Shown: in pieces, positions 1 through 64,000 of the stretch
Position numbering within the stretch: the first letter of the stretch is position 1
How the letters are laid out: every line of letters starts with the position of its first letter
DNA from: Escherichia coli
Lineage (GTDB): Bacteria > Pseudomonadota > Gammaproteobacteria > Enterobacterales > Enterobacteriaceae
DNA: 64,000 bases
Reading direction: 5' to 3' (one strand)
Assembly (NCBI RefSeq): GCF_003334815.1
Contig: NZ_QOWO01000009.1
Made by a program: the position numbers and the translations under genes
The notes under the pieces: model-generated
Seen by the model: the letters and a program-made list of their open reading frames with translations, nothing else
The model's database searches: none
What the model was told of the DNA's origin: nothing

Positions 1-62
1 TTTTTCGTCTTGCGACGTTAAGAATCCGTATCTTCGAGTGCCCACACAGATTGTCTGATAAA

Positions 63-75
63 TTGTTAAAGAGCA
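63..75 (-). promoter_or_regulatory. boxA-like antitermination motif in an rRNA operon leader (transcript runs leftward out of the window)
   Basis: Minus strand reads TGCTCTTTAACAA, the boxA motif of E. coli rrn leaders; it lies downstream of the tandem promoters at 116-254. By gene order the operon should be rrnH. Confidence 0.7.
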
Positions 76-115
76 GTTGCGACGCGGCTTTCAGCTCACT
101 GTCGCGAGGTGGCGT

Positions 116-254
116 ATATTACGCTTTCCTCTTTCAGAGTCAACCCTGAATTTCAGGATTTTTCTCTTCAACCGAACCGGCTGTTTGTGTGAAGTGATTC
201 ACATCCGCCGTGTCGATGGAGGCGCATTATAGGGAGTCGGCTCAGGAAGACAAG
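116..254 (-). promoter_or_regulatory. Tandem rRNA operon promoters P1 and P2 (probably rrnH)
   Basis: Minus strand shows P1 -35 CTTGTC (249-254) and -10 TATAAT (226-231), with an A/T-rich UP-like tract at 255-280, and P2 -35 TTGACT (138-143) and -10 TAATAT (116-121) with a 16 bp spacer. The layout matches what I recall of rrn P1/P2 regions. Confidence 0.7.
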
Positions 255-293
255 CGGAAAAATGCATTTTTATTTCAACCGCTCATCTTTTAA

Positions 294-869
294 TCATTGT
301 GCCGGTTTTTGCTGCTTTTTTATCGCTTGCGGCAGGTCTGCCAGGCTATTTAACACCCAATCCGCCGCGTTTTCTGCTTCAGGCGTAATAGGTTTACCCG
401 TACGCACCAGCACTTTTGTTCCCACGTTCGCCGCAACCGCTGCCTGCATATCTTCTAATTTATCGCCCACCATATAAGAAGCGGCCATATCAATATGCAA
501 ATAATCGCGTGCTGACAAAAGCATCCCCGGATGTGGTTTGCGGCAATCGCAGACCTGGCGAAACTCTTCAACACTACCCTGCGGATGATGCGGGCAATAA
601 TAGATACCATCCAGATCGACATCTCGGTCCGCCAGCGACCAGTCCATCCACTCGGTCAGCGTTTCAAACTGTGCTTCGGTAAATTTACCGCGAGCAATGC
701 CAGACTGGTTGGTTACTACCACCAGCGCAAAGCCCATTTTTTTTAGCTCGCGCATGGCGTCAATAACACCGTCGATAAATTCAAAGTTGTCGATCTCATG
801 GACATAGCCGTGATCGACATTAATGGTGCCATCACGGTCAAGAAAAATTGCGGGTACGCTCTTCGCCAC
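294..869 (-). CDS. gmhB: D-glycero-beta-D-manno-heptose 1,7-bisphosphate 7-phosphatase (HAD family)
   Basis: 191 aa ORF; N-terminus [19 protein letters not shown] carries the HAD DxDGT motif; sits next to metN and the rrn promoter as in K-12. Confidence 0.95.
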
Positions 870-958
870 CTTTTATAGCTCCTTAATAAGGCATGTGACG
901 CTAGTATCGCATGTTTCGACCTGCAAGAAAGTGCTCTTCGCATAAACCTGATTGATTT

Positions 959-990
959 AGACGTCTGGATGCCTTAACATCCATTTCATT
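959..990 (+). promoter_or_regulatory. MetJ operator (tandem 8 bp met boxes) upstream of metN
   Basis: AGACGTCT GGATGCCT TAACATCC ATTTCATT: the first octamer is a perfect met box (AGACGTCT) and the next are degenerate tandem copies, about 70-100 bp upstream of the metN start. Confidence 0.6.
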
Positions 991-1056
991 GACGGCGTTG
1001 CCCGTTTCAGGCATTCGAGATGCCACGACTAACTTAATGACGATAATAAATAATCA

Positions 1057-2088
1057 ATGATAAAACTTTCGAATATCACCAAAGTGTTCCACCAGGGCAC
1101 CCGCACCATCCAGGCGTTGAACAACGTCAGCCTGCATGTGCCAGCTGGACAAATTTATGGCGTTATCGGTGCCTCAGGCGCGGGTAAGAGTACGCTTATA
1201 CGTTGTGTAAACCTGCTGGAGCGCCCAACCGAGGGTAGCGTGCTGGTCGATGGCCAGGAACTGACCACGCTGTCAGAATCCGAGTTGACCAAAGCTCGCC
1301 GCCAGATTGGTATGATTTTCCAGCATTTTAACCTGCTCTCTTCGCGTACTGTTTTTGGCAACGTGGCTCTGCCGCTGGAGCTGGACAACACACCGAAAGA
1401 CGAGGTCAAACGTCGCGTGACGGAATTGCTGTCATTGGTTGGTCTTGGCGATAAGCATGATAGCTACCCGTCGAATCTTTCCGGTGGGCAGAAACAACGT
1501 GTGGCAATTGCCCGTGCGTTAGCCAGCAATCCCAAAGTATTGCTGTGTGATGAAGCCACCAGCGCGCTGGACCCGGCAACGACACGTTCTATTCTCGAAC
1601 TGCTGAAAGACATCAACCGCCGTCTGGGGTTGACGATTCTGTTGATCACCCACGAAATGGACGTTGTGAAGCGCATTTGTGATTGCGTGGCGGTCATCAG
1701 CAATGGAGAACTGATCGAGCAGGACACGGTAAGTGAAGTGTTCTCGCATCCGAAAACGCCGCTGGCGCAGAAGTTTATTCAGTCGACCCTGCATCTGGAT
1801 ATCCCGGAAGATTACCAGGAACGTCTGCAAGCGGAGCCATTTACTGACTGCGTGCCGATGCTGCGTCTGGAGTTTACCGGTCAATCGGTCGATGCCCCAC
1901 TGCTTTCTGAAACCGCGCGTCGTTTCAACGTCAACAACAACATTATTAGCGCGCAGATGGATTACGCCGGTGGCGTTAAGTTCGGCATCATGCTGACTGA
2001 AATGCACGGCACACAACAAGATACGCAAGCCGCCATTGCCTGGCTGCAGGAACACCATGTAAAAGTAGAGGTACTGGGTTATGTCTGA
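1057..2088 (+). CDS. metN: D-methionine ABC transporter, ATP-binding subunit
   Basis: 343 aa; Walker [13 protein letters not shown] signature LSGGQKQRV; followed by permease and lipoprotein genes. Confidence 0.95.
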
Positions 2089-2734
2089 GCCGATGATGTG
2101 GCTGCTGGTTCGTGGCGTATGGGAAACGCTGGCAATGACCTTCGTATCCGGTTTTTTTGGCTTTGTGATTGGTCTGCCGGTTGGCGTTCTGCTTTATGTC
2201 ACGCGTCCGGGGCAAATTATTGCTAACGCGAAGCTGTATCGTACCGTTTCTGCGATTGTGAACATTTTCCGTTCCATCCCGTTCATTATCTTGCTTGTAT
2301 GGATGATTCCGTTTACCCGCGTTATTGTCGGTACATCGATTGGTTTGCAGGCAGCGATTGTTCCGTTAACCGTTGGTGCAGCACCGTTTATTGCCCGTAT
2401 GGTCGAGAACGCTCTGCTGGAGATCCCAACCGGGTTAATTGAAGCTTCCCGCGCAATGGGTGCCACGCCGATGCAGATCGTCCGTAAGGTGCTGTTACCG
2501 GAAGCGCTGCCGGGTCTGGTGAATGCGGCAACTATCACCCTGATTACCCTGGTCGGTTATTCCGCGATGGGTGGTGCAGTCGGTGCCGGTGGTTTAGGTC
2601 AGATTGGCTATCAGTATGGCTACATCGGCTATAACGCGACGGTGATGAATACGGTACTGGTATTGCTGGTCATTCTGGTTTATTTAATTCAGTTCGCAGG
2701 CGACCGCATCGTCCGGGCTGTCACTCGCAAGTAA
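2081..2734 (+). CDS. metI: D-methionine ABC transporter, permease subunit
   Basis: 217 aa hydrophobic ORF overlapping the metN stop by 8 nt. Confidence 0.95.
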
Positions 2735-2773
2735 CGTTCAACACAACATAAATAATTGAAGAAGGAATAAGGT

Positions 2774-3589
2774 ATGGCGTTCAAATTCAAAACCTTTGCG
2801 GCAGTGGGAGCCCTGATCGGATCACTGGCACTGGTAGGCTGCGGTCAGGATGAAAAAGATCCAAACCACATTAAAGTCGGCGTGATTGTTGGTGCCGAAC
2901 AGCAGGTTGCAGAAGTCGCGCAGAAAGTTGCGAAAGACAAATATGGCCTGGACGTTGAGCTGGTAACCTTCAACGACTATGTTCTGCCAAACGAAGCATT
3001 GAGCAAAGGCGATATCGACGCCAACGCCTTCCAGCATAAACCGTACCTTGATCAGCAACTGAAAGATCGTGGCTACAAACTGGTCGCAGTAGGCAACACT
3101 TTTGTTTATCCGATTGCTGGTTACTCCAAGAAAATCAAATCACTGGATGAACTGCAGGATGGTTCGCAGGTTGCCGTGCCAAACGACCCAACTAACCTTG
3201 GTCGTTCACTGCTGCTGCTGCAAAAAGTGGGCTTGATCAAACTGAAAGATGGCGTTGGCCTGCTGCCGACCGTTCTTGATGTTGTTGAGAACCCCAAAAA
3301 TCTGAAAATTGTTGAACTGGAAGCACCGCAACTGCCGCGTTCTCTGGACGACGCGCAAATCGCTCTGGCAGTTATCAATACCACCTATGCCAGCCAGATT
3401 GGCCTGACTCCGGCGAAAGACGGTATCTTTGTTGAAGATAAAGAGTCCCCGTACGTAAACCTGATCGTGACGCGTGAAGATAACAAAGACGCCGAGAACG
3501 TGAAGAAATTCGTCCAGGCTTATCAGTCTGACGAAGTTTACGAAGCAGCAAACAAAGTGTTTAACGGCGGAGCTGTTAAAGGCTGGTAA
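2774..3589 (+). CDS. metQ: D-methionine-binding lipoprotein
   Basis: 271 aa; signal peptide with lipobox LVGC; third gene of the metNIQ operon. Confidence 0.95.
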   Translation: MAFKFKTFAAVGALIGSLALVGCGQDEKDPNHIKVGVIVGAEQQVAEVAQKVAKDKYGLDVELVTFNDYVLPNEALSKGDIDANAFQHKPYLDQQLKDRGYKLVAVGNTFVYPIAGYSKKIKSLDELQDGSQVAVPNDPTNLGRSLLLLQKVGLIKLKDGVGLLPTVLDVVENPKNLKIVELEAPQLPRSLDDAQIALAVINTTYASQIGLTPAKDGIFVEDKESPYVNLIVTREDNKDAENVKKFVQAYQSDEVYEAANKVFNGGAVKGW

Positions 3590-3626
3590 TTTTTAGGCTG
3601 TTTCCACAATTTGTAATATCATTCAG

Positions 3627-3655
3627 GACGGGCGCTTGCCCGTCTTGTCATTTTT
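3627..3655 (+). terminator. Intrinsic terminator downstream of metQ
   Basis: GC hairpin GACGGGC-GCTT-GCCCGTC followed by TTGTCATTTTT. Confidence 0.6.
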
Positions 3656-3706
3656 ACAAGCTCCTGATTCAATATTGACGTTTTGATCATACATTGAGGA
3701 AATACT

Positions 3707-4111
3707 ATGCGTGCTTTACCGATCTGTTTAGTAGCACTCATGCTAAGCGGCTGTTCCATGTTAAGCAGATCCCCTGTCGAACCCGTTCAAAGCACTGCAC
3801 CCCAGCCGAAAGCGGAGCCTGCAAAACCGAAAGCGCCGCGCGCCACGCCGGTCCGAATTTATACCAATGCAGAAGAATTAGTCGGCAAACCGTTCCGCGA
3901 TCTCGGTGAAGTCAGTGGCGACTCTTGCCAGGCCTCTAATCAGGACTCTCCGCCGAGCATTCCAACCGCACGTAAGCGGATGCAAATCAACGCCTCTAAA
4001 ATGAAAGCCAATGCTGTATTACTGCATAGCTGCGAAGTCACCAGCGGTACGCCAGGCTGCTATCGTCAGGCTGTATGTATCGGTTCTGCGCTTAACATTA
4101 CGGCGAAATGA
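3707..4111 (+). CDS. rcsF: Outer-membrane lipoprotein sensor of the Rcs phosphorelay
   Basis: 134 aa; lipobox LSGC, proline/lysine-rich linker, C-terminal cysteines; stop overlaps the tsaA start by 4 nt. Confidence 0.95.
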   Translation: MRALPICLVALMLSGCSMLSRSPVEPVQSTAPQPKAEPAKPKAPRATPVRIYTNAEELVGKPFRDLGEVSGDSCQASNQDSPPSIPTARKRMQINASKMKANAVLLHSCEVTSGTPGCYRQAVCIGSALNITAK

Positions 4112-4815
4112 GCAGTTTCCAGTTCGAGCAAATAGGCGTTATTCGCTCGCCCTATAAAGAAAAGTTCGCCGTTCCGCGCCAGCCAGGTCTGGTAAAAAGC
4201 GCCAACGGCGAACTGCATCTCATTGCTCCCTACAACCAGGCCGACGCCGTTCGCGGCCTGGAAGCGTTCAGCCATTTATGGATCCTTTTCGTCTTTCATC
4301 AAACGATGGAAGGCGGCTGGCGTCCGACTGTGCGTCCACCGCGCCTCGGCGGTAACGCCAGAATGGGGGTTTTCGCAACACGCTCTACTTTCCGCCCTAA
4401 CCCAATTGGCATGTCGCTGGTAGAGCTGAAAGAGGTTGTTTGCCATAAAGACAGCGTGATTCTGAAGCTCGGCAGTCTGGATCTGGTCGATGGTACGCCG
4501 GTAGTGGATATCAAACCGTATCTCCCCTTTGCCGAATCGCTTCCCGATGCCAGTGCCAGCTATGCGCAAAGTGCGCCAGCTGCAGAGATGGCGGTGAGTT
4601 TTACCGCAGAGGTCGAAAAGCAGCTTTTGACGCTGGAGAAGCGTTATCCGCAGTTAACGCTGTTTATCCGCGAAGTACTGGCGCAGGACCCGCGCCCGGC
4701 CTATCGTAAAGGTGAGGAAACGGGCAAAACCTATGCCGTCTGGCTACATGATTTTAACGTTCGCTGGCGCGTCACCGACGCAGGTTTTGAAGTCTTTGCG
4801 CTGGAACCGCGTTAA
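4108..4815 (+). CDS. tsaA: tRNA (adenine37-N6)-methyltransferase, YaeB/TsaA family
   Basis: 235 aa; N-terminus MSSFQFEQIGVIRSPYKEKFAVPRQ; position matches yaeB in K-12. Confidence 0.9.
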   Translation: MSSFQFEQIGVIRSPYKEKFAVPRQPGLVKSANGELHLIAPYNQADAVRGLEAFSHLWILFVFHQTMEGGWRPTVRPPRLGGNARMGVFATRSTFRPNPIGMSLVELKEVVCHKDSVILKLGSLDLVDGTPVVDIKPYLPFAESLPDASASYAQSAPAAEMAVSFTAEVEKQLLTLEKRYPQLTLFIREVLAQDPRPAYRKGEETGKTYAVWLHDFNVRWRVTDAGFEVFALEPR

Positions 4816-4926
4816 ATTCACGCCCTTCTCTTTTGACATTTCTTTTGCACTGGTAAACTAAATCACTTTTTTTTGTCCCAGGCTCGCCTTGAGCCTGTTC
4901 TACCTTCCAACTGGAACCGTAACAAC

Positions 4927-6645
4927 ATGCGTACTAGCCAATACCTGCTCTCCACTCTCAAGGAGACACCTGCCGACGCCGAGGTGATCAGCCATCAGCT
5001 GATGCTGCGCGCCGGGATGATCCGCAAGCTGGCCTCCGGGTTATATACCTGGCTGCCGACCGGCGTGCGCGTTCTGAAAAAAGTCGAAAACATCGTGCGT
5101 GAAGAGATGAACAACGCCGGTGCGATCGAGGTGTCGATGCCGGTGGTTCAGCCAGCCGATTTGTGGCAAGAGAGTGGTCGTTGGGAACAGTACGGTCCGG
5201 AACTGCTGCGTTTTGTTGACCGTGGCGAGCGTCCGTTCGTACTCGGCCCAACTCATGAAGAAGTTATCACTGACCTGATTCGTAACGAGCTTAGCTCTTA
5301 CAAACAGCTGCCGCTGAACTTCTATCAGATCCAGACCAAGTTCCGCGACGAAGTGCGTCCGCGTTTCGGCGTCATGCGTTCCCGCGAATTCCTGATGAAA
5401 GATGCTTACTCTTTCCATACTTCTCAGGAATCCCTGCAGGAAACCTACGATGCAATGTATGCGGCCTACAGCAAAATCTTCAGCCGCATGGGGCTGGATT
5501 TCCGCGCCGTACAAGCCGACACCGGTTCTATCGGCGGCAGCGCCTCTCACGAATTCCAGGTGCTGGCGCAGAGCGGTGAAGACGATGTGGTCTTCTCCGA
5601 CACCTCTGACTATGCAGCGAACATTGAACTGGCAGAAGCTATCGCGCCGAAAGAACCGCGCGCTGCTGCTACCCAGGAAATGACGCTGGTTGATACGCCG
5701 AACGCGAAAACCATCGCGGAACTGGTTGAACAGTTCAATCTGCCGATTGAGAAAACGGTTAAGACTCTGCTGGTTAAAGCGGTTGAAGGCAGCAGCTTCC
5801 CGCTGGTTGCGCTGCTGGTGCGCGGTGATCACGAGCTGAACGAAGTTAAAGCAGAAAAACTGCCGCAGGTTGCAAGCCCGCTGACTTTCGCGACCGAAGA
5901 AGAAATTCGTGCCGTGGTTAAAGCCGGTCCGGGTTCACTGGGTCCGGTAAACATGCCGATTCCGGTGGTGATTGACCGTACCGTTGCGGCGATGAGTGAT
6001 TTCGCTGCTGGTGCTAACATCGATGGTAAACACTACTTCGGCATCAACTGGGATCGCGATGTCGCTACCCCGGAAGTTGCAGATATCCGTAACGTGGTGG
6101 CTGGCGATCCAAGCCCGGATGGCCAGGGTACGCTGCTGATCAAACGTGGTATCGAAGTTGGTCACATCTTCCAGCTGGGTACCAAGTACTCCGAAGCACT
6201 GAAAGCCTCCGTACAGGGTGAAGATGGCCGTAACCAAATCCTGACGATGGGTTGCTACGGTATCGGGGTAACGCGTGTGGTAGCTGCGGCGATTGAGCAG
6301 AACTACGACGAACGAGGCATCGTATGGCCTGACGCTATCGCGCCGTTCCAGGTGGCGATTCTGCCGATGAACATGCACAAATCCTTCCGCGTACAAGAGC
6401 TTGCTGAGAAACTGTACAGCGAACTGCGTGCACAAGGTATCGAAGTGCTGCTGGATGACCGCAAAGAGCGTCCGGGCGTGATGTTTGCTGATATGGAACT
6501 GATCGGTATTCCGCACACTATTGTGCTGGGCGACCGTAACCTCGACAACGACGATATCGAATATAAATATCGTCGCAACGGCGAGAAACAGTTAATTAAG
6601 ACTGGTGACATCGTCGAATATCTGGTGAAACAGATTAAAGGCTGA
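4927..6645 (+). CDS. proS: Prolyl-tRNA synthetase
   Basis: The track ORF (4873-6645) is N-terminally extended; the start is taken at the ATG giving [20 protein letters not shown] (572 aa), a class II aaRS with an editing-domain insertion. Confidence 0.95.
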
Positions 6646-6653
6646 TGCCAGAA

Positions 6654-6682
6654 AGGGTCCTGAATTTCAGGGCCCTTTTTTT
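6654..6682 (+). terminator. Intrinsic terminator downstream of proS
   Basis: Hairpin GGGTCCTGAA-TT-TCAGGGCCC followed by TTTTTTT. Confidence 0.6.
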
Positions 6683-6698
6683 ACATGGATTGTATAAA

Positions 6699-7523
6699 AT
6701 GGATAAACCAAAGGCGTACTGCCGCCTGTTTCTCCCCAGCTTTCTTTTACTTTCGGCTTGTACCGTTGATATCAGCCAGCCAGACCCATCAGCCACAGCA
6801 GTAGATGCCGAGGCAAAAACATGGGCTGTCAAATTCCAGCATCAAAGCTCTTTCACCGAACAATCAATAAAAGAAATAACGGCACCTGATCTCAAACCCG
6901 GCGATTTGCTGTTCTCCTCAAGCCTTGGGGTAACCTCATTTGGAATCCGCGTCTTCAGCACTTCCTCTGTGAGTCACGTTGCAATCTTTCTGGGTGATAA
7001 TAACGTTGCAGAAGCGACAGGCGCTGGCGTCCAGATCGTTTCCCTTAAAAAAGCGATGAAGCATAGTGATAAGCTTTTCGTCTTACGAGTCCCGGATCTT
7101 ACCCCGCAACAAGCCACAGATATCACCGCGTTTGCCAATAAAATCAAAGATAGCGGTTATAACTATCGCGGCATTGTCGAATTTATTCCCTTTATGGTGA
7201 CTCGCCAGATGTGCTCACTGAATCCGTTCTCCGAGGATTTTCGCCAACAGTGCGTCAGCGGCCTGGCGAAAGCGCAGTTAAGCAGTGTGGGCGAAGGAGA
7301 CAAAAAGTCGTGGTTTTGTTCGGAATTTGTCACGGATGCCTTTGCCAAAGCCGGGCATCCACTTACACTGGCGCAATCGGGCTGGATTAGCCCTGCCGAT
7401 CTGATGCATATGCGTATTGGTGATGTCTCTGCGTTTAAGCCAGAAACGCAGTTACAGTATGTTGGGCACCTGAAGCCTGGGATTTATATCAAGGCGGGTC
7501 GCTTTGTTGGTTTGACCCGGTGA
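6699..7523 (+). CDS. yaeF: Putative NlpC/P60-like lipoprotein peptidase
   Basis: Track ORF 6645-7523 is over-extended; the ATG at 6699 gives MDKPKAYCRLFLPSFLLLSACT with lipobox LSAC (274 aa). Confidence 0.85.
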   Translation: MDKPKAYCRLFLPSFLLLSACTVDISQPDPSATAVDAEAKTWAVKFQHQSSFTEQSIKEITAPDLKPGDLLFSSSLGVTSFGIRVFSTSSVSHVAIFLGDNNVAEATGAGVQIVSLKKAMKHSDKLFVLRVPDLTPQQATDITAFANKIKDSGYNYRGIVEFIPFMVTRQMCSLNPFSEDFRQQCVSGLAKAQLSSVGEGDKKSWFCSEFVTDAFAKAGHPLTLAQSGWISPADLMHMRIGDVSAFKPETQLQYVGHLKPGIYIKAGRFVGLTR

Positions 7524-7530
7524 TAAAGTA

Positions 7531-7647
<117 letters not shown>

Positions 7648-7722
7648 AAAAAACGTGCAAATTCAAAATGTTGAAATATATCCTTCTGGCCTGTTTTGCG
7701 TTTGTTTCTGTCTCAAGACGGG

Positions 7723-8433
7723 TTACTGCCCCAAACTACTGCAATCCTGGTTGGGGTAAAATTTCCCTGCCGTATCGGGTGCCAATACTTTAGTCGGCGC
7801 ACCGGTATCCGGATTACCCTCAAGCGTAAAGTGACCTTCTACTGACAGTAACACCGGTTTTTCACTGTGACCGCGCGCAGCCAGGTAGCTACGCTCCAGC
7901 TCTGCGTTATTCGCTACCATGAAACGTTTTCCGGTCGCGCAATCAGTGAAGGTCGCCGCATCAGCCATATAAAAATACATGCCCCGCAGGGTCATCGGCG
8001 TCATAGGTAAACTGGATTGTGCCGCTTCCAGCGTATAGTTGAACTGCGATTCAATCGGATTGCCTTCACGATCGAGCATCTCCAGCGCATCGCCTTTCGC
8101 CCGATAATATGACTTTTCACCTTTGCTGTCGGTTAATACCAGCTTGTCAGCGGTTCGCGCCCATGTACCGTAGGAAGCGAAGGAGGAAGGTTCTTCACGA
8201 GCACCGAGATAACGCTCATTCATCACCCATGTTCCGTCTTTTTCGAGGAACAGAGAGGTTTCGATTCCTTCGCAATCGGCACACGGCAGCACGCCGCGCC
8301 AACTTTGCGGCATCGGTTTCAGTTCGGCAGCCTGCGCCGGAGAAAGCGTATCGACTTCGGCCCGATTATTACATCCCATCAGAGTAAAGAGGCTGATTAC
8401 AGCCATCGCTGTCACTATCGCTTTTTTCACCAT
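7723..8433 (-). CDS. nlpE: Envelope-stress lipoprotein NlpE (CutF), Cpx activator
   Basis: 236 aa; lipobox LMGC; CxxC motif (LPCADCEG). Confidence 0.93.
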   Translation of the reverse strand: MVKKAIVTAMAVISLFTLMGCNNRAEVDTLSPAQAAELKPMPQSWRGVLPCADCEGIETSLFLEKDGTWVMNERYLGAREEPSSFASYGTWARTADKLVLTDSKGEKSYYRAKGDALEMLDREGNPIESQFNYTLEAAQSSLPMTPMTLRGMYFYMADAATFTDCATGKRFMVANNAELERSYLAARGHSEKPVLLSVEGHFTLEGNPDTGAPTKVLAPDTAGKFYPNQDCSSLGQ

Positions 8434-8446
8434 CCATTCCTTCTTT

Positions 8447-8869
8447 TTATTCCCGACCGCTGCGCACTTTGCCGCGCATCGCCTTCACGCTTGATTTTTG
8501 TGCTTTCGATGCCAGCCTGCGCTCTTTCGATGCACGGGTGGGCCGCGTGGGTCGTCGGGCTTTTTTTTCTGTTGTTAATTCTTTAATCATAGCCACCAGC
8601 CGGGCCAGAGCTGCTTCGCGGTTCAGTTCCTGACTGCGGTATTCCTGTGCCTTAATGACAATCACGCCATCACTGCTGATCAAATGATGGCTGGCGGCGA
8701 GCAGACGCTCTTTGTAATACTCTGGCAGGCTGGACGCCCGAATGTCAAAACGCAGATGAATAGCCGTTGAGGTCTTATTAACATGCTGCCCGCCCGCGCC
8801 CTGCGCACGAATGGCGGTGATCTCAAGCTCACCATCGGGAATAGCAACATGTCGGGAAATCACAATCAT
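8447..8869 (-). CDS. arfB: Peptidyl-tRNA hydrolase ArfB (YaeJ), ribosome rescue factor
   Basis: 140 aa; GGQ motif ([10 protein letters not shown]) and a basic C-terminal tail. Confidence 0.93.
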
Positions 8870-9411
8870 GAAGGTTGTTGCCAGGCGGTTAAGTTCACTT
8901 CCAGATTATTCTTATCATCCGATAACCAGATCACGCCATCCTGAATCGTTGCCTGCAGCGTCATGGTACGATCGGCAAAGGCGCTTACTTTCGCCAGTTG
9001 TTCATCGTCCAGATACCAGACGGAAAGATTGGCAAACTGCACACATTTGCTCTGATTTTGCTGCCACCAGATTTGCGCCGCCCGACTATTATAGGTAAAC
9101 AGCGCCACTTCTGCGGCCTGGGTGCAGGCTTTCTTAATCCGCCGCTCATCCGGCAGCCCCAGCTCAATCCACAAATCAATGCCCAGGTGATCGTTACGCA
9201 GCCACGCTTCCGGCTCATCATCGGCACACAAACCACGGGTAAATTGCAGACGTTCATCAGCATATTTCAGCCACGCCAGCAAGCGCAGCATCATACGCTC
9301 CTGGGTTTCTGAAGGATGGCGCGCCAGCGTCAGAGAGGCATCGAGAAACTGGTTGCGGTCGAGATCGGCCACATTAACCGTCGCTTTATAAATTGTCGCT
9401 TTAAGCGCCAT
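8866..9411 (-). CDS. yaeQ: Conserved protein YaeQ, function unknown
   Basis: 181 aa ORF whose stop overlaps the arfB start by 4 nt; N-terminus [22 protein letters not shown]. Confidence 0.9.
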
Positions 9412-9576
9412 AAGAAAACTCCTTTCGAATCAGGAGGCCATTGTAACGGAATACGTGCAGTTGCGGCGCTGATATTGCAGAAATGAGTGTGGTATAGTCA
9501 CCTTGCGAAACAGAGTTTATCTTCGTAGGCTTAGACTTGCATCCACGGTTAAGTCAGAGTGCTGACAGGAGGGCAT

Positions 9577-9777
9577 GTGGAAAAATATTGTGAGTTAATA
9601 CGCAAGCGGTACGCGGAAATCGCCAGCGGAGACTTAGGATACGTTCCGGACGCGCTGGGCTGCGTTTTGAAAGTGCTGAATGAAATGGCTGCCGACGACG
9701 CCCTTTCTGAGGCTGTCAGGGAAAAAGCAGCATACGCTGCGGCAAACTTACTGGTGAGCGATTATGTCAATGAATGA
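9577..9777 (+). CDS. yaeP: Small conserved protein YaeP (UPF0253)
   Basis: 66 aa; GTG start 9577 preceded by AGGAGGG; the track ORF starts at an upstream GTG. Its stop overlaps the rof start. Confidence 0.85.
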
Positions 9778-10024
9778 TACGTATCAACCAATCAATTGTG
9801 ATGATTACGATAATCTTGAGCTCGCCTGCCAGCATCATTTAATGCTGACACTTGAGCTGAAAGATGGCGAAAAATTGCAGGCAAAAGCCAGTGATTTAGT
9901 CTCCCGCAAAAATGTGGAGTACCTGGTCGTCGAGGCCGCTGGCGAAACCCGCGAGCTGCGTCTGGATAAAATTACCAGCTTTAGCCACCCGGAAATCGGT
10001 ACGGTGGTGGTAAGCGAATCCTGA
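9770..10024 (+). CDS. rof: Rho-binding antiterminator Rof (YaeO)
   Basis: 84 aa from the ATG giving [21 protein letters not shown]; overlaps the yaeP 3' end by 8 nt. Confidence 0.9.
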
Positions 10025-10033
10025 TTGACTTTC

Positions 10034-10066
10034 GCCGGATGCGACGTTTGATGCGTCTTATCCGGC
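10034..10066. repeat. Single REP element between convergent rof and tilS
   Basis: GCCGGATGCGACGTTTGATGCGTCTTATCCGGC, an imperfect palindrome of REP type. Confidence 0.8.
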
Positions 10067-10072
10067 TTTCAC

Positions 10073-11371
10073 TTAACTAAGCGTTTTCTGCCAGACAAAA
10101 CTTACGCCATTCTCACCTTCAGCCACACCTTCTTGCGTCACAAATACCCCTGCCGCCGCAATCAGCGTTTCGCCATAAAACAGCAGTGGCGTGGTGTCAC
10201 GTAGCCACGGCGGCACGCCCAGCTCTTGCCAGATTTTCTTTAGCTTACGTCCGCCGTTACGCCCGACAATATGCAGCAATCCTGGCGCTTTGAAACGCAC
10301 GCTGACCGCTTCGTCTGCACGCGGAGGGCGAATATCGCCTCCCGCATTAAGCTGTACACTTCCCAGCCCCGCCGGTAATTCCAGCGGTTGAAGCCACGTC
10401 TGCCACGGCACAATGTTTTCGCTTTGCCCGGTGACGGATTTAATCCACCACAGTTGCGACTGATAGCGTCGGATTTCAAACGCGCCCAAACGTAAACAGG
10501 GTGAGGCATCTTCCCGCGCCAGCGCCACTTCCTGCCAGATCCTCACCAACGCGTCGCGGGAAGGCATCGGTGCATTCTGCCCTGCCAGCCAGCGGCGGAT
10601 AATCGCCGCGCGGCGGGCATCACTCATCGCCAGCATTGGCACAATCTGCAGCGTCCCCTGCGGCGATTGACAGTGTGCTAAATCATCTGCCAGCAGTTCA
10701 TCCAGCAGGCTCTCTTGTTCAGCACAAAGTGCGGCGCTGCGGGCCGTTGCTTCGGCAAAATGCGGCCAACGCTGCTGCAATAACGGCACTACGCGCAGGC
10801 GCAGAAAGTTACGATCGTATGAGTCGTCCTGATTACTTTCGTCTTCAATCCAGCGTAAATCATACTGACGCGCCCACTGCACCAGTTCCCCCCGCGTGCG
10901 GGCGAGCAACGGGCGAATAAGCCGCGTTCCGGCAAACTCCGAGACTTCCGCCATAGCCGAAAGCCCGGCAGGGCCACTGCCGCGTTTTAGCGCCAGCAGA
11001 AAGGTTTCACATTGATCGTCGAGATGTTGCGCGGTGACCAGCACTTCACCGGGCAACAAGGTGCGGGCAAATGCCTGATAACGTGCCTGCCGCGCCTGGG
11101 CCTCAATGCCCAGTCCTTCTTGCGCAAGTTGTACGCGTTCGACCACCAGCGGCACCTGCCACTGTTGGCAGACGTTTTCGCAATGCGTAACCCAGGCATC
11201 GGCATTGGCACTTAAACCGTGATGCACATGAATAGCGCGCAGAGCGACACCCGGATTTTCCGTCCGCCACTGCACCAACTGATGCAGCAGAACGGTGGAG
11301 TCAAGCCCGCCGCTAAAGGCCACCAGAATCTGGCGTGAGGTGAGAAGTTGTCTATTGAGCGTGAGTGTCAT
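10073..11371 (-). CDS. tilS: tRNA(Ile)-lysidine synthetase
   Basis: 432 aa; PP-loop SGGLDS near the N-terminus. Confidence 0.95.
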
Positions 11372-11435
11372 GATGGTGCGATTTTACAGTAGCAATGCCC
11401 GGCACGTTACCGGGCAAATGCGGCGATGACAAGCC

Positions 11436-11825
11436 TTACTGCTCATACAGTTCCAACGGCAGCCCGTCCGGATCGTTAAAGAAGGTGAAGCGTTTTTGCG
11501 TGTATGGATCGACACGGATGGTTTCACACTTCACGTTATGGCTTTCAAGGTGCGCCACTGCCGCATCGATGTCATCAACGCTAAAAGCCAGATGACGCAG
11601 ACCGCAAGCTTCCGGTCGGCTGGGTCGTTCCGGCGGGAACGGAAATGAGAAAAGCTCAATCACATATTGCCCATTAAGCGCCAAATCCCCTTTCCATGAG
11701 TCGCGCGCTTCGCGATAGACTTCGCTTTGCAGCGTGAAACCAAGAATATCGCAGTAGAAAGCTTTGCTCACCGCATAATCCGTCGCAATAATCGCAATAT
11801 GGTGAACCTGTTTTAAACCCAGCAT
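11436..11825 (-). CDS. yaeR: Glyoxalase/VOC-family protein YaeR
   Basis: The track ORF is extended by 9 codons; start taken at MLGLKQVHHIAIIATDY (129 aa). Confidence 0.85.
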   Translation of the reverse strand: MLGLKQVHHIAIIATDYAVSKAFYCDILGFTLQSEVYREARDSWKGDLALNGQYVIELFSFPFPPERPSRPEACGLRHLAFSVDDIDAAVAHLESHNVKCETIRVDPYTQKRFTFFNDPDGLPLELYEQ

Positions 11826-11881
11826 AACGTCTCCTTTATTTGTTAACAGCACGTTACTCGCCCGGAAGCCGCTCTGGCAAG

Positions 11882-14023
11882 TTATCCCGCCATTTTTAGG
11901 ACTCGTACGCGGTAAACGCCGTCTTCGTCCTGTTTCGCGCCGTGAATATCCGTTTCAAAACCGGGGTAATGTTGCCCGACGGAACAAAGCATCAGTAGAA
12001 AATCGAGTACTGTGCGGCTCTCTTTGGTCAGCATTTCTCCAGGCATCAACAGCGGTACGCCCGGTGGATAAGGCAGGATCATATTTGCCGATACTCTACC
12101 GACCAGTTGTTCCAGCGCAATGGTTTCTACTTCGCCTTTAATTTGTCGTTGCCATGCCTGATGTGGCGTCATGATCATCTCCGGCAAAGTATCGAATGCC
12201 CGCAACATCAAACCGGGAAGATCGTGTTTACGAATCAGCTTATGGATCCCTTGTGCCAGATCCTGAATACGCATATTGCGGTAGAAATCGGGATCTTCTG
12301 CATAGAGATCGGGTAGCATATTTTTGATCCGCAGGTTGAGATCGTAAGAGCGTTTGAATTCCGTCAACCCACGCAATAATCCCATTGCTTTGGTTTTATC
12401 GATGCCAATACTAAAGAGAAACAGCAGGTTATAAGGGCCGGTTTTCTCTACTACGATCCCACGTTCGTCGAGGAATTTTGCTACCAGCGCCGCCGGGATC
12501 CCCTCCTCGCTCATATTGCCCTGCTCGTCCATCCCCGGTGTCAAAATAGTGACTTTAACCGGATCGAGAAACATATGATCGGCATCCGCATCGTTAAAGC
12601 CGTGCCACTGTTCGCCAGGCGCAACGGGCCAGCATTCGGCTTCATCCACCTGCGGCGGTTGCCAGATATCGAAAAACCAACCGTCAGACTCTTCCCGCAG
12701 CCGCTGGACCTCTTTGCGAAAATGCAGAGCTCGTTCTACTGAACGGTTAATCAGCCGTTTGCCCGGATTACCACGCAGCATCGCCGCCGCCGTCTCAACC
12801 GAAGCAACAATGGGATAACTGGGCGAGGTGGTGGTATGCATCATAAAGGCTTCGTTAAAGGCCTCTTCGTCATACTCGCCTTTAATGTGGATCAGCGAAG
12901 CCTGCGATAACGCCGCCAGCATTTTGTGGGTCGATTGCGTTTCGAAGATCACTTTTCCCGCAACACGCTCGCCGCTCATACCACTTTTACCCTGGTAGAT
13001 CGGATGAAAATGGGTGTACGGCACCCAGGCAGAATCGAAGTGAATCGACGGGACATCCAGCGTCTGTTTGATCCAGTCGGTGTTGTAGAGCAAGCCATCA
13101 TAGGTGGAGTTGGTGATCACCGCATGAACCGGCCATTGTGCTTGCGTGGTAGCAGCGACTTTCTCTTCGATGCTGTCGCGAGTAAATTCACGGCGCGGGA
13201 TCCCACCAAGAATCCCCAACGCATTACGCGTCGGTTTCAGCCAGACTGGCACTACATCGTTCATCATCAACAGATGCGCCAGCGATTTATGACAATTGCG
13301 GTCGATCAACAGCGTACTGCCGGATGGCGCGGCGTACATACCCACAATTTTGTTCGACGTCGATGTTCCGTTGGTAACGATATAACTCTGTTCCGCGCCA
13401 AAAGTCCGCGCGATGTACTCTTCCGCTTCCAGGTGTGGCCCGGTGTGGTCGAGCAACGAACCAAGCTCGGTGACCGAAATAGAGACATCAGCCTTAAGAG
13501 TATTCCCGCCGAAAAAATCATAAAACAGACAGCCAACCGGGCTTTTTTGATATGCGGTGCCGCCCATATGCCCCGGCGTACAAAAGGTGTACTTCCGCTC
13601 TTTGACGTAGGTAAACAAGGCTTTCGTGAACGGCGGTGTAATGTTATCAAGATATTCGTCGGTGTACTGACGCATACGAATGGCGATATCTTCCGCCTGC
13701 CCCAGCGCATATTCAAAAAACCAGAGCGCCATCCGCATATCCTGCACGCTGACATCCATCGTCGAGTGGGTGTTGATGAAGGCATAAAGCGGGAGATATT
13801 CATTAAGCTGATTGATATCGCTACATAAATCGAGACTGTACTCATCCCAGTCAAAAATCACGCCGCAAATTCGAGGGTTATGTTCGATAAATTTCAGCAA
13901 ATCAACGCTGTTTTGTGGCCAGATAATCTGAAAGCCTTGCGCCACCAGCGCCGACTCCAGTTCTTTGATGGGCTCATCTTTATAAAAGACGCCATGCGGT
14001 CCCATAATGGCAATGATGTTCAT
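11882..14023 (-). CDS. ldcC: Constitutive lysine decarboxylase
   Basis: 713 aa; fold-type I PLP decarboxylase with the STHKML lysine motif; N-terminus MNIIAIMGPHGVFYKDEPIKELE. Confidence 0.95.
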   Translation of the reverse strand: MNIIAIMGPHGVFYKDEPIKELESALVAQGFQIIWPQNSVDLLKFIEHNPRICGVIFDWDEYSLDLCSDINQLNEYLPLYAFINTHSTMDVSVQDMRMALWFFEYALGQAEDIAIRMRQYTDEYLDNITPPFTKALFTYVKERKYTFCTPGHMGGTAYQKSPVGCLFYDFFGGNTLKADVSISVTELGSLLDHTGPHLEAEEYIARTFGAEQSYIVTNGTSTSNKIVGMYAAPSGSTLLIDRNCHKSLAHLLMMNDVVPVWLKPTRNALGILGGIPRREFTRDSIEEKVAATTQAQWPVHAVITNSTYDGLLYNTDWIKQTLDVPSIHFDSAWVPYTHFHPIYQGKSGMSGERVAGKVIFETQSTHKMLAALSQASLIHIKGEYDEEAFNEAFMMHTTTSPSYPIVASVETAAAMLRGNPGKRLINRSVERALHFRKEVQRLREESDGWFFDIWQPPQVDEAECWPVAPGEQWHGFNDADADHMFLDPVKVTILTPGMDEQGNMSEEGIPAALVAKFLDERGIVVEKTGPYNLLFLFSIGIDKTKAMGLLRGLTEFKRSYDLNLRIKNMLPDLYAEDPDFYRNMRIQDLAQGIHKLIRKHDLPGLMLRAFDTLPEMIMTPHQAWQRQIKGEVETIALEQLVGRVSANMILPYPPGVPLLMPGEMLTKESRTVLDFLLMLCSVGQHYPGFETDIHGAKQDEDGVYRVRVLKMAG

Positions 14024-14077
14024 GTGTTCCTCCTGGAAAATCCTTCCTTAATCATAGCCTGCTCAAACCGTGGCGAT

Positions 14078-14101
14078 AAAAAAGGGCCACCGAAGTGACC
14101 C
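14078..14101 (-). terminator. Intrinsic terminator downstream of accA
   Basis: Minus strand GGGTCAC-TTCG-GTGGCCC followed by TTTTTT; it also reads as a hairpin plus T-run on the plus strand. Confidence 0.5.
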
Positions 14102-14121
14102 TTTTTCAGAACTTTTGCGAA

Positions 14122-15081
14122 TTACGCGTAACCGTAGCTCATCAGGCGCTGATAACGACGATTTTTTAAATCTTCAGTGCTTAACACGTCGAGATCGGCC
14201 AGATCCGCCAGCAGTTGCGCTTTCAACGATGCCGCCATCGCTTCCGGGTTACGGTGAGCACCACCCAGTGGTTCCGGGATGATGGAGTCGATCAGTTTCA
14301 GTTCTTTCAGACGCGGAGCAATGATACCCATCGCTTCAGCCGCCAGCGGCGCTTTGTCGGCGCTCTTCCACAGAATGGACGCACAACCTTCCGGCGAGAT
14401 AACGGAATAGGTGCTGTATTGCAGCATATTCACTTTATCGCCCACGCCAATCGCCAGCGCACCGCCAGAACCACCTTCACCGATAACCGTACAAACTACC
14501 GGTACGCCGAGGCGAGACATTTCACGCAGGTTGCGTGCAATGGCTTCAGACTGACCACGCTCTTCTGCGCCCACGCCAGGATAAGCCCCCGGGGTGTCGA
14601 TAAAGGTGATGATAGGCATCTTAAAGCGTTCAGCCATTTGCATCAGACGCAGTGCTTTGCGGTAACCTTCTGGCGCTGGCATACCAAAGTTACGGCGAAT
14701 TTTTTCTTTGGTTTCACGACCTTTTTGATGACCAATGATCATCACCGGACGACCATCGAGACGGGCGATACCACCGACGATAGCTTTATCGTCTGCATAC
14801 GCGCGGTCGCCAGCCAGTTCGTCAAATTCATCAAATGCCAGGCGAACGTAATCCAGGGTATAAGGACGCTGTGGATGGCGTGCCAGTTGCGCAATCTGCC
14901 ATGCACCGAGATCGGCGAAGATTTTACGTGTCAGTTCTACGCTTTTTTCACGCAGACGATGCACTTCTTCATCGATGTTAATATCCAGTTTCTCATCCTG
15001 ACGGCTAACCGCAGTCAGAGAATCGATTTTCGCTTCCAGCTCTGCAATCGGCTGTTCAAAATCAAGGAAATTCAGACTCAT
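14122..15081 (-). CDS. accA: Acetyl-CoA carboxylase carboxyltransferase alpha subunit
   Basis: 319 aa; N-terminus [22 protein letters not shown]. Confidence 0.96.
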
Positions 15082-15093
15082 AGTATTCCTGTA

Positions 15094-18000
15094 TTAGTCA
15101 AACTCCAGTTCCACCTGCTCCGAACCAATGAGGCCACGGAGATCGTTTAATAAACGATCGCTCGGAGAGACACGCCACGTCGCGCCAAAACGCAACCGCG
15201 CGCGTGCATCCGCCCTCTGATAGTAGAGATGTACTGGAATTGTCCCAGAGCGGTGGGGTTCCAGAGACTGACGGAGTCGGTTTAAAAGCTGGTCATCAAT
15301 TTGCCTGTCCGTCAGCGAGATAGCAAGCCCGCGAGCATATTTTTCCCGGGCTTCGTCAATATCCATCACTTCGCGAGCGGTCATTTTAAGCCCACCGCTG
15401 AAGTCATCAAAGCTGACCTGTCCGCTGACGATAAGTATGCGGTCTTTTTCCAGCAATTGCTGGTATTTATCCAGGGCGTCAGTAAACAACATCACTTCCA
15501 GCCGCCCGGAACGGTCATCCAGCGTGCAGATACCGATACGATTGCCGCGCTTGGTGACCATAACCCGCGCGGCAACAACGAGCCCCGCAGCCGTGATGAC
15601 TTTACCACGTTCTGTCGGGTGCATGTCTTTCAGCCTTACGCCTCCGACATAACGCTCAATCTCTTTTAAATACTGGTTGATAGGGTGTCCGGTCAGGTAC
15701 AGGCCTAACGTTTCACGTTCCCCATCTAATACCACCTGCTCCGGCCACGGTTGGCAGCTGGCGTAGGATTGTTCAATTTGTTCCGGCTCTTCGGCCAGCA
15801 CGCCGAACATATCGGCCTGACCGATAGCTTCCGCTTTCGCGTGTTGATCTGCCGCTTTTAACGCATCGCCCAGCGAGTTCATCAGCGCTGCGCGATGTGG
15901 CCCAAGACGGTCAAACGCCCCGGACATGATCAGTTTTTCCAGCACGCGACGGTTCAACTTTTTGGTGTCGGTACGGGCGCAGAGATCAAACAGTTCGCGG
16001 AAGTAGCCGCCTTTATTACGGGCTTCGATGATGGCCTCAATCGGACCTTCACCGACCCCTTTGATCGCGCCAATACCATACACGATTTCGCCGTCGTCGT
16101 TGACGTGGAAATGGTAAAGACCGGAGTTTATATCTGGTGGCAGGATTTTCAGCCCCATCCGCCAGCACTCATCCACCAGACCCACCACCTTCTCGGTGTT
16201 GTCCATATCGGCGGTCATTACCGCCGCCATAAACTCCGCAGGATAGTGCGCTTTCAGCCATAACGTTTGATATGACACCAAAGCATAGGCCGCAGAGTGC
16301 GATTTGTTAAATCCGTAACCAGCGAATTTCTCCACCAGGTCGAAGATTTTCATCGCCAGTTCAGCGTTGATTCCGTTCTTTTCTGCACCTTCAGCAAATA
16401 CAGAACGTTGCTTAGCCATCTCTTCCGGCTTTTTCTTACCCATCGCACGACGCAGCATATCCGCGCCACCGAGGGTATAACCAGAAAGCACCTGCGCAAT
16501 CTGCATGACCTGTTCCTGATACAGGATAATGCCGTAGGTTGGCTCCAGTACCGGTTTCAGGCTTTCATGCTGCCACTGTACGTCCGGATAGGAGATCTCT
16601 TCACGACCATGTTTACGGTCGATAAAGTTATCCACCATCCCTGATTGCAACGGACCGGGGCGGAACAGTGCCACTAGGGCGATCATATCTTCGAAGCAGT
16701 CAGGTTGTAGACGCTTGATCAGGTCCTTCATGCCGCGCGATTCAAGCTGGAATACCGCCGTGGTTTCCGAGCGTTGCAGCATGTCGAAGCTTTTCTTATC
16801 ATCCAGCGGGATCGCAGCGATATCCAGCGGCGGCTCGCCATTCTTCGCCCGCCGCTTGTTGATCATCTCCAGCGCCCAGTTGATGATGGTGAGCGTACGC
16901 AAACCAAGGAAGTCGAACTTCACCAGTCCGGCGTATTCAACGTCGCTTTTATCAAACTGGGTGACCGGATGTTTGCCCTCTTCATCGCAGTAAAGCGGCG
17001 CAAAATCGGTAATTTTGGTCGGCGCGATAACCACCCCACCGGCGTGCTTACCGGCGTTACGGGTGACCCCTTCCAGTTTGCGCGCCATGTCGATCAGCGC
17101 CTTAACTTCTTCATCCGCTTCGTAGATTTCCGGCAGCTGCGGCTCGGCTTCAAACGCTTTCGCCAGCGTCATCCCCGGATCGGGCGGGATCAGTTTCGAG
17201 ATACGATCGACAAAGCCGTACGGATGCCCCAGCACGCGGCCTACGTCGCGGATCACCGCTTTCGCCGCCATTGTACCGAAGGTGATGATCTGCGATACCG
17301 CATCACGACCGTACATGTCCGCTACGTGCTCGATAACCTGATCGCGTTTCTCCATACAGAAGTCAACGTCGAAGTCAGGCATGGAGACACGTTCCGGGTT
17401 AAGGAAACGTTCGAACAGCAGGTCAAATTCCAGCGGATCGAGGTCGGTGATTTTCAGCGCGTAGGCCACCAGTGAACCCGCACCGGAGCCACGGCCTGGC
17501 CCTACCGGTACGCCGTTATCTTTCGACCACTGGATAAATTCCATAACGATGAGGAAGTAGCCCGGGAAGCCCATCTGGTTGATAACCTGAAGTTCAGTCT
17601 CCAGACGTTCGTCATATTCCGGGCGGCGCTTAAGACGTTCTTCCTCATCAGGGAATAAAAAGGCCAGACGCTCTTCCAGGCCCTCTTTTGCACGCTTGAC
17701 CAGATAATCTTCGGTGCTCATGTCCCCGGTCGGGAACTGCGGCAGGAAGTATTCACCAAGACGCACGGTTACGTTACAGCGTTTGGCGATCTCAACGGTG
17801 TTGGCAAGGGCTTCGGGGATGTCGGCAAACAGCTCACACATCTCCTCTTCGCTACGCATATATTGCTGCGGCGAATAGTTACGCGGGCGTTTAGGATCGT
17901 CGAGGGTAAAGCCGTCGTGGATCGCGACGCGGATTTCGTGTGCGTCAAAGTCGCTGCTGTCGATAAAGCGCACGTCGTTGGTCGCCACGACGGGCAAACC

Positions 18001-18576
18001 GCGCGCTTCCGCCAGTTCCACCGCCGCGTGCAGATAGCTTTCTTCATCCGGCCTGCCGGTGCGGATCAGCTCGAGAAAATAGCGATCCGGGAAGTGTTCT
18101 TCATAAAACGCGACACACTCATCTACCAGCGCGCTGTTACCACGCAAAAGACTGCGTCCGACGTCGCCCATGCGTCCGCCGGAAAGAAGGATCAACCCTT
18201 CGTTTAATTCGATAAGCCAGTCGCGATCGATGATCGGCCCGGCGGCACCGTACCCGCGCTGATACGCTTTTGAGATCAGCAACGTCAGATTCTGATAGCC
18301 GGTATTGTTCGCCGCCAGTACCGTCAGGTGGGTTAACTCATCACCCAGCAGGTCGCACTGGACGTTAAAATCTGCCCCGACGATAGGCTTAATCCCTGCG
18401 CCATGTCCCGCTCCGTAGAACTTCACCAGACCACAAAGGTTGGTGAAATCGGTGATCGCCAGTGCTGGCATACCCAACGCCGCCGCCTTTTTTACCAACG
18501 GTGCGGTTTTGGCCAGGCCATCGATCATCGAGTAGTCGCTGTGCACCCGCAGGTGTACGAAACGTGGTTCAGACAT
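15094..18576 (-). CDS. dnaE: DNA polymerase III alpha subunit
   Basis: 1160 aa; N-terminal PHP domain ([16 protein letters not shown]). Confidence 0.97.
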
Positions 18577-18612
18577 CTTCAGATTCCGGTTTACTTAATC
18601 TCGACACAAGAA

Positions 18613-19209
18613 TCAGGACGCAAGTCCCAGTGCGCGTTTGACAGGCCCAAAGCTGCGCCGATGGTGTTCGGTCGCGCCGTGTTCAGCCAGTTTTTCCAGA
18701 TGAAAAGCGGTTGGGTACCCTTTGTGTTGGGCAAAACCATATTGCGGGAAAACAATATCCAGCGCCGCCATTTCGGCGTCACGCGTCACTTTCGCCAGGA
18801 TAGACGCGGCACTGATTTCCGGTACGCGGCTATCGCCTTTCACCACAGCCATCGCAGGCATCGGTAATTTCGGGCAGCGGTTACCATCAATCAACACATA
18901 TTCCGGCGCAATATGCAGCCCAGCGACGGCACGCTGCATCGCCAGCATGGTCGCATGAAGAATGTTCAGCTCGTCGATTTCGTGGGGTTCCGCGCGGCCC
19001 AGACTCCAGCTCAACGCTTTCTCTTTGATCTCTTCATAGAGCGCCAGACGGCGTTTTTCGCTCAGCTTTTTGGAATCATTCAGCCCGGCAATCGGGCGCG
19101 CCGGGTCAAGGATCACCGCAGCGGTGACGACCGCGCCAACTAACGGCCCGCGTCCGACTTCATCCACACCCGCAACCAGCTGCGTGTGCGGATAAACAAA
19201 TTCGATCAT
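18613..19209 (-). CDS. rnhB: Ribonuclease HII
   Basis: 198 aa; N-terminus [23 protein letters not shown]. Confidence 0.95.
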
Positions 19210-20354
19210 TGTGCTAACTCCAGAACGGCTTGTGCCGCCTGCTCATCGGCATTGCAGCGGATCTGCTGATGCAGTTCACGGAAGGTATCGTGCATCGCGT
19301 GGCTGGTTTTCCCGTTCGCCAACAGCGGTAACAGCGCCGCAGCCAGTTTTTGCGGCTCACACTCTTCCTGCAATAATTCTTTGACTAACTCTCTGCCCGC
19401 CAGCAGATTTGGCAGCGAGACATAATCAGTTTTCACCAGCCGCTTCGCCAACCAGAAGGTAAAAGGCTTCATGCGATATCCCACCACCATCGGGCATTTC
19501 GCCAGCATACACTCCAGGGCTGCCGTACCCGACGCCAGTAGCGCCGCATCGCTGGCGACCATCGCCTCACGGCCCATCCCATCCAGCAAATGAACTGAAA
19601 GGTCTGGCGCGACTTCAGCTTTGATGCGTTCAAACTGCTCGCGGCGTTTGGCATTCACCAGTGGCACCACGATTTCGAGATCCGGATATGTCTGGCGCAA
19701 AAGCTGGGCCGTTTTCAGGAAATCGGCACTAAGCATTTCAACTTCTGCACCACGGCTCCCCGGTAGCAACGCCAGGCAGTGGGCATCGTGAGGGATCCCC
19801 AGCACATCACGGGCGGCATTTTTATCTGGATCTAATGGCATGGCATCAGCCATGGTATGACCGATAAAGCGGCACGGTACGTTGTATTTGTCATAAAACG
19901 CTTTTTCGAAAGGCAGAAATGCGAGCACCAGATCGGTGGCTCTGCCTATTTTGAAAACACGTTTCTGTCGCCACGCCCAGACTGACGGACTGACGTAATG
20001 AATGGTTTTGATACCCTGCTTTTTGAGGTTACCTTCAAGAGTAATATTGAAGTCAGGCGCATCAATACCAACAAAAACATCTGGCTTCAGTTCGCCAAAA
20101 CGCTTTGTCAGATCGGCACGAATATGCAGTAAGCGACGCAGACGACCGAGCACTTCAACAATGCCCATCACCGCCAGTTCTTCCATTTCGTACCAGGCTT
20201 CGCAGCCTTCAGCCTGCATTCGTGGCCCGGCAACACCAACAAAGCGGGCGTTGGGCACATGTTCTTTCAGAGCGCGGATTAAACCGGCCCCCAGGATATC
20301 GCCGGAGGTTTCTCCGGCGACCAGGGCAATCGTTAATGGACGCTGTTCAGTCAT
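19206..20354 (-). CDS. lpxB: Lipid-A-disaccharide synthase
   Basis: 382 aa; stop overlaps the rnhB start by 4 nt. Confidence 0.95.
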
Positions 20355-21142
20355 TAACGAATCAGACCGCGCGTTGAGCGTGCAAAGAAATCGGTAAAGG
20401 CTTTCACTTCCGGATATGTTTCCGCCAGTTCAGCAATTTCCGGTTTCACTTCATCGAGCGTTTTACCGCTACGATAAATCAGCTTATACGCATTGCGGAT
20501 AGCGGTAATCGCCTCACGGCTGAATCCGCGGCGCTTCAGCCCTTCGATATTGACACCGAACGGCGTTGCGTGGTTACCCTGCGCAATGACATAAGGAGGG
20601 ACGTCCTGCGCCACACCGGAGCAGCCGCCAACCATCACGTGCGCACCAATGATGCAGAACTGATGGACTGCGGTCATGCCGCCGATGATCGCGAAGTCGT
20701 CAACCGATACGTGACCCGCCAGCGTTGCGTTGTTGGCGAGAATACAGCGGTTACCTACCGTACAATCGTGCGCAATGTGCGCGTTGATCATCAGTAAGTT
20801 GTCGCTGCCCACCTTCGTCAATCCACCGCCCTGGACTGTGCCACGATGAATGGTGACGCTTTCGCGAATGCGGTTACGATCGCCGATTTCCACACGGGTC
20901 GGTTCGCCAGCATATTTCAGATCCTGGTTAACTTCGCCGATGGAGGCGAACTGATAAATCTCATTATCGCGGCCAATTTTAGTATGACCATTCACGACAA
21001 CGTGAGATTTCAGTACGGTACCCTCACCAATTTCGACATGGGGTCCAACGATACAAAAAGGACCAATGTGTGCGTTCGCGCCAATTGACGCGCCCTCTTC
21101 CACAATGGCGGTTGGATGCACAAAGGCGGATTTATCAATCAC
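20354..21142 (-). CDS. lpxA: UDP-N-acetylglucosamine O-acyltransferase
   Basis: 262 aa left-handed beta-helix protein with hexapeptide repeats; overlaps lpxB by 1 nt. Confidence 0.95.
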
Positions 21143-21145
21143 GTA

Positions 21146-21601
21146 TCAGGCCTCCCGGCTACGAGCACACATCATCGTTGCTTCGCAAACTACTTTACCA
21201 TCGACCAGAGCAACCCCTTTAAAACGGGTCAGGCCGCGGCGCGTTTTTTCGAAAGTGACTTCCATGATCATTTGATCGCCAGGCACGACCGGGCGCTTGA
21301 AGCGCGCTTCGTCAATACCAGCGAAGTAGTACAGCTCACCCGGTTCCAGTTTTCCTACGCTTTTAAACGCCAGAATACCTGTTGCCTGTGCCATTGCTTC
21401 CAGAATCAGCACACCCGGGAAAATCGGTTTTCCAGGGAAATGGCCCTGGAAGAATGGCTCATTGACAGAGACATTTTTTACTGCGCGCAGAAAACGACCT
21501 TCTTCAAAATCCAGCACGCGATCCACCAGTAAGAACGGGAAACGGTGCGGCAGAAGTTCTAAAATCTCTTCAATCTGCAGAGTATGAGTGTTAGTAGTCA
21601 A
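21146..21601 (-). CDS. fabZ: 3-hydroxyacyl-ACP dehydratase FabZ
   Basis: 151 aa from a TTG start giving (M)[22 protein letters not shown]; the track ORF (182 aa) runs to an upstream ATG with no homology. Confidence 0.9.
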
Positions 21602-21705
21602 GATACTCTTCCTGTCAAAATATAAGAAACGACAATAATAACACGGCCTGCCGCAATCGTAAGAATGAGACAGGCCGTAAAGTTTGGCGAACAAAAGATG
21701 GAACG

Positions 21706-22731
21706 TTAGTCTTGTTGATTAACCTTGCGCTCAAGCGATTTCAGACGCTTGCTCATGTCATCAATGTTCATCACCAGTGCAGCGGTTTTGCGCCAGACTT
21801 TGTTGGGTTGCAGCGGAATGCCTGAGGAATAGACGCCTGGTTCAGTGATGGGACGCATCACCATACCCATGCCCGTAACCGTCACTTTGTCGCATATTTC
21901 CATATGCCCGTTGATTACGCTGGCTCCGCCGATCATGCAGTAACGACCAATTTTCAGGCTGCCCGCCATAATGACGCCACCGGCAACCGCCGTATTGTCG
22001 CCAATCACGACGTTATGTGCAATCTGGCACTGGTTATCAATGATCACGCCATTGCCAATAATAGTGTCATCCAGCGCGCCGCGATCGATGGTTGTGCAGG
22101 CACCGATCTCCACGCGATCGCCAATAATTACGCGACCAATCTGTGGGATCTTCACCCAGTTACCACGATCGTTGGCATAACCAAAGCCGTCTGCGCCTAC
22201 CACTGTTCCGGACTGGATCAGGCAATTCTGACCGATCTGGATCTCATGGTAAATGGTTACGTTCGCCCAGAGACGCGAACCTGCACCGATTTTGCTGTTT
22301 TTACCTACGAAGCAACCGGCACCGATAATCACGTTATCGCCCAGTTCAACGCCGGACTCAATCACCGCGTTAGCGCCAATCGATACGTTGTTACCCAGCT
22401 TCGCCGTCGCGTCGATCACCGCACTGGGTGCAATGTTCTGCGCGGGCTGCGGCGTGGTATCTAAAATTTGCGCCATGCGCGCGTAAGTCAGGTAGGGATT
22501 CTTCACTACCAGTGCGGCACTTTTCGCGAAAGGAAGATCGTCCTGGGTCATGACAACCGCGGACGCCTGGCACAAGCCTAAATGCTCACGGTATTTTGGG
22601 TTAACCATGAACGTAATGTGACCTGTTTGTGCAGATTGCATGGACGCAACGCCGGTGATGACGATATCGCCATCACCGTGTAGTTCTGCATCCAACTGCT
22701 GCGCTAAATCAGCCAGTCGAATTGAAGGCAT
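21706..22731 (-). CDS. lpxD: UDP-3-O-(3-hydroxymyristoyl)glucosamine N-acyltransferase
   Basis: 341 aa; hexapeptide-repeat acyltransferase. Confidence 0.95.
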
Positions 22732-22734
22732 TAC

Positions 22735-23220
22735 TTATTTAACCTGTTTCAGTACGTCGGCAGTGATGTCTTTTACATCGCTGCTGTTGTAAGCAACGGC
22801 GTTTGCATCAACAACCAGATCGATATCCTGGCTGTTGGCAACGGATTTCACAGCAGTCTGGATACGAGTAACCAGTTTGCCGCGTTCTTCGTTGGAACGA
22901 CGTGCGCGATCCTGCTCAAAAGCCTGCGCTTTCTGAGCAAAAGTCTGGCGCTGAGCCATCACGTCTTTTTCCAGCTTAGTGCGATCGCTGCCCGCTTTCA
23001 TGGACTGCAGCTTTTTCATTTTAGCCTGCAGATCGGTTTCCATACGCTGCAGTTCGCTGGCACGGCCTTTGAACTCATTTTCCAGCGTGTTAGAAACACC
23101 GGTTTTCTGCGCTACCTGCTGGAACAGGCTGCCCATGTTGACGATTGCAATTTTGTCAGCCGCCTGAGCAGAAGTTGCCAGTGCTAAACCGAGACCTGCA
23201 GCTAATAACCACTTTTTCAC
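22735..23220 (-). CDS. skp: Periplasmic chaperone Skp
   Basis: 161 aa; signal peptide [20 protein letters not shown]. Confidence 0.95.
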
Positions 23221-40081: not shown

Positions 40082-41239
40082 CTACCGCTCTTCATCCAGT
40101 TGTAACGCCACATACAGCAGCAACCTGTCATCAAAATTGCCCAAATCAAGCCCGGTCAGTTCCGATATACGATTAAGCCGATACTCCAGGGTATTACGAT
40201 GAATAAACAACGCCTTTGACGTTGCCAGCGGTTGCACATTGTGGCGAAACCACGCCGCCAGCGTTCGTCGCAGCAAGCCGTTATTGTCCATCGTTTTCAG
40301 CCGCGCCAGCGGTCGCGCCAGTTCGTTGGCCTGCCAGTCGCCACGCAAACTGTCGAGTAACACAGGTAACATCAGATCCTGATAAAAATAGCAGCGACTT
40401 TCTGGCATCCGCTGTTTACCCACCACCATCGTCGTTTTCGCCGTACGATAGGATCGGGCAATACTGCCAGGACCGGTAAAATAGTTGCCCAGTGAAACGC
40501 GAAAACGCAGCTGGCCGTACTCTTTCATGCGGGTAATCAGTTGTTCAACTCGCTTACGATGATCTTCTGCATCCCAGCGCCCAAAAGAGTTCAACGCCGG
40601 TTTCAACACCACCATTTCGGTTAGCGAGACAATCGCCACCAGATTATTACGCTCGGGCGTAGTCAGCGCGTTTTGCAGTTGTTGTAACTCCGCCATTGCG
40701 CTGTCCACGCCAAGCTGACCGCTGTCGACCTCAACAATAGCCACCACTCGCGGTTGATTGAGATCGATCCCCAGCCGTTGCGCCCATTCAGTAAGTGCGG
40801 GAGTATTCTCCTCTGCCTGAATCAGGTTCATCACCAGTTCTTCCCGCAAACGGCTATCCTGCGCCAACAAGTGCATCAACCGCGACTGTTCCAGCATCAT
40901 TTCAGCCGTCATGCAGACCAGTTCGCCATATTTACGCAGATTCTCTGGTTCACCTGTCAGGCCAATTACGCCGACAATTTCACCTTCCAGCCGTAACGGT
41001 AGATTAATCCCCTGCCGCACACCGTGCAGATGACGTGCTACCGCGTCATCGATATCGACGACTCGTCCCTGTGAAAGTACCAGCAATGCACCTTCGTGCA
41101 ATTCACCAATACGCTCACGATCGCCGCTGCCGATAATTCGCCCACGGGCATCCATTACGTTGATATTGGTATCGATGATGCGCATGGTACGTGCCACGAT
41201 ATCCTGCGCCATTTTGGTATCAAGATGCCAGCCAGCCAT
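40082..41239 (-). CDS. cdaR: Carbohydrate diacid regulator CdaR (SdaR)
   Basis: 385 aa from MAGWHLDTKMAQDIVARTM; PucR-type C-terminal HTH; the track ORF is extended by 6 codons. Confidence 0.9.
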   Translation of the reverse strand: MAGWHLDTKMAQDIVARTMRIIDTNINVMDARGRIIGSGDRERIGELHEGALLVLSQGRVVDIDDAVARHLHGVRQGINLPLRLEGEIVGVIGLTGEPENLRKYGELVCMTAEMMLEQSRLMHLLAQDSRLREELVMNLIQAEENTPALTEWAQRLGIDLNQPRVVAIVEVDSGQLGVDSAMAELQQLQNALTTPERNNLVAIVSLTEMVVLKPALNSFGRWDAEDHRKRVEQLITRMKEYGQLRFRVSLGNYFTGPGSIARSYRTAKTTMVVGKQRMPESRCYFYQDLMLPVLLDSLRGDWQANELARPLARLKTMDNNGLLRRTLAAWFRHNVQPLATSKALFIHRNTLEYRLNRISELTGLDLGNFDDRLLLYVALQLDEER

Positions 41240-41393
41240 AAGTCCTCCGTTATGCACGGCTTAGCATAAGGAAGTACGTAACGTACGGCATTGTGCAAAT
41301 GCCTAAAGGATGATGAAGATGTATGGAGTTGTGGTGAAGTTCACAGATTGTAAGGAGAACCCCTTCCCGTTTTCAGGAAGGGGTTGAGGGAGA

Positions 41394-42818
41394 TTACTGC
41401 ATTAACAGGTAGATGGTGCTGTCGCCGCGCTGAATGTTGAGTGCCAGCACAGACGGTTTGCTGTCGAGAACTTTACGCAGTTCAGCGATGTTTTTCACTG
41501 CCTGCTGGTTCGCGCCAATAATCACATCACCTTTCTTCAGGCCGATCTGCGCAGCCGGAGTGCCCGTTTTCACGTTGTTCACTACCACGCCCTGATCTTT
41601 GCCTTTGTTGCTCATCTCAGCGCCTTCAATGCCGTTGAAGATGGAGCTGGAATCAACCTGATTCTGGCTGCTCTGCTGCAGTTCCAGGTTCACGTTAACC
41701 TGCTTACCGTCGCGCAGTAAGCCCAGGGTCAGTTTGCTGCCTACCGGCATAGTACCCACCTGAGCACGCAGTGCGGCAAAGCTGCTGATCGGCTTACCGT
41801 TCAGTGAGGTGATCACATCACCCGCTTTAATGCCCGCTTTTGCAGCGGAGGAATTAGGCAGAACCTGGCTTACGAAAGCACCGCGCTGGGCGTCAACTTT
41901 CATCGCTTTCGCCAGTTCGGAGTTCAGCTCAGTCCCCATAATACCCAGCTCACCGCGTTTCACCTGGCCGTATTCCACCATCTGCGAGGTCAGGTTTTTC
42001 ACCATGTTACTCGGGATAGCAAAACCGATACCGATGTTGCCGCCGTCCGGTGCGAGGATCGCGGTGTTGATACCGATCAGTTCGCCGTTCAGGTTAACCA
42101 GCGCACCACCGGAGTTACCACGGTTGATCGCTGCATCGGTCTGGATGAAGTTTTCGTAGTTTTCGGCATTCAGGCCGCTACGCCCCAGCGCAGAGACAAT
42201 CCCGGAAGTTACCGTCTCGCCCAGACCAAACGGGTTACCAATCGCTACGGTGTAATCACCCACGCGCAGTGCATCAGAATCCGCCATCTTAATTGCGGTC
42301 AGGTTTTTCGGGTTCTGGATTTGGATCAGCGCGATATCAGAGCGCGGATCTTTGCCAACCATCTTCGCGTCGAACTTACGGCCATCGCTCAGTTGAACTT
42401 TAATGACCGTCGCGTTATCAACAACGTGGTTGTTGGTGACGACATAGCCTTTATCGGCATCAATGATGACGCCGGAACCCAGCGCCATGAATTTCTGTTG
42501 CTGGCCGCCACCATTACCGCCCTGGCCACCCTGGCAGAACGGAGAGCTCTGGAACGGAGAACCTTCCTGGCAGAACGGAGAATCATCACCGAAGAACTGC
42601 TGGAAATTACGCGGCATACGCGGCGTATTAACGGTTGTGCTACCTTCTACGTTAATGCTGACCACTGAAGGCATCACCTTTTCGAGCATCGGTGCAAGGC
42701 TTGGCATCTGCTGGGCTGTCGTTGCTGAAGAAGTCTCAGCCGCCGTTGCAGAGAGCGGAGATAACGCCAAACCTAAACTCAGAGCCAGTGCACTCAGTGC
42801 TAATGTGGTTTTTTTCAT
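41394..42818 (-). CDS. degP: Periplasmic serine endoprotease and chaperone DegP (HtrA)
   Basis: 474 aa; signal peptide, catalytic GNSGGAL motif, two PDZ domains. Confidence 0.96.
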   Translation of the reverse strand: MKKTTLALSALALSLGLALSPLSATAAETSSATTAQQMPSLAPMLEKVMPSVVSINVEGSTTVNTPRMPRNFQQFFGDDSPFCQEGSPFQSSPFCQGGQGGNGGGQQQKFMALGSGVIIDADKGYVVTNNHVVDNATVIKVQLSDGRKFDAKMVGKDPRSDIALIQIQNPKNLTAIKMADSDALRVGDYTVAIGNPFGLGETVTSGIVSALGRSGLNAENYENFIQTDAAINRGNSGGALVNLNGELIGINTAILAPDGGNIGIGFAIPSNMVKNLTSQMVEYGQVKRGELGIMGTELNSELAKAMKVDAQRGAFVSQVLPNSSAAKAGIKAGDVITSLNGKPISSFAALRAQVGTMPVGSKLTLGLLRDGKQVNVNLELQQSSQNQVDSSSIFNGIEGAEMSNKGKDQGVVVNNVKTGTPAAQIGLKKGDVIIGANQQAVKNIAELRKVLDSKPSVLALNIQRGDSTIYLLMQ

Positions 42819-42862
42819 GTATTTCAGTCTCGATTAACAGATAACGCAAAATTGCTGTGTTC

Positions 42863-42891
42863 TTCAGATTCGTTTTATAGCCTGAAGTTCC
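42863..42891 (-). promoter_or_regulatory. Sigma-E-type promoter for degP
   Basis: Minus strand GGAACTT (42885-42891), 16 bp spacer, then TCTGAA (42863-42868), matching the sigma-E consensus (-35 GGAACTT, -10 TCTGA), about 45 nt upstream of degP. GTAAA pentamers just upstream (42913-42917 plus strand, 42933-42937 minus strand) are candidate CpxR half-sites. Confidence 0.65.
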
Positions 42892-42947
42892 GAACTAAAG
42901 TTTCTGCAAAAGGTAAAAATTTATTGTTCGTCTTTACAAAAGCCTGG

Positions 42948-44465
42948 TTATTGTTCTACGGCCATCAGACGTCGGTATTCATCCCACGCATAGAGGTCGG
43001 TCATACCGCTGATATAATCCTGCAGCAGGCGGCAACGGTAATAATATTCCCATAGCGGAAACTCAGGAGAATCTGACGGTAATTTACTGACAGCCTCGAC
43101 ATAGGCCAGCCGATGGCGCGTCGAGAGTTTGTGGAATAAGCGCGATTCAATAGGGAAACGTTTCACCCGTTCTTTTTCTACCAGTTCAGTAAAGTCTGAT
43201 AACGACAGGCTTAATAAAGGACGATAAATCTCTAATAATCCGCTAATGACCCGATAGCCCTGCAATTCAAGCTGCTCGACATCTGGATGGCTAAACACAT
43301 GTTTTACAGCGACATTTTTATATAGCTTAAGAAGATCGCTGCATTCGCTGGCATCTTCCAATAATGCATGATTAAACGTTCCGGCGAAAATCGCAGGCAG
43401 ATTATCAATAAATCGTTGTGCCGCGTAGGGTACCAGTTTATTTAGGGTGTTTACCCGTAAATACATAAAAAACTGATCTTCCGTACTGCGGCTTAAACTA
43501 TTTGAGCGTGATTTTTCCCAGGCATTTTCAACCACCAGCGAAAAGAGCGAACCTTTCTCATGCTGGCCCCACGCTTCGTGCAAATGATGATAAAGCTGCT
43601 CAACGGTAAATATTCTTTTCTCTACCGCATCTTCAAGGTCTGCCACACAATAGGAGATGTCGTCGGCAGCTTCCATAATCCACGTTAATGGAAAACGACT
43701 GTAAAGCGCCAAATTAAGTTCTTTACGCAACCGGGCAATATAGGCTTCTTCAGAAAGATAATAACCCGGCTTTTTCATTAAATAGTGATGTGTCTCAGGC
43801 GTTTCGCCACGCCACCACGCCGGACGGGTATATTTTAAAATACCGCCAACCTGTGCCCAGGTGAGATTCATCCGCATCAATGTATGCACCAGGCGAATGC
43901 CTTGTGCATTCCCCTCAAAATGACATAAGTCCTGACGAATCTTGCGCCGCAGCTCGTTAAGCGGTTCTTCCCCGTCCCGTAAACGTAGTGCCGCCACGCT
44001 GCAGCGATCGTCAGTCAGAGGCTGGCTTTCGGCATCTTCCGGGTGCAAACGTTGGCGAAACCAGTCATTTATCGCCGCTTCGCCAAAATGACCAAACGGC
44101 GGATTGCCGATATCGTGCATCAGGCATGACATCTCAACAATGCTTTCAAAGGGACCGGTCAGTTCATCCAGGCCGTATGCTTCCAGTAATTTAAGCTCTT
44201 TCAGACGGCTTAAAATTTCTTTGGCGATGTAGCGCCCCACCTGCTGGACTTCCATCGAGTGGGTAAGACGCGTGCGCACGGCGGCATTGCGCTCCAGTGG
44301 AAAAACCTGGGTCTTTTGTTGCAGACGACGAATTGCCGGAGAGTTGATGATACGCCCGCGATCGCTCTCGAAGATCCGCAGGATCTCATGTTCGGTTTTA
44401 ACGCCCTGCGGTGAACGGTAACGACGATGCCAGTTTATTTTTTTTCGGAAATCAATCTGTGCCAT
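42948..44465 (-). CDS. dgt: dGTP triphosphohydrolase
   Basis: 505 aa; HD-domain protein; N-terminus [21 protein letters not shown]. Confidence 0.95.
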
Positions 44466-44548
44466 GTCCTCTCCCGCGTGAGAAATACGCTTCCCCGTAA
44501 GCGCATGGTAAACTATGCCTTCAAATCGGGCTTATCGCGAGTAAATCT

Positions 44549-45247
44549 ATGAAAATCGGCATCATTGGTGCAATGGAAGAAGAAGTTACGCTGCTGCGTG
44601 ACAAAATCGAAAACCGTCAAACTATCAGTCTCGGCGGTTGCGAAATCTATACCGGCCAACTGAATGGAACCGAGGTTGCGCTTCTGAAATCGGGCATCGG
44701 TAAAGTCGCTGCGGCGCTGGGTGCCACTTTGCTGTTGGAACACTGCAAGCCAGATGTGATTATTAACACCGGTTCTGCCGGTGGCCTGGCACCAACGTTG
44801 AAAGTGGGCGATATCGTTGTCTCGGACGAAGCACGTTATCACGACGCGGATGTCACGGCATTTGGTTATGAATACGGTCAGTTACCAGGCTGTCCGGCAG
44901 GCTTTAAAGCTGACGATAAACTGATCGCTGCCGCTGAGGCCTGCATTGCCGAACTGAATCTTAACGCTGTACGTGGCCTGATTGTTAGCGGCGACGCTTT
45001 CATCAACGGTTCTGTTGGTCTGGCGAAAATCCGCCACAACTTCCCACAGGCCATTGCTGTAGAGATGGAAGCGACGGCAATCGCCCATGTCTGCCACAAT
45101 TTCAACGTCCCGTTTGTTGTCGTACGCGCCATCTCCGACGTGGCCGATCAACAGTCTCATCTTAGCTTCGATGAGTTCCTGGCTGTTGCCGCTAAACAGT
45201 CCAGCCTGATGGTTGAGTCACTGGTGCAGAAACTTGCACATGGCTAA
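44549..45247 (+). CDS. mtn: 5'-methylthioadenosine/S-adenosylhomocysteine nucleosidase
   Basis: 232 aa; N-terminus [25 protein letters not shown]. Confidence 0.96.
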
Positions 45248-46040
45248 GTCACTGTTCAGGGCGCTGGTCGCCCTGTCTTTTCTTGCGCCACTGTGGCTCA
45301 ACGCCGCGCCGCGCGTCATCACGCTTTCTCCCGCCAACACTGAACTTGCCTTTGCCGCCGGGATCACGCCGGTTGGGGTCAGCAGCTATTCCGACTATCC
45401 TCCACAAGCGCAAAAGATTGAGCAGGTTTCCACCTGGCAGGGGATGAATCTGGAACGCATTGTCGCGCTGAAACCCGATCTGGTGATTGCCTGGCGTGGA
45501 GGTAATGCCGAGCGGCAGGTTGACCAGCTGGCTTCGCTGGGAATAAAAGTGATGTGGGTCGATGCGACAAGCATTGAACAAATTGCCAATGCGTTACGTC
45601 AACTGGCCCCCTGGAGTCCGCAACCAGACAAGGCCGAACAAGCCGCGCAATCCCTGCTGGATCAGTACGCGCAATTGAAAGCGCAATATGCTGATAAACC
45701 TAAAAAACGTGTTTTTCTGCAATTCGGCATTAATCCGCCATTTACCAGTGGAAAAGAGTCGATTCAGAACCAGGTACTCGAAGTTTGTGGCGGAGAAAAC
45801 ATCTTTAAAGACAGCCGGGTTCCCTGGCCGCAAGTTAGCCGCGAACAGGTGTTAGCACGCTCGCCACAGGCGATTGTCATTACAGGCGGACCGGACCAAA
45901 TTCCTAAAATCAAACAATACTGGGGTGAACAGCTCAAAATTCCCGTTATTCCTCTCACGAGTGACTGGTTTGAACGTGCAAGCCCACGTATTATCCTCGC
46001 TGCACAACAGCTCTGTAATGCGCTTTCACAGGTAGATTAG
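45240..46040 (+). CDS. btuF: Vitamin B12 periplasmic binding protein
   Basis: 266 aa from [24 protein letters not shown] (signal peptide); the start overlaps the mtn 3' end by 8 nt; the track ORF is extended by 9 codons. Confidence 0.93.
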
Positions 46041-46077
46041 CGCCTGACCTTTTCAGGTGCTCAGTGGGGATTGAACA

Positions 46078-46701
46078 ATGCTCGTCTATTGGCTGGATAT
46101 AGTCGGCACAGCGGTATTTGCCATCTCCGGCGTTTTGTTAGCCGGAAAATTGCGTATGGACCCTTTTGGTGTTCTGGTACTGGGCGTGGTAACCGCAGTA
46201 GGCGGCGGGACAATTCGCGACATGGCGCTGGATCACGGCCCGGTATTTTGGGTGAAAGATCCCACCGATCTGGTCGTTGCAATGGTCACCAGCATGCTGA
46301 CCATCGTGCTGGTGCGCCAGCCAAGACGCTTACCAAAATGGATGTTGCCGGTGCTGGACGCCGTTGGTCTGGCGGTGTTTGTCGGCATTGGCGTGAATAA
46401 AGCCTTTAATGCGGAAGCCGGTCCGTTAATCGCGGTTTGTATGGGCGTCATTACTGGCGTTGGCGGCGGGATCATTCGTGATGTTCTGGCCCGCGAAATC
46501 CCCATGATTTTACGTACAGAAATCTACGCAACTGCCTGTATTATCGGCGGTATTGTCCACGCTACGGCTTATTACACATTTTCCGTACCACTGGAAACAG
46601 CCAGTATGATGGGCATGGTCGTGACGCTATTGATTCGGCTGGCGGCTATTCGTTGGCATCTTAAGCTACCGACGTTTGCGCTGGATGAGAATGGGCGTTG
46701 A
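46078..46701 (+). CDS. yadS: Inner-membrane protein YadS (UPF0126)
   Basis: 207 aa hydrophobic ORF with an internal duplication of glycine-rich transmembrane segments. Confidence 0.88.
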   Translation: MLVYWLDIVGTAVFAISGVLLAGKLRMDPFGVLVLGVVTAVGGGTIRDMALDHGPVFWVKDPTDLVVAMVTSMLTIVLVRQPRRLPKWMLPVLDAVGLAVFVGIGVNKAFNAEAGPLIAVCMGVITGVGGGIIRDVLAREIPMILRTEIYATACIIGGIVHATAYYTFSVPLETASMMGMVVTLLIRLAAIRWHLKLPTFALDENGR

Positions 46702-46747
46702 AGAGAGAAGATGTGCCGGATAGTTTATCCGGCACATGAACAACAGA

Positions 46748-47092
46748 TTAGATACTAAAGGAAGAACCGCAACCGCAGGTGCTTTTCGCGTTCGGGTTGG
46801 TCACGATGAAACGAGAACCTTCCAGACCTTCGGTATAATCAACGGAACCGCCGACCAGATATTGCAGGCTCATCGGATCAACCACCAGGCCAACGCCCTG
46901 TTTTTCGATGGTCATATCGCCTTCGTTCACCTGATCATCAAAGGTGAAACCATACTGGAAGCCGCTGCAACCGCCACCGGTGATATACACGCGTAATTTC
47001 AGATTCGGGTTATCTTCGTCAGCGATCAGGCTTTTAACTTTGTTGGCTGCTGCGTCGGTAAACTCCAGCGGCAGTGCTACGTCATCACTCAT
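46748..47092 (-). CDS. erpA: Iron-sulfur cluster insertion protein ErpA
   Basis: 114 aa from [22 protein letters not shown]; A-type carrier with a C-terminal CGCGSSF motif; the track ORF is extended by 11 codons. Confidence 0.93.
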
Positions 47093-47173
47093 ATTTTGCT
47101 CCAAACGACATCGGCAATTGGGCAAATTCTAACCCAATAATAATCGCCATTATCTAATACCCTGGTATTTCGT

Positions 47174-48613
<1,440 letters not shown>

Positions 48614-48819
48614 TCATACAAATAAGATGACGGCATTTTACTCGCACGTTCCATGAAAATCCTTTGCAAAGCGTAATGTTTCAAATGCACAAAACTTTTA
48701 TACTCTAAGAAATCAGGATTGCACCAGTACAAGCAGCCTGATGTTTGACGAGTATTTAACTTGTTATGAATAACATAGAATAGCAGCCATTCACTTTTTC
48801 TACGAATCAGGAACCCTCC

Positions 48820-50100
48820 ATGAGTAAGTCTGAAAATCTTTACAGCGCAGCGCGCGAGCTGATCCCTGGCGGTGTGAACTCCCCTGTTCGCGCCTTTACT
48901 GGCGTGGGCGGCACTCCACTGTTTATCGAAAAAGCGGACGGCGCTTATCTGTACGATGTTGATGGCAAAGCCTATATCGATTATGTCGGTTCCTGGGGGC
49001 CGATGGTGCTGGGCCATAACCATCCGGCAATCCGCAATGCCGTGATTGAAGCCGCCGAGCGTGGTTTAAGCTTTGGTGCACCAACCGAAATGGAAGTGAA
49101 AATGGCGCAACTGGTGACCGAACTGGTCCCGACCATGGATATGGTGCGCATGGTGAACTCCGGCACTGAAGCGACCATGAGCGCCATCCGCCTGGCCCGT
49201 GGTTTTACCGGTCGCGACAAAATTATTAAATTTGAAGGGTGTTACCATGGTCACGCTGACTGCCTGCTGGTGAAAGCCGGTTCTGGCGCACTCACGTTAG
49301 GCCAGCCAAACTCGCCGGGCGTTCCGGCAGATTTCGCCAAACATACCTTAACCTGTACTTATAATGATCTGGCTTCTGTACGCGCCGCATTTGAGCAATA
49401 CCCGCAAGAGATTGCCTGTATTATCGTCGAGCCGGTGGCAGGCAATATGAACTGTGTTCCGCCGCTGCCAGAGTTCCTGCCAGGTCTGCGCGCGCTGTGC
49501 GACGAATTTGGCGCGTTGCTGATCATCGATGAAGTGATGACCGGTTTCCGCGTAGCGCTAGCTGGCGCACAGGATTATTACGGCGTAGTGCCAGATTTAA
49601 CCTGCCTCGGCAAAATCATCGGCGGTGGAATGCCGGTAGGCGCATTCGGTGGTCGTCGTGATGTAATGGATGCGCTGGCCCCGACGGGTCCGGTCTATCA
49701 GGCGGGTACGCTTTCCGGTAACCCGATTGCGATGGCAGCGGGTTTCGCCTGTCTGAATGAAGTCGCGCAGCCGGGCGTTCACGAAACGCTGGATGAGCTG
49801 ACAACACGTCTGGCAGAAGGTCTGCTGGAAGCGGCAGAAGAAGCCGGAATTCCGCTGGTCGTTAACCACGTTGGCGGCATGTTCGGTATTTTCTTTACCG
49901 ACGCCGAGTCCGTGACGTGCTATCAGGATGTGATGGCCTGTGACGTGGAACGCTTTAAGCGTTTCTTCCATATGATGCTGGACGAAGGTGTTTACCTGGC
50001 ACCGTCAGCGTTTGAAGCGGGCTTTATGTCCGTGGCGCACAGCATGGAAGATATCAATAACACCATCGATGCTGCACGTCGGGTGTTTGCGAAGTTGTGA
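48820..50100 (+). CDS. hemL: Glutamate-1-semialdehyde 2,1-aminomutase
   Basis: 426 aa; class III aminotransferase; N-terminus [26 protein letters not shown]. Confidence 0.96.
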
Positions 50101-50109
50101 TCCAGCATG

Positions 50110-50240
<131 letters not shown>

Positions 50241-50257
50241 GCCGTTATATGGAAAAA

Positions 50258-52240
50258 TTAACGGCTCTGCTTTCTCAACAAATAGATAAAATATGGCGCG
50301 CCGATAAAGGTTGACAGCAGCCCCGCCGGGATCTGGAATGGAAACAGCACCATCCGCCCACACCAGTCAGCGAACACCAGCAGTAAACCACCCACCAGCG
50401 CCGAAATTACGATGTGTGGCATCGTCCGTCGAAAGCCCATCATCCGCGCAATATGCGGTGCCATTAAACCAACAAAACTCAACGGTCCAATAGTCATCGT
50501 CGCGGTCGCCGTCAGGCAAGCCGCTAACAGCAGCAGCGCAATTCGCGTCGGCGTCAGCGCCATTCCTACGGCTCGGGCGGTATCACCACCCAGCGGTAAA
50601 ATGGTCAGCCAGCGGCGGCACAGCGGGGTAATCGCCAGCAAAATCACCATCACAATTCCGGTGCGCCAGACCTGCGCATCGGTCGCGTTGTAGGTCGAAC
50701 CGGAAATCCAGGTCAGCACTTGCGCCATTCGCGGGTCACCACTTGCCTGCAACATCATCAAAAGCATGGTGAACGCGGTGCTTAACGCCATCCCCGCCAG
50801 TAACATACGGTGTGGGGAAAATCCACCGCGGCCGGCGGCGATCATAATGATCAACAGCGTCACCGCCGCGCCGAGACTGCCTGCAGGTAACAGCCAGCCA
50901 AAGGCATTACCCGGCACCAGAAACAGCATCAACACCACGCCAAACGCCGCGCCGGAGCTAATCCCCAGCACTTCCGGGCTTGCCATCGGGTTTCCGGTCA
51001 GTCGCTGAATAATACAGCCCGCCACCGCCAGCATGACGCCCGCAAACAGCGCCGCCATAATTCGCGGCCAGCGCCAGGGCATTAAATCCTCGAGCAACGC
51101 CCCGCTCGCCCACGTCCAGCCGTGCGCATCACGACCAAACGACAGCGCCACCACCACAGCCATCAACAGCAGCACGCCGCCCGCGAGGGCAAACGCCAGC
51201 ACATGTTGGCGTTCAGCCGCGACACGATCGTTGACCTTCATATCCGGCGCGCTAATGCTGCGTAAACGCGGCAACAGCCACAGTAGCAGCGGCGCACCGA
51301 TCAACGCAGTGACCGAACCGGTGGACACTTCCATCCACACGCGAGTCAGCCAGAGGATGATTTGATCGGAAAGCCAGAGGATCAGCGCACCAATCAACGA
51401 CGCCAGCATCAGTCGTGGCAGCAGACGCCGCGCCCCCAGCATTTTTGCCAGCAGCGGCGCGAACAACCCGATAAAGCCGATAATCCCCACAGCGTTCACC
51501 AGCAGCGCACTGATGACAATCGCCAGCGACAGCGCCGCCAGACGCGCAAGCGACAAGGCCAGCCCGAGATTGCGCGCCACGCCATCATCAAGCCCCATCA
51601 GGGTTAACGGACGAAGTAGCAGCAACGTCAGCATCACACCGCCCAGCAGCTGCGGCCATAAACGCTCAACGCCGCCCCAGTCGGTTTGCGTCAGCGTTCC
51701 AGTGCTCCACAGAAACATGCTTTGCAGTTGGTCATGATGGAAGATAACCAGTAACTGATTGATTGCGCCGCAATAAAGGCTCACTACCAACCCCGCGAGA
51801 ATCAGCGTTACCGGCGACAGCCGTTTCCCCCACGCGACGCCAAAGACAATTAAGCCAACAACACAAGCCCCTGCCAGCGCAGCAAACTGGCTCGCCATCG
51901 CACCAGGGATCGCCCAGAGCGTAGTGACGGTAATCCCCAGTTGCGCGCCTGTAGCAACGCCAAGCGTCGTCGGCTCCGCCAGCGGGTTACGCAGCACTTG
52001 CTGAAACAGCACGCCCACCAGCCCCAGACCCGCGCCCACCAGCAGCGAAATCGCCAGACGCGGCAACAAGCTGTAGTGAAAAATCATCTGCTCGATGACG
52101 TCAATATCCGGCGACCAGGCAGCCTGCGCCCACTGGCTACGCGGCAGCGCCTGCGAGAAGTTCATCCAGGTGAGCGCCGTAGCGACAATCACTAACAGCG
52201 CCAGCAATAACGCCGGGAAAAGCGCAATTCGTTTACTCAC
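50258..52240 (-). CDS. fhuB: Ferric hydroxamate ABC transporter permease
   Basis: 660 aa; internally duplicated permease; overlaps the fhuD stop by 4 nt. Confidence 0.95.
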   Translation of the reverse strand: MSKRIALFPALLLALLVIVATALTWMNFSQALPRSQWAQAAWSPDIDVIEQMIFHYSLLPRLAISLLVGAGLGLVGVLFQQVLRNPLAEPTTLGVATGAQLGITVTTLWAIPGAMASQFAALAGACVVGLIVFGVAWGKRLSPVTLILAGLVVSLYCGAINQLLVIFHHDQLQSMFLWSTGTLTQTDWGGVERLWPQLLGGVMLTLLLLRPLTLMGLDDGVARNLGLALSLARLAALSLAIVISALLVNAVGIIGFIGLFAPLLAKMLGARRLLPRLMLASLIGALILWLSDQIILWLTRVWMEVSTGSVTALIGAPLLLWLLPRLRSISAPDMKVNDRVAAERQHVLAFALAGGVLLLMAVVVALSFGRDAHGWTWASGALLEDLMPWRWPRIMAALFAGVMLAVAGCIIQRLTGNPMASPEVLGISSGAAFGVVLMLFLVPGNAFGWLLPAGSLGAAVTLLIIMIAAGRGGFSPHRMLLAGMALSTAFTMLLMMLQASGDPRMAQVLTWISGSTYNATDAQVWRTGIVMVILLAITPLCRRWLTILPLGGDTARAVGMALTPTRIALLLLAACLTATATMTIGPLSFVGLMAPHIARMMGFRRTMPHIVISALVGGLLLVFADWCGRMVLFPFQIPAGLLSTFIGAPYFIYLLRKQSR

Positions 52241-53127
52241 GCTTTACCTCCGATGGCGTTATCCAGAACGCGCACAAAGTGCATTGCCGAGAGCGTCGCA
52301 CCATAAAACCAGACTGCAGGTACGCGCTGAAAGCGTCCGGCGCGGACAAACGGCATGGCCTGCCACAGCGGCGTTGCCATTAGCGCATCCATGTCTTTGC
52401 TGTTGTCGTGATCAAAACAGAGCACATCAACGTCTTTATACGCCGCCAGACGATCGATACTGACGGCGGTACTGCCCCAGAAGTTGGTTTCCCCTTGCCA
52501 GGCATTTGGGATGCCGTACTCATCAAGAATTTCCTGGAACAAGCTGTTTGGACCGAAGACCAGCATATGGCGCGGATCGATAAGCGTCGTCAGCAATAAC
52601 GGACGCGCACCACGCTTCACAAAGCGGGGTTTCATGCTGCGGATAAAGTCTTCATATTGCGCTAAATGCGTTTCCGCTGCGCTTTGCAGGTTAAGTAAAT
52701 CTGCCATTTCCGTCAGCGATTTACGCGCCATCGCCAACGGCTGTTTGCCGTCACTGAAGTTAAATCCGCGACCCGGCGCAATACGAGCCAGCATTTCTGG
52801 TGAAGGGCCATATCCTGCCGACCAGACCATAAACGATGGTTTCATTTCGGTCAGCAGTTCAAGGTTAGGTTCTGTGCGCAAACCGACGTCGATCACTGAG
52901 TCCGGCAATGGTGGTTCGCTGACCCACAGGCGATAGTTGATGGTATCCGCCACGCCGTAAGGCACGATGCCGAGCGCCAGCAGTAATTCCACCGGCAACC
53001 ACTCCAGCGCCACAATACGATTGGGATCAATAGCCGCCGCGTGGGCGGTATTCATCTGCCATAACAACGGAGAAAGCGCCATCGCCGTTAACAGTCGACG
53101 GCGCGAAATAAGAGGTAAGCCGCTCAT
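52237..53127 (-). CDS. fhuD: Ferric hydroxamate periplasmic binding protein
   Basis: 296 aa from MSGLPLISRRRLLTAMALSPLL (twin-arginine-like signal); the track ORF begins one codon upstream at a TTG. Confidence 0.93.
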   Translation of the reverse strand: MSGLPLISRRRLLTAMALSPLLWQMNTAHAAAIDPNRIVALEWLPVELLLALGIVPYGVADTINYRLWVSEPPLPDSVIDVGLRTEPNLELLTEMKPSFMVWSAGYGPSPEMLARIAPGRGFNFSDGKQPLAMARKSLTEMADLLNLQSAAETHLAQYEDFIRSMKPRFVKRGARPLLLTTLIDPRHMLVFGPNSLFQEILDEYGIPNAWQGETNFWGSTAVSIDRLAAYKDVDVLCFDHDNSKDMDALMATPLWQAMPFVRAGRFQRVPAVWFYGATLSAMHFVRVLDNAIGGKA

Positions 53128-53924
53128 CAATAAACAAAACTCACAGGTGCAGCACCCGCCGGATGCGGCAAAATACCCATCGGGATGCCATAAATCATTT
53201 CGAGGGTTTCGCCGCGCATAATTTCCGCAGGCGTTCCCTGAGCAATCATTTCACCGCCGCGCAGGGCGACCAGATAATCACAGTAGCGTGCCGCCATATT
53301 GATATCGTGCAACACGGCAATGACCGTCAGGCCACGCTCCTGACTTAAACGGTGCACCAGCGACAGCACATCAACCTGGTGGGCGATATCCAGCGCCGAG
53401 GTCGGTTCGTCGAGCAACAGACAACGGCTATCCTGCGCCACCAGCATGGCGATCCACGCCCGCTGACGTTCGCCGCCAGAGAGACTATCGACCAGCCGAT
53501 GCGCCAGCGGTTTTAAGCCAACCAGCGAGATAGCTTCCTCGACTTTTTCGCGATCTGCCGCCCCAAAGCGCCCCAGCGCGCCATGCCACGGGTAACGACC
53601 AATCGCCACCAGTTCACGCACGGTCATCCCTTCTGCCGGAGGAAGCTGCTGCGGCAAATAAGCCACTTTGCGGGCAAACGCTTTGCTGCTCCAGCTTTCC
53701 AGCGGTTGGGCATCAAGAAGAATCTCCCCTTCCGACGGCGGCTGATGACGGCCAAGCATTTTGAGCAGAGTGGATTTACCAGAACCGTTGTGACCAATCA
53801 GACCGGTCACTTTCCCGGCAGGAAAGGTTAACGACAGCGGATGCAAAAGCGTGCGCCCGGGCACACGAAAGGAGATATTACGCAGTGCAAAAGTGGTATC
53901 GGAATGATTCGTGTATTCCTGCAT
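53127..53924 (-). CDS. fhuC: Ferric hydroxamate ABC transporter ATPase
   Basis: 265 aa from MQEYTNHSDTTFALRNISFRV; Walker A GHNGSGKST; the stop overlaps the fhuD start by 1 nt; the track ORF is extended by 14 codons. Confidence 0.93.
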   Translation of the reverse strand: MQEYTNHSDTTFALRNISFRVPGRTLLHPLSLTFPAGKVTGLIGHNGSGKSTLLKMLGRHQPPSEGEILLDAQPLESWSSKAFARKVAYLPQQLPPAEGMTVRELVAIGRYPWHGALGRFGAADREKVEEAISLVGLKPLAHRLVDSLSGGERQRAWIAMLVAQDSRCLLLDEPTSALDIAHQVDVLSLVHRLSQERGLTVIAVLHDINMAARYCDYLVALRGGEMIAQGTPAEIMRGETLEMIYGIPMGILPHPAGAAPVSFVY

Positions 53925-53974
53925 AACAGCCAACTTGTGAAATGGGCACGGAAATCCGTGCCCCAAAAGAGAAA

Positions 53975-56218
53975 TTAGAAACGGAAGGTTGCGGTTGCAA
54001 CGACCTGACGTTCTGCGCCCCAGAAGCAGCCATAAGTGTTAAAGCAGCTGGCGACGTATTCACGATCGAACAGGTTGTTAACATGCAGCGCCACGTTGGA
54101 GCCAGCCATGCCGACTCGCGCCAGATCATAACGTACTAACGCATCCACGACCGTATAACTTCCCACTTTAAAGGAGTTAGCCGGATCACCATAACTGGAG
54201 CCAGTATAACGACCACCGGTGCCCAGCGTCAGACCTGAAAGCGGACCGTCAAAGAAGGTGTAGTCAGCCCACAACGAAGCCATGTGTTTTGGCACCTGTG
54301 CAGGCGTATTGCCTTTATAGGTAGTATCGGTGGTGTATTCCGCATCGGTGTAAGTATAAGAACCGACTACGTTAACACTCGCCGACAGCGCCGCTTTCGC
54401 TTCGATTTCTACGCCACGTGCGCGGATCTCGCCACCTTCAACCGAGAAGAAGGAACCCTCAGGGTCCGCCATCAGGTTGTTGGTTTTAGTGAGATTATAC
54501 ACGGCACCAGTAACTACAATCGGACGATCTTCCGGTACATATTTCACGCCGACTTCATACTGCTTACCTTTAGACGGTGCGAAAATATTACCATCCTTCC
54601 CAACTTGCGAAGAAGGTTCAAACGATTCGCTATAGCTGAAGTAAGGTGTTACACCATTATCAAACAGGTAGTTAACACCACCACGCCAGGTAAACTGTTT
54701 GTCATCACGTTTATCGGTCGTCCCGGCAACGCGGTTAAGAGATTCTTGATCTGCCCAGTCATAACGACCGCCTAGGGTGACCAGCACTTTATCCCACTGC
54801 GCCTGATCCTGAACATAAACGCCCGTTTGTTTCTGTTTATTCAGAATGCGGTAAGGGCCGGAGTTTGCCGGATCTTTGGCATTGAAGTCGAAATCGGTAT
54901 TCACCGGATTGTACAGATTGAGCAGTGGCACAGAGTCGTCGTAACCAAACCAGGCGTTGATGTCATTACGCATACGCATAAAGTCGACACCGGTCAGCAG
55001 GGTGTGGTCGATATCGCCAGTGGCAAACTTGCTCTGCAACTGGGTATCAACGGAGAAGTTTTGCAGCTTCTCATCATCAACGACGTATTTACGTGCCAGA
55101 TAATGGCCTTTATCCGCTGGCGCTAATGCCGCACACTGTTTGCTGTAAGCATTCGCCGGATCGGAGCAGACGCCGTAACCATAAACGCTGTTTTGCGAGG
55201 TTTTGTTTTCAGCAAAGCGCAGGTTCTGACGCACAGTAAAGGTGTCGTTAAATTCGTGATCGAAGCTGTAGCCGACCATCTTCTCATTACGAGAATAGGT
55301 GTTGTTCTTCGCCCCTTCATTAAAGTCTGTCGGCAGACGCTTACCGTTCGGCAGCGGCTCAACGGTTCCCTCTTTCGGCAACCAGCCGTAATAACCGGTT
55401 TCCGGCTCGTTCTGGAAGTAAGAAAGGAAGGTAAAATTGGTTTTATCATCCGGACGCCAGGTGAACGCCGGTGCAATAGCATAACGCTGCTCTTCTGACC
55501 CTTTCTGCTGGGCATTGGCAGAACGCGCAAGACCGGTCAGGCGATAAGAGTAAACACCGTCATCATCCAACGAATCGCTAAAGTCAAAACCAGTCTGGAA
55601 CAGGCTGTCAGTACCGGCTTTAAACTGAACTTCTTTCAGCGGTTCGGTGGTCGGACGCTTGCTGACCATATTCAACAGGCCGCCAGGACTGCTTTTACCG
55701 TAAAGCACGGAAACCGGGCCACGCATAATTTCAGCGCGTTCCAGCATATACGGGTCAATGACCGCATCGTTATAGAAGTTGCCCTGCAACTTCAGGCCAT
55801 TCAGATAGTTATTCTGGCTTTGGCCTTCTGCCGCAAAGCCGCGAATGATCAGGTGGTCATAGGTGTTGGATGCGCCACGCGTACCAACAGAGACACCCGG
55901 CGTGTAGCTAAGCGCTTCTTTTACCGACTTCGGCTGATGCAGCGCCATCTCTTCGGCGGTCACAACAGAAATAGACTGTGGCACTTTTTGAATCGGCGTA
56001 TCGGTTTTAGTGCCGGTAGCAGACTGTCGCGCCGCAATAGTTGCAGCAGGCCCCCATGCGCTTTCTTGCGGCGCAGGTGCAGCGGTAACGGTGATAGTGT
56101 CTTCTTTCGGTTCAACCGCTGCCTGTGCATAAACAGACATGCCGCTAACCGCTGTGGCTACTACAACTGCGATTTTACGCAGTGAGTGTTTTGGCTGAGC
56201 TGTTTTGGAACGCGCCAT
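53975..56218 (-). CDS. fhuA: TonB-dependent ferrichrome outer-membrane receptor
   Basis: 747 aa; signal peptide, TonB box, C-terminal beta-barrel ending in F. Confidence 0.96.
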   Translation of the reverse strand: MARSKTAQPKHSLRKIAVVVATAVSGMSVYAQAAVEPKEDTITVTAAPAPQESAWGPAATIAARQSATGTKTDTPIQKVPQSISVVTAEEMALHQPKSVKEALSYTPGVSVGTRGASNTYDHLIIRGFAAEGQSQNNYLNGLKLQGNFYNDAVIDPYMLERAEIMRGPVSVLYGKSSPGGLLNMVSKRPTTEPLKEVQFKAGTDSLFQTGFDFSDSLDDDGVYSYRLTGLARSANAQQKGSEEQRYAIAPAFTWRPDDKTNFTFLSYFQNEPETGYYGWLPKEGTVEPLPNGKRLPTDFNEGAKNNTYSRNEKMVGYSFDHEFNDTFTVRQNLRFAENKTSQNSVYGYGVCSDPANAYSKQCAALAPADKGHYLARKYVVDDEKLQNFSVDTQLQSKFATGDIDHTLLTGVDFMRMRNDINAWFGYDDSVPLLNLYNPVNTDFDFNAKDPANSGPYRILNKQKQTGVYVQDQAQWDKVLVTLGGRYDWADQESLNRVAGTTDKRDDKQFTWRGGVNYLFDNGVTPYFSYSESFEPSSQVGKDGNIFAPSKGKQYEVGVKYVPEDRPIVVTGAVYNLTKTNNLMADPEGSFFSVEGGEIRARGVEIEAKAALSASVNVVGSYTYTDAEYTTDTTYKGNTPAQVPKHMASLWADYTFFDGPLSGLTLGTGGRYTGSSYGDPANSFKVGSYTVVDALVRYDLARVGMAGSNVALHVNNLFDREYVASCFNTYGCFWGAERQVVATATFRF

Positions 56219-56249
56219 TGGTATATCTCTGATGTAAAGTGAATGATAA

Positions 56250-56285
56250 CGTAAACGAGAATGATTATTATAAAGATAAGATAAT
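56250..56285 (-). promoter_or_regulatory. Fur-box-like operator overlapping the fhuA promoter
   Basis: Minus strand TTATCTTATCTTTATAATAATCATTCTCGTTTACGTTATCATTC: AT-rich with GATAAT/ATCATT-type hexamers and a TATAAT -10 (plus-strand 56267-56272), about 30-70 nt upstream of fhuA. Confidence 0.55.
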
Positions 56286-56397
56286 ATTCGAAACGCTGGC
56301 GGGTTCGCAAGCGGTACGCAATCTGAGCGTTCCTGAAGGGTTAATAAACAACCAGATGAAAAGAAAGGGTTAATATCTTAGATGGGATGTTATTTTA

Positions 56398-56420
56398 CCG
56401 GATGGCAACTCGCCATCCGG
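56398..56420 (-). terminator. Hairpin downstream of mrcB (weak terminator candidate)
   Basis: CCGGATGGC-AACTC-GCCATCCGG located 18 nt past the mrcB stop; the flanking T-run is weak. Confidence 0.35.
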
Positions 56421-56437
56421 TATTTCACGCTTAGATG

Positions 56438-58972
56438 TTAATTACTACCAAACATATCCTTGATCCAACCGGCTACACCGTCGCTGTCTTTCTGCTCTTG
56501 CTGAGCAGGTTGCTGTTGCGGCTGTTGCTGCGGCTGAGAAGACTGATCAAACGGATTGCCTGACGGCTGCTGCTGCATCTCGCTCTGCTGGCACAGCGAT
56601 TGCGGATCGCTGGTCCAGACCGGCAAGATACGCATGCCACCGCTGCAAACAAAGTTGCCGTCGTAGTCCACGCCCATATCTGCAATATCTTCTGGCGGAA
56701 CAAGATTCAGCGGCGTTGGCGTCTGGTTAGCCAGATAACGCTGATAAATCGACATTGCCCCGCTGGCACCATACAGTTTGGTCGGCTGGTTGTTATCACG
56801 GCCGACCCAGGTGATGGTCACCGTGCTGCCGTCAATGCCCGCAAACCAGGTATCTACGTTATTGTTGGTAGTCCCTGTTTTCCCTGCCAGATGCAGGTTC
56901 GGGTATTTCGCCCCAAGCTGACGACCCGTACCGCGTTGTACCACCTGCTGCATGGTCCATAGTGTCAGATACGCCGCCTGCGCCGGAACAGCGCGTTCCG
57001 CCTGCGGGAAGCTCTGATACAGCACTTTGCCATCTTCCGCGATTACCGAACGCAGCGCAGAAAGCGGTGCACGGTTACCACCGCTGGCGATGGTCTGGAA
57101 TGCCTGCGCCACTTCGATTGGCGTTAAGTTCAACGCCCCCAGCAGCATTGCCGGAACCGGATGCAACTGATCTTTCGGTACGCCCAGTTTAATCCAGGTC
57201 TCCGTAACCGCAGGCAGCCCCAGCGCCATCCCCAGATTTACCGTCGGCACGTTCATCGAACGGGTCAACGCATCCACCAGCATCACTCTGCCGCTTTCGC
57301 TATAACGACGGTCATCATTCTGCGGTGACCAGACCTGGCCATTCGGCTGACGCAGCGCAATTGGCGCATCCGCAATCCACGTATTCAGACGATAGATTTT
57401 CGGCTGGCTTAAGGCCGTCAGATAAGTCGCTGGTTTTGCAAGGGAACCAATCGAACGACGCGCCTGCATCGCACGGTTGTAGCCCGCAAATTGCGGCTCA
57501 GAACCTCCGACCATCGCACGAACTTCACCACTAAAGCGGTCGACGACCACAATCGCAGTTTCAAGATCGCTCAACTTACGCTGTTTCTTCAGTGCCGGAA
57601 TGCCTTCCACGGCGGCTTTTTCTGCCGCGTCCTGGGCCACCGAGTCAAAGGTAGTGAAGATCTTCACGCCGGAGAGATCTTTTACCTTATCGCCCAGTTT
57701 TGCCTGCAGCTCCTGACGCACCAGTTGCATAAAGGCTGGCTGAGGAGAGATCACCCCACCGCGCGGCTGAACCCCCAGCGGACGGGCACTCAACATGTCA
57801 TAGAGTTCTTGATCAATAATCTGTTGCTGTTGCAGCAGACGCAGCACCAGATTACGTCGCTCCAGCGCCAGTTTTGGGTTACGCCACGGGTTGTAGATGG
57901 ACGCCCCTTTCACCATACCGACTAACAGCGCCTGCTGGTCGAGGCTTAGCTCTTCTACCGGGCGACCAAAGTAATACAAGCTTGCCAGCGGGAAGCCGCG
58001 GATTTCGTTGTCGCCGCTCTGACCGAGATACACCTCGTTCATATACAGCTCAAGAATACGGTCTTTGCTGTAACGCGCGTCCATGATCAGCGCCATGTAA
58101 GCTTCGTTCGCTTTACGCCAGTAAGAACGCTCGCTGGAGAGGAACAGGTTTTTCACCAGCTGTTGCGTCAGCGTACTCGCACCCTGTACCGTGCGTCCGG
58201 CGGTCAGGTTTGCCAGCACCGCACGTCCGATTGAGTAGAGACTGATTCCATCATGCTCGTAAAAATGACGGTCTTCTGTCGCCAGCAAAGTATCCACCAG
58301 CAAATCCGGGAAACCACTGCGCGGCACAAACAGACGCTGCTCACCGTTTGGCGAAGAGATCATGGTGATCAGACGCGGATCAAGACGGAAGAAACCGAAC
58401 TGACGGTTGTTCTCCATATTGACGATCGTCGCCAGATGATCGCCATCAAAGGTCAGACGCGCGCGCACCTGTCCTTCTTTACTGTCCGGGAAATCAAACG
58501 GACGGCGAATCATCTCAATGCTGTTGGCCTGCACGGTAAATTCGCCAGGACGGGTCATTTTCGACACCTGACGATACTGGGTCGCCTCCAGCAGCTTCAC
58601 CATCTCGTTCTTGCTGATGGTCATGTCTGGCTCAAGATTGACCATTCGGCCATAAACTGCCGCAGGCAGTTGCCAGACCTTGCCATCAATACGGCTACGA
58701 ATTTTTTGATCGAGATAAACGCCGTAAATGGCGATCAGCACGGCAAAAACGATAGCCAGTTTTAGCAGTAGCCATAGCCAGCCGCGTTTGCCACGAGGCT
58801 TACGCCCTTTGCCTTTGCCCTTACCTTTGCGCGGCATCGGTTCTTCATCCTCATAGTCATCATAATCGTCGTAATCATCGTCATCTTCGTAACGACGACG
58901 GCTTACCTTTTGTTTGACCGGACGCGTCGGTTTCCCTTTGCGTCCAATTGGCTCGCGGTCATTCCCGGCCAT
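56438..58972 (-). CDS. mrcB: Penicillin-binding protein 1B (bifunctional glycosyltransferase/transpeptidase)
   Basis: 844 aa from [18 protein letters not shown]; acidic DDYDDYED stretch, transmembrane anchor, C-terminal Q/P-rich tail; the track ORF is extended by 5 codons. Confidence 0.95.
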
Positions 58973-59070
58973 GCTTTTTCTCCGCAATATTCAGGCGCAA
59001 AAGCCCGATTTTCTGTTCTTCTGTTACAAGACAGAAGAAGATATCTCTCAAAATTTGTGCTCGATCGGTC

Positions 59071-59155
59071 CCCTCTCCCTTGAGGGAGAGGGTTAGGGTG
59101 AGGGTGAACGTGCGCGCTGATGCCCTCACCCCGGCCCTCTCCCACAGGGAGAGGG
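59071..59155. repeat. GC-rich triple-hairpin palindromic repeat in the hrpB-mrcB spacer
   Basis: Three consecutive inverted repeats with related arms: CCCTCTCCC-TTGA-GGGAGAGGG (59071-59092), GGGTGAGGG-(18 nt)-CCCTCACCC (59096-59131), CCCTCTCCC-ACA-GGGAGAGGG (59135-59155). It resembles E. coli intergenic repeat families; the exact family was not determined. Confidence 0.7.
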
Positions 59156-59167
59156 AGAAAACCAACC

Positions 59168-61597
59168 TTACGAATACTTTTTCGTCCGTCGCGTCGGTGC
59201 AGTATTTGCCGGGTCGTCCGGCCAGACATGTTTGGGATAACGCCCTTTCATCTCTTTTTGCACCTCACGGTACGCTCCTTTCCAGAAGGCGCTCAAATCT
59301 CGTGTGATTTGTAATGGCCTTTGGGCAGGTGAAAGCAACTCCAGCACCAGCGGCACGCGCCCCTGGGCGATCGTCGGATTGGTGGCCTCGCCAAACATCT
59401 CTTGCATTCTCACCGCCAGCGCGGGCGGGTTATCTTCATGATAACGAATGGCGATCCGGCTTCCCGTCGGCACAGTGTAATGCGCAGGCAATTCACTATC
59501 CAGACGTTGCTGCATTCCCCAATCAAGTAATCCGCGTAGTGCCTGATAAATGTCGAGTGATTTCAGGCCGCGTAGTGAATGTACGCCAGTCATATGTGGC
59601 AGCAGCCACGTTTCCAGCGCTGCCAATAAACTTTCATCATCAACCGCTGGCCAGTCATATTCCGGCAACCACTTTGCGGCGCATAACAAACGCAAGCGTA
59701 GCTGTTCCGCTTCCGCCGTCCAGTTGAGCACGCTTAAACCTTTATCACGGATGCCATTAAGCATCGCCTGATGCAACTCGTCTTCTGACGGTTTCGCCAG
59801 CGGCTGCACTTTCACCGTCAACTGACCGATTTGTAGCCGACGCCAGGCTTTCAGCGTACCTTGCGCGTCATCCCACTCCACAGTGTCAGACTGCTGTACC
59901 AGCTGCGGGCAGCGTTGTACTAACTCATCAATATCGACCAGCAGCGCCAGTAAAATCCGCGCATCCGGCGAGGCGCTGCCCTGCAATAATAACGGTGCGA
60001 TCAACCATTCGTGGCGGCTTAGCGCGTCGTTGGCATCGAGCATCGCTCCCATGCCGTTTGCCAGTTGATAGCGTCCATCTTGCCCACGGCGACGAGCAAT
60101 GCGATCGGCAAACGCCCCGGCAAGTAGCGGCGCGATAAGCGAACTGTCTGCCTCACCGCCACGTACGTTTAAGCGTTTTAACAGTTGCTGACTACGTTGC
60201 TGCCAGGCTGGTTGATTGCGCGAAAACGCCACGCCCAGGTCACTATTGCCCATCCGTGGCGGCTCTTCGAGAATGGCGGCAATTTTTGCCGCGGTAGCAG
60301 CTTCGTCGTCGTTCTTCGCGCTAACCAGCATTGCCGCTAAACGCGGATCGTTACCCAGCGCTGCCATTTTTTGCCCTTGCGCACTAAGCCGTTCACCCTC
60401 CAGTGCCCCCAGCATTTGTAACAGACGTTTCGCGGCCAGTAGATTCACTACTGGCGGTTGATCCAGCCAGCTCATCTGCGCCGGATCGCTGCATCCCCAT
60501 TGCAGTAATTCCATCAGCAAACCGGAAAGATCGCTTTGTAAGATCTCCGGTTCACTTTGCGCCGCGGCGCGTTCTGCTTGTTCTTTGGCGATTAAATGCA
60601 GGCTGATACCCGGCTCCAGACGCCCGGCGCGCCCGGCACGCTGCGTCATGGATGCCTGGCTAACGCGTTGAGTAATCAGTCGCGTAAGCCCCGTGCGCGG
60701 ATCAAAACGCGCCACACGCTCCTGGGCACAATCCACCACCAGACGAATACCTTCAATGGTTAAACTGGTTTCAGCAATATTGGTCGCCAGCACCACTTTG
60801 CGCATCCCTTGCGGTGCCGGGAGGATCGCTTTTCGCTGATCGTTCAGCGACAACGCGCCATACAGCGGGCAGAGCAATACATCACTGCCGATGCGCGAAG
60901 CCAGTTGTTCCTGCACACGCTGAATTTCTCCGACGCCAGGTAAAAATAACAGTAATGATCCGCTTTCCTGACGCAGCATTTCAGCGGTGGCTACCGCAAC
61001 GGCATCGTCAAAACGCTGATGCGCGGGCAGCGGTAAATAACGGCGTTCAACCGGAAACGAGCGCCCTTCTGAGATGACGACAGGCGCTTCTGGCAGCATT
61101 TGCTGCAAGCGGTCGTTGTCCAGGGTAGCCGACATAATCAGCAGTTTAAGGTCATCACGCAGACCTTGTTGCACATCGAGTAACAGCGCCAACGCCAAAT
61201 CCGCCTGCAAGCTGCGCTCATGAAATTCATCAAGGATCACCAGTCCAACACCGCTCAGTTCCGGGTCACGCTGGATCATGCGCGTCAGCACGCCTTCGGT
61301 AACCACTTCCAGGCGGGTATTCGGCCCGACGCAGTTTTGCGCACGCATCCGGTAGCCAACGGTATCGCCTGGCTTTTCGTTAAGCAGCTCCGCCAGCCGT
61401 TGCGCGACGTTACGCGCCGCCAGACGACGCGGCTCCAGCAGGATAATTTTCCCGTTAATGCCGGGATGCGCCAGCAGTTGCAGCGGCAGCCAGGTTGATT
61501 TCCCGGCCCCGGTCGGCGCACTTAATAATACCTGCGGCGCACAATCGAGAGCGGTAAGTAATTCAGGTAAGACGGCAGCAACGGGCAACGACGACAC
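59168..61597 (-). CDS. hrpB: ATP-dependent DEAH-box RNA helicase HrpB
   Basis: About 809 aa if translation starts at the GTG at 61597 (…SSLPVAAVLPELLTALD); the track ORF is 15 codons longer; Walker A GAGKST and DEFH motifs are present. Confidence 0.88.
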   Translation of the reverse strand: MSSLPVAAVLPELLTALDCAPQVLLSAPTGAGKSTWLPLQLLAHPGINGKIILLEPRRLAARNVAQRLAELLNEKPGDTVGYRMRAQNCVGPNTRLEVVTEGVLTRMIQRDPELSGVGLVILDEFHERSLQADLALALLLDVQQGLRDDLKLLIMSATLDNDRLQQMLPEAPVVISEGRSFPVERRYLPLPAHQRFDDAVAVATAEMLRQESGSLLLFLPGVGEIQRVQEQLASRIGSDVLLCPLYGALSLNDQRKAILPAPQGMRKVVLATNIAETSLTIEGIRLVVDCAQERVARFDPRTGLTRLITQRVSQASMTQRAGRAGRLEPGISLHLIAKEQAERAAAQSEPEILQSDLSGLLMELLQWGCSDPAQMSWLDQPPVVNLLAAKRLLQMLGALEGERLSAQGQKMAALGNDPRLAAMLVSAKNDDEAATAAKIAAILEEPPRMGNSDLGVAFSRNQPAWQQRSQQLLKRLNVRGGEADSSLIAPLLAGAFADRIARRRGQDGRYQLANGMGAMLDANDALSRHEWLIAPLLLQGSASPDARILLALLVDIDELVQRCPQLVQQSDTVEWDDAQGTLKAWRRLQIGQLTVKVQPLAKPSEDELHQAMLNGIRDKGLSVLNWTAEAEQLRLRLLCAAKWLPEYDWPAVDDESLLAALETWLLPHMTGVHSLRGLKSLDIYQALRGLLDWGMQQRLDSELPAHYTVPTGSRIAIRYHEDNPPALAVRMQEMFGEATNPTIAQGRVPLVLELLSPAQRPLQITRDLSAFWKGAYREVQKEMKGRYPKHVWPDDPANTAPTRRTKKYS

Positions 61598-61670
61598 AAA
61601 ACGCTCCAGAGGGTTAACATTCTTCGCGCCACATTGTAGCATCGCGGTAATTCATAACCGAGTGCCTCAC

Positions 61671-62920
<1,250 letters not shown>

Positions 62921-63097
62921 TAAAGTAAGTAACTGGTTAATTTACATTCTGGTCGCGTGCGCAAATACGCTTTTCCTCACACAGTTGTCAAGTGTTACGT
63001 TTAGATAATTGCTATCCGGAAAAGCATCTGCTATTTATAGCGGCCTCATTTTTCCCCCGAACATGGGGATCGATAGTGCGTGTTAAGGAGAAGCAAC

Positions 63098-63553
63098 ATG
63101 CAAGAAGGGCAAAACCGTAAAACATCGTCCCTGAGTATTCTCGCCATCGCTGGGGTGGAACCATATCAGGAGAAGCCGGGCGAAGAGTATATGAATGAAG
63201 CCCAGCTGGCGCACTTCCGTCGTATTCTGGAAGCATGGCGTAATCAACTCAGGGATGAAGTCGATCGCACCGTTACACATATGCAGGATGAAGCAGCCAA
63301 CTTCCCGGACCCGGTAGACCGTGCAGCCCAGGAAGAAGAGTTCAGCCTCGAACTGCGTAACCGCGATCGCGAGCGTAAGCTGATCAAAAAGATCGAGAAG
63401 ACGCTGAAAAAAGTGGAAGACGAAGATTTCGGCTACTGTGAATCCTGCGGTGTTGAAATTGGTATTCGCCGTCTGGAAGCGCGCCCGACAGCCGATCTGT
63501 GCATCGACTGCAAAACGCTGGCTGAAATTCGCGAAAAACAGATGGCTGGCTAA
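63098..63553 (+). CDS. dksA: RNA polymerase-binding transcription factor DksA
   Basis: 151 aa from [19 protein letters not shown]; C4 zinc finger CESCGVEI…CIDC; the track ORF is extended by 6 codons. Confidence 0.95.
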
Positions 63554-63581
63554 TTACAGCCGTTCCATCACGTTTACCACA

Positions 63582-63609
63582 GGCGGGAAATGCTCCCGCC
63601 TTATTTTTT
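63582..63609 (+). terminator. Intrinsic terminator downstream of dksA, 10 nt before the gluQ start
   Basis: GGCGGGA-AATGC-TCCCGCC followed by TTATTTTTTG. Confidence 0.65.
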
Positions 63610-63619
63610 GTTCAAAGAG

Positions 63620-64000
63620 ATGACAGACACACAGTATATTGGCCGCTTCGCCCCCTCTCCTTCCGGCGAGCTTCATTTTGGCTCTCTGATCGCCGCGCTC
63701 GGCAGCTATTTGCAGGCTCGCGCCCGGCAAGGTCGCTGGCTGGTACGCATAGAAGATATCGACCCGCCTCGTGAAGTTCCCGGTGCCGCAGAAACTATCC
63801 TGCGCCAGCTGGAACATTACGGTCTGCACTGGGACGGCGATGTTCTCTGGCAATCGCAACGTCACGACGCCTATCGTGAAGCACTCGCCTGGTTACATGA
63901 ACAAGGACTAAGTTATTACTGCACCTGTACGCGTGCGCGTATTCAAAGCATTGGCGGTATTTACGACGGTCATTGCCGGGTGTTGCATCATGGACCAGAC
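63620..64000 (+). CDS. gluQ: Glutamyl-queuosine tRNA(Asp) synthetase, 5' part only (truncated by the window end)
   Basis: ORF beginning [23 protein letters not shown] (class I aaRS HIGH-like motif); it runs off the end of the window; the overlapping track ORF on the other strand is a shadow. Confidence 0.85.

Follow-up and report, generated by a model that had tools for sequence, protein, structure and literature searches.

The yaeQ-arfB-nlpE locus of Escherichia coli: a probably coupled gene pair and a tentative place for the nuclease-like protein YaeQ beside ribosome rescue

In Escherichia coli the gene yaeQ lies directly ahead of arfB, which encodes a ribosome-rescue factor, and the question raised by this arrangement is whether it says anything about what YaeQ does or only about how the two genes came to be neighbours. 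Although crystal structures of YaeQ date back to 2007, the protein is still without an assigned function. The window analysed here is a stretch of 64,000 nt of E. coli DNA, in which the region of interest has 100% nucleotide identity to MG1655 and is found in 5423 of 5426 complete E. coli genomes. The locus is the known yaeQ-arfB-nlpE operon of E. coli K-12, real and ordinary, and no differences from it occur in the window: Fig. 1E of the Rof preprint (10.1101/2023.08.30.555460) already draws the same 4-nt overlap, an arfB without a Shine-Dalgarno (SD) sequence and REP elements at both ends, and the REP/naRNA4 boundary located here agrees with that figure (Table 1). The first-pass annotation had described the overlap of the yaeQ stop with the arfB start and had placed nlpE 13 nt past arfB with all three genes in one orientation, and direct reading of the sequence bears out both, with every gene on the minus strand. 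It had also treated the three genes as a compact trio, of which the co-orientation and spacing stand while nlpE is uninformative, as this gene has its own SD and is missing from the locus in several Enterobacterales (L006, L007, L017 and L034-L036) that keep yaeQ-arfB.

Table 1. Features of the yaeQ-arfB-nlpE locus and its surroundings, in window coordinates
Feature	Position	Strand	Description
yaeQ CDS	9411..8866	-	ATG 9411-9409, TGA 8868-8866; 181 aa; YaeQ family protein, PD-(D/E)XK-like fold
arfB (yaeJ) CDS	8869..8447	-	ATG 8869-8867, TAA 8449-8447; 140 aa
yaeQ/arfB overlap	8869-8866	-	ATGA; the yaeQ TGA has three bases in common with the arfB ATG
arfB-nlpE spacer	8446-8434	-	13 nt, AAAGAAGGAATGG; carries the nlpE SD GAAGGA at 8438-8443
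nlpE CDS	8433..7723	-	ATG 8433-8431; 236 aa; envelope-stress lipoprotein, third co-oriented gene
yaeQ SD	9419..9423	-	AGGAG, 7 nt 5' of the ATG
Candidate yaeQ -10 element	9440..9445	-	TACAAT; (T/G)ACAAT hexamer kept at equal distance in L002-L025 and L027
arfB upstream stretch	8870..8894	-	25 nt within the yaeQ 3' end, without SD
REP/naRNA4 element	7568..7644	-	3' of nlpE; Rfam RF02564, 92.8 bits; one boundary of the five-gene yae locus
yaeP-rof pair	9577..10024	+	Divergent; NCBIfam equivalogs; genes overlap, rof without SD
yaeP-rof overlap	9764-9777	+	ATGTCAATGAATGA

The two genes downstream of yaeQ were identified by family models. ArfB is matched by the NCBIfam equivalog NF006718 over residues 1-136 (201.5 bits against a cutoff of 100), carries the GGQ motif at residues 26-28 (window 8794-8786) and shows a basic C-terminal tail in translation; by sequence it is the codon-independent peptidyl-tRNA hydrolase and ribosome-rescue factor. 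The physiological role of this enzyme in E. coli has been called unclear, and to be its substrate an mRNA must reach less than about 9 nt beyond the P site (PMC7427801). ArfB was undetected in every condition of the Mori 2021 proteome. NlpE is a match to NCBIfam NF007814 (397.7 bits).

The means by which arfB is translated may be approached through the predicted pairing of each start region with the anti-SD sequence, the duplex energy being -8.2 kcal/mol for yaeQ, -5.7 kcal/mol for nlpE and -1.5 kcal/mol for arfB, which is weaker than the median of random 20-mers drawn from the window (-2.4 kcal/mol). Because arfB has no SD, translational coupling to yaeQ is the most reasonable reading of the junction. 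Ribosomes ending yaeQ would re-initiate at the overlapping AUG, and termination followed by such re-initiation is probably the main source of ArfB; a protein made in this manner would therefore be scarce and produced in step with YaeQ. Folding of the junction RNA (111 nt) gave no significant structure (z = +1.14), and an Rfam scan inside yaeQ and arfB returned no family, the sole match being a sub-threshold one attributable to chance (scr4677, 18 bits). The candidate -10 element of yaeQ was not called by a simple promoter scan owing to a poor -35 match. An SD-sequestering hairpin at 9436-9419, flagged as terminator-like, was considered as a regulator and set aside, being found in Escherichia only and not conserved.

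An overlap of 4 nt is, taken by itself, weak evidence of a shared function, because 3 of the 26 co-directional adjacent CDS pairs in the surrounding 42.5 kb have an ATGA overlap and the other two, rcsF-tsaA (window 4108-4111) and lpxB-rnhB (window 19206-19209), link functionally unrelated partners. The divergent yaeP-rof pair resembles yaeQ-arfB in that the downstream gene, rof, is without an SD (anti-SD duplex -2.8 kcal/mol) and overlaps the stop of a small uncharacterised gene upstream, with the difference that its products concern Rho rather than the ribosome. According to the Rof preprint (10.1101/2023.08.30.555460), the coupling of yaeP and rof is universal in Enterobacteriaceae and absent in Vibrionaceae.

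YaeQ itself belongs to Pfam family PF07152 (COG4681; "YaeQ family protein" in the RefSeq annotation), its residues 1-173 aligning with model positions 1-172 of 173 at 239.1 bits (E = 3e-71), and it matches PDB entry 3C0U. The fold common to the solved YaeQ structures has an alpha-beta-beta-beta-alpha-beta core of the PD-(D/E)XK, or restriction-endonuclease-like, type; the best matches outside the family are restriction endonucleases, nickases, SfsA, NucS, HamA, NucC and Can2, and the relatives of this fold include RNA-cleaving ones, e.g. the CdiA-CT tRNase. The earlier statement that YaeQ has no established function was confirmed, as NCBIfam has no model for it and a 1998 claim concerning rfaH, considered below, has been contested. 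Fold comparison gave no pointer to an unrelated, standalone function, and a nuclease-like fold fits the suggestion of nucleic-acid processing.

Residue conservation was counted over a diverse alignment of 56 sequences, in which a polar cluster is conserved (H32, S34, E35, R39, R43, E66 and E/D83): E35 is present in 56/56, E66 in 51/56 with D in four more, and position 83 is E or D in 47/56. G85 is invariant and lies two residues past E/D83, where secondary-structure mapping, as distinct from structural superposition, would place the lysine of the (D/E)xK motif. This canonical lysine appears to have been replaced, and K/R93, K94, R39 or R43 might substitute for it; the title of Guzzo et al. 2007 likewise refers to a variant motif. 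Compared with the PD-(D/E)XK superfamily at large (restriction endonucleases, SfsA, CdiA-CT tRNase toxins), YaeQ is compact and single-domain, has an invariant glycine in place of the expected lysine and is accompanied by no methylase or immunity gene. The searchable literature contains no report of nuclease activity or ribosome binding by YaeQ. A transposon mutant of the Pseudomonas aeruginosa yaeQ gene (PA3726) shows altered tolerance to tobramycin, a ribosome-targeting drug (PMC3197603), which constitutes a weak link between YaeQ and the ribosome. Two database entries were rejected: a "YaeQ+RF-1 fusion" (P0018), which is not natural and results from an in-frame deletion between DGVI peptides common to YaeQ and ArfB in one E. 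albertii record, and a seemingly divergent yaeQ from a plasmid of E. coli (H63), which copies the present chromosomal region with many errors.

The distribution of the gene pair was determined at loci obtained with a genome scan based on a tighter alignment (A2), sampled from the best 80 hits of the scans; two representatives (P0148, P0196) lie on short contigs and were of little use. Tight yaeQ->arfB pairing is found in 31 of 34 informative Enterobacterales species, with junctions of -4 nt in 23 of the 31 and of -1 to +7 nt in the others, within a block (yaeR-tilS-rof-yaeP / yaeQ-arfB-(nlpE)-proS) whose synteny holds throughout the order. Pectobacterium and Brenneria retain yaeQ at the locus, from which arfB has been lost. 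This gene order is confined to Enterobacterales; Aeromonas, Shewanella and Pseudoalteromonas, the closest outgroups, lack it, and the pairing was not found at 137 of the 144 non-enterobacterial YaeQ loci (about 95%). The two genes occur in the reversed order, arfB->yaeQ on the same strand, with an 11-nt overlap in Chromatiales and symbionts of the tubeworm Lamellibrachia (L051, L052, L086) and with junctions of +1 to +15 nt in Gallionellaceae/Gallionella (L081, L092, L096); in L085 arfB lies one gene further upstream of yaeQ. In the YaeQ tree the reversed-order loci fall at separate positions, and identity among their ArfB proteins is only 51-66%. Within Gallionellaceae-like sequences the pairing is shallow, since it is absent from similar loci (L093-L095 and L097, 78-83% identical).

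By our own estimate, about 0.04 chance adjacencies would be expected, given some 73 non-enterobacterial YaeQ lineages (clustered at 75% identity) and a chance of roughly 2 in 3500 per genome. It is the recurrence of the pairing across the phylogeny, rather than the overlap, that appears to go beyond chance. When the neighbours of yaeQ were clustered in an unbiased manner from all ORFs of the loci, arfB was not the top recurring one, an FKBP isomerase, DUF1415, YaiI and a hydrolase being equally common or commoner. Other neighbours are also ribosome-related: a gene for a SUI1/YciH-family translation factor lies 52-77 nt downstream of yaeQ at 9/9 informative Nitrospira loci, a YlqF/RbgA ribosome-biogenesis GTPase gene is divergent from yaeQ in Pseudoalteromonas, and genes for a DeaD helicase and an ABC-F protein flank it in L091. 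Conservation of the neighbourhood across Proteobacteria, which the first-pass annotation had proposed as a check, gave a mixed picture, the yaeQ->arfB order being restricted to Enterobacterales and a tight pairing in reversed order occurring in at least two unrelated lineages. Its guilt-by-association hint toward translation stress or nucleic-acid processing is supported in part: it gains from this recurrence, from the Nitrospira SUI1 pairing and from the nuclease-like fold, and loses from the absence of the pair at about 95% of the other loci.

We consider it somewhat short of an even chance, with a probability of about 0.45, that yaeQ and arfB are paired because their products work together at the ribosome, in which case YaeQ would be a metal-dependent nuclease or an RNA-binding protein with ribosome-bound RNA as its target. 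More specific versions of this proposal are unlikely. YaeQ may cut or trim mRNA on the downstream side of a stalled ribosome, which would yield a short mRNA and hence a substrate for ArfB, given the length requirement noted above; alternatively, it may degrade the faulty message once rescue is done. Unlikelier still by a little is a role as a ribosome-associated PD-(D/E)XK RNase, the hitherto unrecognised nuclease arm of codon-independent rescue, which would cleave mRNA on stalled or idle ribosomes, so leaving the short 3' overhang needed by ArfB or removing the defective message, and which would have been recruited repeatedly beside small 30S-binding factors, namely ArfB in Enterobacterales, Gallionellaceae and Chromatiales and SUI1/YciH in Nitrospira. 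A direct YaeQ-ArfB complex was modelled as a linker fusion with AF2 from 26 paired sequences, giving a pTM of 0.51 with folded domains and no confident mutual placement; this may be taken as a weak negative, because the ribosome could be the place where the two come together. A translation-related inference for yaeQ was already made by GeCoViz in 2022 (PMC9252766), and no literature linking YaeQ to ribosome rescue was found beyond that work and the Rof preprint. The recurrence in reversed order, the SUI1 pairing in Nitrospira, the absence from most lineages and the local overlap controls are new here.

The arrangement may also be a historical accident, in which arfB came to lie behind yaeQ before the Enterobacterales diversified, lost the ribosome-binding site it had and now borrows the translation of yaeQ, which would hold ArfB at a low, constitutive level while YaeQ serves a function unrelated to rescue. 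This is possible and in our view rather doubtful. Synteny of the block across Enterobacterales is what plain vertical inheritance would be expected to leave, the great majority of other YaeQ lineages have no arfB link, and Pectobacterium and Brenneria do without arfB at the locus. The operon further includes the functionally unrelated nlpE, the nearby rcsF-tsaA and lpxB-rnhB overlaps join unrelated genes, no YaeQ-ArfB complex was predicted, and a survey of release-factor neighbourhoods did not note the association, finding no conserved partner of ArfB but a pseudouridine synthase (PMC6514570). Against an accident, however, stands the return of arfB, a partner named beforehand, to the side of yaeQ in Gallionellaceae and in Chromatiales and tubeworm symbionts, in the opposite order and overlapping or near-abutting; the pairing of yaeQ with another small ribosome-binding factor in Nitrospira would also be left unexplained.

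Two further explanations set aside the position of arfB or replace the ribosome with another target. Like most PD-(D/E)XK proteins, YaeQ could be a DNA-directed nuclease that serves repair, recombination or protection from foreign DNA, to which its best fold matches and the small GIY-YIG nuclease gene that immediately precedes yaeQ in L087 and in Photobacterium (L178) would lend some colour. We regard this as improbable: comparison of YaeQ with the PADLOC defence models gave 0 families and PHROGs gave nothing significant, yaeQ is a single-copy core gene of essentially all E. coli, no methyltransferase or immunity partner occurs in the neighbourhoods examined, and the gene is essentially absent from phages and true mobile plasmids. 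The 37 plasmid matches obtained are chromids, megaplasmids or mislabelled chromosomes, 34 of them non-mobilizable, and a part for YaeQ in defence or mobile elements was rejected on the PADLOC, PHROGs and plasmid/phage results. A role in transcription elongation or antitermination, which we hold to be highly improbable, goes back to Wong et al. 1998, where multicopy yaeQ was reported to make up for the loss of RfaH, and yaeQ does divergently adjoin rof, the gene of a Rho inhibitor. That claim was contested in 2004; a multicopy clone also carrying rof could conceivably give the suppression, the YaeQ fold is nuclease-like and not NusG/KOW-like, and the adjacency of yaeQ and rof is limited to Enterobacterales.

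A shared job of YaeQ and ArfB at the ribosome would have a parallel in the pairing of prfH (RF-H) with rtcB, in which a stand-alone release-factor paralogue likewise sits beside an RNA-processing enzyme and which has been read as coupling peptide release to the handling of damaged RNA (PMC6514570). RtcB, however, has a demonstrated RNA ligase activity and its association with prfH is widely conserved, whereas YaeQ has a different fold and a putative activity and lies beside arfB in a minority of lineages only. Endonucleases of the SmrB, MutS2 and Cue2 type cut mRNA at stalled or collided ribosomes by means of an SMR domain. They resemble the role proposed for YaeQ in being nucleases that yield truncated mRNA for a rescue factor, and differ from it in having an SMR domain instead of the PD-(D/E)XK fold and in that the role of YaeQ is proposed from gene arrangement and fold. 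The locus has the look of a textbook coupled operon, previously described, and the comparative evidence is only a modest, testable lead: if the pairing does reflect a shared job, an orphan gene of all E. coli would gain a function and bacterial ribosome rescue would acquire a nuclease step resembling that of SmrB or Cue2.

The window is E. coli K-12 chromosome, 100% identical to MG1655 over positions 7600-10100, and the region is present in 5423 of 5426 complete E. coli genomes. Direct reading of the sequence bore out all of the coordinates proposed for yaeQ, arfB and their overlap, and the 13-nt distance to nlpE, in the first-pass annotation (see table), and the gene identities are secure on the basis of family matches: YaeQ to Pfam PF07152 (E = 3e-71), with PDB 3C0U as a sequence match, ArfB to the NCBIfam equivalog NF006718 (201.5 bits, cutoff 100), with its GGQ at residues 26-28 and a basic tail, and NlpE to NF007814 (397.7 bits). 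The yaeP-rof pair lies upstream of yaeQ and is divergent from it, and this five-gene locus is flanked at both ends by REP/naRNA4 elements. The yaeQ-arfB feature is thus real and correctly described, and it is also already known: the locus was drawn in a preprint on the Rho inhibitor Rof (10.1101/2023.08.30.555460) and yaeQ was chosen as a worked example for GeCoViz (PMC9252766), therefore both the observation and its interpretation are in the literature. No mention of YaeQ was found in the ribosome-rescue papers within the literature searched, and a survey of release-factor neighbourhoods (PMC6514570) names a pseudouridine synthase as the sole conserved partner of ArfB.

Features of the yaeQ locus in the window, and of yaeQ neighbours in compared loci from other genomes or metagenomes (L-numbers)
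Feature	Record	Position	Strand	Remark
yaeQ	window	9411..8866	minus	181 aa
arfB	window	8869..8447	minus	140 aa
nlpE	window	8433..7723	minus	236 aa
yaeQ/arfB ATGA	window	8869-8866	minus	common to yaeQ TGA and arfB ATG
arfB-nlpE spacer	window		minus	13 nt, AAAGAAGGAATGG, arfB TAA to nlpE ATG
yaeQ Shine-Dalgarno AGGAG	window	9423-9419
Hairpin, 5 bp	window	9419-9436	minus	flagged terminator-like
TACAAT hexamer	window	9445-9440	minus	~30 nt upstream of yaeQ ATG
yaeP/rof overlap	window	9764-9777	plus	ATGTCAATGAATGA
rcsF-tsaA ATGA	window	4108-4111	plus
lpxB-rnhB ATGA	window	19206-19209	minus
yaeQ	L110	402-962		same strand as SUI1 gene
SUI1 gene	L110	1005-1397		same strand as yaeQ
FKBP gene	L062	8604-9038		signal peptide
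FKBP gene	L173	3618-3959
FKBP gene	L177	just downstream of 4522
YlqF/RbgA gene	L044	6891-7835	minus
GIY-YIG gene	L087	2227-2493
GIY-YIG gene	L178 (Photobacterium)	~214 nt upstream of yaeQ
DEAD-box helicase gene	L091	634-2436		ribosome-associated family
ABC-F ATPase gene	L091	3053-4645		ribosome-associated family

The Shine-Dalgarno sequence of yaeQ is strong (anti-SD duplex -8.2 kcal/mol) and nlpE has its own, GAAGGA, within the arfB-nlpE spacer (-5.7 kcal/mol); arfB has none: its anti-SD duplex reaches only -1.5 kcal/mol, against a median of -2.4 for random 20-mers drawn from the window. At the junction, the RNA shows if anything less structure than its shuffled controls do (z = +1.14). In the simplest mechanism, which we consider likely, arfB would be translated by reinitiation, with ribosomes that end yaeQ restarting at the overlapping arfB AUG; that ArfB was below detection in all conditions of one deep proteome fits such termination-reinitiation. 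The TACAAT hexamer upstream is conserved in L002-L025 and L027, all Enterobacteriaceae; as a candidate -10 element of yaeQ it would leave a very short 5' UTR. The hairpin, in which CTCCT pairs with the yaeQ AGGAG, was considered as a regulator sequestering this site and rejected because it was seen only in Escherichia, including E. albertii, and not in other genera; it is probably functionless.

The overlap alone is no more than chance would give. RefSeq places 26 co-directional adjacent CDS pairs in the 42.5 kb around it; 6 of these overlap at all and 3 overlap by ATGA, namely yaeQ-arfB, rcsF-tsaA (stress-sensing lipoprotein and tRNA methyltransferase) and lpxB-rnhB (lipid A synthase and RNase HII). 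Since the latter two link functionally unrelated genes, a 4-nt overlap here is poor evidence of shared function.

Conservation of the neighbourhood supports guilt by association in part: the pairing goes past the close relatives of E. coli to the whole order Enterobacterales and recurs independently elsewhere, but is absent from most YaeQ-bearing lineages, with 7 of 144 loci linked outside the order (tight same-strand adjacency in 6, near adjacency in 1). The best 80 loci from a scan of GTDB species representatives comprised 35 Enterobacterales species (34 informative) and 45 others, including Aeromonas, Shewanella, Pseudoalteromonas, Marinobacter, Neisseriales, Zoogloea and Desulfuromonadales. 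The yaeQ->arfB order was found in 31 of the 34, with junctions of -4 nt in 23, -1 in 2 and +1 to +7 in 6. In two Pectobacterium species (L029, L032) and Brenneria (L033) yaeQ is kept and arfB is cleanly missing from the locus, nlpE following ~80-160 nt after yaeQ (yaeQ stop ~8543, nlpE ~8624-8697).

Within the 45 other loci ArfB adjoins YaeQ in only three, all in reversed order: two Lamellibrachia-symbiont genomes with an 11-nt overlap, and one Gallionellaceae genome with a 1-nt gap. A complete Chromatiales genome has the same 11-nt overlap as the symbionts, and in a Pseudomonadota MAG one gene separates arfB from the yaeQ that follows. When the Gallionellaceae YaeQ was used as anchor in a metagenome scan, arfB->yaeQ was found in 2 of 66 loci with sufficient upstream sequence, both Gallionella/Gallionellaceae and the closest relatives only, and not with sequences 78-83% identical. 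Nine chromid or megaplasmid records (Vibrio, Photobacterium, Acinetobacter, Ralstonia, Halomonas and four Rhodobacterales) had no ArfB within 3-4 kb. The linked loci are scattered over separate places of the YaeQ tree, and with 51-66% identity among their ArfB proteins a recently transferred cassette is unlikely. With ArfB fixed as the partner before counting, we estimate that chance (~2 in 3500 per genome, ~73 lineages at 75% YaeQ identity) would give ~0.04 adjacencies; two or three lineages beyond Enterobacterales were seen, with opposite order and coupled junctions, and the association is therefore not random.

This is tempered by an unbiased clustering that took in every ORF with its end no more than 300 nt from yaeQ: ArfB was not the top recurrent neighbour, other recurrent families being an FKBP-type isomerase, DUF1415, YaiI, a hydrolase, a small GIY-YIG protein, a SUI1/YciH-family gene and YlqF/RbgA. 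In Chitinibacter, Acinetobacter baumannii and Ralstonia syzygii, three deeply separated lineages that equal the arfB recurrence in depth, the gene immediately after yaeQ encodes the FKBP-type peptidyl-prolyl isomerase. All 9 of 9 informative loci from Nitrospira (phylum Nitrospirota, N. defluvii-type sequences among them; L110, L115, L118, L120, L128, L131, L133, L143, L150; five 90% clusters) have yaeQ followed after 52-77 nt by a co-oriented SUI1/YciH-family translation-factor gene (PF01253, E = 2e-17), a pairing for which we found no published account. In Pseudoalteromonas (L044, L053, L057, L061) the ribosome-biogenesis GTPase gene YlqF/RbgA (TIGR03596, 351 bits) is divergent from yaeQ. 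Ribosome-associated families make up 3 of roughly ten recurrent families against a ~5% gene background (binomial p ~0.01, our own calculation on post hoc classes), an excess that is suggestive and not conclusive. Pseudoalteromonas also carries an alpha/beta-hydrolase-like gene after yaeQ on the same strand, and in two distant lineages yaeQ is closely preceded, on its own strand, by a gene for a small (~90 aa) protein with a GIY-YIG nuclease domain. In a single MAG (L091) yaeQ lies between a DeaD/DbpA-type DEAD-box RNA helicase gene, upstream and co-oriented, and a convergent ABC-F ATPase gene.

YaeQ has a PD-(D/E)XK nuclease-like fold. Across 56 representatives at no more than 50% identity, E35, R43, G85 and W115 are invariant, H32, P33, S34, R39, E66, W81 and P87 are at least 90% conserved, and position 83 is Glu/Asp in 47; from E35, E66 and position 83 it follows that the nuclease motif keeps its acidic residues. 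The invariant Gly85 seems, from secondary-structure mapping, to occupy the canonical lysine position. When YaeQ and ArfB were joined by a linker and modelled with AF2, no confident complex resulted (pTM 0.51); the two may still meet on the ribosome. One record only, P0018 (Escherichia albertii, 231 aa), is an in-frame YaeQ-ArfB chimera; it derives from a deletion between DGVI peptides (YaeQ ~158-161, ArfB ~67-70) that both proteins have by coincidence, and it has lost the ArfB GGQ domain. Probably it reflects a rare deletion or faulty assembly.

We infer, with a probability of about 0.45, that YaeQ and ArfB serve one broad process, YaeQ acting on ribosome-associated RNA. The earlier hint from guilt by association, toward translation stress or nucleic-acid processing, gains from the order-wide pairing and its independent recurrence, but most YaeQ-bearing lineages lack the pairing and the evidence is circumstantial; as a lead it is cheap to test and would not surprise a specialist. 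More speculatively, YaeQ might cut mRNA downstream of a stalled ribosome or destroy the released message, a doubtful proposal made because ArfB works efficiently only on mRNA that extends less than ~9 nt beyond the P site (PMC7427801). Somewhat less probable than action on ribosome-associated RNA is a purely historical operon, with no function in common between yaeQ and arfB; the block yaeR, tilS, rof, yaeP, yaeQ, arfB, usually nlpE, and proS is syntenic in Enterobacterales, as expected from vertical inheritance; against it, the recurrence in other lineages exceeds the chance estimate.

That YaeQ is instead a DNA nuclease for repair or defence is improbable: the fold would suit it, but YaeQ matched neither defence-system models nor phage protein families, and genuine plasmids and phages essentially lack it. 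A supposed plasmid-borne paralogue (L181; CP044308.1, 'E. coli plasmid pC27A-3', 49376-59777) was rejected, as this record, labelled a 134-kb plasmid, is a low-quality assembly of the present chromosomal region with broken-up, frameshifted copies of yaeR, tilS, yaeQ, nlpE, yaeF, proS and rcsF.

The old idea that YaeQ takes part in transcription antitermination is very improbable, and we conjecture that the adjacent rof, encoding a Rho inhibitor, might have produced that result. The rof gene, which overlaps yaeP, has no Shine-Dalgarno sequence (-2.8 kcal/mol). The yaeP-rof pair is a second coupled pair at this locus, a mirror image of yaeQ-arfB, and its coupling is already described in the Rof preprint.

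Follow-up and report, generated by a model that had tools for sequence, protein, structure and literature searches.

Only a few protein inhibitors are known for Rho, the essential termination factor. Rof belongs to them and is toxic if overproduced (Said et al., bioRxiv 10.1101/2023.08.30.555460). In E. coli K-12, its gene forms an operon with yaeP, which Said et al. (2024) drew in Fig. 1E of their Rof-Rho cryo-EM study. The same study describes rof as a gene without a Shine-Dalgarno (SD) sequence that overlaps yaeP by 8 nt, gives Rof starts that yield 84 or 86 residues, finds the overlap always present in Enterobacteriaceae, and terms the REP elements that bracket the locus "insulating". In a screen published in mBio in 2022, yaeP and rof were cloned jointly because of their overlap, and coupling was suggested. 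In that screen, rof alone caused the termination read-through phenotype, and overproduced YaeP was without effect on read-through.

We compared this operon with the corresponding locus in the window, a stretch of 64,000 nt of E. coli DNA. The 1001-nt stretch at positions 9300-10300 of the window matches several E. coli chromosomes with 100% identity and was found in 5425 of 5426 complete E. coli genomes, with the RefSeq labels yaeQ, yaeP, rof, and tilS. The genes are located as follows:

8866-9411, minus strand: yaeQ, a 181-aa ORF (RefSeq yaeQ); divergent neighbor and first gene of yaeQ-arfB-nlpE
9577-9777, plus strand: yaeP coding sequence (RefSeq); 66 codons with a GTG start and the stop TGA at 9775-9777
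9764-10024, plus strand: rof coding sequence; 86 codons from ATG 9764 (PGAP, PDB 1SG5) with the stop TGA at 10022-10024
10073-11371, minus strand: tilS, a 432-aa ORF (RefSeq); convergent with rof

The divergent yaeQ-yaeP intergenic region is 165 nt long, and the rof-tilS spacer of 48 nt contains an imperfect palindrome (10034-10066). An earlier note on this DNA had named yaeP, rof, and tilS and placed tilS convergent with rof; these gene identities agree with the RefSeq annotation and the literature, and tilS indeed lies on the minus strand.

The Rof protein scored 181.5 bits against the NCBIfam model NF008636 (Rho-binding antiterminator; cut-off 117) over model positions 1-86, and belongs to the Rof/YaeO family (Pfam PF07073). 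It is identical to PDB 1SG5 and 8W8D, and to 8PTM over residues 4-86. YaeP scored 137.4 bits over residues 1-66 against NF003436 (UPF0253; cut-off 99) and is identical to PDB 5H1N, which matches residues 1-66 with E = 1.4e-38; PF06786 is the precomputed match of YaeP homologues. The RefSeq names, these PDB matches, and the NCBIfam scores above the cut-offs identify the locus as the bicistronic yaeP-rof operon of E. coli described earlier, and the model with the promoter, coupling, and REP-bounded end that we propose for it below is probable.

The AlphaFold2 model of YaeP (pLDDT 90.4) is a three-helix bundle with a Foldseek TM-score of 0.92 to 5H1N, and Foldseek with this model returned no match at E ≤ 0.001 besides this own structure. 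The YaeP family is small (36 clusters at 50% identity in 1.8 billion representatives). In two contexts examined beyond the rof-linked lineages, yaeP begins with ATG and is not accompanied by rof, where the picture of the more distant contexts rests on three look-ups. YaeP therefore has some Rof-independent role. A functional partnership between YaeP and Rof has no support so far.

For the comparison between species, we used the best 80 loci of a YaeP profile scan, which correspond to 80 species, all of them Enterobacteriaceae. The GTG start at 9577, proposed in the earlier note, is in frame and is followed by 66 codons up to TGA 9775-9777. GTG is found at this position in 78 of the 80 species and ATG in 2. 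The strong SD sequence that had been seen upstream of this start is present as AGGAGGG at 9567-9573; GGAGG stands at fixed spacing to the start in 80/80 species, and AGGAGG in 75/80. The elements at the start are:

9567-9572, plus strand: yaeP Shine-Dalgarno sequence AGGAGG, read directly; four bases upstream of GTG 9577
9575-9579, plus strand: AUGUG, in which an out-of-frame AUG at 9575 (7-codon ORF MWKNIVS) overlaps the yaeP GUG at 9577

Upstream of the GTG, the first in-frame stop is TAA at 9550 and the ORF is open from 9553, which would allow YaeP to start at GTG 9559 or CTG 9562 as a 72- or 71-aa protein. An NTG codon is found at position -15 in 77/80 species, and the available part of the INRI-seq data contains a strong in-vitro peak that is attributed to "CTG -15" of yaeP (71.8; 5/5 replicates). 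Such an upstream start is nevertheless extremely improbable. Neither GTG 9559 nor CTG 9562 is preceded by an SD sequence, only 25/80 species have a start codon at -18 (GTG 9559), and in 34/80 nothing between the upstream stop and the yaeP GTG could serve as a canonical in-frame start. The -15 CTG belongs to a conserved CUGAC arm beside the SD sequence, and the Ribo-RET signal in vivo at "CTG -15" is 0 in the available part of that data set. Moreover, diverse YaeP homologues align from Met1, and both PGAP and PDB 5H1N use the 66-aa form. The INRI-seq peak at "CTG -15", as given in the available part of the source, is an observation that the yaeP-rof model leaves unexplained. The supplements of the TRAINSPOTTER N-terminomics study list neither yaeP nor rof.

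At the start codon, 73/80 species have ATGTG, and 4 have GTGTG. Kohl et al. (2022; NAR, PMC9841429, Table 2) listed yaeP as one of 18 "atGTG" genes, whose annotated GUG is overlapped by an AUG; the yaeP entry gives the SD sequence AGGAGG, a DtoStart of 12, an abundance of 94.5 ppm, and the ambiguity "no". Their study also showed that AUGUG sites can be ambiguous. This result, the retention of ATGTG, and the unusually conserved third positions of yaeP codons 4-6 (1.00, 0.99, and 0.95) speak for a dual start, where part of the ribosomes use AUG 9575 and the 7-aa MWKNIVS would modulate yaeP-rof translation. The spacing argues against it. The characterized ambiguous sites of Kohl et al. have a spacing of 12/14, reporters with a spacing of 10/12 initiate solely at GUG, and the optimum of the aligned SD spacing is 13-14 (PMC9841429). 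By our own count in the convention of Kohl et al., AGGAGG 9567-9572 lies at an aligned spacing of 10 to AUG 9575 and of 12 to GUG 9577. In contrast to the ambiguous sites, with their DtoStart of 12/14, yaeP has the 10/12 spacing of the exclusive-GUG class and, by this analogy, is expected to initiate at GUG alone, as also predicted by its non-ambiguous entry. In addition, T at -1 and A at -2 may have been retained for a different reason, e.g., leader pairing. A dual start is thus very unlikely. GUG 9577 would start YaeP, with AGGAGG so close that the out-of-frame AUG 9575 would be unused because it is too near to the SD sequence. Overall, the GTG 9577 start of yaeP is well supported by comparison and mechanism.

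The overlap between yaeP and rof had been given as 8 nt. This length applies when rof is read from ATG 9770 (overlap 9770-9777), which leaves 84 codons (UniProt, PDB 8W8D), but it is only one option, as ATG 9764 (86 aa; used by PGAP and the NCBIfam model) results in an overlap of 14 nt. We aligned 79 full-length rof sequences (78 loci and the window). ATG 9764 and the Ser codon 2 are kept in 79/79 of these Enterobacteriaceae sequences, and rof has 86 codons from the first ATG in all 79. ATG 9770 is kept in 77/79 and is replaced with ACG in two species (loci L013 and L021). The 86-residue start of Rof is therefore at least as likely as the 84-residue start. On the yaeP side, the gene has 66 codons and TGA in 80/80 species, and the spacing between this stop and the AUGs is invariant too. 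The overlap itself is conserved in 80/80 species, and the two genes show the same-strand stop/start overlap and weak downstream SD sequence that are expected of a translationally coupled pair. The overlap is part of a longer conserved element:

9748-9777, plus strand: invariant 30-nt block TTACTGGTGAGCGATTATGTCAATGAATGA, the rof initiation region; yaeP codons 58-67, with conservation taken from 78 unique sequences

This block contains the SD-like GGTGA (9753-9757), ATG 9764, ATG 9770, and the yaeP stop. The majority base is at 1.00 everywhere, including the third positions, except at two positions in codon 65 (0.95 and 0.97). The other third positions of yaeP are at 0.41-0.97, and only 3 of the 57 other codons have an invariant third base. 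Invariance begins 16 nt before ATG 9764; dual coding alone cannot explain it. In a genome with a YaeP of only 64% identity, GGTGAGCGA, both ATGs, and TGA all recur, and the gene caller picks the 14-nt overlap. As judged from this conservation, the yaeP-rof overlap is genuine and strongly selected.

The sole SD-like element for rof is GGUGA, which is weak and distal. It can pair with UCACC of 16S rRNA, with an aligned spacing of 17 to ATG 9764 and 23 to ATG 9770 (own count). Since the rof AUGs lie in the invariant block with this weak, distal GGUGA and near the yaeP stop, Rof synthesis is probably tied to yaeP translation, either via termination-reinitiation or via unmasking. Termination-reinitiation would be the most economical mechanism for such coupling, as inferred from the arrangement of these elements: ribosomes ending yaeP at UGA 9775-9777 would stop 5-11 nt past the rof AUGs at 9764 and 9770. 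Coupling would hold the toxic Rho inhibitor Rof low and proportional to yaeP.

The available part of the INRI-seq data, obtained on isolated synthetic fragments, shows weak initiation at both rof AUGs, with RPF values of 8-12 for the annotated ATG and of 7.9 for the one at -6. This initiation occurs without yaeP translation, so that some independent initiation is possible. Rof could even be translated independently altogether, from GGUGA and AUG 9764, with the overlap reflecting only genome compaction and a dual-coding constraint. Besides the use of both AUGs on the isolated fragment, the pairing of GGTGA 9753-9757 with UCACC and the invariance of the 16 nt upstream of ATG 9764, which are not dual-coding, are in line with this explanation. 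We consider it rather unlikely, as the in-vitro signals are low compared with hundreds for neighbors such as yaeR, and as the spacing of 17 exceeds the optimum of 13-14 (Kohl et al. 2022, PMC9841429). Furthermore, Said et al. (bioRxiv 10.1101/2023.08.30.555460) scored rof as a gene without an SD sequence, and the yaeP stop codon and its distance to the AUGs are invariant in 80/80 species. The Ribo-RET signal in vivo, in the available part of that source, is zero at both rof starts, which points only to low expression. Coupling of rof to yaeP translation is thus our preferred reading.

Two further elements were considered at this junction. A hairpin masking the rof start (9752-9790) was rejected because its folding energy does not differ from that of shuffled sequences (z = -0.02) and its 3' partners vary without compensation. 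An internal rof promoter (CTGACA + TATTGT, 9562-9591) is a mere consensus match within the yaeP initiation region and has no support.

In the yaeQ-yaeP intergenic region, the earlier note had pointed to an extended -10 element, TGgTATAGT. The motif exists, but it is located at 9490-9498 and not at 9494-9502, i.e., 4 nt from where it had been placed. A consensus scan returned it as a TGn element followed by a TATAAT-like hexamer. The elements upstream of yaeP are:

9469-9498, plus strand: candidate sigma-70 promoter of yaeP-rof; -35-like CTGATA (9469-9474), 18-nt spacer, and extended -10 (9490-9498)
9505-9576, plus strand: predicted 5' leader of ~70 nt, a phylogenetic footprint
9542-9581, plus strand: hypothetical anti-start helix, in which UCCACG(G) (9542-9548) pairs with UGUGGA (9576-9581) and covers the GUG; minimum-energy fold of the E. 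coli leader

TGnTATAGT is present in 77/80 Enterobacteriaceae and also in a distant locus (L083). The footprint in the spacer consists of TGGTATAGT and the next 35 nt (9499-9533), conserved at ≥95%. This conservation supports TGgTATAGT as a promoter candidate. Transcription would most likely begin ~7 nt after the extended -10, and the yaeP-rof promoter would stand back to back with the yaeQ-arfB-nlpE promoter.

Within the leader, a hairpin formed by GUCAG (9553-9557) and CUGAC (9562-9566) abuts the SD sequence and is 92.6% paired in 57 unique leaders. The anti-start helix has 89% of its cells paired in the same 57 leaders, compared with 24-41% when the partner columns are slid, and one of its pairs (col40-85) is CG in 37, UA in 10, UG in 8, and unpaired in 0. 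However, the support for this hypothetical helix is weak: it was derived from E. coli itself, its covariation comes from one pair and perhaps reflects one or two lineage events, the folding z-scores of the leader are only -1.3 to -1.7, and RNAalifold on the 57 leaders gave essentially no consensus structure (-0.5 kcal/mol). No Rfam family matches the leader or the yaeP-rof junction.

To place RNA 3' ends on the locus, we used the Term-seq tables of Adams et al. (2021). Window positions were calculated as 223702 minus the MG1655 coordinate and checked on the rof and tilS ends. Three ends were found on the plus strand:

9586 (MG1655 214116), plus strand: abundant RNA 3' end in yaeP codon 4; 205,301 reads in the tab of another growth condition (Adams et al. 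2021)
9647 (MG1655 214055), plus strand: RNA 3' end 70 nt into the yaeP ORF; LB OD 0.4, 69,842 reads (Adams et al. 2021)
10071 (MG1655 213631), plus strand: "primary" 3' end of the rof mRNA, 5 nt past the REP stem; LB OD 0.4, 23,469 reads (Adams et al. 2021)

The full-length yaeP-rof mRNA ends at the REP, and truncated 5' fragments outnumber it. The end at 9647 is not Rho-dependent (Rho score 0.33, "No") and has an intrinsic terminator score of 1.06 (Adams et al. 2021). The end at 9586 lies 5 nt after the proposed anti-start helix in the local sequence AU|AUU. We infer that it may result from an RNase E cut or be linked to the helix. AU|AUU presumably fits the sequence preference of RNase E.

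The leader could be an undescribed cis-regulatory element that gates the Rho antagonist. The helix would hide the GUG, the untranslated mRNA would be cut at 9586, and opening of the helix by a signal would turn on YaeP and then, by coupling, Rof. In that case, the helix would also explain why GUG is kept rather than AUG, and cutting of the untranslated mRNA at AU|AUU would yield the abundant short 5' fragments of the Term-seq data. As a whole, this model of the leader is unlikely. It is weakly supported and the only part of the analysis with some novelty.

REP-stabilized mRNA 3' ends are known, e.g., at the malE-malF REPs. Liang, Rudd and Deutscher (2015) reportedly found that REPs located no more than 15 nt from a stop codon reduce the translation of the upstream gene. 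The single REP palindrome between rof and the convergent tilS, noticed earlier, was borne out, with 13-nt arms and a stable fold:

10034-10066, no strand assigned: REP palindrome, separated from the rof stop by 9 nt and from the tilS stop by 6 nt

The arms (10034-10046, GCCGGATGCGACG; 10054-10066, CGTCTTATCCGGC) are 85% complementary and enclose a 7-nt loop. The element folds at -22 kcal/mol (z = -4.3), with 0/200 shuffled sequences as stable. It agrees with the pattern of REPs, which are imperfect palindromes of ~35 nt outside genes with the arm motif GCC(G/T)GATG..., and a sub-threshold match to Rfam naRNA4 covers it (27.9 bits compared with a gathering score of 59.5). The 64-kb window contains 8 REP-like matches (≤2 mismatches) compared with 3.1 expected, and 4/100 shuffles reach 8; the copies at 7588-7626 and 50114-50198 form pairs. 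Within the species, the 131 nt around the REP were found in at least 5239 of 5426 E. coli genomes, and one strain has an interrupted REP.

The REP does not have the form of an intrinsic terminator, a G+C-rich stem with a U-tract behind it, as it is followed by UUUCACUU without a U-tract, and a terminator scan made no call here. In related genera, the rof-tilS spacer differs. Escherichia has one REP, Salmonella a REP-like hairpin, and Citrobacter mostly two REPs. In Klebsiella, Raoultella, Enterobacter, Kosakonia, Atlantibacter, Buttiauxella, Shimwellia, and others, the spacer contains a G+C-rich hairpin, GGGCAGC...GCTGCCC(G)TTTT, which is often flanked by A- and T-runs, as in a bidirectional intrinsic terminator. 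In the distant locus L083, the GGGCAGC stem is the same but the T run is absent. From these spacer sequences, the E. coli REP occupies the place of the putative terminator hairpin of the related genera.

The transcript ends 5 nt past the REP hairpin. As the REP has no U-tract and is not called as a terminator, the rof 3' end after it may reflect exonuclease trimming rather than termination. Alternatively, the REP could be a neutral remnant of a mobile element with no role in the expression of rof or tilS. It is confined to Escherichia, with other REP/BIME versions in Salmonella and Citrobacter and none in most genera, and its interruption in one E. coli strain points in the same direction. In contrast, the main 3' end of the rof mRNA lies directly after its stem (Adams et al. 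2021), it takes the position that a terminator-like hairpin has in relatives, and it is fixed in nearly all of the E. coli genomes counted above. Neutrality is rather unlikely.

All main points of the yaeP-rof anatomy are already in print, and our finding adds nothing alone to that anatomy. Three small points could guide experiments on the control of Rof: the conserved rof initiation block, the 86-residue start, and the conserved leader with its truncated 5' fragments.

Compared with the malE-malF REPs, the element described here is likewise a stem-loop just 3' of a stop codon, with a mapped RNA end a few nt after the stem. Unlike those REPs, it is single and lies between convergent genes, and its effect is putative. 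Inside the locus, the closest parallel to yaeP-rof is yaeQ-arfB, also a co-directional pair with a stop/start overlap and a downstream gene without an SD sequence. There, yaeQ overlaps arfB (8447-8869) by the classic 4-nt ATGA (8866-8869), whereas the yaeP-rof overlap is 8 or 14 nt long and contains two candidate AUGs. The operon of Said et al. (2024) is the same locus, with a divergent promoter, yaeP followed by rof, the 8-nt overlap, and flanking REPs, and nothing differs in substance. Beyond that description, our comparison adds incrementally the conservation of each nucleotide, the better retention of ATG 9764, and the relation of the REP to the terminator hairpins of related genera.

The 5′ part of yaeP yields abundant RNA 3′ ends. 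Term-seq (Adams et al. 2021) places such ends at window 9586 and 9647, within the first 70 nt of the gene, and the 3′ end of the full-length rof transcript was 3- to 9-fold rarer than these ends. With a transcription start near 9505, this would imply stable 5′ fragments of ~82 and ~143 nt. By sequence reading, the site at 9586 is AU|AUU. In 79 Enterobacteriaceae, the block at 9499–9533 of the yaeP leader (CACCTTGCGAAACAGAGTTTATCTTCGTAGGCTTAG) shows conservation of 95% or more, which exceeds what a promoter requires. A search of Rfam with this block returned zero family matches, and no clear structure was found for it.

At the yaeP start region, INRI-seq (Hor et al. 2022, Table S3) assigned a strong in-vitro ribosome peak to the CTG codon at −15 (window 9562–9564), which was not seen in vivo. 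An NTG codon occupies this position in 77 of 80 species, and in the window it falls within the CUGAC arm (9562–9566) of the small hairpin abutting the yaeP Shine-Dalgarno sequence. Module A2 of the sRNA OmrA matches a motif in a set of mRNAs that includes yaeP (9577–9777; 2018 BMC Genomics), a computational association only.

The yaeP–rof junction contains one further possible start.

9774: third ATG, forming ATGA with the yaeP stop codon; third frame, 22-codon ORF to 9842

This ATG is invariant only because of its position inside the dual-coding block, and is therefore probably incidental.

Nearer to yaeQ, the divergent intergenic region carries a conserved block upstream of that gene.

9437–9451: conserved block CCATTGTAACGGAAT; the minus strand reads TACAAT

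The TACAAT lies ~25–30 nt upstream of the yaeQ ATG and is probably the yaeQ −10 hexamer, so that the yaeQ and yaeP promoters would stand back to back. Further along the minus strand, the yaeQ stop and arfB start share a 4-nt ATGA overlap (8866–8869), also described by Said et al., making yaeQ/arfB a second overlapping pair, across the divergent promoter from yaeP/rof.

Besides the REP palindrome between rof and tilS (10034–10066), the window holds additional matches to the REP arms.

7588–7626: REP-arm matches, an inverted pair between nlpE and yaeF
50114–50198: REP-arm matches
53158–53170: REP-arm match
59957–59969: REP-arm match

The inverted pair at 7588–7626 is the other REP "bracketing" the yae locus. 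In E. coli strain GMF054 (NZ_CM183924.1 near 3875245; matches H12 and H26), the alignment was interrupted within the loop of the rof–tilS REP, at window ~10051, and continued at another place of the same record. This suggests that the REP carries an insertion, perhaps an IS element, in this one strain.

In L084 (2501–2898), a locus from another genome in which yaeP and rof are unlinked, yaeP starts with ATG. A DUF4250 gene follows directly, its start using the final base of the yaeP stop codon (TAATG). There, yaeP again tightly abuts a small downstream gene, the partner being DUF4250 and not rof.

What the first reader, a model, noticed from the sequence alone, without database searches (positions are those of the whole stretch)
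59071..59155. Triple-hairpin GC-rich repeat filling the hrpB-mrcB spacer
Three consecutive perfect 9 bp inverted repeats with related arm sequences (CCCTCTCCC/GGGAGAGGG twice, flanking GGGTGAGGG/CCCTCACCC) sit between the hrpB stop and the mrcB start. It is not REP-type. It produces spurious ORFs on both strands in the track, with low-complexity translations such as TLTLTLSLKGEG. It could be an hrpB terminator, a mrcB 5' regulatory structure or a dispersed repeat-family copy.
Basis: seen in the sequence. Interest (0 to 1): 0.35.

Follow-up and report, generated by a model that had tools for sequence, protein, structure and literature searches.

The report
Known BoxC repeat pair after hrpB
The GC-rich "triple hairpin" between hrpB and mrcB is a copy of BoxC (also called PIT, TMECO or HPGQ), a dispersed palindromic repeat of E. 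coli already catalogued at exactly this site, so it is ordinary; it is dispensable, prone to deletion, and marks an RNA 3' end of the hrpB transcript.

Summary
The six 9-nt blocks lie at 59071-59155 and chance expects none.

The anatomy is better described as two inverted copies of a 34-35 nt three-block unit, CCCTCTCCC-loop-GGGAGAGGG-loop-GGGTGAGGG. With family-specific tails it forms a 111-bp composite (59057-59167) that abuts the hrpB stop codon.

The window is identical here to E. coli K-12. These two units are TMECO no. 1 and no. 2 of Holder et al. 2015, and HPGQ no. 5 and no. 6 of Kaplan et al. 2016. The same family was earlier called BoxC and PIT. E. coli genomes carry a median of 11 places that match it.

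At this locus the element is dispensable and unstable. About 35% of 5,426 E. coli genomes, and the nearest Escherichia outgroups, have an empty 93-nt spacer. Other alleles are slippage deletions or a pair in the opposite orientation.

There is no U-tract terminator. Published Term-seq nevertheless places a sense-strand RNA 3' end 5 nt past the last stem, as at other BoxC copies. The hairpin most likely acts as a REP-like exonuclease stop for hrpB mRNA.

The mrcB leader is separate and lies downstream. The 68-aa ORF across the element is almost certainly spurious.

Verdict: already known, low interest.

The parts
59057..59070 (+). 5' tail of the type-A unit (GTGCTCGATCGGTC). Subfamily consensus is roughly GAGCRC....CRGTC.
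   Evidence: In 9 further type-A units from 9 other K-12 loci, all end in GTC immediately before the unit and most have GAGCRC/GCGC 8-12 nt upstream. This tail travels with the A unit in the opposite-orientation allele.
59071..59105 (+). Type-A BoxC/TMECO unit CCCTCTCCC-TTGA-GGGAGAGGG-TTA-GGGTGAGGG-T. It equals TMECO no. 2 (K-12 164631-164597) and HPGQ no. 6.
   Evidence: Exact match to the published pattern and to the Table 1 sequence of PMC4666352. The window is identical to K-12 here. Also listed in the Kaplan table.
59105..59122 (.). 18-nt central spacer TGAACGTGCGCGCTGATG between the two inverted units. Its first and last bases, 59105 and 59122, are also the terminal bases of the two published TMECO sequences. 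The GTGCGCGCTGATG part is the conserved 3' tail of type-B units.
   Evidence: Single type-B units elsewhere carry the same tail: CATCAGCGCGCAC at ilvC-ppiC, and gtgcggcctgatg in Enterobacter, Lelliottia and Leclercia.
59122..59155 (-). Type-B BoxC/TMECO unit CCCTCTCCC-TGT-GGGAGAGGG-CCG-GGGTGAGGG-C on the hrpB-sense strand. It equals TMECO no. 1 (K-12 164547-164580) and HPGQ no. 5.
59156..59167 (-). 5' tail of the type-B unit (GGTTGGTTTTCT; subfamily consensus ...TTTTCT). It directly abuts the hrpB stop codon.
   Evidence: 8 type-B units in K-12 all have a TTTTCT / TTTTCC / GTTCT type tail. In other genera it reads GGGAGAGGGagaaaac.
59168..59170 (-). hrpB stop codon (TAA). The hrpB CDS is 59168..61642(-).
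59066..59066 (-). Published Term-seq RNA 3' end (K-12 164636, + strand there). It lies 5 nt after the last GGGAGAGGG block, i.e. at the 3' foot of the hairpin in the hrpB-sense transcript.
   Evidence: Adams et al. 2021, Supplementary files 1 and 3: sheet M63 OD 0.4, average read count 986.8, context ...CCCTCAAGGGAGAGGGGACCG|ATCGAGCACA. Coordinate conversion: window = 223702 - K-12 coordinate.
58973..59056 (-). Conserved mrcB leader. It is not part of the repeat and is present in every genus whether or not BoxC is there. It contains the invariant TTGAGAGAT and a hairpin TTCTTCTGT-n6-ACAGAAGAA at 59016-59039.
   Evidence: Alignment of 75 spacers. The four inner hairpin pairs show 8, 18, 29 and 31 double compensatory changes. 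The empty-site spacers consist of this leader plus about 10 nt.
59023..59051 (-). Promoter-like element TTGAGA (59051-59046), 17-nt spacer, TGTAAC (59028-59023), proposed from RpoD genomic SELEX for mrcB. It lies downstream of the repeat.
   Evidence: Shimada et al. 2014 table. My consensus scan did not call it, and the -10 hexamer is not conserved in other genera.
58959..59165 (-). 68-aa ORF with a TTG start inside the B unit. Its N-terminal part (about 35 aa) is translated BoxC and its C-terminus overlaps the mrcB leader and start codon. Very probably not a gene.
   Evidence: Absent from the roughly 35% of genomes with an empty spacer. The reading frame is broken in Salmonella, Kosakonia and others.

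Best explanation
The feature is a full-length composite BoxC element, also published as a PIT element, as TMECO no. 1 + no. 2, and as HPGQ no. 5 + no. 6. It consists of one type-A and one type-B three-block unit in inverted orientation, each with its subfamily-specific tail. It sits in the only dispensable stretch of the spacer, between the hrpB stop codon and the conserved mrcB leader.

It belongs to a non-coding, chromosomal, dispersed repeat family of Enterobacteriaceae.

Shown:
- Identity with the catalogued copies.
- Multi-copy dispersal across E. coli genomes.
- Dispensability, from empty alleles and empty outgroups.
- Structure-prone instability: deletions whose end-points are the internal direct repeats.
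- An in vivo sense-strand RNA 3' end 5 nt past the last stem, with the same geometry at other BoxC copies.

Inferred: the element has no locus-specific regulatory purpose. When hrpB transcription runs into it, the very stable GC hairpin forms. Transcripts that end further downstream are trimmed back by 3'-5' exonucleases to the foot of the hairpin, which gives hrpB mRNA a protected 3' end. This is the behaviour described for REP elements and for Rho-dependent transcripts (Dar and Sorek 2018).

At the DNA level, the same self-complementarity, plus the hairpin, triplex and G-quadruplex folds shown in vitro by others, promotes replication slippage. That produces the observed allele series.
For: Identity:
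- The window is 100% identical to K-12 across the spacer.
- Both units match the published TMECO pattern, with 0 matches expected by chance.
- Both units equal entries 1 and 2 of Table 1 in PMC4666352, and the hrpB>>>mrcB rows of the table in PMC5100583.

Family:
- blastn finds 58,670 places in 5,335 of 5,426 E. coli genomes. The median is 11 and the maximum 26 per genome. Only 43 places are on plasmids.
- 11 other K-12 loci show the same units, with A-specific and B-specific tails.

Dispensability and instability:
- Only 3,536 of 5,426 genomes cover at least 80% of the K-12 allele. The remainder are about 103 bp shorter.
- E. albertii, E. whittamii and Escherichia sp. MOD1-EC7003 have an empty 93-nt spacer.
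- 197 genomes carry a 64-bp deletion that exactly equals the spacing of the two direct CCCTCTCCC copies.
- About 152 genomes lack one 12-nt AGGGNGAGGGTN tandem unit.
- 84 genomes carry an A+B pair in the opposite orientation.

RNA 3' end:
- Term-seq places a 3' end at K-12 164636 (+), which is window 59066.
- 3' ends lie 4-5 nt after the Y-R hairpin at five other BoxC-type copies (one, at 4231270, degenerate): 3781065 (lldD primary end), 632098, 4231270, 847200 and 3959467.
- The hairpin is very stable: -75.8 kcal/mol, z = -8.6.
- The exonuclease-trimming model comes from PMC6061677.
Against: - The 3' end at this locus was detected in only one of three growth conditions, with a low read count (986.8). 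It could be a decay intermediate of no consequence.
- I could not enumerate all BoxC copies against the Term-seq table. The six coincidences may therefore be a favourable subset.
- No direct test of hrpB mRNA stability with and without the element exists.
- Holder et al. and Kaplan et al. favour DNA-level roles (triplex-induced instability, G4-hairpin switch), and these are not excluded.
- A type-B unit sits at the same place in many Enterobacter, Lelliottia and Leclercia species. This could mean selection for a local function rather than neutrality.
- How the family spreads is unknown. I found no target-site duplication and no associated transposase.
Confidence: 0.8

Rival explanations
1. It is the intrinsic (Rho-independent) terminator of hrpB. 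The hairpin itself makes RNA polymerase release the transcript.
For: It is a very stable hairpin starting 12 nt after the hrpB stop codon. A Term-seq 3' end lies 5 nt after the last stem. No Rho-termination region is listed there in the bicyclomycin data set.
Against: There is no U-tract. The stem is followed by GACCGATCGAGCAC, and the terminator scan finds nothing. PIT/BoxC elements showed no terminator or promoter activity in reporter assays (Hoyne and Maher 2002, as reported). In Enterobacter and relatives a separate canonical hairpin with a T-run follows the BoxC unit. 35% of E. coli genomes do without the element.
Confidence: 0.1
2. It is a DNA-level structural element (intrastrand purine-motif triplex, G-quadruplex or cruciform). 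Its biological role would be to stall replication and generate local genome variability, or to act as a supercoil- or ion-sensitive switch just upstream of the mrcB promoter.
For: Oligonucleotides of both unit types form stable triplexes (Tm 70-82 C, NMR), and TMECO loci are more variable than control spacers. CD evidence supports G4/hairpin switching. The purine half, GGGAGAGGGTTAGGGTGAGGG, is a textbook G3N3G3N3G3N3G3 motif. The allele series at this very locus fits structure-promoted slippage. The element ends 19 nt upstream of the proposed -35 hexamer.
Against: In vivo DMS footprinting showed no triplex protection, and the duplex form dominates when the complement is present. Instability is equally expected from any palindromic repeat with internal direct repeats, so it need not be a selected function. 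No expression effect has been demonstrated. Strains without the element are common.
Confidence: 0.15
3. It is a cis-regulatory RNA structure in the 5' untranslated region of mrcB.
For: It lies about 100 nt upstream of the mrcB ATG. hrpB read-through transcripts would carry it ahead of mrcB. A type-B unit occupies the equivalent position in many genera.
Against: The part of the spacer conserved in all 75 aligned sequences is the roughly 90-nt leader downstream of the element, which has its own covarying hairpin. The element is absent in about 35% of E. coli genomes, in E. albertii, and in all sampled Citrobacter and Salmonella. It occurs in both orientations. The SELEX-predicted mrcB promoter lies downstream of it.
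Confidence: 0.04
4. The region encodes a real 68-aa protein (annotated D8B36_18480 in one MG1655 record) that regulates curli expression.
For: The exact sequence is annotated as a hypothetical protein on at least 1,000 contigs. A pUC19 clone of this ORF reduced csgA expression 18-fold (PMC10869245).
Against: The ORF has a TTG start inside the repeat. Its first roughly 35 residues are the translation of the BoxC pair, and the remainder overlaps the mrcB leader and start codon. The ORF shrinks to 30-40 aa in most other Escherichia alleles (50 aa in the opposite-orientation E69 allele, whose N-terminus is unrelated) and is cut by in-frame stops in Salmonella, Kosakonia and some Citrobacter. The 64-bp deletion allele shifts the frame. 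Current RefSeq annotation shows no CDS there and has locus-tag gaps between hrpB and mrcB. The clone also contains the repeat and the mrcB promoter and leader, which could cause the phenotype.
Confidence: 0.03

Closest known systems
BoxC / PIT element / TMECO / HPGQ (Bergler 1992; Bachellier 1999; Hoyne and Maher 2000, 2002; Holder et al. 2015; Kaplan et al. 2016)
   Same: Identical. Both units match the defining pattern. Their sequences and K-12 coordinates are entries 1 and 2 of the TMECO table and the hrpB/mrcB rows of the HPGQ table. The A+B inverted pairing matches the other four K-12 pairs.
   Different: Nothing differs at the sequence level. This work adds locus detail:
- the subfamily-specific tails, which extend the element to 111 bp
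- allele frequencies in 5,426 genomes
- an opposite-orientation allele
- occupancy of the same spacer in other genera
- the coincidence with Term-seq 3' ends
REP / BIME (PU) elements of enterobacteria
   Same: Both are dispersed, extragenic, GC-rich palindromic repeats, often just downstream of stop codons. They form RNA hairpins that stop 3'-5' exonucleases and mark steady-state mRNA 3' ends, and they occur singly or as inverted pairs.
   Different: There is no sequence relationship: the REP consensus GCCKGATGCGRCGY is absent here. BoxC has a three-block Y-R-R design with triplex and G4 potential, a much lower copy number (about 20 against several hundred), and no known RAYT-type transposase or IHF/gyrase binding.
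Protective 3' stem-loops of Rho-dependent transcripts (Dar and Sorek 2018)
   Same: A stable stem-loop without a U-tract, with the steady-state RNA 3' end a few nt downstream.
   Different: Rho dependence of hrpB termination is not shown. No Rho termination region is listed at this site.
Canonical intrinsic terminator
   Same: A GC-rich hairpin immediately after a stop codon, with an RNA 3' end at its foot.
   Different: It has no U-tract, and published reporter tests were negative. Relatives have a separate genuine terminator next to their BoxC unit.

Membership tests
BoxC / PIT / TMECO | Sequence pattern 5'-CCCTCNCCC N3-6 GGGNGAGGG N3 GGGNGAGGG-3' (Holder et al. 2015) | tested here: met
   Exactly two matches in the 64-kb window, at 59071-59104 (+) and 59123-59155 (-), with 0.00 expected. 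The pattern text is quoted.
BoxC / PIT / TMECO | Dispersed in many copies per genome, chromosomal and intergenic | tested here: met
   Median 11 and maximum 26 places per E. coli genome. 58,627 places are chromosomal against 43 on plasmids. All 11 other K-12 loci fetched are intergenic. This copy lies between hrpB and mrcB.
BoxC / PIT / TMECO | Two subtypes (loop 2 = TTA for type A, CCG for type B). Paired sites always combine A with B in inverted orientation. | tested here: met
   The window has A on the + strand and B on the - strand. All four other K-12 pairs also combine a TTA-loop unit with a CCG/CTG/TCG-loop unit.
BoxC / PIT / TMECO | Listed in the published catalogue at this genomic position | tested here: met
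   Table 1 entries 1 and 2 are at 164547-164580 and 164631-164597. The window is identical to K-12 164520-164745. It is also HPGQ no. 5 and no. 6.
BoxC / PIT / TMECO | Single strand folds into a purine-motif intrastrand triplex in vitro | not testable with these tools
   Shown by CD, melting and NMR for type-A and type-B oligonucleotides by Holder et al.. Not seen in vivo by DMS footprinting.
REP / BIME | REP consensus GCCKGATGCGRCGY stem-loop | tested here: not met
   Six matches elsewhere in the window (7587, 7614, 10034, 12156, 50114, 50185) and none within 58900-59300.
Intrinsic terminator | GC-rich hairpin followed within 0-2 nt by a U-rich tract | tested here: not met
   No terminator-like site on either strand of 58800-59400. 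The sequence after the last stem is GACCGATCGAGCAC.
Potential G-quadruplex motif | Four G3 tracts separated by loops of 1-7 nt | tested here: met
   GGGAGAGGGTTAGGGTGAGGG on the + strand at 59084-59104, and GGGAGAGGGCCGGGGTGAGGG on the - strand at 59123-59143. Folding in vivo is not testable here.
MITE-type non-autonomous transposon | Terminal inverted repeats flanked by a target-site duplication, with a clean empty site | tested here: inconclusive
   The two arms are inverted repeats. Comparing the filled alleles (K-12, E69) with the empty alleles shows no duplication, and about 10 nt of the empty site are replaced rather than preserved.
Rfam RNA families | Score at or above a family's gathering threshold | tested here: not met
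   Only sub-threshold hits to eukaryotic miRNA hairpin models, the best at 29.4 bits against a gathering score of 74.

The most novel reading that the evidence does not exclude
The long-unassigned BoxC/PIT/TMECO family acts mainly at the RNA level, as a REP-like 3'-end-defining and mRNA-protecting hairpin. Term-seq 3' ends sit 4-5 nt past the Y-R stem at this and at least five other BoxC-type copies (one degenerate), in either orientation. In addition, the gap between the hrpB stop codon and the mrcB leader would be a preferred landing or retention site. It is occupied independently in both orientations in Escherichia, and a type-B unit sits in a fixed position across Enterobacter, Lelliottia and Leclercia. 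Neither point is made in the triplex or G-quadruplex papers.
Probability: 0.35. Interest if true: 0.4.

Novelty: already known. Interest (0 to 1): 0.13.

Why it matters
For the scan, this finding can be closed as a textbook dispersed repeat that standard annotation does not label. The K-12 RefSeq record carries no feature here.

Three practical points follow:
1. ORFs called across BoxC copies are artefacts. One of them, the 68-aa 'D8B36_18480', has been interpreted as a conserved curli regulator in a 2024 paper. Its phenotype should be re-tested with start and stop mutants.
2. The element breaks short-read assemblies. Many 'partial' copies of that ORF sit at the ends of contigs of about 59-60 kb.
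3. Published 3'-end maps suggest an RNA-level role for BoxC that earlier promoter and terminator reporter tests would have missed. This gives a cheap, testable hypothesis for a repeat family whose function has been open since 1992.

Tried and rejected
- Rfam at a permissive E-value over 58700-59500 gave only sub-threshold eukaryotic miRNA hairpin hits. No curated RNA family matches.
- The promoter and terminator consensus scan of 58800-59400 found nothing on either strand.
- I looked for a target-site duplication or a clean insertion boundary by comparing filled and empty alleles. None was found, and the junctions are partly rewritten.
- I considered whether the opposite-orientation allele arose by recombination between the two arms. 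I rejected this because such a flip would invert only the 18-nt centre, whereas the A and B arms and their tails are swapped.
- I tried to obtain transcription-start data (Thomason 2015); the paper is not held.
- I tried three more Term-seq sources. Two have no supplement text held and one gave no hit.
- The first tblastn for the mrcB start used a frame-shifted query because I mis-indexed the ATG by one base. It was redone correctly.
- The allele-specific query for the 12-bp deletion was not clean, because gapped alignments of the full allele also cover more than 80% of it. Only the >=99% identity band of about 152 genomes is used.
- I considered CRISPR and tandem-repeat readings of the 12-nt AGGGNGAGGGTN periodicity. 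There are only two adjacent copies.

Full report
**1. Observation**

The sequence at 59071-59155 reads, on the + strand: CCCTCTCCC TTGA GGGAGAGGG TTA GGGTGAGGG TGAACGTGCGCGCTGATG CCCTCACCC CGG CCCTCTCCC ACA GGGAGAGGG.

It also reports a 27-nt imperfect inverted repeat that spans the whole element. Dinucleotide-preserving shuffles of the window give 0.00 expected matches for the arm patterns.

The 68-aa ORF at 58959..59165(-) contains TLTLTLSLKGEG.

The flanking genes are as stated. hrpB is 59168..61642(-) and mrcB is 56438..58972(-). The window is 100% identical to E. coli K-12 MG1655 across the spacer.

**2. Anatomy**

The six blocks are not only three neighbouring hairpins. They are also nested-complementary.
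- The sense-strand RNA, which is the window's minus strand, folds into one long hairpin of -75.8 kcal/mol, z = -8.6.
- For the 111-nt element, the long hairpin scores -74.2 kcal/mol against -53.5 kcal/mol for three separate hairpins.
- Single-stranded DNA gives the same topology.

The natural unit is a three-block string: pyrimidine block, loop, purine block, loop, purine block. It is present once on each strand.

I compared the copy with 11 other K-12 loci. The two units belong to two subfamilies:
- Type A has loop 2 = TTA and a 5' tail ending ...CRGTC.
- Type B has loop 2 = CCG/TCG, a 5' tail of ...TTTTCT, and a 3' tail of CATCAGCGCGCAC.

With its tails, the element in the window runs from 59057 to 59167 and touches the hrpB stop codon.

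**3. Identity**

A literature search led to Holder et al. 2015 (PMC4666352). Table 1 of that paper lists 'TMECO' no. 1, CCCTCTCCCTGTGGGAGAGGGCCGGGGTGAGGGC, at K-12 164547-164580. It lists no. 2, CCCTCTCCCTTGAGGGAGAGGGTTAGGGTGAGGGT, at 164631-164597. These are letter for letter the two units here.

The paper states that the motif was first described as BoxC in the 1990s and rediscovered as the PIT element by Hoyne and Maher. Its defining pattern matches the window exactly twice, with 0 matches expected by chance.

Kaplan et al. 2016 (PMC5100583) list the same two units as putative G-quadruplex motifs HPGQ 5 and 6, between hrpB and mrcB.

My own blastn of the element found 58,670 places in 5,335 of 5,426 complete E. 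coli genomes. The median is 11 per genome, and almost all places are chromosomal.

REP consensus sequences occur elsewhere in the window but not here. Rfam has no family for the element.

**4. The locus in populations and relatives**

A 451-nt query across the spacer is covered to at least 80% in only 3,536 of 5,426 genomes. In the others the match is about 103 bp shorter. Alignment of representative alleles, followed by allele-specific searches, gives this series:
- Intact K-12-type pair: the majority.
- 64-bp deletion, 197 genomes. It equals the distance between the two direct CCCTCTCCC copies at 59071 and 59135, and leaves a simple hairpin.
- 12-bp deletion of one AGGGNGAGGGTN tandem unit, about 152 genomes. 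This is the O145:H28 type.
- A+B pair in the opposite orientation with different junctions, 84 genomes. This is the EC1515/E69 type.
- Empty spacer, about 1,890 genomes.

The deletion end-points are what replication slippage across a hairpin predicts. They also match the 'palindrome effect' that Holder et al. describe.

I fetched the junction from 80 species representatives; both genes could be located in 76 of them.
- E. albertii, E. whittamii and Escherichia sp. MOD1-EC7003 have the empty 93-nt spacer, so the empty state is most simply ancestral in Escherichia.
- All 21 Citrobacter and Salmonella loci lack BoxC blocks. This agrees with the published absence of TMECO from Salmonella.
- 16 species have a strict TMECO match in this same spacer, and about 11 more have degenerate remnants. 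They are mainly Enterobacter, Lelliottia and Leclercia. Most carry a type-B unit in a fixed position and orientation just upstream of the mrcB leader.
- Some spacers hold arrays: three tandem copies in L085 and five units in L053.

**5. What is conserved in the spacer is not the repeat**

The last roughly 90 nt before the mrcB ATG are conserved in all 75 aligned sequences. This stretch includes a hairpin at window 59016-59039. Its four inner pairs show 8, 18, 29 and 31 double compensatory changes.

The RpoD-SELEX study proposes the mrcB promoter TTGAGA-17-TGTAAC inside this leader. That places it downstream of the repeat. The repeat therefore occupies the only free stretch, between the hrpB stop codon and the mrcB leader.

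**6. Function**

No canonical terminator or promoter is predicted in the spacer. Earlier reporter work found no promoter or terminator activity for these elements. In Enterobacter and relatives, a separate hairpin with a T-run follows the BoxC unit.

Adams et al. 2021 list a curated Term-seq 3' end at K-12 164636 (+), which is window 59066. It lies 5 nt after the last GGGAGAGGG block, in M63 medium, with a low read count. It is classed 'orphan' only because it is more than 50 nt from the hrpB stop codon. No other 3' end and no Rho-termination region is listed in the spacer.

In the same table, 3' ends lie 4-5 nt after the Y-R stem at five other BoxC-type copies (one, at 4231270, degenerate), in both orientations. 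One of them is the primary 3' end of lldD, and another is a strong end downstream of ppiC.

A stable stem without a U-tract, followed immediately by the steady-state 3' end, is the signature Dar and Sorek 2018 assign to exonuclease trimming back to a protective stem-loop. REP elements behave this way. I therefore take the RNA-level exonuclease stop as the most likely working of the element at this locus. I mark this as inferred, because nobody has compared hrpB mRNA with and without the element.

The DNA-level properties come from others' work: triplex by CD and NMR, and G4/hairpin switching by CD. They were not seen in vivo. They plausibly contribute to the instability but need not be a selected function.

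**7. The ORF**

The 68-aa ORF is annotated as a hypothetical protein on at least 1,000 contigs. A 2024 paper calls it D8B36_18480, a 'phylogenetically conserved small protein' that represses curli.

Several observations argue against a real gene:
- It starts at a TTG inside the B unit.
- Its first roughly 35 residues are translated repeat, and the remainder overlaps the mrcB leader and start codon.
- It shrinks to 30-40 aa in most other Escherichia alleles; the opposite-orientation E69 allele gives 50 aa with an unrelated N-terminus.
- It is interrupted by stops in Salmonella, Kosakonia and some Citrobacter.
- Current RefSeq records annotate nothing there and show locus-tag gaps.

**8. Verdict**

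The terminator idea is half right, and the mrcB regulatory idea is unsupported.

The feature is already known under four names and is catalogued at this exact site. Interest is low.

The residual novelty lies in two things. One is the RNA 3'-end coincidence across the family. The other is the recurrent occupancy of this spacer, including an opposite-orientation allele.

Noticed in passing
window 58973-59056 (-), hairpin at 59016-59039: The roughly 90 nt upstream of the mrcB ATG are conserved across all 75 aligned Enterobacteriaceae spacers. They contain an invariant TTGAGAGAT and a hairpin (TTCTTCTGT-n6-ACAGAAGAA in E. coli). The four inner pairs of the hairpin show 8, 18, 29 and 31 double compensatory changes. 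No Rfam family matches. This looks like an uncharacterised structured mrcB leader or operator. The -10 hexamer of the SELEX-predicted promoter overlaps the hairpin and is not conserved.
   Followed up: partly
window 58959-59165 (-): The 68-aa ORF built from the BoxC pair is the 'D8B36_18480' protein that a 2024 paper (PMC10869245) credits with repressing curli. Comparative evidence argues that it is not a gene. The reported phenotype may come from the cloned repeat or from the mrcB promoter and leader.
   Followed up: partly
protein cluster of the 68-aa ORF: Many members are 'partial' proteins lying at the ends of contigs of about 58-60 kb. This suggests that short-read assemblies of E. coli and Shigella routinely break at this BoxC pair.
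   Followed up: no
L004 (E. coli EC1515) 381-480; L009 (E. coli E69) 2254-2447: 84 of 5,426 E. coli genomes carry an A+B BoxC pair in the same spacer but in the opposite orientation, with different junctions and an 'A mm' unit. This points to an independent insertion or conversion event, not a flip between the arms. Lelliottia sp. V86_10 (L042) has the same orientation.
   Followed up: partly
L085 2254-2632; L053 2254-2762: In two unnamed Enterobacteriaceae the hrpB-mrcB spacer has expanded. L085 has three tandem copies of a roughly 96-nt module (type-B BoxC unit plus a terminator-like hairpin). L053 has a 509-nt spacer with five strict BoxC units.
   Followed up: no
L052 2328-2352, L085 2518-2544, and similar sites in L039, L066, L053, L036: Enterobacter, Leclercia and relatives have a canonical terminator hairpin with a T-run between the BoxC unit and the mrcB leader. 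E. coli has none in this spacer.
   Followed up: partly
Adams et al. 2021 Supplementary file 1 (K-12 3781065+, 632098+, 4231270-, 847200-, 3959467-): Term-seq RNA 3' ends sit 4-5 nt past the Y-R stem of other BoxC copies, in both orientations. One is the primary lldD end and another is a strong end downstream of ppiC. I did not find this pattern noted in the BoxC, TMECO or HPGQ papers I read.
   Followed up: partly
L077 (CACSKA010000010.1): A contig titled 'Chryseobacterium sp. 18061' encodes an enterobacterial hrpB-mrcB junction with 81% HrpB identity and BoxC remnants. The record is probably mislabelled or contaminated.
   Followed up: no
L005 and L006 annotation: RefSeq locus tags skip one number between hrpB and mrcB (I3Y_RS00755/00765 and SS17_RS00775/00785). 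This is consistent with a formerly annotated ORF in the spacer that was later dropped.
   Followed up: no
window 7587-7627, 10034-10047, 12156-12169, 50114-50198: Genuine REP/BIME consensus matches occur elsewhere in the window, two of them as inverted pairs. They serve as a useful contrast to the BoxC element.
   Followed up: no

Follow-up and report, generated by a model that had tools for sequence, protein, structure and literature searches.

The dksA terminator of Escherichia coli as a probable leaky internal terminator upstream of gluQ

In Escherichia coli the gene gluQ begins shortly after a strong hairpin that follows dksA. This arrangement raises the question of how gluQ is transcribed and translated, and of whether the hairpin does more than end the dksA mRNA. 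We analyzed the locus at the end of a 64,000-nucleotide stretch of E. coli DNA (from here on the window). An earlier reading of the same DNA, made from the sequence only, had proposed that gluQ depends on readthrough from dksA, that the crowded spacer leaves no room for an independent promoter or a conventional Shine-Dalgarno (SD) spacing, and that the terminator RNA might modulate initiation of gluQ translation. The features of the locus are collected in Table 1. The DksA assignment lies above the NCBIfam cut-off of 289 bits for NF008045. The gluQ product is the tRNA glutamyl-Q34 synthetase GluQRS, and the 126 residues encoded within the window align with positions 9-134 of the NCBIfam profile; sfsA, upstream of dksA, was confirmed by NCBIfam as well. 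Positions 58000-64000 (6 kb) match several E. coli chromosomes with 100.0% identity, K-12 MG1655 has exactly the same dksA-gluQ spacer, and the 61-mer 63570-63630 is found unchanged in 4887 of 5425 complete E. coli genomes.

Table 1. Features of the dksA-gluQ junction, in window coordinates.
Feature	Position	Strand	Remarks
dksA Shine-Dalgarno sequence	63085-63090		AAGGAG; strong
dksA coding sequence	63098..63553	+	151 aa; NCBIfam equivalog NF008045, 346 bits
dksA stop codon	63551-63553		TAA
dksA stop-to-hairpin spacer	63554..63580	+	27 nt; varies between genera
Terminator hairpin	63581..63601	+	8 bp, 6 G-C pairs, -14.5 kcal/mol
Hairpin 5' arm	63581-63588	+	AGGCGGGA
Hairpin loop	63589-63593	+	AATGC
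In-frame loop ATG	63590..63592	+	gluQ start in the K-12 RefSeq model (308 aa)
Hairpin 3' arm	63594-63601	+	TCCCGCCT
U tract	63602..63609	+	UAUUUUUU; directly 3' of the stem, then GUU
Pre-gluQ spacer	63610..63619	+	10 nt, GTTCAAAGAG; without functional Shine-Dalgarno sequence
gluQ, first 127 codons	63620..64000	+	NCBIfam GluQRS models; gene exceeds the window end

The hairpin reads AGGCGGGA / AATGC / TCCCGCCU and is perfectly paired. It is followed by the T-rich run TATTTTTT (as DNA), and the ten nucleotides GUUCAAAGAG separate this run from the gluQ ATG. The positions that the sequence-only reading had assigned to the hairpin, to the T run (ending at 63609) and to the gluQ ATG (63620) all hold in the sequence. 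Its stem, GGCGGGA-AATGC-TCCCGCC, was correct for the inner 7 bp and fell short of the full 8 bp, and it had omitted the second in-frame ATG within the hairpin loop. The energy given in Table 1 is that of the isolated hairpin, which a consensus scan calls a terminator. The G+C-rich stem, the 5-nt loop and the adjoining U-rich tract are the features of an intrinsic terminator. With strict settings (a stem of 7 bp or more, 5 or more GC pairs and 6 or more T in 8), we counted nine such motifs on both strands of the 64-kb window, compared to 0.53 +/- 0.67 in 30 dinucleotide shuffles, and terminator motifs thus occur more often than expected by chance. The stem is not followed by a T run on the minus strand, and the terminator is therefore unidirectional. 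The hairpin was also retained in the minimum free energy fold of its 241-nt context. A minus-strand terminator-like site of 5 bp at 63561-63544 was rejected; it overlaps the dksA stop, lies within chance expectation and is not conserved in a divergent genome.

Direct experimental evidence on this element has been published. Caballero et al. (2012; BMC Microbiol 12:226, PMC3542578) studied the orthologous dksA/gluQ-rs locus of Shigella flexneri. There, an RT-PCR product covering both genes revealed co-transcription, a promoterless lacZ fusion containing the dksA coding region, the spacer and the gluQ-rs start (pVCDT) gave baseline activity, and gluQ-rs has no separate promoter (PMC3542578). A lacZ fusion ending at the dksA stop was 10-fold more active than the fusion with the spacer, and point mutations in the stem, for which -14.7 kcal/mol was published, led to a more than 2-fold increase in reporter activity (PMC3542578). 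In these reporters, removal of the whole region thus had a 10-fold effect and mutation of the stem an effect of at least 2-fold; this gap suggests that something besides the stem may contribute. These reporter experiments and the N-terminal sequencing described below were performed in S. flexneri, some of them on multicopy plasmids, and not in the E. coli strain analyzed here. The hosts differ, but the S. flexneri terminator is the same orthologous element: the published description matches our hairpin, with an ATG in the loop and a second in-frame ATG 27 nt on, the stability is nearly the same (-14.7 versus -14.5 kcal/mol in the window), and the N-terminus of the gene product is equal.

Transcriptome maps of E. 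coli K-12 lead to the same picture. By RNA-seq, Conway et al. (2014; PMC4161252) described a ligT-sfsA-dksA-yadB-pcnB-folK operon in which an internal promoter and an internal terminator generate a dksA-specific transcription unit, while readthrough transcripts continue downstream. In the Term-seq data of Adams et al. (2021; PMC7815308) a K-12 3' end at 160097(-) is listed with exactly this hairpin sequence. Converted to window coordinates (63553 + (160149 - K-12 coordinate)), this 3' end falls on 63605, inside the U tract. Its mean count was 3,097,035 in LB at OD 0.4, which, in the part of the Term-seq table available to us, is far above nearly all other 3' ends (PMC7815308). Three supplementary entries exist for this end, consistent with one per growth condition (PMC7815308). 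It was rated not Rho-dependent (Rho score 1.16) and received an intrinsic-terminator score of 7.47 (PMC7815308). DirectRNA-seq coverage upstream and downstream was 250/62 without and 250/72 with bicyclomycin (PMC7815308), and the 62/250 ratio, which stems from 800-nt windows, gives a rough figure for readthrough. The K-12 terminator of both studies (PMC4161252, PMC7815308) is identical to ours in sequence and position, is Rho-independent and is read through into the downstream genes; neither paper discusses translation of gluQ.

A dependence of gluQ on transcription from dksA across a real terminator, as proposed earlier, is therefore borne out by the S. flexneri RT-PCR and fusions and by the Term-seq and RNA-seq data of K-12. 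Our own promoter scans are in line with this. Consensus scans inside dksA revealed no sigma-70-like or sigma-E-like promoter able to serve the ATG at 63620; the best sigma-70-like site matched 6/12 positions and the best sigma-E-like site 8/12. A predicted sigma-24 site for gluQ is reportedly listed in RegulonDB (PMC3542578); with the sigma-E-like scan inside dksA we did not locate a convincing one. A sigma-70-like 9/12 match at 63611-63640 was discarded, as transcription from it would begin past the ATG and its -10 element consists of Tyr-Ile codons. The sequence-only reading had named as its refutation an independent gluQ promoter inside dksA combined with complete termination at the hairpin. 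This refutation is not sound, since any promoter located in dksA would also be upstream of the terminator.

We consider it very probable that the element is the Rho-independent terminator of dksA and, at the same time, a leaky internal terminator of a dksA-gluQ operon. Transcripts would originate from the dksA promoters and from others further upstream. The majority of RNA polymerases would release their RNA at the hairpin and U tract, yielding an abundant monocistronic dksA mRNA that ends around 63605. The remaining minority, which we infer to be of the order of 10-25% from the 10-fold difference between the Shigella fusions and the 62/250 coverage ratio in K-12, both rough, would read through and be the sole source of gluQ mRNA. 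On these transcripts gluQ would be translated from the SD-less ATG at 63620 within an A/U-rich, weakly structured leader. Such SD-independent initiation might be helped by the A/U-rich leader, perhaps through ribosomal protein S1, or by codons 2-5, which are CA-rich and unstructured. With partial termination in series with a poor ribosome-binding site, GluQRS would be kept far below DksA and its synthesis tied to dksA transcription. Co-transcription, the lack of a separate promoter, the reporter increases, the position of the 3' end, Rho independence and the start codon are all published, and both the observation and its main interpretation were already established in the literature and are not new. 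What is added here is the conservation of the hairpin in 74 genomes and of the SD-less start in 71 of them, together with the results on crowding, on a possible switch, on accessibility of the start and on the K-12 gene model of gluQ.

To follow the arrangement across gammaproteobacteria, a DksA scan provided 80 loci from Enterobacterales, Vibrionales and Shewanella, which together with the window make 81 sequences. In 75 of these gluQ follows dksA. No gluQ was found by tblastn downstream of dksA in five loci (L056, L063, L065, L070 and L074), which belong to Providencia vermicola DSM 17385, Morganella psychrotolerans, two insect-symbiont Pantoea and an Enterobacterales metagenome-assembled genome; another P. 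vermicola genome (L058) does have gluQ after dksA. A hairpin is present in each of the 74 analysable spacers, with a median of -18.8 kcal/mol and none weaker than -11.7 kcal/mol. Of the 57 spacers of up to 100 nt, 96% reach -14.5 kcal/mol or stronger, compared to 7% of shuffled sequences. The gluQ start lacks an SD sequence in 71 of the 74 loci, and dksA is preceded by a strong SD in 71 of 74; the 20 nt upstream of gluQ have a median A+U content of 0.60. The hairpin and the SD-less gluQ start are thus conserved well beyond Escherichia.

Within Enterobacteriaceae, an alignment of spacers from 25 genera (L005-L055) revealed where the constraint lies. The core GGCGGG/CCCGCC (63582-63587 and 63595-63600) is invariant and has no G-U variants, while identity in the remaining spacer is about 49% and its length varies. 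The segment corresponding to 63554..63580 contains no invariant column and also varies in length. Four outer or flanking pairs covary, with compensatory changes on both sides of the stem, the loops differ, and 89% of the cells are paired, compared to 51-56% in slid controls. By this comparison, the hairpin structure is maintained in evolution, and the invariance of the core points to more constraint than hairpin stability alone would require. Only 14 of the 74 loci have a canonical U tract, taken as 6 or more U in 9. Since the U tract is often absent, the conserved feature is the hairpin, rather than a textbook terminator. Hairpins without a U tract occur in Photorhabdus (L042-L045, L071), Xenorhabdus (L062), Erwinia/Pantoea (L034-L036) and Providencia (L058); they have energies of -18 to -28 kcal/mol and lie at about 1960-2020 in each locus. 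These may represent non-canonical terminators or stabilisers of the 3' end.

Which ATG starts gluQ decides whether the hairpin precedes the gene or lies within it. In the K-12 RefSeq model, gluQ (b0144) spans 159186-160112, which corresponds to a start at window position 63590 and a protein of 308 aa. Genomes of E. coli annotated with PGAP start the gene 30 nt later, at the equivalent of 63620, and predict 298 aa. Sequencing of 11 N-terminal residues of GluQ-RS from S. flexneri demonstrated translation from the second of two in-frame ATGs, the first being located in the terminator loop (PMC3542578). The window translation after the ATG at 63620 equals this sequenced N-terminus, and consequently 63620 is the second ATG and 63590 (K-12 160110-160112) the loop ATG. 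If instead the K-12 model were right, gluQ would start in the loop, the hairpin would be intragenic, and the 3' end would reflect premature ORF-internal termination or processing. The RefSeq coordinates speak for this view, as does the Term-seq entry, which files 160097(-) as "internal, +15" to gluQ, in the supplementary tables only (PMC7815308). The loop ATG is also in frame and is preceded by the SD-like GGCGGGA, whose pairing of -6.3 kcal/mol is better than that of the second start, and one NCBIfam GluQRS model has 8 additional N-terminal positions. However, both the loop ATG and its SD-like sequence are buried in the -14.5 kcal/mol stem. Furthermore, the loop ATG is confined, among the sampled genomes, to E. 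coli and E. albertii; the most divergent genome labelled E. coli (loop AATTAC) has lost it, as has E. fergusonii (PMC3542578). The ATG at the position of 63620 is shared by all 25 aligned Enterobacteriaceae spacers. Protein sequencing and this conservation pattern favor the 298-aa form, and we regard a start in the loop as very improbable. The K-12 model, with its start inside the terminator loop, is probably wrong and begins 30 nt too early. Because of this gene model the dksA terminator is catalogued as ORF-internal to gluQ, an example of how the model misleads genome-wide analyses.

With the start at 63620, the earlier statement that gluQ lacks a conventional SD sequence proved accurate. 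The anti-SD duplex within the 20 nt before the ATG reaches -1.7 kcal/mol, compared to -9.2 for dksA and -5.2 for sfsA, and the sole SD-like purines (AAGAG) directly adjoin the ATG; Caballero et al. likewise noted that the real gluQ-rs start has no obvious SD (PMC3542578). The explanation offered for this, namely that the terminator leaves no room, did not survive the comparison. In the 17 genomes with spacers above 100 nt gluQ is SD-less too, and crowding is hence not the cause; judging from these spacers, the missing SD is a conserved property of gluQ itself and not an effect of a crowded spacer. In 13 of these 17 the hairpin lies nearer to the dksA stop, which assigns it to the dksA 3' end. 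That it comes so close to the gluQ ATG in E. coli is due to a compact spacer there.

The same comparison bears on the proposal that the hairpin also controls gluQ translation, either by occluding or positioning the 30S subunit or through re-initiation by ribosomes that finish dksA. Such a role would fit the end of the hairpin 18 nt before an SD-less AUG and the confined distance between hairpin and ATG in the 57 genomes with short spacers (median 16, IQR 12-22). Moreover, a helix stacked on the terminator stem (63602-63622) is predicted between the U tract and AAGAGAUG, a segment containing the gluQ start codon, and the AUG is predicted to be unpaired with a probability of about 0.19. In a Shigella expression construct gluQ-rs was translated from the second AUG downstream of a translated pelB fragment (PMC3542578), which would also fit such a role. 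However, the pairing of the U tract with the start codon amounts to -2.1 kcal/mol only. The mean predicted accessibility from -15 to +12 was 0.47 both for the intact hairpin and after mutation of its 3' arm, and 0.49 after deletion of the hairpin, so that in these predictions the terminator hairpin by itself leaves the accessibility of the gluQ start unaltered, and the modulation of initiation suggested by the sequence-only reading finds no support. The location of the hairpin near the dksA stop, away from the SD-less gluQ start, in most long spacers also argues against such control, as does the lack of sequence conservation in the spacer, and the published fusions are all transcriptional. We therefore judge a role of the hairpin in gluQ translation to be improbable.

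Another possibility is that the terminator is conditional, with a trans-acting factor altering readthrough with growth phase or stress, so that the hairpin acts as a switch rather than a fixed valve. Candidate factors would be a protein, Hfq with an sRNA, a cold-shock-type antiterminator, or DksA/ppGpp acting on elongation. In stationary phase the intergenic RT-PCR amplicon of S. flexneri increased 20-fold, while the dksA and gluQ-rs amplicons increased 1.3-fold (PMC3542578), and the authors raised a riboswitch-like or protein-binding role (PMC3542578). A constitutive terminator alone does not explain this rise, and the invariance of the core, in spacers otherwise so divergent, would also suit a binding site. 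The 20-fold figure, however, comes from end-point RT-PCR. We searched for an antiterminator by computing partition functions for nascent RNAs with five different 5' ends and by scanning the 200 nt upstream for duplexes with either arm. The hairpin had a pairing probability of 0.999 with all five 5' ends, the strongest competing duplex for either arm reached -9.9 kcal/mol compared to -15.1 kcal/mol arm to arm, and no mutually exclusive fold in these 200 nt was competitive with the hairpin. Between 62000 and 64000 Rfam returned, at E values up to 1, nothing but a spurious 19-bit snoRNA match and no relevant family. In the 25 genera we found no conserved leader or ligand domain upstream of the hairpin, where neither sequence nor length of the stretch following the dksA stop is conserved; together with the missing antiterminator fold, this speaks against a riboswitch-type element, and the Shigella authors likewise found no riboswitch (PMC3542578). 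Our literature search revealed no study, beyond the papers cited here, that followed up gluQ-rs regulation, gluQ Term-seq or ribosome profiling, or an sRNA from the dksA 3' UTR. On balance a factor-controlled switch seems unlikely, although the Shigella increase, the invariant core and the genera lacking a U tract leave modest room for factor-dependent regulation.

One further reading goes beyond termination. As a hairpin within about 20 nt of an SD-less gluQ is conserved in Enterobacterales, Vibrionales and Shewanella, in many genera without a U tract, the invariant Enterobacteriaceae core might be bound by a factor that adjusts readthrough or re-initiation to stationary phase or stringent conditions. 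We consider this speculative and quite improbable. If true, it would couple the glutamyl-queuosine modification of tRNA-Asp to DksA/ppGpp physiology.

A leaky terminator between dksA and gluQ, the explanation that we prefer, has known counterparts. Terminator T1 of the rpsU-dnaG-rpoD operon is also an intrinsic terminator within an operon and lies directly upstream of the low-abundance gene dnaG, although its genes and sequences are unrelated to dksA-gluQ. The dnaG gene, like gluQ, has an unusual ribosome-binding site. T1 was cited by Caballero et al. as the closest analogue (PMC3542578). They also mention E. coli recX, for which readthrough of the recA terminator, at about 10%, is the only source of expression (PMC3542578); here too a downstream gene is fed by terminator readthrough, at an unrelated locus. 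For dksA-gluQ, the arrangement lets one set of promoters supply DksA, a global regulator made in abundance, together with the scarce tRNA-modifying enzyme GluQRS, as was established in 2012 and is visible in the K-12 transcriptome maps.

Several minor observations were made in the window. The genes dksA and gluQ share a reading frame, with the TAA alone between them, and the next 22 codons are free of stops (63551-63622). A dksA-gluQ fusion by stop-codon readthrough was nevertheless dismissed and the open frame attributed to chance, since the spacer lengths of other genera are not multiples of three. An ORF of 103 aa on the minus strand (63554-63865), antisense to gluQ, was regarded as a mechanical ORF without supporting evidence. 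A Term-seq 3' end published for K-12, 160652(-) or window position 63050, coincides with a weak hairpin, CTGCTATTTATAGCGG then CCTCATTTTT (63028-63051), in the sfsA-dksA spacer. By the numbering of PMC3542578, dksA transcription starts at about 63043, and the weak hairpin thus overlaps the dksA promoter region. Strict terminator-like motifs on both strands at 31962-31983 (AGCCGCC/GGCGGCT) suggest a bidirectional terminator between convergent genes. Finally, four Rfam families scored above their gathering thresholds in the window, all on the minus strand: CssrA sRNA at 32908-33017(-), naRNA4 at 7568-7644(-), t44 RNA at 33856-33942(-) and the HtrA 5' UTR thermometer at 42813-42858(-).
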